In this document: positions 1 through 39,786 of the stretch, one piece after another
How the letters are laid out: each line of letters opens with the position of its first letter
Numbering within the stretch: the first letter of the stretch is position 1
DNA from: Octopus bimaculoides
Taxonomy: Eukaryota
Assembly: GCF_001194135.2 (NCBI RefSeq)
Contig: NC_068982.1
Location: 119,346,454-119,386,239 of the forward strand
DNA: 39,786 bases
Direction: 5' to 3'
Position numbers and translations under genes: made by a program
Notes under the pieces: generated by a model
Seen by the model: the letters and a program-made list of their open reading frames with translations, nothing else
Told to the model about the DNA's origin: nothing
The model's database searches: none

Positions 1-272
1 GGGAGGTATTTGTGAATGGGGGTATATGTGGGTTATGTGTGCAAGGGTGTGTATGCTTAGGTGTGTGGGTGTGTGTATGCTTGCGTGATTGTTAGCGTGT
101 GTGTGTATGCGCAAGTGTGCGTGTGTATGTGCGTTTGTATAAGTGTGTGGGCGAGTCTGAGTGTGTGAGTGCATGCATGTGTTGTGTGTGTGTGGTGTGT
201 TGGGGGTTGGTGTGCTTACATGTGTGTGTATGGGTGCGTGTATTTTTTGTGTGTGGGTATGTGTGCGTGAGG
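1..272. repeat. Degenerate (GT)n / GT-rich low-complexity tract
   Basis: Interrupted gtgtgt runs throughout; source of the spurious CV/TH ORFs. Confidence 0.9.
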
Positions 273-422
273 AAGGGGTGAGATAAAAAGGGGAAAAATG
301 TAGTGAGTGTAATAACAAGAGAATAATGGATATAATGTAAAGGGGACGAGGGGTGGGGGTACAAAAATAAAAATAAACAATAAAAAATAAAGAAAAGTGT
401 TGCATAGACGTAAAGGGGAGAG

Positions 423-1486
423 TCATAAGGAGGAGGGGGCTGCGTTGAGTCCGAAGGGGAAAGAAGAATTAAGGTTAAAAATGTAGCGTTGCTCCAAGTG
501 GAGTCGCGAGGGAGTGGACCCATGGTGCAGGGCGAGGCCAAAAACGGAGATGTTAGAGGGAGAGTGGTTGGCCAAGTGGAAGTGACGGGCGACGGGGGAG
601 TCCGAACATAGCCGAACGTCCCTTAGGTGTTCGGTGAAACGGTCGGCCAGCCGGCGGCCCGTCTGCCCCACGTAGAGTTGGTCGCATAGGGTGCATTTGA
701 TGCAGNNNNNNNNNNNNNNNNNNNNNNNNNNNNNNNNNNNNNNNNNNNNNNNNNNNNNNNNNNNNNNNNNNNNNNNNNNNNNNNNNNNNNNNNNNNNNNN
801 NNNNNNNNNNNNNNNNNNNNNNNNNNNNNNNNNNNNNNNNNNNNNNNNNNNNNNNNNNNNNNNNNNNNNNNNNNNNNNNNNNNNNNNNNNNNNNNNNNNN
901 NNNNNNNNNNNNNNNNNNNNNNNNNNNNNNNNNNNNNNNNNNNNNNNNNNNNNNNNNNNNNNNNNNNNNNNNNNNNNNNNNNNNNNNNNNNNNNNNNNNN
1001 NNNNNNNNNNNNNNNNNNNNNNNNNNNNNNNNNNNNNNNNNNNNNNNNNNNNNNNNNNNNNNNNNNNNNNNNNNNNNNNNNNNNNNNNNNNNNNNNNNNN
1101 NNNNNNNNNNNNNNNNNNNNNNNNNNNNNNNNNNNNNNNNNNNNNNNNNNNNNNNNNNNNNNNNNNNNNNNNNNNNNNNNNNNNNNNNNNNNNNNNNNNN
1201 NNNNNNNNNNNNNNNNNNNNNNNNNNNNNGTGGGAGGGGTATCCTCGATGCATGAACAGACGAGCAAGATACTGGGACTGGGTCTCGAAATCCTGGTCCA
1301 GGCTGCACAAACGTCGGAGGCGGAGGAACTGGGAGTAGGGGATGGCCCGTTTGGTGTGGAATGGATGGGAGGAGGAGAAGTTGAAGTAGAGGTGGGAGTC
1401 AGTGGGTTTGAAGAAGGCGGAGGTAGTTAGAGAGTTGGAGCGGGGTTGATGGAAAGAGAGATGTCGAGGAAGTTAACAGAGGTGTC
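423..1486 (-). mobile_element. 5'-truncated Penelope-like element (Neptune-like): RT thumb plus GIY-YIG endonuclease, interrupted by an assembly gap
   Basis: Minus-strand translation: SDTSVNFLDISLS / frameshift / TTSAFFKPTDSHLYFNFSSSHPFHTKRAIPYSQFLRLRRLCS...RGYP (PLE RT C-terminus); after the gap CIKCTLCDQLYVGQTGRRLADRFTEH...EQRYIFNLNSSFPFGLN (GIY-YIG). Confidence 0.9.
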
Positions 1487-1588
1487 AGAGATATATAAAG
1501 AAAGAGAGAGAGGGAGAGAGACTAACGTATATCAACACAGCCTCTAGCCACCTACCCATCGTGGCCAAAAAGCTGGTGAAGATTCTTG

Positions 1589-1676
1589 TCCTATATAGCT
1601 CATAGAAATGTAACAAGTTAAATAGCACCATGATACCGTTACATAATAATATTCGTACTTTTAGGAAATGACTATA
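1589..1676 (+). repeat. 88-bp dispersed repeat, copy 1, followed by TA-rich tail
   Basis: 80/88 identical by hand alignment to 2527-2614. Confidence 0.9.
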
Positions 1677-1919
1677 CATATATATAATGTTCGAATGGTA
1701 TCATTTGCAACACAAAGTTTCATAAGGCATACGCCATATTACATTCGCTGATCACAACAGTTACAAGTAACATCTGTGGAGTAATCAGTTACTTTCACCA
1801 TACATACGTCAATGTGTGGGCATTTAACTTCAGAGAACAATTGGAATAGTTATAGTCGAAGTAGATCAAACAATCGTGTTATTATCTACACACTCGACAT
1901 ATCTTTGTGCACATGCATG

Positions 1920-1956
1920 AATATACACACACACACACACACATACACACACACAT

Positions 1957-2005
<49 letters not shown>

Positions 2006-2021
2006 TATGTATAGTGTATAT

Positions 2022-2055
<34 letters not shown>

Positions 2056-2190
2056 CCATCTATCTCTCTCTAAATATACATACATATATATATATGCACA
2101 TAAAAACAAGGATACACACACATACACATATGAAGATACGCACATTATGTTGTGTGTATATGTGTGTGCATGTGGGGGTGAGCGTGTGGG
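1920..2190. repeat. Compound microsatellite (CA)n/(TA)n/(CT)n/(TATC)n/(GT)n
   Basis: Directly visible. Confidence 0.95.
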
Positions 2191-2526
2191 GGTTGCGCGT
2201 GTATGGCTGTGTAACTGCGTGCGAGCATAAACATATGGAAGTGCATGAAGTCCACCGAGAAATGACAGATTCCAGATATTAACTATCTAATGCTTCGAGG
2301 AAAACGCACGAGCGCAGATTGGAAAAACACGCAGTGGAACAGGTTTCCGATATTTGACACTTTAAGGATATAAACGAGATTTCAATAACAAATATTCTGA
2401 CATCGTTAGAATCCAGTGTAATATATAGCAGTTTCCAATCAAAAACTTATTCTGACCTTTCCTTCGGGCTTTTCAAGACGATATAAATATATTCGTGTGA
2501 TGTGCTGGATGATATATTAGATTAAT

Positions 2527-2629
2527 TCCTGTATAGCTGATAGAAATGTAGCAAGTTAAATAACACCATGATACCGTAACACAATAATATTCGTACTTTT
2601 AGTAAACGACTATATATATATATATATAT
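2527..2629 (+). repeat. 88-bp dispersed repeat, copy 2, plus (TA)n running into a gap
   Basis: Direct repeat of 1589-1676. Confidence 0.9.
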
Positions 2630-4489
2630 NNNNNNNNNNNNNNNNNNNNNNNNNNNNNNNNNNNNNNNNNNNNNNNNNNNNNNNNNNNNNNNNNNNNNNN
2701 NNNNNNNNNNNNNNNNNNNNNNNNNNNNNNNNNNNNNNNNNNNNNNNNNNNNNNNNNNNNNNNNNNNNNNNNNNNNNNNNNNNNNNNNNNNNNNNNNNNN
2801 NNNNATATATATATATATATAATATTTTGTAGATAGAAATAACTTTAAACCCAACACTGAATTTTGGCTATGTCTTCATCTTCTTGTCTCTATGTTAAGT
2901 GCATATACACACAAGTATGAGTACTTCCATGTATTTATATAAACTTCTGCTATTATATGCATCGTTGTATGCATAAACTTCGTTGGCTTTGAAAATAATG
3001 GTGTAATTCTCCAGAGTAACCTGTTGATAAATTAGTTTAGATTTTATCATTCACGTTACATTTGGTCAATTTTATGCTGCATGTATTGGATGTAATTCTT
3101 AGCTATGTTTGTAGAGTTATATCATCATTATCAGAACTCAGACACGTATTGATAATCTAATCGTTGTTACAATATAATTTCATATTTCATATTTTTTCTG
3201 GCGATTTACTCGTTAGGATTTAACGGCGCTTACATTCTTTTTAAATTCTTTCGACAAAAATTACCTGCGTTCCAAATAGCATTTTCAGATATTTCTTTGT
3301 AAAATCCCTCTAAAACTGCACTTGTACAATGTTTGAAATTCAAAATAGTTTGTAGTTATCTTTTGTCCGACTGATAAAAAAAAGCGTGTCACTATATATA
3401 TACACTTTTTTTAAACGTTTGTCCCTGATGACAGACCGAACTTTACGTTATATATAGACGTCTATCAAAAAATAGAGTTTAAATTGTGCAATACACGAAT
3501 ATGATGCAATCATTATTTTATTGATGTAGAGTTATAAATGCTCTACTCTGCACATAAGTATATTTCGATCACAATATATATGAAAGATAGTACTTGTGAT
3601 CAAGTGGCTAGTAACGTATAACTTCTGCAAATCATTTGCCTATATGTTATGCTAATATTTAAGTCGTAACTCCGAAAAACCACGTTTGAAAATTTTCTGA
3701 AAATTATCTTGCAAATTTCATGTACCTTGATCTAAAATTACGGCAAAGACTCATTCAATTGTTTAGATGAGAAGATCAACTTGCATTATGTTCTATTTAT
3801 GTAAAGAATGCTAAGTGTTAAATTTTATTTTTAATTCACATGAAGAAAATGGGTTCTTTACATGATTTAATATTTTCGTTCATCAATAATAATATGTCTG
3901 AAACAGCTGTAGAGAACCTCAACCCATCTGTGTTATTGTTTATATACATATATATGCACCCGTGTGTGTGTGTGTATGTGTGCACACGCATCTAAATGTG
4001 TGTGTGTATTTCTGTATATATACGCATATATATAATGTTTTCGTGTAATATTTCATATTACATATATATTTTCTACCTGAAGTGTGCGAATTGCCACAGA
4101 AACATTCTGTTTTCACGATCCCATTCAATAAAAATACAAACTGAAGGCTATCCAATGCTAAATCATTATTTTGGTGCCAAAATGTAGTTTTGAAATTTGT
4201 AAATTCGTGCAATGTGTTATAGTTTCTTTAGACTTGATACAAATATTATTGGTTCTCGCTAATTTCAATTTCTATATAAACCGCATTAATCAAACACTAA
4301 GATAAAAGGAATTTCTTCCTCTTATTCTTTTTCCAGATCTATTATTGGCAGTACTACATTCTCAAATACATCGTCTAATTTTTTTCTTTCTTTATACATG
4401 GTGTCGAATTTGAGAGCAGCTCTCTCAAATTCCTGGTACGTTTACTGCTGAATTTACAAAATGTTTATGGTATCGGTGAGAATGTTTTA

Positions 4490-4945
4490 TATTTGCTCCC
4501 GCATTTATTTTCTCATTCCAAATCAAGAGGAGATTAACTTTTCATTTCATATCACCGATATCGATAAAATAAAGGACTAGTCAAGTACGGGAGTCAACGT
4601 TTCTGATCTTATCACCAGATTAGAAACATTATTGAAAGCGGCAAACTTGATGACACTAGTTGGGAATATCAACTAAACCCGTTTCTCAAAATTGTTGGCC
4701 TTCTCCCTATAGTAGAAAGAATAATTATTAATATTCTTCTTAAGTCAGCAAACTGGCAGAATCGTTACCGCACCGCAAAAAAATGCTTAGTGCCAACTCT
4801 TCCAGCCTTACTGTCTGAGTAGAAATTCCACTGGGTTAGTCTTTACATTTCATCTTTTCGTATTCGATAACATAAGTGCCAGTTGAACCCTGGGTTCAAT
4901 ATCATCGTCTTATCTCCTCCCCAGAAGTTGCTAGCCCTGTACCAA
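4490..4945 (+). mobile_element. Cluster of decayed tRNA-derived SINE copies (same family as 14641-14850)
   Basis: 4745-4945 aligns by eye with 14641-14850 (ctggcagaatcgtt...atgcttag...tttcatc..ttcg...gataa..taagtgccagttg). Partial copies upstream: gataaaataaaggactagtcaagtacggg; aaaattgttggcctt. Confidence 0.65.
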
Positions 4946-4978
4946 TTATTATTTTCTATTATTATTATCATTATTATT

Positions 4979-5019
<41 letters not shown>

Positions 5020-5045
5020 TATTATTGTTATTATTATTATTGCTA
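4945..5045. repeat. (ATT)n/(CAT)n trinucleotide microsatellite
   Basis: Directly visible; explains the poly-H and poly-I ORFs. Confidence 0.95.
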
Positions 5046-7038
5046 CTACTTCAATATTCGTAAAATCATGTTACATAAATTATCGAGGCATATTTAAAAT
5101 GATACTGCAATTTCGGATATTTTTCCTTCCATATTTTCATGCATTTATACTTTACACCTTTAAAACCGTTTTCATTAATAGCGAAAAGAAAGCAAAATAA
5201 ACTCTTCTATAAAATTGCATTCAGCCAAAAGTAAAAAATAAAAGCCATATATAAAAGCATTTAGCATTTTCAATTTCAGCATATGTGACATGTCAAGCAT
5301 TATATTTTTCAGTGAAACCGATGCAAATTCGGTTATTTCGTTTCTGCAATGACATTAACATAATGGGTAAGGCATTGTGAAGAACATTATGACAGAATAT
5401 CCCAATATTTAACAATAACCAGTCATGCATTAGGTCCTCGTCACTAATTATCAACAGCATTCAAAGTGACTTTACAGCTAAAGGGCGAATTTCAAAATGA
5501 TTGAAAAATCGTTTAGAAAAAAAAAATTATTTATGCCAATAGCAATGGAGAGAGAAAATGTTAAAACAAAATGGAAAAGCGTATACTAAACACCATAATA
5601 ACACTGAAATAAAAAAAAATATTAAAACGTTAAGAAACAGTTTCTTTCCTCACATTTGAATGCTTTCCGGTATCATTTATATGCTTTCTAAATATGACAA
5701 AGATATATAAATTCTGTATATGTTTTTACAAGTATATCTTTTTCATAATGTTTCAACCGATATATCACATATATGCTTACAATGAAAGAACTAATAAAAC
5801 CAAATTTGCTTTGTCATTAATGTTAATTTTTTCTTTCACTGAGATATAAAACCGGGTGATTCGTGCTGTCAAAAGTAGATACAGTTGCCCAGAAAAAAAA
5901 TAGTTATATTCAACTTAGATAATAATTATTTGAGATTACATTCTATCATTTATCATGAAGCTGATCTACCAATGTCGAAGTTATTTTTCTTACTAAGATA
6001 TTTATCACGTTTATCACACTGATGAATTAGAATTTTCATGGAAAAATCAATATTTCACTCATTAAGTAGTCATTAATTTCTTATTGTCATTTATTATGAA
6101 TCGATATTTCATTAATGATCAATACATTTTAATGTGTTGTAAAAGTGATTAAATTAGAATTTTATGGAGTACAAGTTTTTATCATAAAACATCAAGGCGT
6201 ATGAAATACGTATTTTTCATCTTTCCTTATCCCTGTGGACTATATCATGCCAGTGTAGTGCAAAGATCCAAAATAGAATATCTTAAGGATCTAAATAATT
6301 TCAGGCGTATTGTAAATTCCATATATGCAGAGTTGTTGGTCGATATGTATTTCTAGGAATCTGAAATATACGAACAATCGTTGCTGGTAACTAAGATAAG
6401 AAGCGAATATTTTGCTGTTCGTTTCTCCCTAGAGATCAAATTCACTGGATTTCTCCCAAGAATGTTTCGAATATTTTTCATTCCTGATTTAAGAATGACT
6501 GAAGTTTATTTCGGGGCCAAAGAGAAAATCACTTTGCTGTTATATGCTAATTCGTTACATTTGGCAACTGATATCCCTGTAAATCTTAGCTTTCCACAAC
6601 CAGTGTGACCAAGATTTGATTGCTGAAGCTTGTAGATTCAATTTCTTTAAGCTACAGTTTGACTCAAAACTTCCACCTATTTCGTGGGTTTCTTTTGCGC
6701 TATCCACTCTGGTTTAAGCTTTTGAAATGGGTCGTTCGTCTTGTATAACTCAATAGTTTCCTGCTACAATAAGATTGGAGCTGCTATTCGCTACTTGCTT
6801 CTTTTTACATCCTTCTGTAATGCATCTATAAAATGGGATTAAGATATCATACTCTGCATCGTGCGTTTTGCATATGCTGGTAAGTACATGTTTCTGAAAT
6901 TTCTACAGATAAGTGTTGTCCTATGAAATGTAACGTGAAGTTGTATCACTTTTCGACATTTAATATGAAATTCCTTGTCCATTTTAAAAAAAAGTATAAT
7001 TCCATTTGTTTCATACAATCTATTTCAATTTTCACCAG

Positions 7039-7105
7039 GTTGGCGAAACGAGAAATCTTGCATTCGAGCCAATAACGCACACAATTAAAAAGGTCACAGT
7101 AAAAG
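7039..7105 (+). CDS. Candidate internal coding exon A (67 nt, phase 0->1): VGETRNLAFEPITHTIKKVTVK
   Basis: Acceptor ttcaattttcaccAG, donor AAAG/GTAAGA; only one frame open; in phase with exon B. Confidence 0.45.
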
Positions 7106-7238
7106 GTAAGAAATGTATACAAATATACTTTTAATCTGTCTTAATACATCTACTTGATTGTTGGTTGTAAAAGGTAAGCAATATATACAAATATACTTTA
7201 TATCTGTTTTAATACACCTACTTCATTGTTGATTGTAA
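7099..7238 (+). repeat. Tandem duplication, 68-bp period, two copies
   Basis: gtaaaaggtaagaaatgtatacaaatatac...ttgttggtt repeated at 7167 as gtaaaaggtaagcaatatatacaaatatac...ttgttgatt. Confidence 0.95.
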
Positions 7239-7556
7239 CATATATAATCTACATGTATACGGTTATTTGTCATTCATCCGGTTAAATCTCTCTGGTCTTC
7301 GATATCTGTTTTCTCTTTTTGATTTCACATTAAATTAACACATGCATTTCCTCCGACAAAGTGAATAGAAACGATTTGTCTTAGAAGGCGATAGAGCAGC
7401 AAATAATCGAGTTATCCACAACCTTGAACTTTAAAATACAGTGGACTCTGCAGAATATACAAAAATTGAATGTTCTATTATTAATCAGGTGAGAGATAGT
7501 CCACTATCCGAGAACGGTTTTAGTCTGATGTGGTGTTACACGGTTTTTTCTTGCAG

Positions 7557-7591
7557 CATTCGATTGTTCAGGACATGTAAAATGGTGGAAT
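7557..7591 (+). CDS. Candidate exon B (35 nt, phase 1->0): AFDCSGHVKWWN
   Basis: Acceptor ttttttcttgcAG with an upstream ctgat branch-like motif; donor AAT/GTAAGT; joins A and C in frame. Confidence 0.45.
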
Positions 7592-7977
7592 GTAAGTAAA
7601 CAACATACCAAGCAATTAAATCGAACCAATGGATAAATGTTGCCAAGCAGACTTACTAAATACTTGGACATCCTAAAGAAGACACCTGTTGTGACGTTCA
7701 TTAATATGGCATAGATTATAAGATGTAAGTTTTAGAGACAAAACGACTACATTGATTCAAATGACGGTGATGCACAATCTTCTCGTAAATATGGACTCGT
7801 ATTGCAACTTGTGATCACGCATAATTAATTATATTTTAGAGAGTTCTGCTGATATATAAGACCATGAATTACTGACAATCTCATTAATTCTAATGACGAG
7901 CTGAAATTAAAATTGTTAATGCTCTACAAACTTTACTTTTCCGTCTGTACTTCGGTTCTATTCCAGCTTTACACATA

Positions 7978-8003
7978 TATGTGTGTGTGTGTGTGTGTGT
8001 GTT

Positions 8004-8034
<31 letters not shown>

Positions 8035-8169
8035 GTTTGTGTGTGTTCGTGTATAACTCATATTCATATATATTTGCTTACATATGCGTTTATATATACT
8101 TATATGTACGGCACACACACATACACACACACACACATACACACACACACACACATACACACACACATG

Positions 8170-8203
<34 letters not shown>

Positions 8204-8210
8204 CATACAG
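7978..8210. repeat. (GT)n followed by (AC)n microsatellites
   Basis: Directly visible; opposite-sense dinucleotide tracts about 60 bp apart. Confidence 0.95.
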
Positions 8211-9261
8211 TCATTCGCATGCATATACTCTAGCTCTCTGTCCTTTATCTTTTGGAAATGACGAAAATACCATATTTGAAACGTTTTTGATTAACAATAT
8301 GAGCTTTGACGATTCACATTTGAGTAAGCAAGATCAAAAGGTGGAGGAATGTTATAAGGTAAACTTTATGTGGTCGTTTCAACCACTAGAAATAACAGTT
8401 TAACCTAACTTCGCTCACATTCTTTACAGCATAATAATGGAAGAAACCACTAGACAATATACACTCTGAAATAAAATAAATTTTGTTCGATAATATCTGG
8501 AAAACTTTCTTCTCGTACGCTAGTTCTACTGGAACACAGTTTACTTGGGTCAAAAATCTACCATTAAGTGAGAATTTGCTTTAGATGGGCCTACTAAATG
8601 TAAGTGCTATATCTTACACAAGTCAATCCGTACCACAATGCAAGCAGAAGAATATATAGGAAAAGTTATTTCGTAGCGTATCTTCATGATACAATGTATT
8701 TTATCACTCTTTTATTCAAGTTATAAATGCGAATTTCCTTCGATCAAACAATTTAAAGGAGTTAGATAACTTCATAGTAATACGAATGTCAGTGCCACAT
8801 ATACTACTTCTCAAATAGTGTAGATTTAATATTGTAAATGCTACAGGAATTAAATCACAATTTTGGAGTTTGTTATATATCTACACGAATGCGTTACATA
8901 AGTAGAACATAATTGTCACGTAATTTGTCCCTATTTTATCTACCTATTACACACACACGCACATACACGCACACACACATACTACAGACGCGTGCAGAGA
9001 AGGGAGCCATACATTGGTGTACACATATGCATATAAGGATATATGTATTATATTTCTTTGGTTTATAATACATTAACATAGATATATAAGCGGGAAATTT
9101 GACTGATCACCGCCATATGTGAATGTTTTCAGCCTCAGAGGAAGAGAGAAATAGGGTTTGATAAGAAACTGAAGAGGGAGTAAAAACCTCCCTCGAGTGG
9201 AGAGATTCACTGAGGGAGGAATATTATCTTTACTTTTTTCATATTATAAATATATTTATTT

Positions 9262-9634
9262 CAGCCCGCCAAAAAGTACCTTGGATCGTAAGGCGACATA
9301 TCGTGCTTCAGGAGACCTTTTGAGTCAAGTGCATCAATATCAAAATAAAATGGAATTTGTAGCTGTGATTTCCATGCCTTGGCAGTTAAAAAGCAACATC
9401 CGAACATTGTCGATGCCAGCGCCGCCTCGACTGGTGTCCATGCTGGTGACACGTAAAAAGCACCCACTACACTCTCGTAGTGGTTAGCGTTAGGAAGGGC
9501 ATCCAGTTGTATAAACACTGCCAGAGTGGAGACTGATGAAGCCTCCTGGCTTCCCAGCCCCCAGTCGAGCCGTCCAACCCATGCCAGCAATGAAAACGGA
9601 CGTAAAATGATGATTATGATGATGATGATGATGA

Positions 9635-9637
<3 letters not shown>
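9262..9637 (+). mobile_element. Non-autonomous retroelement/SINE with RTE-like 3' tail ending in (GAT)n
   Basis: gtaaaaagcacccactacactctcg...ttaggaagggcatccag...ccaacccatgccagc..aaaacggacgtaaaatgatgat(gat)n; resembles from memory an abundant octopus repeat. Confidence 0.7.
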
Positions 9638-9669
<32 letters not shown>

Positions 9670-9730
9670 AATATATAAAAATAAAACGATAAAGAGAGCA
9701 AAGGTAAGGTTGAAGAATTTTATGGATAGA

Positions 9731-9779
9731 GTCTTACAGCTGTTTCTGGGAAGATCCAGTACTTCCCTTCATCGGAGAC
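9731..9779 (-). ncRNA. Minimal type I hammerhead ribozyme-like motif (PLE type), partly degenerate
   Basis: Minus strand: GUCU-CCGAUGA-A-GGGAAG(uacuggau)CUUCCC-A-GAAAC-AGCU-GUA-AGAC. Stem I GUCU/AGAC, 6-bp stem II, palindromic stem III. Confidence 0.7.
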
Positions 9780-9867
9780 AGAAAAAATAAAGTAATCTAT
9801 TATTATATCCATAGGCGGATATTTTTAGTATGAAGTGGTAACGAGTGTGATGTGCTGAAAAAAGAGA

Positions 9868-9927
9868 GAGAACAATACTTGAAGTGTAGTTTCATTCCAA
9901 TGAAACTACACTTCAAGTACTGTTCTC
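9868..9927. repeat. Near-perfect 29-bp inverted repeat with 2-nt loop, abutting a gap
   Basis: gagaacaatacttgaagtgtagtttcatt-cc-aatgaaactacacttcaagtactgttctc (28/29 paired). Confidence 0.95.
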
Positions 9928-10819
9928 NNNNNNNNNNNNNNNNNNNNNNNNNNNNNNNNNNNNNNNNNNNNNNNNNNNNNNNNNNNNNNNNNNNNNNNNN
10001 NNNNNNNNNNNNNNNNNNNNNNNNNNNNNNNNNNNNNNNNNNNNNNNNNNNNNNNNNNNNNNNNNNNNNNNNNNNNNNNNNNNNNNNNNNNNNNNNNNNN
10101 NNNNNNNNNNNNNNNNNNNNNNNNNNNNNNNNNNNNNNNNNNNNNNNNNNNNNNNNNNNNNNNNNNNNNNNNNNNNNNNNNNNNNNNNNNNNNNNNNNNN
10201 NNNNNNNNNNNNNNNNNNNNNNNNNNNNNNNNNNNNNNNNNNNNNNNNNNNNNNNNNNNNNNNNNNNNNNNNNNNNNNNNNNNNNNNNNNNNNNNNNNNN
10301 NNNNNNNNNNNNNNNNNATATATATATATATATACTGATACGTGCCTTCAAATTCTCGACCACGCTTGAGAGGAATGGCCAGCCATCAAACGATATCGCA
10401 CACTTTTTGGTCGCCTTCATTCCAAAGCCATTAAGACATACCTCTTAATTCTTTGCATACTATTTTTTGGCTTTATTATCAAACTATGCCTTGCTTGTTG
10501 AACGCTGATTACACACCACAGTTATGCTACATCATTTTTGTATTTGAGAACCGACTCCCGCCAACATACCAATACTACCAACATCATCTAGCTACACATT
10601 ATGAGCGAAATGTATAGTTTATAATTTAGAAACCAATTACGTAACCTGATGGGGTTTCTTCTGCATTATGTGATGCATTCGATTTCATTATATCGTCCCC
10701 ACTCACTAGGGAGCAATGCAGAATACGCCGAAACGATCGTTGTGATAAATAAGTTTTCCAGTACACTCCTCTGTCTTCCGTATCAATCATTTGGTCTAAG
10801 TGTGTATGTATGTATGTAT

Positions 10820-11097
10820 GTATTTTTATATAAGCTTAAAGCTTATGGTGATTACCGTGCAATGACCAAGAAAAATAGTCTAATAAAGGGGCATATAAGC
10901 CCTCGACAGAAAAAAGGTTTTCCTATCCGCGTGATAAAACACTTTTAGTCGTGTTAAAAATGGGATGTGGTTTCGTGTCCCACGCGGATAGGAATACCTT
11001 CTTCTTTATGTCTATGGCTTATATGCCCCCATATTAGACTATTTTTCTTAGTTATTGCACAGTGATCGCCATGAGATTTATGCTTATATAAAGATAC
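10820..11097. mobile_element. MITE-like fold-back element (about 115-bp inverted arms, 47-bp spacer)
   Basis: 10820-10933 matches the reverse complement of 10981-11097 (e.g. aagaaaaatagtctaata, ggggcatataagcc, ttcctatccgcgtg). Confidence 0.8.
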
Positions 11098-11139
11098 CAA
11101 TATTATTATTTACAAGATTATAAAACACCCGAAAATATA

Positions 11140-11149
11140 TATGTATGTA

Positions 11150-11235
<86 letters not shown>

Positions 11236-11320
11236 TGTGTGTGGTGTGAGTATGTGTGCATGTGTGGTGTGTGTATGTGTATTTGTGTATGTGTGTTACG
11301 AGTGTGCACGAGTGTGAGTC
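11140..11320. repeat. (GT)n microsatellite
   Basis: Directly visible. Confidence 0.97.
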
Positions 11321-12428
11321 AGTGATCTGATGATGATTGGATCACGGGCTTTTTGAATTAAGCATTGTCTGATAACAGATTTTCTAACCGTGACTCTACA
11401 CCTTGTTTTCGTGTTCACATAATCGATGAGTACCATTTTAAAGACGTCGTTGTTTTTTATATTTGCAGAGTGCAATTTTAGAGGTTCGTGGATGCGTTTT
11501 CTAGGAAGCTGAGCTATCAGTGAGGTTATTGCATATTAGATTCTCTGATACACTTAATGTATGTATCGGGATTTCGCTCCCGTTTGGGCGCAATGCTATG
11601 AGTTACTGCAGAAACTAACTTCAAATTCTATCAAATTTCACGCTGAAAAAAATACTCTAAATAATATAAGCATAGTTACGTTATGTTTGAAAAACAAAAT
11701 AAGCGGGTCACAAGAGCAACGCATTTGCTTATTAATTAAAAACACGGTTACAATTTAAAAGCGCATAATTAAAATTAAGTAACAAACAAATCGGCATATA
11801 TAAAGATGTATATTTAATGATAGAAAGATAAACTTATTTGGAAAGGATCACTCTTGTATTCAGATAATTCACTTCTAGATATATTGAGTTTCATCTTATG
11901 CATTCAGATCTTTCACATTTTAACGGCACTTGCAGACCTAACTCGGCCATCAATGCCCTGCAGCAGTACACATTTGTTTCCAATTAGTCGCAAATATTGT
12001 GCATGTCTGATTGCCTCTAAATATCGATCCATTACTGTTAATCATACTAAATGGATTTTGTTATGAGAGAGAATTGAGAACTTTCCTTCCGGTAATATAT
12101 CGCAATTACTGTGGAAATTTCCATATCATAAGGTGAGGTCAATAACAGATAATAGGATAAGGTGATTAAATATTCATATATATTTTTTAATTTGTTACTG
12201 GAATTTGATAGCTTAACTTATGTTGCTTCTGACGCTTAGCGATATCTCTATTTCAGCAAGGGATTTATCCTCCCGTTTTCACTTCTCATGTTACTTTAGA
12301 TATTTATTTACTCAGCAATTAAAGCGTATAATCTATTGTGACGAACGTCTTTACTTAATGAAACGTTACTTACTATCGTTTACAATGAGCACTTGTCATG
12401 AATGATAGTATTAATACATCGTTTTCAG

Positions 12429-12483
12429 ACACCGCATTACGGGAGGACATTATTTAGTATGATATGGAGCACAGAATTTCATT
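12429..12483 (+). CDS. Candidate exon C (55 nt, phase 0->1): TPHYGRTLFSMIWSTEFH
   Basis: Acceptor tattaatacatcgttttcAG, donor ATT/GTAAGT; only one frame open; in phase with B. Confidence 0.45.
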
Positions 12484-13001
12484 GTAAGTAACTGACTGTG
12501 TAGCGTTGAATTATTCCTAAAATGTGTTACAAAAGTTCATAAATTGCCGTTGCCTTTTAATCGAAACCAACTCACTGAATGTGTTTGCTATCACCTTATA
12601 TTTTACTCTACGATTCGTTGAAAACTTGCCTTAGAGTTATGAATTTTATTGTGCATTGTCTTCAGACGCAAATATGTTTTCATACTGTACTCCTTCGCCT
12701 AAATCGTAAAGGTTTATAGTAAACCAAGTGAAGTAGGATATAAAAACGAAGAATAGTATTTAGTTACGACTTTTATGTTCTGTGTTCAAAATCTCGTCAA
12801 GAGAGATTTTGCAACTTAACAATATACACGAAATACGTAAGAGGCATGTAGTGAAGCTAATTTAAAACAGTTGGATTTGCTCCTAAATGGGCCTAATTTA
12901 GAAATTCTATGAGTTCTGATGAAACAATAATAAATTTACATTTGGTCGTCTAGACAATACATATCAATATATATGTATCAATATATCAATAACTACGGTT
13001 A

Positions 13002-13898
13002 GAGACTGTGATCAACAGAGTGCAGTTCCTCCACTCCTATTACATTAAACCCACAGCTTCGAAATACGTTGTTCACAAGGACTCAGCTTTGTTACACAAC
13101 ATGAAAATGAACATACTGATAGCAGACTTAGGATAATGAACAACGTGTCCCCACTATGCAAACCCCATGAAACGAAGTAACATGTACAGAACTTCATGCA
13201 CTGAATGCAATTCTCTGGATATGAACAGAAAAATAGGGTTTGAGTATACAGGGGTGCTAGAAAGTTTGATAACATTACATGTCATGATACCAGTGGTACC
13301 TGCCCTAGATATAGAAGCAAAGACTGGTATAGGATATAAAGTGCTTGTGACAAAGCAGAGTGAACAAGTGGTATAAAACCGATAAATATCAAGAAGTGAT
13401 TTTGGAGAAGCCACAGCCCATGGTGAATTAACTTGTAGATTTAGGAAAGCTCTGAAGGAGAACAAACTCAACATTAAGATTGTTGAAAAGCCAGGGAACT
13501 CCATCAGATCACAACTATGTAGGACGCACCCCCTTTTTAGAATACCATATGTACCAATGATAACTGCATGTATGTAGGATTAGCTTTGGCATTAAGAGTA
13601 GAACTAGAAATGTAGTATACAGCATAAAATGCATACAAGGTGCCTGTAGACATGAACATGACATAGGGGAGAAATCTAGGAGCATTGCGGAAAGACTAAA
13701 TGAACAGTTCAGACAATATGACCACAAAAACAGTCCTCCATATTCTATCAATATGCTAAGGAGCAACATAGAGGCAATCTGTTTCAACTTGACATCTGCA
13801 TTTTATCTAAACATCCATAGGGCCCAACACTCAGATAAATACAGGAGTACGTCCTCATAAATGAAACTTCCCCAGTACTGGATACGAAATACACGTAG
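13002..13898 (+). mobile_element. Decayed 5'-truncated Penelope-like element (RT thumb plus GIY-YIG), different subfamily from the other two
   Basis: Across frameshifts: YYIKPTASKYVVHKDSAL..MKMNILI; HVQNFMH*MQFSGYEQK; GELTCRFRKALKENKLNIKIVEKPGNSIRSQL; RTRNVVYSIKC...DIGEKSRSIAERLNE; IQEYVLINETSPVLDTK. Confidence 0.85.
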
Positions 13899-13974
13899 TA
13901 GATAATCATACCCCGGTACTCGCAGTTTATATTTATATACTGGTAGAATAGTTAGTGGGCTATCATAGAGACAG

Positions 13975-13975
13975 A

Positions 13976-14007
<32 letters not shown>

Positions 14008-14460
14008 GATGTGCGTATATGTGTATATATATATGCACATGTAGGTAGGTATATGGATTTGAAAGTAAACAGATAGATATACAGACGGAGAGGTACGTAC
14101 GTTATATGAACAGCCAAGCACATATACACAAATGAAGACTCAAATGCATGAGCATATACACACACACTTCACACAAGGACACATATGGAGATATACATCC
14201 ATACATACAGACACAGTACATAATCACAAAATCCCATACACACACACAGACACACTCAGGCATACACACACAAGGAGACAGAGGTACACACACGCACATG
14301 CAAATACACACACACATAAAAACACACAAACATATGAATATGCAGAATACATACATACATACATACATCCATACACGCAATTGCATGCATGCATACATAC
14401 ATACATACATACATACATACATGTGTATGCACACACACACTGACCTACACACATGCGCAC
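13975..14460. repeat. (GT)n, degenerate (AC)n and (ATAC)n low-complexity region
   Basis: Directly visible. Confidence 0.9.
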
Positions 14461-14640
14461 AAACAATAAAAAAGAGCAGCTTGAATAACGGACAGTCAAC
14501 AACTATTAAACAGGTTGCAAGACTCAACGAAAATTTTAGAAAAATAAATATGCAAATGAGTGGAAATTTTACTGGTGAGTGTGTTAAATTATAAGGCACT
14601 AAAAGAGAATGACTCTCCTCAGACATAATAGAATATATGA

Positions 14641-14850
14641 AGGCGGTGAGCTGGCCGAATCGTTAGCACGCGAAGCGAATTGCTTAGCGGTATTTCGTCT
14701 ATCTTTACGTTCTGAGTTCAAATACCACGAGGCTGACTTTGCTTTTCATCCTCTCGGCATCGATAAATTAAACATCAGCTGCGTACTGGGGTCGATGTTA
14801 TTGACTGGCCTCATCCCCAGAAATTTCGGGCCTTGTGCCTAGAAAAGAAT
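14641..14850 (+). mobile_element. tRNA-derived SINE (possibly Meta-domain type), best-preserved copy
   Basis: A-box-like tgagctggccgaatcg, B-box-like gagttcaaatacc, central gaggctgactttgcttttcatcctctcggcatcgataaattaa, tail aaatttcgggccttgtgcctagaaaagaat. The Meta-domain assignment is from memory. Confidence 0.8.
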
Positions 14851-17800
14851 ATATATCCATGTAAAATGTCCTGCATTGTGCTCTCAACTCTAGATGGTGT
14901 CATAATTGTGGAGGCGTGATGTAGACCATGTCTCAGAAATGTTTAGGTCTAATGGAACCCATAATTATTAAGGAGTCACTGAAGCTACTATTTTCTCTAA
15001 CATAAAGCACGCAAGAAAAAAAAAAAGAAAAGAAGCTTCTGCTGGATCTTTACTTCATGATTTGAAGACAAAACGTCCGAGGTATTGAAACCTGATGGCA
15101 GGGAGACAGAGCGAATACAGAAATATAATTTTTGTCAAGCCCAACTTACCAGGAATGTATTTTGACGCAAAAGTTTACGCAACACACTAAGTGGTATTAT
15201 ACATATTTTAAATGCAAATAGAAATAGAAATATGACGAACTCCACGTGTGTCGGTTCAAATCCATTCCCAATCTAATATTTCAATGTGATTCAGATCTGA
15301 ACATTATCCGACCATAGTTTCAATCAATGAATTTGTCCACCAGAAAATTCTAACCATTGTAATTTTTTCCTTGCGATGGACTGCCATGTTATTCCGGTAT
15401 ACATTAATCTTTTATCTCTTTAACGTGACGAAACTAAGAAATAAAACATCTGGTGCCGTAATAGATAGAATTTGACATTAAACTTTTGTAAACACGGTAA
15501 TAATGATGAAAATAATGATAACAATATTAGAAACAATATTTAAAACAGGAACGAGATCGCAGTATTTTGCGCTAAGGCAGTCGATTAAAATTTCCCCATG
15601 ATATGACTGGTATTTATATTTCATCCATAGAGGAATCATGTTAAGCAAGAGCTGACAGTGACACTTGTTAAACTCATAAAATCCCATGCTGTAATGTTAT
15701 TCTACAAAGCAGTTTGTCTGTTGCCTTAAAGATTACATGTAGATTACATCATGGTAATAATAGCAGGAAAAAATATCAGTCTTTCTTTTCCTCACAAAGA
15801 CGATAGTTCGTCGGACAAAATACTTCGCTCTATTTTATCTTATATTTCTTGTGCAATCAACTTTACAATTCATCCTTCCAGGTTCGATAAAATAACATAC
15901 AATGTACCATTCATCATTCATATGTTATAGCCGTTTTGCTTATAATTATGACTGTGATAAACTAAATACATAGAGTAAATTATAATTTGAATGTATTTGA
16001 GCTCTAACACACATTTCATTAATATATGTCATTTAGGATATAAGCATGTATAGTTTGTACAACATTTTTACGTGTGTATATATATATATATATATACATA
16101 TGTAGGTATATGTATATACATATATGATATATATGTGTGTGTGTGTGTATGTGTGAGTGTTAATAAATGCATATATGCATGTATATACATGTGTGTGTAT
16201 ATATATATGCATATATANNNNNNNNNNNNNNNNNNNNNNNNNNNNNNNNNNNNNNNNNNNNNNNNNNNNNNNNNNNNNNNNNNNNNNNNNNNNNNNNNNN
16301 NNNNNNNNNNNNNNNNNNNNNNNNNNNNNNNNNNNNNNNNNNNNNNNNNNNNNNNNNNNNNNNNNNNNNNNNNNNNNNNNNNNNNNNNNNNATATATATA
16401 TATATATATACTAACATATAAAATTATGTGCATGCATATGCATGTGCGTGCTTGCATATGTAACCCTCAAGCGATTCTTTATTAATCGTATTCTAATCAG
16501 TAAGTATTAGCTTGATGAATATTTATCTACTATCTTCCCATCTCATTACGTAAAATTGGTTATGTAAGTCAATTTGACAACCGACTTGCTTATGGCGATA
16601 TATAAATATTAGTTTATGTCGAAAACCGCAGAAATTTGAATTAACTATAGCATAAAAAACAAGTAATCAAATGGTATAAAATTTATCTAGAGAAATTAAT
16701 ATCAGTGGATATAGTATTAATGAAAGAAGTTGAATAAAATTTACTATCCAAATTGTAATATGAAGCAGTAATAACGAAGTTGAGTGTTATTTCGCTGAAG
16801 AAATATTTCATGATGTGGATAGAAATAAACGAATGTGTAAATTAAGAAGCGTAAATAATAGAAATAAAAGCAAAAAAAAAAAATTATTTGTATTTTAGAA
16901 GATTATCATTACAAATATATTACATAAAATATATTTTTTGTTTTTATTTTTTTCAGTTTTCTCACATCGTACGCATCTCTAACAACTCTCTTTTGCTGTA
17001 TCTCTTAAACTGTTCCGGAGTGTTTAGAAGGGCATTTTTGCAAACACTAAAAATATTTTATCATTGCGCAAGGCCATAGATTACAACTGCATCATCTCCA
17101 TTTTGTTATAGGTGCTTCGTGACCTTATAGCAATAACAAGCATACAATAACTTCGACCGTCAGCATTTAACAATCTAAAATTATTTCGCTATTCAAACAT
17201 TTTGGATCAGTATAAAATACGAACATTAAACAAATGCGTAATCTGAACATGTACAACTAGTTTTACATATCCTAAATTCAATACTCCATGAGATAAAATA
17301 TCACTGATAGTTATCTCTAAAATTGTGTTTATAACTTTCCCCCTCTCCCTAAGATGCATACATCGCACGTCGGTACTGTTTCCGACCGAGCTTAAACACT
17401 CCTTCCGTATGTATGATTGTATGTATGTGTCTCTGCATCTATTTTTACATACCCAAACAAATCTGTATGTATTATTTACATTTCGCTTCTGAGATTTTCC
17501 TGAATTGACACTCAATATATGAAATCGAAAATAAATTTTAAGATGAAAAAATGTTTTCTCTTAATATATTAAACTTCAAAGTGTTGTTTTCTTACGCTGC
17601 ACATCTCCATCTTCAAAGACTTTTGCCAAATAATACATTGTAATAAACAAACAGAAAATCAAAATTTAAAAACATATGTATTAAAGACTGTCGTAGGAAG
17701 ACAGAATGTGTTCGAAAGGAAATGATGTTCAGACATTCTTGCCAGTCCGTGGTTCCATCGTTCCGTTAACCACATATCCTCTGACTCTGATTTCAGTTTA

Positions 17801-18096
17801 CTTGTAAAAGTTAGCATTCACAAGAGGCTAACGCTAGTATCTTGTTTATCCCTTTTCAATTTAAGCTATAACGTATATAAGATAGATGTGGTAGCTACAT
17901 CTATGTTTCACCAAAAGAAGCAAATGCAGCATTGGTGAAAAGTAGTAAGAATTTCGAAAGTACAACTAGTATTATGTCAGGGAAGAATGATTCAACAACG
18001 TATAGGTCTCCTTAGGCTTCCATAGATGCTAGCGTTATCTATGAATCCGTAATCTATGCTACCGAAGGGTATACGCGCTAGTATTTAATATCATCA

Positions 18097-18340
18097 AGAC
18101 GGTGAGCAAGTAGAATCGTTTGTATGCCGGGGGAAACGCTTAGCGTCATTTCGTCCGTCCTCAATTCTAATCCCACCGAGGTTGACTTTGCCTTACATCA
18201 TTTGGGGTTGAGGGAAAAATATAAGAAGTTGAGCACTGGTGTCGATGTAACTGATTCACACCCTCTCCCAGAACATGCTAGTCGTGTATAGAAATTTGAA
18301 ACCGTTATTAAATATCTTCAAAGCGGCGAAATTGATGAAA
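18097..18340 (+). mobile_element. Decayed SINE of the 14641 family, followed by a second head fragment
   Basis: aagacggtgagcaagtagaatcgtt...cgcttagcgtcatttcgtccgtc...accgaggttgactttgccttacatc...gcactggtgtcgatgtaac. Confidence 0.75.
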
Positions 18341-20109
18341 TAAGTGCCCAGAGAGAAAGAATTCATTAGCGCGTTGAACAAAAATCTTAGTGACATATGT
18401 TACGCCTCTTAATGTACAGTTAAGAACATAAATAATACTTATGAAAATATATGTTTTTTTAAAAATCAAAATTAAGAGAACATGAATGATAAAATATCAA
18501 AAATAGGAAATGTGAAGTAATGAATACCTATGTGAAAGCAGTATGCGACTCAAAAGATAATACAGACAACTAAAATGAGAGTATGAAACGTGTGAACCTG
18601 GTAAACATAAACCTGAAAGATAGGTCTAACGCTTCGAAAATAAAGGAATCTCAAATCAGAAGATCAACATCCAGCACACCTAAAAATAAATCAACCAGTC
18701 TATTGACCCACAAATTCATTACGTCATCAAGTCAACGTACAACACCTGGTGACCTGCATGATAATCATGTTGTGTTTGATTTGGAAATTTTGTTGCGGTT
18801 ACACTGCTGTGTTTTACAAGTAATCCTCGTGTTGGTTATACATATATAATGAAGATAGAAAGATATGTCAATTTAAAACGACAGGCCTATGAGTGAAGCA
18901 CAAGAATCCTTAAAAAAGAAAGCTATTACAGTATACAAAACAGTCAATAAAGAAAACAGGAGAAAATGGAAATCGAAGGATGTTCGAGACAAAGGAAATC
19001 ATAATTAGGAAATCAAAGACTTTCCCATTATGATAACCGACAACAGTTCTTTGTTGAAAACAAATAGTTCGTTTCTGCTCAATTCAAAACGATTTTGACA
19101 AGATCTCGATCAAAGAAAGAAAAAATCTGGAATGATGCAGTTCCAGATTAAGGGGTGGGCGCAGTAGGATGTTTGTGTGTTAAGAGTGGAAAGATATTTG
19201 AAAGGAAATGTGGAACAAGATGCACATCACAAGGATACGAATGTAAGAAATACATATAAAATGACGTAGATATGGAATAAAGAAATGAGAAAGCATCTTT
19301 GAACAAAACGGAAATAAAATAAGACCAGTATGTTTGGGGATCGACCAAATCGACTCTAGCCTTCTTTCGTATTTATGACATATATTCAGTATTACTATAG
19401 CAACAATAAAAACAACTACAGCTGCTGATGCTGCTATTATTACTACTACTGCTAATGCATTTTTCTTTTTTCTCTTTTGTTTTTGCTGTTATTGCTCTAA
19501 TTGTTCTTCTTTGCGCCGACAAACGAGTTATTCGTCTCTTTCTGTACTGAAGGTTGTGTCACTAAATGGTAAACATTTTGCTAACATAATCTACACTGAT
19601 TCCAAAAAATACTGAATATGTGCATGTGAAGAACTATAGAACAACATCACCTACAACAACATTAACACCCTCGTCGTCACAAACTTCACTACCTCAAATA
19701 CTAAAAACACAAGTACAGCCTAATTCATAACCTGACCAACGACAAGCAGATCTTTCACAATACCGTAGAAATAGCATTTTATTACAAGTCGATACACACA
19801 AGTAGTAACAATGAAGGAATTACGTATTACATACATCAACACACATACATTATACATGATCACTACGTTCAACAAAAGAAAAACTGAAACAACCATAGCA
19901 TCACACATAAAATCGTTAAAACAAAACGGAACGCATACAAAATTTTGAAAATTAAATATCTGCATGAAAGGGATTTCTGAAAGAATATTTACAAGAAACA
20001 CAACAAAAACATACACGAAGAAATATCCGCAACTACAAATAATGGAAGCTATGTTTTTCCCGCTCCTGCATTTTCTCTATCGTTTCCTTTCACAGAATAA
20101 GCAGTATAA

Positions 20110-20760
20110 ATGAACATCGCCTGAAGTCGACTTGGAAGCAGAGCCACTTGTTCAACAACTTCAGGTCTCTAGATATACATGCTTTTCACATTAGTAAAAC
20201 TGGAATTTTCAAGGTACGAACATTCACACACACCTTCGGCAGCTGAAAAATATATGCAGCACCAAATCTCGCAGAGTCGTGAGATGGAATATCTGTGCCG
20301 TTCGGAGCGGTCTTGGTCTGGTGATATGGAGGAACTTCCTGAGCTCATAAATCAAGGAGATATTACTGGACGTGGCTTGGAAAAAAATCAAGGCTCAGAA
20401 ATATGTCTGTCTATACCTCATTGGGAATGTTTGACTAGGTTTCTTCTGATGCCTGGGGATCTTCCAAGGAAATCCCTTTTTGTTAGTGTTAATGGGTGAT
20501 CCGTGCATCATAGAAGCACTTTTGAATGCGTGGTTGTAGCTGATGGAATAGAACGCTACAGAGTCTTGCAAACCTGCTCAGGTATTTCCAGCTGTCTGAA
20601 AACTAATTCCTCCATTTCCAATGTGTACATTGGGACCTTCAGATCGTAATGAGATGGAATATAGAGTAGGATAGTAGAGAAGAACAGCAAGTGGATAGGA
20701 AATGTCTATAATCGAAAGCGGTCAGTTACACAGACCACATATTTGTAATTTGTTCGGGTG
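20110..20760 (+). mobile_element. Heavily decayed Tx1/L1-like LINE ORF2 3' end
   Basis: Frameshifted remnants resembling the C-terminal Cys/His region (DVAWKKI; CLTRFLL..DLPR; HRSTFECVVVAD; RWNI). By-eye match only. Confidence 0.4.
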
Positions 20761-20989
20761 AGCTAAAAAGAATTTATAAACTGAGGTGTAGTAACTAGTA
20801 ACTGTACGTCTTGTACGCGACACGCCATAATTACTAAGGTTGCATTCGCGATTTTAGCCAACCTGAACAATTGAAGTAGAAAAGATAACTTCAGGTAAAG
20901 AAATAGCGATAGAAAAAATTAAACTAGAGGGTAACCTAGTTAGAACCTGACGTCCTTGCGGCAAAATTGTCCCTCGATCCATTCTTCAA

Positions 20990-22780
20990 CACAAAGCATG
21001 AATGTTGCATTGTCAGAGCTAAAGTGTGTGATCTAAGACACAAAGTAATGAAAGCCCTTGGATAGGCTCGATGTATTGAGGCAGAACATAGTAGTAAATA
21101 CACAGTTCGGTCTTCAGTCTAGTATAATGAGAAGTGTTTTTTTTTTTTTTATTTCATAATATGTGTGGCTTTTTCAGTGACATTGCGCTAGACCTTTGAG
21201 CAAAGGCGGCAGACTGGAATTCAAAATGAACTTCATTGTCTCTTTTGATGGTTTGCCATGTCTCTTGGTACTGAAAATCGTTTATTTGAAAAAGCTGATA
21301 AAATTCAATGAAATACTAGAAGCAGTGAATTCCTGAACAAGACGCCTTGTTTGAATTACCTATTCTAAGAGCTTTAGTTTCTGTCTTTGCCTGTCACAGG
21401 TCCAGAGGTGAAGACGCATTTGTCAAAAGGCGATCACTCCTGTTGACTATGAAGTTTTCGTTAGAGATGTTACAGGCTCACTTTATATATTTGCATCATC
21501 AGCCATAGTATATCCAGTCATACGTTTAAATTGGTTAATCTTATCTTTCTCTCATACCACGTTCCTCTGAAATCGAGGGAAACCACACAATACCTACTGG
21601 AAGCCCGTGTAGGACCCCTCGATTGTACGTTACGGCATAGCAATGCTTCCTCGCAGACTGAGCTGCGCTTGAACATGTGAGATTTGTTCATTGATCTTAT
21701 GCACATTTTTATAACTGGCAGCAAAACAACTAAACTCATATTTCTGTGCCCCAAACTGTAGTGGTACACCTAAGAAAAGATCTGATAATGGGAGACCAAA
21801 CTACTAAATAACTACTAAATGCAGATGTCAAGATTTTCGCCAAGGAGTTAAACAAAAAGTTGATTCTTGCATTTGGTCTGCTCTGTGATGTGGAGGAAAA
21901 GGCATCTCGAACACATTTAACAATGATAATCTCTTTGTCGTAAGGTATGTCATGGAATTCCTATGTTACAGACGACTTAAGTAGCAGTCTCATCACTTAG
22001 ATCCATTGAAAGCCTTTGAATAGACTCGAACAACAATAATTAGTGGTCATTCTCACAGTAGACGGTTTACGTCTTCTTTGCAGAAGCTTGATCACTGCAA
22101 TGTACAGCGACATCATTTTAGTAGGGTGAATGACCATCATCTTAAAAATAATATTAATAATCATCCACTCGGTCATTTAAAGTTGCTCCCCTTGGTCCAT
22201 TATGTATGTACCTAAGCCAGAGCTACAACTGTAGAAAAAGAAACTTTAATGGGAAACCACGAAGGTAAGATGCGAAAGGTCTGTGTCTGAGAATGCAGAG
22301 AACATCAACGTCATTAACTCGAACAAAAAGCACATGAAAGTGATCAGCAACGCTTCAAGATTGTACAAAGCAGTAACATGATTCCCACAATCAGAAAATA
22401 TAAGTCAGTAGCTCCGCAGCTCGGTATATGGAGAGGTATGACTCCGCCGTACATTGTAGTCAAAGGGATGATGGACTAACTTGTTAAATCGCTCTGGCAT
22501 TGGTTTTCTCCTGAAGACCAGGTCGAGAAGACATTTTTATCAATAAATAGTATGAGGGGAAGTATCCATAAGAGGCATAACAGAGATTACTTACCCTGAA
22601 CGTCTGACCACAGCACCGTGTCACGAATCACCACCAAATGGACAGGGGCGTTTGCTCTTCAGCTTTTAAGAAATTTCTGACTGAATCAACGTATACAAGT
22701 CCCACGACATTTCAGGCACTGATGTCACAAATAGTCAGCAGACTAAAATGATTCTTGGTAAAAGAATTGGTATTAATATC
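20990..22780 (+). mobile_element. Decayed Tx1/L1-clade LINE ORF2 (endonuclease remnant plus RT)
   Basis: YWK (about 21592); LLNADVKIFAKELNKKL (about 21805); DNLFVVRYVMEF and KAFE (LDxxKAFD region); GCPLSP-like SC/PLGPL (about 22185); YADD-like VSENAENINVI (about 22285). Many stops and frameshifts; the endonuclease part is weaker. Confidence 0.75.
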
Positions 22781-22781
22781 T

Positions 22782-22838
<57 letters not shown>
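22781..22838. repeat. (AGAT)n microsatellite
   Basis: Directly visible. Confidence 0.97.
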
Positions 22839-22840
22839 CA

Positions 22841-23150
22841 TGAAGGCAACTGGCTAAGAGATAAGGTTATTCAGCTCAAGACCTTACGATCATGAGTGTG
22901 ATTGCCGTCAGCAAAACAATTTATTTCTTATTGCCTCAGTCCACTCAGCTGGAAAAAATAAGCTGTACCTGTAATTCAAAGTGCCAGCGTTTACACATTG
23001 TGTGTGACGCTGTATCTCTTTGCGAATTACGTTAAGCGTACGCTTGCCTGTGTAGAGCCCAGCCACCTGCACATTGATTTGACGAACAAGCTGTTCGGAT
23101 AATGGAATCAGCTACAACACTCGTAGTCGTAACCGAGGCAGGGTCAAACC
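22841..23150 (+). mobile_element. CORE-type tRNA SINE (octopus OR-like)
   Basis: tttatttcttattgcctcagtccactcagctggaaaaaataag...gcccagccacctgcacattgattt...ctcgtagtcgtaaccga; homologous to the reverse complement of 33171-33495. Confidence 0.75.
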
Positions 23151-23174
23151 GTATTTATAATCTTTTATTCTTTT

Positions 23175-23590
23175 ATTCTCTTACTTGTTTCGGTCATGTG
23201 ATTATGGCCATACTGGAGCACCGCCTTTAGTCGAACAGATCGAACCCTGGACTTATTCGTTAAGATTGGTACTTATTCTATTGGAACATTTTGCCGAACC
23301 GCTCAGTTACGGAGACAAACACAGACACAAGCACGCGCGCGCACATACGCATACACACACGCACACATATGCACACACACACACGCATATATATATACGA
23401 CGGTCCACACACACACACATACATATTATTATACGACGGTCTTATTTCAGTTTCCATCTATCAAATCCACTCACAAGGCTTTGGTCTGCACGAGGCTATA
23501 GTAGAAGACACTGACCGAAGTTGCTACGCAGTAGCACTGAATCCGGAACCATGTGGTAGGGAAGCAAGCTTCTTACCACGTCTGTGCCTA
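23175..23590 (-). mobile_element. CORE-type SINE of a second family, with internal (AC)n
   Basis: tttcagtttccatctatcaaatccactcacaaggctttgg...tagtagaagacactgaccgaag..gctacgcag..ctgaatccggaaccatgtgg is the reverse of a tRNA head plus CORE-like region. Confidence 0.7.
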
Positions 23591-24274
23591 TACATGTTTA
23601 TATATATATATAACGAGGGAGAGAGAGAGAGTGTTGCAATGAATCAAAGTGAAAGTGACAAAGTGTGCAGGAGGGAAGGGGAAAGGAAAAAACATTAAAT
23701 GGAACGATAGTACAAGCGTTATCAACGAAGTTTATGATAGACAGAAGACAGAAGAGAGCAATCGAAAAGAGGAGGACATTGAAAAATAAAGCCGAACATC
23801 AATATAAGAACAAATGCAAATTTTATTTTGACAAAATAATCTAAGGCTTTCGTTATTTAAATGAGTATAGTTAAAACATTTGTCTAAAACGAAAGAAAAC
23901 TTCTAAGTAATTTCACAAATATTCTTACAATATTTCAAACAAAAAGTTTATAATTACGTAATTTTAAAGAAAATAATTGAATACAGCGGTAGAGAGATGG
24001 GGAAAGAGAGAGAAGCAAAGAAATGAGGAAAGAAAGAAAGAAATAGAGATGTTGCTGTGAATAATGATGAGCTTCGTGATTGAAGTGTGTTAGTGAATGT
24101 TCAATAATGAAAGTAACTACAAAACCATATTTTGATAAGAATATATATTAGAATTTTTAAGCATTTTGACGACAATGCAGACTGTAATAATTGCTTTCTT
24201 TTAGTAAAAGCTACATTTTTCGAACTAATTAATAAGCAGCTTTCGCCATTATAGTATAGATTATTCTGGGTCTG

Positions 24275-24352
24275 TATTGTCTGAATTTAAATACAGCCGA
24301 GGTCAACTTTGTCATTCATTTATCCGGCATCGGCAGAATAAAGAACCACTAT
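24275..24352 (+). mobile_element. SINE fragment (14641 family, central domain)
   Basis: gtctgaatttaaatacagccgaggtcaactttgtcattcatttatccggcatcgg. Confidence 0.55.
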
Positions 24353-24411
24353 AAGGCAAAAATTTATTGACTAAAGCAACAAATTTCCGGTTTTGTCCTT
24401 ATTTTACAACT

Positions 24412-24435
24412 TACTACTACTACTACTACTACTAC

Positions 24436-24483
<48 letters not shown>

Positions 24484-24505
24484 CAGTAGTAGTAGTAGTA
24501 GTAGT
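24412..24505. repeat. (TAC)8 fused to (TAG)n, an inverted trinucleotide microsatellite
   Basis: Strand switch at actagt (24434-24439). Confidence 0.97.
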
Positions 24506-25984
24506 TTAGAATGAGTACTAAGAAAACTCGCTTAGGATGAAATGAAAATGTGAATTAGCGCAAATAGAATAACACATAAAGTTTTTTTTTTAATATTTTG
24601 ATATCCAAAGTCCTACAGTGGATGCATAAATATAGTAAGTCACTGTTTATTGAAAGAGGTACAATATATTTTTATCTACCACCCATTTGACTACTCTTAA
24701 ATAGAATATTTTCTGAATTATGTAAGTGTTTCAATATAGTCATATTGGACATAGTTACATTGTTTATGAGGCATTTGAATATGTTCAAGACATGTTATTA
24801 AACATAGAGTGGTGTCACCCCTCAGCTTTCGCTCTTAAAGGAACTCATAATTTCTTTTCGTTCTTTCTCTGTATAATCTCTTTTCTTTCTTTCCTTTGTT
24901 CTATTCACAGGAACACTGACAAATGTAAAGATATAGGTAGAAGATCAAAGCAAGAAACTTTTGAATATGCATGTAAGCATAGCGGAAGTTTTTTGTTAAA
25001 AAGATGTATAAGAGTTTGACAATAGTCGTTGGTTGTGTGTAGAGTGGTACCAAGAAATGTAACGGTTTCTATTTTTAAGAGACATGAAATGTGGATTTTA
25101 TATATTGCTTTTGTCTCTTCGAATTGTATCCTCCTTAGGTCCTGTGTCATTGTGTTAGCCTCATTCAAACAGAGAAATTGCATTAAGTGTACATGTCTTC
25201 GCGGAAGTAGTATTTACTGATATATGAATATCAGAAGTAGAAATTTAACTGACGCCAATATCCAAATGTTCATAATCCGATAGGACAATAGGTGTATGCG
25301 CATGCCTACCTGTCTGCATGCACGCATGTATGTATGTATGTATGTAAGGAGAAGGAGAACTCTGACAAACAACCTCAGTTGCATTGCGGCTACATGGAGA
25401 AATAGGGGAAAACATTGGGAGTTAAGTCAAAAAAAGATATCCGGAGCCGGAGTTCATAAGAATTTCAATGAAGAGGAGTTTACTAAACAACTGGTGCAAA
25501 GGGATAAACCACAAGTCAAAACGGTCTTCGTGCCAGTGGACTCAGATTCCCGAGGCTGAAGGAGTGGATTTGCCATTGTCACATAGCGTCCTCACTATAT
25601 TTTCACACAAAGAATTTTATGTTGTACACTCTCGTTTCTTTTCGTTCCAGTCCCACAGTGACGAGAGATTACGGGTGAGATTACAGCGAAATTACAGGTG
25701 AAGGTAACTAGATAGTTGCATGAAGGTGTATGAAGCTGGTCCTTCATACACCTGTATGAAAGTGGCCCTTGAACAAATAGTAAGTCTTCTCTAAACCCAT
25801 GCCAGAGAAAGAGTCTGGCAGCATTGAGGGCAAACGGGTAGTCCTTTCTAGAACAGTACTACTTAGCTTGAAATAAGGTAGAGGGCAGAAAAAAATGACT
25901 GCGCTCATGTTGCTCATACAAGCAAGGGCATCTAGTACATCATTTTTATGTTTGTAGCAACACTTTTGGCATAACTGTCAGCAT

Positions 25985-26975
25985 AAAAAAACACTGAACT
26001 CTTCTATCAGTTACGTCCCGGTAACAATCTAGAAATCTTGCCCAGCGTGATTGTTGAAGGAAAAGCTTTGAAAACATTTGATGCTTTCATGCATTTTTCT
26101 TCCACAATAACTCGACAGGGAGTTCTAAACTAGAACTAGTTACGCCGGTACAGTTTTTAGAAGTTCTATGATCGACTTTGAAATGCACGTGATATCTCAA
26201 TACGAACAAAAACAGATATGTATAAGTTAGTTGCTCTAGCAACTCTTTTATATGGAGCAGAGACCTGGACACTTTGTAAGCATATCAGGCAACTGAACAG
26301 CTTTTGTTGCATAAAGTTATGTGGGGTGATGCAGTAAAGAACAGCACTATTCTGGAAATATGTGGAATACCCAGTATAGAAGCTTTCTTATTCGAGCCTC
26401 AAATGCGATGCTCTGGACATATCCTACGCATGAATAATAGTCGAATACGAAAAAGAAATATCTTATGATCAGCTTGTAAATTTAAAATGTTATGCAGGCC
26501 GGTCATTTCTACGGTATACGGACAATACCAAATATGACTTGAATCGCCTGAATATTAGGAAATGAAACTGAGAATCTTGCGAGAAACAGTGCAGAAGGGA
26601 GGAGACAGTACTTTTTTCAGTTTCAAAATTTCGAATCTCAAAAGTATTTCATCAAGACTAGTTACCCGAAAATAGAAACATATATTAACAGATCAACATT
26701 GTTCCTGTGAACGACCATTGATCACATAGTGATTTCTCAGTTAGATTATGCGCCAGTTTAGTAAGTCATGCCCATATCCATATTCTTTTCGGTGTCCTGA
26801 GAACTCGCATGGAGTCACCAGGTGAAATGATTGAATTGTAAACATTGGTGAATAGTAGTAATAGCAAAATATGGGCCTTTTGTTGATTGTTTATTTGGTT
26901 GGAATTTTTTCTTTTCTCTTCTCGGCGAAAACTCATACGTCATCTTCGACGGGAGTGTCCATCATCTATATAGAT
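25985..26975 (+). mobile_element. Decayed RTE-clade LINE, RT C-terminus, zinc-finger remnant and 3' end
   Basis: TELFYQLRPG..PSVIVEGKAL; RDISIRTKTDMYKLVALATLLYGAETWTL; WGDAVKNSTILEICGIPSIEA; QMRCSGHILRMNNSR; RLCASLVSHAHIH; terminal gtcatcttcgacggg. Confidence 0.85.
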
Positions 26976-27322
26976 AGATAGTGAGAGAAAGATGGAGGGA
27001 CATAGTGAAGAGAAAGAGTACTGCCGACTAAGTTTGTGTTTTCAGGAGAAGAGGGAATGAAATGTCGGTCTACTCTGATAGAGACAAGTTGATTTTAGGG
27101 AACTGTGTACGGAAGGTAATTTGTGATTAAATATATAAAATGGTGCAATGGTGATGTGGTAGTTTAATGACGACGTTGATTCGACATTGGAGACAGTATA
27201 ATGCTTGTGCTTGAAATTCATATGCTTGGCAGTAATGTATTTTGAAAGTTTCTTAATATCAAAGTGGTTCCTGTTTATGTTTAATTTCACGAGACAGTCA
27301 ACAAGTCCCCAATTCTCAACAG

Positions 27323-27403
27323 TTTAAACCTGAAGTTCTACTTGATGGACATCAATCATGACGAATATAGCAAAGTTGCTACATACTGGAAATGAGTCAT
27401 TTC
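27323..27403 (+). other. Candidate exon D (81 nt): LNLKFYLMDINHDEYSKVATYWK then in-frame TGA
   Basis: Acceptor ccccaattctcaacAG, donor TTC/GTAAGA; peptide resembles the last ATD strands of iGluRs; stop at 27393-27395. Confidence 0.35.
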
Positions 27404-27484
27404 GTAAGAGAATGGTCCTGGTACTCCGCATTACACGCATGCACCAACGCTCAAATATACACATAAGCGTCTTATTTCACGCAG

Positions 27485-27515
27485 CAAACAAAACAAACAT
27501 GGACAGACGAAATAC
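27485..27515 (+). other. Candidate 31-nt exon E
   Basis: Acceptor tcttatttcacgcAG, donor TAC/GTAAGT; all three frames open. Confidence 0.3.
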
Positions 27516-27605
27516 GTAAGTAAACTTCACTCATACTCGAGTGTATACATGGCCTTTTATGCTTAGACTCATTTTCAACTATAATACATATTCGCTTATA
27601 CACAC

Positions 27606-27690
27606 ATAGTTTATTATACATGAATATATGCACACTGAACCCCATTCATGTGTAATACATATAGTGTATTATACATGAATATATGCACAC
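27606..27690 (+). repeat. 30-bp direct repeat, period 55
   Basis: atagt(t/g)tattatacatgaatatatgcacac at 27606 and 27661. Confidence 0.9.
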
Positions 27691-28244
27691 ACAACACAAC
27701 TGATACAAACTCACACTTTAAGCGAAACATCCTATTTCTCTTTTCACTCCAATCGATCAACCGTTATATCAACCATTCATTGCACATTAAATACAGTTTT
27801 CCTCTCCCTTCTTTTCTCTGCTAGTTATATTTTTCTTTTATCTGTTTCTCTTAAGAAGAAACATTATCCGCAGCGTAGAAAATACTAATTATTTTATTCC
27901 TTTCATCACTAAATAATCCTTTTTTTTTTTCCACTTCCGCTCTTCCGATATTTTCCTGGAATTTTACGTCATTGTCCTATAGTTAGACACTGTCTGTCAT
28001 GGATCATTATATGGGAATTATACTGAATCTATGGTCATATATATATATATAAAGTTCCTGGCTTTCGGTAAAAGAAAATACAAGAGTATCTCTTGATTAT
28101 GATATTATTCCACATAGCCCGCTCTTGGATTCACATACTTATTGCAGCGGTCCTACGGTTTCTCGCAGTTCTGTAAAAGAACTTGGAAGTTCTAACCAAG
28201 ACTTTCACATTATCTTGAAAGCCTTGAACTTTTCAACACCCCAC

Positions 28245-28281
<37 letters not shown>

Positions 28282-28821
28282 TAAATATTTATATATATAN
28301 NNNNNNNNNNNNNNNNNNNNNNNNNNNNNNNNNNNNNNNNNNNNNNNNNNNNNNNNNNNNNNNNNNNNNNNNNNNNNNNNNNNNNNNNNNNNNNNNNNNN
28401 NNNNNNNNNNNNNNNNNNNNNNNNNNNNNNNNNNNNNNNNNNNNNNNNNNNNNNNNNNNNNNNNNNNNNNNNNNNNNNNNNNNNNNNNNNNNNNNNNNNN
28501 NNNNNNNNNNNNNNNNNTATTCTGAAATATTGAATATTGAATATTAAATATTAAAGGACTAGTATATTGCCTTACATTTTAGCACTTTTCAAGGTCCCAT
28601 ATTATGACAGGAATGTTTCAACTGTAGTTGACTGGCTGTCTTTTTTCCTTTATATACATACCTGTGGACAGCAGTAACGGTTGTTTGGCTATTTTTAGAG
28701 ATGATGCCAAACTATTTTTCAATGTTTATTCTTAGAAATGATGACAGCAGTACGTTTCAGAGATTTCTTGTGTTTTATTTATAGGGATAATAATTTTAAA
28801 CCCCAAATAAGATTAATTTAA

Positions 28822-30810
28822 TCATTGTTTGTTAAGCTTGGGTTTGAATTCTTTAATAAAGTCCTTTTCTCTCAGCAGCTTTCTTTCAATTTCATTCAGG
28901 TCGTAAAGTTTATGAAATGAAAATATAAAAGTTTTCCGACCACATGTTGTTAGATGGTTACTCAGTGATATTTGGCGGACTTCTGGATTTTAATTTGTTG
29001 TCGATGCACACGTGAACGTTCTGATAGTGCATTACAGTCTGGCCAACGAAAAGTTCTTCACAATTTGGGCATTTGATGCAGTAGATTAAATTTCTGCTTT
29101 TGAAGTTCATGTTCGTGTTTGTGAATATTTTCCCTGTTTTTGTGTTCATATATGGGCCGGTATGAATTAATTGGCATGTACCGCATCGGCTATCAATGCA
29201 TTTAGACACAGTGAATGACTGATTTTTGTTGCTAACCTTGCCTTTGCTAATAACTTTTTCAAGCTTTTAGGTTGTCTCTTACTGAGAGTTATAGTTTTAT
29301 CTGTAATGATATTACTCAATTCCTTACTTTATGTAATGATTGGTTGGTTTGTTTTAGCGATATTGAAGATATTGAAGAAGCAGTGTCCTCAGTTGTTGTA
29401 TGGGTATATTCAAAGCCTGCTGAATACCATTTCTGTAAGTTGTGACGGGTAGTTTTGTTTGAGCAGAAATTCTTTCAGTTCCATCAGGCGCTGATTTCTG
29501 GTCTTTAGATCCTCTACTATGGTATAGATTCTTCTGGCTAAGCAGTATGGGATGTTACGTTTTGTATGCGGTGGATGGGACGATTTAAAATTCAGGTATT
29601 GATGTGTATCTGTGTGTGTATAATGTATATATGTGGTAATGGCGGTGTTCTTTTTAATTACCATTATATCTAGAAATGATAATTTGGTACTGCTCATCTT
29701 TGTAAATTGGATGGATGGGTGTAGGTTGTTTAGGACGATATTGAATTCTTCCACACTGCTTTGAGATTTTGTCCAGTTTATGATGCAATCGTCGAGGTAT
29801 CTCTTCCATGTTTTTTTCAATACACTTACTAAATTCAGTGCTGTAACTCTCCTCTGTTTCCTGGTAGAGATTTTGTTCTAAGTATCCTATCACCGAGTTC
29901 GCATAAACGGGAGCAAACCTCGTTCCCATAGCCGTGCCTTTAATTTGGATATAGTCTTTTCCATTGAAGAGGAAAGTGTTGCTTTCCAGAATAAGTCTGA
30001 CTGAGTCTAATATAAATGTTACTGTGAATCTGTTGGGAATTGCTTCTCTATGTTTATCTACCCAGTATTTGATCGCCTTTATTCCTAAATCATGTGAGAT
30101 ATTGGTGTAAAGGCTTACTACATCAAAACTTAGTAGAATTGAATTTGTTTCAGTGGTTTTGGGAAGATGGGATAGAAAATCGATGTCATCCCGAATGAAG
30201 CCGGGTATGTAGATACATAGTGGCTTCACAATAATGTCGATGAAATTGCTTAGACGGTTGGTCGGGCATGCTGGGCCAGCTATAATTGGTCTAAGTTTTA
30301 AATCTTTTGTATATAGCACTTTCATGTATTCACTTCCTTGTTCTTTTACTGCCTGTTGAATGTCTTCTGACTTATGTATTTTTGGTAAGCCATAAAAATT
30401 GCTGAGTTTTGGCTCGAAATTGGTGATGTAGCCTCTTTCATTGTCAGTAAGTGAGATGTAGCGTTTTGAAAGCAGGTGGCTGATCTTCTTCATGATGCAG
30501 TGGTCTATATTCGAGGGTATTTCACAATAGAAGGTTGTATCTTTCAGATGGTCCTCAACCAAATCCTTGTAGTATTTCACATCCATGATAACCATTGCTA
30601 CCGCTTTATCTGCTTGTTTAATTATTATTGTTTCATCGTTTTGTATGCGTTTAAGTGCAGATATCTCTGATCTGTTAATGTTCGCCCTAACTTTGGTATT
30701 TTGTTTTAGGGAAAAGTTTGATAGGGTATCAATATACTGGTCAAGGTAGATATGTCTGCCTTTTTGTGGGGGCGAAATTTGATTTATTCCTCACTAAGGA
30801 ATCTTCAGCT

Positions 30811-30884
<74 letters not shown>

Positions 30885-31128
30885 GGTGGTGGTAAAGAAT
30901 TCCACAAGTCGTAACTTGCGACAGAATTTCTGGATATTTTCCTTTAGTTCATGGTGGTTGACTGTTGGTGTTGGTGTAAATTTCAGGCCTTTTTACAAGA
31001 GTTGGGTTTCATCATTATCAAGATCTCTTTTGGAAAGATTATAATTATCTTAGGATTTATATGTCCAGTTGTCTTGGATATGTTTCCTCTTGGAATATTT
31101 CTTTCTCTGGTGTTTGTTTTCCTGACAT
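28822..31128 (-). mobile_element. Near full-length, frameshifted Penelope-like element (Neptune-like): N-terminal domain, RT, Cys linker, GIY-YIG
   Basis: GLKFTPTP..FCRKLRLVEFF; ALKRIQNDETIIIKQADK; FYGLPKIHK; LRPIIAG; SFDVVSLYTNI; GTAMGTRFAPVYAN; WKRYLDDC; SHPPHTKRNIPY; CIDSRCGTC; LIYCIKCPNCEELFVGQT; EKDFIKEFKPKLNKQ* (stop at 28822-28824). Confidence 0.95.
30813..30884. repeat. (ATT)24 inside the PLE ORF
   Basis: 72 bp, read as poly-Asn on the minus strand. Confidence 0.97.
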
Positions 31129-31153
31129 TAAAAAATGAAATACATATATATCA

Positions 31154-31235
31154 TGTGTGTGTGCGTGTGTGTGTATGTGTATGTGTGTGTGATTGTGTGT
31201 GTTTATGTGTATATGTGTGTGTGTTTATAGGTTAT

Positions 31236-31270
<35 letters not shown>

Positions 31271-31271
31271 C

Positions 31272-31314
<43 letters not shown>

Positions 31315-31315
31315 T

Positions 31316-31350
<35 letters not shown>

Positions 31351-31362
31351 GTAGATAGATAG
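31154..31362. repeat. (GT)n then (AGAT)n microsatellites
   Basis: Directly visible. Confidence 0.97.
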
Positions 31363-31636
31363 AGGAGAATGCGAAAACGAAGTATGTAGTAGACGAGTAC
31401 CAAGAAATGTGTGTAGATTGATCTCGATCCAATTTTCTTTATGAACGCTACATACTTATACAAAAAGCAGACGAGTACACGTTTCGAAGAGAATAGCTTG
31501 TCACGACAAGTATATATACTGTTGTTATCGCTACGTTTCATTGACAGATGACACTAAAATCTGTTAATCTGCGCAAAAAGAAAATAAGAATTAAAATACT
31601 TTTTTGCTTTCTTTTTCTTTTTTGCATCCTAATCAG

Positions 31637-31649
31637 AGTAGAATATTTG
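31637..31649 (+). other. Candidate 13-nt micro-exon F (SRIF+g)
   Basis: Long polypyrimidine tract ending ctaatcAG; donor TTG/GTGAGC. Confidence 0.25.
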
Positions 31650-32489
31650 GTGAGCAGATTAAGAAATTCACTTATACTACATTAAGTGAATCAGCAGCCA
31701 TTGTTCCGAAAATAAAAACAAATTGGCAAAGGAAAAATAAACGACTTACAACGTCATTGGAATGGTTATACATTCAGCTTTTGTCTCTATGCTACGTGCG
31801 CGCGCGTCGCATGTGTGTGTGTCTGTCTGTGCGTGCGCACGTTTATGTGCGTGTCGGTTACTGCGCATATGTATCTATGTCTCCACTCTACATAATTGCG
31901 TGAATGTAGGTATTTTTGAAAAGCTCTATAGCTGTCGTTTGTTGGATTGTTCATTTGTTTTATGGTGGCTGTTTTACGACACTAAAAGAAAAATATATTG
32001 AACGACTTCAAGATTCAATAAAGTTGCATTGTATGTTATTAGATGCTGAACTAATTTAGTTTATTTATACAAGTTGATAAAGAGATCACTTGCCCATTGA
32101 TAATATCAGTCTAAAAGATAGAAAAGAATCTATAGTCATAGGTAATGTCATGTAAATTAAGCAAAATATATCGAAATCATAGATATTTACGTCCTTTTTC
32201 TATGTCGTATAAGTGGCGACCAATTTGATTCATCACACATAAAGAAAGATGTTTATTTTTGTAGTCATTATGTAAACATTTAAAATAAATCTTGAAAATA
32301 CAAGAATTCGAATGTTAAGCGAATATATCATATAGGGTGTTTGCGACATGATATCATACAAAGAAGAGTTAGTACAGATAAACTGCTACTTAGTATCAAG
32401 TTAACCTTCACTTCGTATGAGTTATATATGAACTAAATTTCTGTAAACTATAAAAATAAGTTGAAAGCGGAATGTGGTCTGAAGGTATG

Positions 32490-32580
32490 AGGAAAGATTT
32501 TCCATATGATGCTGTGCAGTGGAATCGAATTTTGACCTAATGTATTGCGTATTATTTTTTTATTAACTACACAAGCATCC
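32490..32580 (-). mobile_element. Decayed SINE head fragment (23175-23590 type)
   Basis: gatgctgtgcagtggaatcgaattttgacctaatgtattgcg...ttaactacacaagc. Confidence 0.4.
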
Positions 32581-33170
32581 TTTTCTGTTAAAAGAATTTT
32601 TGATATATGTTGTATGGTTTATCTTCTTCCATTAGTTTTATTTGTTAATTAAGTTATTGATTTCACACATATGCATTTTCTTTAAATGTATATAAAACAT
32701 TTCCATTCGCCCTTCACGTAAGTGGTTCCTGTGGCAGTTGTGTTGGTTGTTATTTAACTCCAGGTCATATCGAACCAAATGAAATCTCTGATCAAATGTA
32801 TCTTTTCGCGATTTTCCGGTTTTATTTTCTGTATTTAAGAAATGAGATTATAAGAAAGTTCGACTGTTAAGTCTTTCAGATCAGGTGACTGAGTATGATA
32901 TTTTTTTAGCCTATAATATATGGGGTGAATCTGCTTTGAATAAGATTTGTAATCTTTCCTACGTGCGATTTCTGCACGCTGTACATGGCTGACTATTAAA
33001 TATGACCTGAAAAAATATTATTATCAATAAATAGATATTGTTCCATCTTAATATGAATGGATGAAGTATCAACATATAAATGATAATGACTATTGCCTCA
33101 CAATAATTGCTTACTTACAAGGAAATACTTTAGCCATATTCTGTTTTATTGTGATAGTTTGTAATTTCTT

Positions 33171-33495
33171 CCTGGCACTCCGTCGATTACGACGACGAGG
33201 GTTCCAGTTGAATCGATCAACAGAAGTGACTTCCGTGAAATTAACGTGCAAGTGGCTGAGCACGCCACAGACACGTGTACCCTTAATGTGTCTCTCAGGT
33301 AAACACAGCGTGACTCAGAGTGTGACAAGGCTGGCTTTTTAAATGCAGTTGCTACTCATTTTTGCCAGCTGAGTGGACTGAGGCAATGTGAAATAAAGTT
33401 TATTGCTCTAGGACACAACGTTTCGGCTGGAATTGAACTCTTGACATTACGATCATGACCCGAATTACCCTAACCACTAAGCAACGCGCCTTCAC
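33171..33495 (-). mobile_element. CORE-type tRNA SINE, well preserved; same family as 22841-23150
   Basis: Reverse strand gives ggcgcgttgcttagtggttagggtaattcgg...gagttcaattcc...tgtgtcctagagcaataaactttatttcac..cagtccactcagctggcaaaaatgagt. Confidence 0.85.
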
Positions 33496-34628
33496 TTAGT
33501 AATTTATTCAACTGGAATTTAGTGCAAATGATACAATGCTTTTGAATAAGGGTCTTAGGTAAGTTAAGGCGACAACTGAGGGTACCATCATAGAATGATA
33601 GGAGTAACATGAAGTCTTATATTGCAACTCAGGAAGTCTTACGCTAGCACTTATTACAGTTACACAACACACACACAAATATTGCTTAAGAGAAATTCAT
33701 AGAAATCAAAATCTCCAACTGTACTGTCACTGCAGTGATGTTTTCATTTCTATGGTTCACCTGCGTTTCTGAATTGATAAGGTTGCGGGAAAAGATATCT
33801 TGAGGTATTGACTTGAAACCCATTATTTCGCAAGCTAATCTTCGCCATAGAACACCTTAATTATTCTGAGATACATCAAACAAACATCAATAATATATAT
33901 TGGTGATTGAATTAATTATAGCTCTCTTCAATAATGTTTTCGTTTTGTAGCTACGCAAGAAATAGATATATTTCAAACGGAGAAGCAACTATGATACCAT
34001 ATGTAGCTCTATACGTACGGGTTCCCAAAAAGATTTTAATCTGTGGGTGTATCCATGCCACACTACCATCGCAGTAAATGTTTTGAATTTATTCCTGTTT
34101 TCACCCAGAATTATTTTATTTGAGTCGAGACAAAATCAGCAATGCAATATTTCAAAACAGTTTTCTCTACGAACCATTGAAATCAAGTGTTCTGCTGTAA
34201 ACGACATCCAAACTTCATAATATCACACTCTACCGTCTGAAAGAAAATAACAAATTGAATGATTTAATGCTAGATGTATCAAAGGACAGGATAATCGTGG
34301 CTAGTTCACGTTTTTTTTTTTTGTTTATCGGTCTGCTTTATCAAAGCTGATTTGTGGCTAAAGAACTGCATCAAAATTCCCCTTTACGCTATTTTTTCAT
34401 AAGTAGAACTCTTTAAAGTAATTTGGAAATAGTTTGAATCATGACTGAAGTTTCACCTTTCATCATAATCATCCGTTCACTTACACAAGACATTACTTCT
34501 AACTGCCAAGGTCGGTGGACTTTAAGAATGAGTAAAACGACAGGTAAAATGGCTGGCGTTATTTGGTTGAGGCAATTTTCGTTCTCACTTCAAATGTAAG
34601 TACAAATTTAACATGTGTAGTTTTACAG

Positions 34629-34675
34629 GCGTCGCTGAAATAATTGCTGTTTACTTACTGGGATCGATTTCATTG
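34629..34675 (+). other. Candidate 47-nt exon G (phase 1->0): GVAEIIAVYLLGSISL, hydrophobic
   Basis: Acceptor gtagttttacAG, donor TTG/GTAATT; in phase with F. Confidence 0.25.
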
Positions 34676-34710
34676 GTAATTTCAATCCAGTACATTCGAG
34701 GTCGTGTCGT

Positions 34711-34750
34711 TATGTAAGATATTAGTGACCTATGTAAAATATTAGTGACA
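34711..34750 (+). repeat. 20-bp tandem duplication
   Basis: tatgtaagatattagtgacc / tatgtaaaatattagtgaca. Confidence 0.9.
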
Positions 34751-35392
34751 TGCACAATATTTCGTTGGAAGAGATATAATCTGTACAATCAGTCAGAATA
34801 CTTGATAGTTGTGTAGTTTATCGACCGAGTAGATGAAAGTTACATGTAGCTAATTTTTATAATTCACATCTGAGTGTAAAGAGATGTAACAAACATGTGC
34901 AAACATTTTGTCCATTTCTCAACAGATGATGCTACTCCATCACTCCCAATTAATACAACTTCCCAGTTGACATTAATGCCTTTTAGATGCTTCTATAATC
35001 TCATCTTCTTCTCTTAATAGCGTGTAGTTCTTCTACCTGATCTATAAATTGATATTTCGTTAATGAGAATGTATTAAAATGAAACTGGTTGGGATCAAAT
35101 ATTTAGTGAGTAAAAAAACCCGCAACAATTAATATTATATTAACAAAGTCTAATTTGCATAAGGTTTGACACGTAGCGAAATCTAATTTCAACAATCTAA
35201 ATTTAATGAATCTCTGGAAAGACAAGAAACCGTGTAGGATTTTATAGTTATACATAATATAACAATGAAAAATTAAAATAAGGATATTTTGGGATAAACC
35301 ACGTGCGAATAATATTCAATAAACGTTCACAATTTAATATGGATATTAACAATCCCTTTGGTTCACCAGGTGTAAAACAGCTAAATATTATT

Positions 35393-35396
35393 ACAC

Positions 35397-35464
<68 letters not shown>

Positions 35465-35492
35465 AAGCACACACGCATATACACACACACAA
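35393..35492. repeat. (AC)n microsatellite
   Basis: Directly visible. Confidence 0.97.
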
Positions 35493-37384
35493 ACACAAAT
35501 ATTAAGAATACATTTTTTAGAAAAAATCACTGTCATTCACAATATTTCAAGTTTTTCGTATATTAAATAATATTAATTCTATAAACAGATCTTTAAAGCT
35601 GAATGGCGCAAATATTTAGAAAGAAGCCTTCCAGATGTTTAAGTGATTTCACTGTTTACAACTTTTTAAATACATGGGTTATTGGTTAATCTTTGCAAAG
35701 GGCATTCTTTTTAGTGACAATGTCAGCAGTTCCGCTTTAATTTCGGATTTTGAATTCTTATAAAGTATTTTGCTTTTGCCTTTCGAAGTTGATAATTTTC
35801 CTACATTATTTTCAAAAAAGGAAATATTTTGAATTTTCCATTTGCACAAATGTTTTGATGTTCAGTACATGTAATATTTCTAAATGATAGAACTTTGCTT
35901 TGTTGTTTATAAACTCTAATCCGATACATTCGTTTTAATCACTATATTGTTCTTTCCATTGCGGGCATGTGAGGCAATAAAATGGGTTTTGTTTGGCAAT
36001 TCAGGTTGGCCTTTTCCTTCAATTTCTTGCCATTCTAGAATTCTTTGGGTTTTAACATTTTCAGTTAATTTGTACATCCCACAAGGAATGTTTCAGCATT
36101 TTGTTACTCGCTTTACTTACTTACAATGTTAACTTCATTCACTTTGTTAAAGTCTTTTAAGATATAGTAGTTGTCTTTGGCTGCTGATAAATTATAATTA
36201 ATTAATTATATTTCTGAGATATGATGGTTGGTGCAGCATTGGGATGTGATGCTTGTCCGAATTTAATCTGTGAGTGTTAGTAACGTGTTTATTAAAGAAT
36301 TTAACAAGCAATAAAATGTTCATCAGGAAGTTATGTCTAGCTGCTCACCGTTTATTAAACGGACGTAGTTAACTTTCAGTTCTCCGTAGGAATATTTGTA
36401 TGGCGAAATCTGTTAAAAATTTAGACAAAAAATTCCAGATGAGGAATTGAAACCTTTGAAAGTGATTTCTTTAGATACACTTAGCAACTAGCTAGTATCA
36501 GAAATAAAGAACATAAGATTTTTGTTGTTCTCTGAGGTGTAGCCAAACTCGACATGTTGAAAAGAAACAAATGAGCATGCTATGGGGCGGTGTATTTAAT
36601 GTAAGTTACGGCTGAATTACAGGGGCGTGCGGTTTCACAGAAAATCTGACGCAGAAGTACATCATTCGTAGCAGTTGTGTAGGGACGTTTAGATTTAAGC
36701 TTTCTATGATATCATTGTTGATATAAGTGCTTTGAAGCTGTCTTTACAAATAAACGGTAGCTTCTGTTACATAGGTGAAGGTGGCTAATTAATATTTGAT
36801 TATACAGTTCCAGAAACATAGCAACCAGAATAAAACGGAAAATGTTCAGGGAATTCTTACTTCGGATGGGATGAAGGGAATTATCGAACCGAGGGTAGAT
36901 CAGATTCTATTCTCGTACGATGTTGCGTGATTGCAATACATGCTCATTCAACACTGAAGTGTGTGACGGATGAAAAGAAGTGAGACCATTATCACCCGTT
37001 AGACGTATAAGCTAAGTGCGGATGAATGCAAGCTGAGTAAGTAAAGAACTAGGTCCGAGAAAAGTCAAAAGGCATGGGAAAAGTATGGAAAACAATAGTT
37101 CGGGAGAGAAGTATGGAGCAATTCAAATGGTAGGAATCTGCGGGAAAAGAACGTTATGATGGATATTGAATTAACTTGTGAAAGATGGTGTCAAGACACG
37201 GAAACTCACGAACTAAGGGCAAGGGCGCACAAGAAGTGGTAAAACACCGGGCTGAAGAAGACCAGTTCAGCACATTAAAGAATGGAAACACTAATATTAA
37301 AATATGATAATTAGGGTGAGTTTGATTCCTGTTCTTTTTTCACAGTATATATCTATTTTACCGTATCTTAATCCTTTACATAAT

Positions 37385-37685
37385 ATATATCTCTCTCTTT
37401 CTCTATCTCTCACCCTTTCTTTCTTTCTCTATCTCTCTCTATTTCTGTTTCTCTCTCTCTTATACACTCAATCACTCTCACTGACCCAATCTCTCTCTCA
37501 ATTTCACTCCCCCTCTTCATCTCTCACTCTCTTTCTTGATCGTTCGCTCTATCTGTATTTGCCTCTGTATGTGTCTCTCTCTCTCTCAATCCTTCACTCT
37601 TTCGCTCCCTCTCTCTCTTTCTCTCTCTTTCTCTCTCTCACTGTGCCTATGTGTGGGTATTTCTCTCCGCCCTTCATTCTCCCTT

Positions 37686-37718
<33 letters not shown>

Positions 37719-37775
37719 TTTCTCTTTCTCTCCCTCTCTCTCTATCTATCTCTCACACTCTCTCTCTGGCTATAT
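37385..37775. repeat. Degenerate (CT)n polypyrimidine tract
   Basis: Directly visible; source of the L/S-rich ORFs. Confidence 0.95.
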
Positions 37776-39349
37776 TTCTTGATTTTATCACTCGTTCACA
37801 TACCTCTCGCTGCATTTTCCTTTACCTCTCAAATAATTTCCTCTTCTTTTCGTTTCCGAACACGAACATAGAATTTACACAAACACGTAAACAACCTATG
37901 TACACATATTTGATTTTCCAATATACTAGAGGTATGTGCTAGTGCCAACACTTTTTTCATCCAATCGAATAGCAAAATATATACATTGATATAAAACTAA
38001 CATTAAGATGACACTTCAACTATGAAACAACGTACCAAACAAACATAATAACATTGCTTCTTTCTTTTCGTTTGTTGGTTTGTTACTTAAGTCATATATC
38101 GTACGCGCTTTACATTTAATCACATGACACAGTGTGTCTGTCTAGCTCTTGATAGTGGATATCTTTTTTCATCTATCCCATTTGGTCTTGTCTATCGGTC
38201 ACAGGTTTTATTTTCTCTCGCTGATTCTCTCTCTTTCTCTTTCTCTCTCTTTCATTCATTTTTTTTTTTGCATCTACTTCTCTGCCTCTCTCCACCAGCG
38301 TACTTCCCTTGTTATCTTGTTGTACGTTGCATTACTTCATATATCGCCTTCTTTTTCAATAGAGTACAAATCATTAAATTCTACAAAAAAAAAGAAAAAG
38401 AAAAACATTATTTTGTTTACGGCTCTAAAGATGACTCACTCTAAATGTGTCATAGGAAAATAAATCTTGAGATCTGTCTCTATGAAAATGTATGGTTGTC
38501 ACTGAGTTAGAGAGAAAAAAATAAAGACGAAGACTGCTGTTACCGTCATCTTTTAGTTTAAGAGGCAAGGGCGATATGATGATAGTTGGTTCTTTATTTT
38601 GTTTTTTCCATAGGGATTGTTCTTATGATTAAGGAACTCCGTCGTGCTTTTTCCATAGAGTGGGAAAGATATCCGAAAAGAGAGAATGCTCAAATCGTTT
38701 GATGAAATGCGGAATTAAATATGGAGGGTTTCTGTTTCAGACCAATGGAAGGGAAATTGCTTCGATCGATCGGTCATTTGGGTAGTTTGTTGAGAGCTTC
38801 CATTAAATTTCTTAATAGTAATATCTATATACATACGTGCCTATGGGTGTAGGCGTGCATGAATGTGTACAGATGTGTATACGCGAAGGATTCTAGCTGT
38901 GCCTCTCACAAGGTATATATACGGAATGCAAAAAAGAAAATAAATTAAAGGACGACGTAAATATAAGTTTTGAAGAAAAATAAAACACAACAACAACTAC
39001 AACAACAACAGTAACAATATTAATAACGTTAACAGAGGAAACAATAATAAAAAAAATATCAACAACAACACTACTAGGAACAGCAAAAACAACAACAATT
39101 AGAACCTAAACCTATTGGGCGATTGAGATGAATCACTAACAAAAATTCTATAGAAATCCTTTCATACAGAAATGAATAGAAAAAGCATTGATAGTCTCTT
39201 GCTATTTTGACATATTGTATATTGTTGACATTTTGATATTGATACATTTGCTCTGAGGTTTTTTCTTTCTGTTATTTGCTAAGGCAAAATGTAATTTGAA
39301 CAACGTATTCAAGATGGTTTCTATTTGATATCATTATCAACGTCATCGT

Positions 39350-39512
<163 letters not shown>

Positions 39513-39786
39513 CCATCGTTCGCTAATATTGCCAGATTTCTTATTTTATTTTCTAATGACATTCATTTTGCAGATGTGTTATGTTATTTTACATTGTACC
39601 CTGAAAAAAAAATGTTTCGATATTATTGCGGTAGTTTGTGATATTGTTTGAAGACTGGCAATATATTACAAATACACAAACACACACGCGCCCATGCGTG
39701 CACATAGACATATATACCTGAGTGTGTGTATATGTATATGTATATGTAAATGTATGTATGTATTAATATATATATATATATATATA

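What the first reader, a model, noticed from the sequence alone, without database searches (positions are those of the whole stretch)
7039..12483. Hidden tiny-exon gene: three short exons splice into an iGluR/ANF-receptor amino-terminal-domain-like peptide
Seen: exons of 67, 35 and 55 nt, each with consensus AG and GTAAG sites, are phase-compatible (0->1->0->1) and give VGETRNLAFEPITHTIKKVTVK-AFDCSGHVKWWN-TPHYGRTLFSMIWSTEFH. Known: kainate-receptor ATDs read approximately [31 protein letters not shown], with the same V/MTVxxxxC..H..W..G....S.I pattern. Inference: the window is largely intronic to a LIVBP/ANF-type receptor gene (iGluR-like or related) with unusually small exons, invisible to the ORF track. 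Caveat: I also saw other strong-site exon candidates that do not fit (e.g. 27046-27115), so chance chains are possible, and I could not find the expected xTGxxxFxxxGxR exon.
Basis: partly seen in the sequence, partly recalled or inferred. Interest (0 to 1): 0.72.

Follow-up and report, generated by a model that had tools for sequence, protein, structure and literature searches.

The report
One real carbonic-anhydrase exon, two false
Of the three proposed tiny exons only the first (7039-7105) is real, and it belongs to an ordinary alpha-carbonic-anhydrase-type gene with very long introns, not to a glutamate-receptor-like gene; the other two exons and the spliced peptide are chance products.

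Summary
The three segments, their AG/GTAAG sites and the 52-aa translation are in the sequence as described. Such chains are expected by chance: the + strand has 26 by the same criteria, and 48% of composition-matched random sequences have at least one.

RNA data split the chain. Exon 1 (7039-7105, +) is real. RNA contigs from three runs and five raw reads cover exactly this interval and continue into other exons. It is single-copy, nearly invariant in related species against about 10% divergence in its flanks, and its words are held by RNA-type runs of four organisms.

Exon 2 has no RNA support and carries an in-frame stop (7580 A>T) in all three relatives' contigs. Exon 3 is covered only by one unspliced contig that reads through both claimed sites.

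The transcript frame, GIAALSLLVK|VGETRNLAFEPITHTIKKVTVK|GHESKLRNFY, hits alpha-carbonic anhydrase: Pfam PF00194 positions 130-171 (E=0.011) and CA XIV residues 141-174 (E=0.013).

Both neighbouring exons lie outside the readable window. The gap at 9928-10317 lies in an intron and could not be bridged. This is an ordinary finding.

The parts
7039..7105 (+). Genuine internal coding exon (67 nt, phase 0 in, phase 1 out) encoding VGETRNLAFEPITHTIKKVTVK plus the first base of a Gly codon. It is part of an alpha-carbonic-anhydrase-type domain.
   Evidence: RNA contigs of runs X2, X5 and X8 and 5 raw reads of X17 cover 7037/7041-7106 only, and every one runs on into non-adjacent sequence. There are 0, 0 and 1 substitutions in three other-species contigs against 16/169 in the flanks. 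At least 18 RNA-type runs of 4 organisms hold its words. Genomic word depth is single-copy. The frame matches PF00194 and CA XIV.
7026..7038 (+). Used 3' splice site: pyrimidine-rich tract ending in CAG.
   Evidence: RNA coverage starts at 7037/7039. The upstream exon happens to end in AG, so the alignment reaches 7037. Sequence.
7106..7111 (+). Used 5' splice site GTAAGA.
   Evidence: RNA coverage stops at 7105/7106. The downstream exon starts with G, so the alignment reaches 7106.
7094..7229 (+). Tandem duplication of 68 nt (copies 7094-7161 and 7162-7229, 92% identical). It copies the last bases of the exon, the donor and 56 nt of intron. This creates a second AAAAG|GTAAG at 7168-7177 that shows no use.
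   Evidence: TRF 7099-7238, period 68. Alignment. All three other-species contigs lack one copy, while this species' own 2,561-nt DNA contig matches with 0 differences. RNA depth is zero from 7110 onwards.
7557..7591 (+).
Evidence: Zero RNA reads or contigs. Its words are absent from every indexed RNA run, including four that hold exon 1. The real downstream partner of exon 1 has a different sequence.
12429..12483 (+).
   Evidence: The only RNA-run contig here (X2, 171 nt, depth 2.7) covers 12416-12586 collinearly, reading through both the claimed acceptor and the claimed donor. X17, X5 and X8 show nothing.
9928..10317 (.). Assembly gap inside the long intron downstream of the real exon. It is flanked on the left by an ultra-high-copy repeat (9700-9927) that ends in a hairpin (9868-9896/9899-9927), and on the right by (AT)n.
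   Evidence: No contig of 4 DNA runs bridges it. Left-flank word depth is about 10^5 against 13-50 for single-copy sequence. Right-hand contigs begin at 10322-10351. Hairpin; sequence.

Best explanation
The window lies inside a + strand protein-coding gene with very long introns, and it contains one real exon of that gene, 7039-7105. The exon is spliced at the canonical CAG| and |GTAAGA sites. Its upstream exon ends ...GGAATAGCTGCGCTTTCACTCCTGGTAAAG and its downstream exon begins GACATGAATCCAAACTACGTAACTTTTACCT.... Neither partner is in the readable window.

The only open frame across the three pieces reads GIAALSLLVK|VGETRNLAFEPITHTIKKVTVK|GHESKLRNFY. This aligns collinearly with the central segment of the eukaryotic alpha-carbonic-anhydrase fold, the 'GLAVLGIFLKVG...' strand and the loop after it (CA II residues 139-178, CA XIV residues 141-174). 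The exon therefore most likely encodes a non-catalytic surface segment of an alpha-CA domain. That domain could be a CO2-hydrating enzyme or a CA-like domain of a larger protein.

Shown: exon boundaries, splicing to other partners, conservation, and lack of use of exons 2 and 3. Inferred: alpha-CA family membership, from 42 residues. Not determinable here: enzymatic activity.
For: Exon reality:
- 5 X17 reads lie on 7028-7109 only, and all are partial.
- contigs from X2, X5 and X8 cover 7037/7041-7106 with identical loose ends on both sides.
- 1/201 substitutions in the exon against 16/169 in the flanks, Fisher p=5e-5.
- exact exon words occur in RNA-type runs of organisms A, B, D and E.
- the exon is single-copy in DNA.

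Frame: one search shows that only one of three frames is open across the 130-nt composite.

Family:
- the best Pfam hit is PF00194 Carb_anhydrase, positions 130-171 of 254, E=0.011.
- the only PDB hits at E<=10 are human and mouse CA XIV, residues 141-174 and 139-174, E=0.013 and 0.18.
- the peptide aligns collinearly to CA II residues 139-178.

Against the chain: and chance statistics.
Against: The CA assignment rests on 42 residues, of which only 22 are encoded in the window. The 15.8 bits are below Pfam's gathering score of 27, and the E-values are about 0.01, not vanishing.

No zinc-ligand histidine or other diagnostic CA residue falls within the available sequence.

No protein in the 5.8-billion collection shares words with the peptide, so no full-length protein could be recovered to confirm the domain.

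The itemised substitution lists of read laying omit positions near the ends of a laid stretch. Placing the unlisted differences in the flanks is therefore an inference taken together.
Confidence: 0.84

Rival explanations
1. One reading: 7039-7105, 7557-7591 and 12429-12483 are spliced together and encode part of an iGluR/ANF-receptor amino-terminal domain.
For: All three segments have AG and GTAAG sites and compatible phases. Exon 1 is a real exon.
Against: Exon 1's RNA continues into a different downstream sequence. There is no RNA on exon 2, and only unspliced read-through on exon 3. All three relatives' contigs have an in-frame TAA in exon 2, which diverges at the intronic rate. The peptide has no Pfam hit at E<=10, a best PDB hit of NqrC at E=1, and no alignment to the quoted kainate-receptor segment at E<=100. 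Chains of this kind are expected by chance.
Confidence: 0.01
2. Exon 7039-7105 is real and conserved but belongs to a gene that is not a carbonic anhydrase, the CA match being a chance resemblance. Alternatively it is an exon of a non-coding or untranslated part of a transcript.
For: The CA hits are sub-threshold: 15.8 bits against a gathering score of 27, and E=0.013. DUF5939 also appears at E=0.044. No homologous protein was recovered.
Against: Two libraries independently rank CA first, at the same homologous positions and collinearly over the whole 42 residues, spanning both splice junctions. Exactly one frame is open. The exon is far more conserved than its flanks, which fits a coding constraint.
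Confidence: 0.12
3. Exons 2 and/or 3 are rare, tissue-specific alternative exons of the same gene that the sampled RNA runs missed.
For: Only about 6% of each raw RNA run was read. Contigs drop rare variants. Tissue identities are coded and unknown.
Against: Joining exon 1 to exon 2 gives a frame that ends in a stop in every relative examined. Exon 2 diverges at the neutral rate. The X2 contig reads through both exon 3 sites. None of about 15 indexed RNA runs of the species holds exon 2 words.
Confidence: 0.03

Closest known systems
Eukaryotic alpha-carbonic anhydrases (Pfam PF00194); closest solved relatives by sequence are human and mouse CA XIV (PDB 4lu3, 1rj5)
   Same: The transcript-derived peptide aligns collinearly with the central G-[LI]-A-x-L-x-[IL]-[FL]-[LV]-K-V-G strand and the following loop up to the K-G...N-F segment. 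From memory, not tested here: the exon starts at the same residue (the V of 'VG') as the 63-bp exon 5 of vertebrate CA1/2/3 genes, and ends within about one codon of the end of that exon.
   Different: Only 42 residues are known, with about 24% identity to CA II and about 44% to CA XIV over 34 residues. The score is below the family's curated threshold. The catalytic zinc ligands lie in unseen exons. The introns are far longer than in vertebrate cytosolic CA genes: at least 7 kb upstream and at least 32 kb downstream, unless a partner exon lies in an assembly gap.
CA-like domains of larger proteins (CA-related proteins; receptor tyrosine phosphatases of the PTPRG/PTPRZ type)
   Same: These have the same fold family, and their genes have very long introns (from general knowledge).
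   Different: Solved CA-like domains of such phosphatases did not appear among the PDB hits at E<=10, while CA XIV did. Nothing else in the window speaks for it. Not testable with 42 residues.
   Same: Nothing demonstrable. There is only a by-eye pattern, V/MTVxxxxC..H..W..G....S.I.
   Different: No profile hit. No pairwise alignment. The peptide is not made, because the junctions do not exist in RNA.

Membership tests
alpha-carbonic anhydrase (PF00194) | Match to the family profile at or above the curated gathering score | tested here: inconclusive
   PF00194 is the best hit at E=0.011, but 15.8 bits is below the gathering score of 27. Only 42 of about 254 domain positions are available, so the threshold cannot be reached in principle.
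alpha-carbonic anhydrase (PF00194) | Collinear alignment to the homologous segment of solved CA structures | tested here: met
   CA XIV residues 141-174 (E=0.013) and mouse CA XIV 139-174 (E=0.18) are the only PDB hits at E<=10. CA II residues 139-178.
alpha-carbonic anhydrase (PF00194) | Three zinc-binding histidines (His94, His96, His119 in CA II numbering) and the Thr199/Glu106 network | not testable with these tools
   These residues lie in exons outside the window. Only 30 nt of each neighbouring exon could be read.
alpha-carbonic anhydrase (PF00194) | Intron positions shared with other metazoan alpha-CA genes | not tested
   From memory, the exon corresponds to the 63-bp exon 5 of vertebrate CA genes.
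ANF_receptor / iGluR amino-terminal domain (PF01094) | Profile or pairwise sequence similarity of the spliced peptide | tested here: not met
   no Pfam family at E<=10; the best PDB hit is NqrC at E=1; no BLASTP alignment with the quoted kainate-receptor segment at E<=100.
ANF_receptor / iGluR amino-terminal domain (PF01094) | The peptide exists, that is, the junctions 7105>7557 and 7591>12429 occur in RNA | tested here: not met
   exon 1 joins another exon; no RNA on exon 2; unspliced read-through of exon 3.
ANF_receptor / iGluR amino-terminal domain (PF01094) | The reading frame is preserved in related species | tested here: not met

The most novel reading that the evidence does not exclude
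The exon belongs to an alpha-CA-domain gene that has no protein model in public collections. No protein among 5.8 billion shares words with it. It is conserved and expressed in at least four related species, and it has introns of tens of kilobases. It might be a CA-like domain of a larger, undescribed protein rather than a plain enzyme. In this species a lineage-specific 68-nt duplication has also created a spare 5' splice site that could in principle allow alternative splicing.
Probability: 0.25. Interest if true: 0.2.

Novelty: already known. Interest (0 to 1): 0.1.

Why it matters
It matters mainly as a calibration case. Consensus splice sites plus phase compatibility do not show that short exons are real in an AT-rich genome with long introns. 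One of the three candidates was genuine, the chain was not, and the family assigned by eye was wrong. In practical terms, 7039-7105 can be annotated as an exon of an alpha-carbonic-anhydrase-type gene, and 7557-7591 and 12429-12483 should not be annotated. Nothing here bears on an open biological question.

Tried and rejected
I worked with sub-stretches instead.
- Rfam at gathering thresholds and tRNA scans of the window found nothing.
- The two neighbour-exon sequences were searched for in the window as 30-mers with up to 2 mismatches and as all 12-mers with up to 1 mismatch, on both strands. They are absent.
- The search for homologous proteins with the 42-mer found no candidate.
- While comparing from memory I briefly considered that 'LSLLVKVGE' resembles the end of the M4 helix of kainate receptors ('LSVFVAVGE'). 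I rejected this because the PDB search, whose library includes many iGluR structures, returned only CA XIV.
Its exon 1 part had already given no words, and the RNA data show the peptide is not made.
- A Pfam scan of ten larger ORFs of the window gave nothing at E<=0.01 except a sub-threshold Tmemb_18A hit, which is probably chance.
Full report
**Observation**

The three segments are exactly as described. 7039-7105 is 67 nt, 7557-7591 is 35 nt and 12429-12483 is 55 nt. Each is preceded by AG and followed by GTAAG. Joined in phases 0>1>0>1 they read VGETRNLAFEPITHTIKKVTVK-AFDCSGHVKWWN-TPHYGRTLFSMIWSTEFH.

The window has about 33% G+C, is rich in microsatellites, and has five assembly gaps.

**Chance**

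The + strand has 37 GTAAG sites and 124 AG..GTAAG segments of 30-200 nt with an open frame. I then required a YAG acceptor with a pyrimidine tract, a GTAAG donor and introns of 60-6000 nt. Under those criteria the + strand holds 26 open three-exon chains. First-order Markov sequences of the same composition give 2.2 chains on average, and 48% contain at least one. The chain as such carries no information.

**RNA test**

- Over 6700-7900, raw RNA reads of run X17 fall only on 7028-7109, and all five run on into unlike sequence. Nothing falls on 7557-7591.
- At higher resolution, RNA contigs from three further runs (X2, X5, X8) cover 7037/7041-7106 and continue identically. Upstream they read ...ATGGAATAGCTGCGCTTTCACTCCTGGTAA(AG). 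Downstream they read (G)ACATGAATCCAAACTACGTAACTTTTACCT.
- The two- and one-base overlaps arise because the neighbouring exons end in AG and begin with G. The canonical sites place the exon at 7039-7105.
- The first mates lie on the minus strand, as expected for a + strand RNA in a standard stranded library.
- Neither partner is present anywhere in the readable window. The flanking introns therefore extend beyond the window, at least 7 kb upstream and at least 32 kb downstream, or a partner lies in a gap.

**Exon 3**

The only RNA-run contig over exon 3 (X2, 171 nt, depth 2.7) spans 12416-12586 collinearly. It starts 13 nt before the claimed acceptor and ends 103 nt past the claimed donor. That is unspliced RNA or DNA carry-over. 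X17, X5 and X8 show nothing.

**Matched index test**

The words of 7039-7105 are all held by at least 18 RNA-type runs from four organisms, A, B, D and E. The words of 7541-7607 are held by no RNA run, including X7, X21, X22 and X43, which do hold exon 1. Only two runs of unknown kind hold them, and those runs also hold 30-49% of all words of 6500-9900.

**Conservation**

- Orthologous DNA contigs of organisms B (X37, X39) and C (X38) align over 6700-7900 at about 90-93%.
- Within a 131-nt stretch centred on exon 1 they carry 7, 3 and 7 differences. Only one of these is itemised in the exon: 7046 A>G in X39, Glu>Gly.
- That gives 1/201 in the exon against 16/169 in the flanks, Fisher p=5e-5.
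- Caveat: the tool itemises only differences away from the ends of a laid stretch, so placing the others in the flanks is an inference. It is supported by the wider lay, where X37 shows none between 7033 and 7258, and by the exact 31-mers seen in other species.
- The same test on exon 2 shows 3 substitutions in 35 nt in X37 and in X38.
- The genomic word depth of this species over exon 1 equals that of its flanks, so the exon is single-copy.

**Identity of the real gene**

Only one frame is open across upstream end, exon and downstream start. It reads GIAALSLLVK|VGETRNLAFEPITHTIKKVTVK|GHESKLRNFY.

- Its best Pfam hit is PF00194, eukaryotic-type carbonic anhydrase, positions 130-171 of 254. The E-value is 0.011 and the score 15.8 bits, below the 27-bit gathering score, as is unavoidable for 42 residues.
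- Its only PDB hits at E<=10 are human and mouse CA XIV, residues 141-174 and 139-174, at E=0.013 and 0.18.
- From memory, the exon corresponds to the 63-bp exon 5 of vertebrate CA genes. I could not test this.
- No protein in the 5.8-billion collection shares words with the peptide, so no full-length model could be fetched.
- No other CA-like segment is detectable in the window.

It gives no BLASTP alignment with the quoted kainate-receptor segment at E<=100.

**The assembly gap (9928-10317)**

- None of four genomic runs bridges it.
- Its left flank (9700-9927) is an interspersed repeat of enormous copy number, with word depth of about 10^5 against 13-50 for single-copy sequence.
- That repeat ends in a 29-nt-arm hairpin that abuts the gap.
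- Its right flank is (AT)n.
- I cannot exclude that the gap hides an exon. The flanks suggest repeat sequence.

**The duplicated donor**

A 68-nt tandem duplication (7094-7161 and 7162-7229, 92% identical) copies the exon's last bases and its donor. All three other-species contigs have one copy. This species' own 2,561-nt DNA contig matches the window with 0 differences. The duplication is therefore real and lineage-specific. No RNA uses the second donor.

**Verdict**

One real, conserved exon of an alpha-carbonic-anhydrase-type gene is embedded in long introns. At least 10 alpha-CA genes have been reported in Octopus bimaculoides (PMC6639325). The finding is ordinary.

Noticed in passing
window 28958-30595 (- strand) and 426-704 (- strand): Retroelement remnants. 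A 313-aa ORF (29654-30595) has a weak RVT_1 hit (E=0.01). A 93-aa fragment next to gap 706-1229, and by eye the 83-aa ORF at 28958-29209, carry a CxxC...YVGQT motif; only the 93-aa fragment gave a weak GIY-YIG hit (E=0.043), the 83-aa ORF gave none. This combination is typical of Penelope-like elements. All hits are below the curated thresholds.
   Followed up: partly
window 9700-9927: An ultra-high-copy interspersed repeat, with genomic word depth of 10^5 against 13-50 for single-copy sequence. It ends in a near-perfect hairpin (9868-9896/9899-9927) that abuts the assembly gap. This is the probable cause of the gap.
   Followed up: partly
window 13069-13970: Many short RNA-run contigs at 95-99% identity, with depth up to 366 in X2. 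This is a dispersed repeat family transcribed from many loci, not an exon of the local gene.
   Followed up: no
window 7094-7229: A 68-nt tandem duplication of the exon's donor region. It is specific to this species and absent from three contigs of two related organisms. It creates a second, apparently unused 5' splice site.
   Followed up: yes
window 26240-26275 (+ strand): This candidate 'exon' translates to STLLYGAETWTL. From memory, that resembles the conserved LLYG.E.W motif of LINE reverse transcriptases, so it is probably a decayed LINE fragment rather than a host exon.
   Followed up: no
   Followed up: no
window 24726-25019 (+ strand): A 97-aa ORF with a sub-threshold Pfam hit to Tmemb_18A (E=0.0082, 17 bits against a cut-off of 29.9). 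It is probably chance.
   Followed up: no
runs X12, X15 (kind '?'): These runs hold 30-49% of all words of 6500-9900, including intronic 'exon 2' words. They therefore behave like genomic or nascent-RNA libraries, and their holding a segment should not be read as evidence that it is an exon.
   Followed up: no
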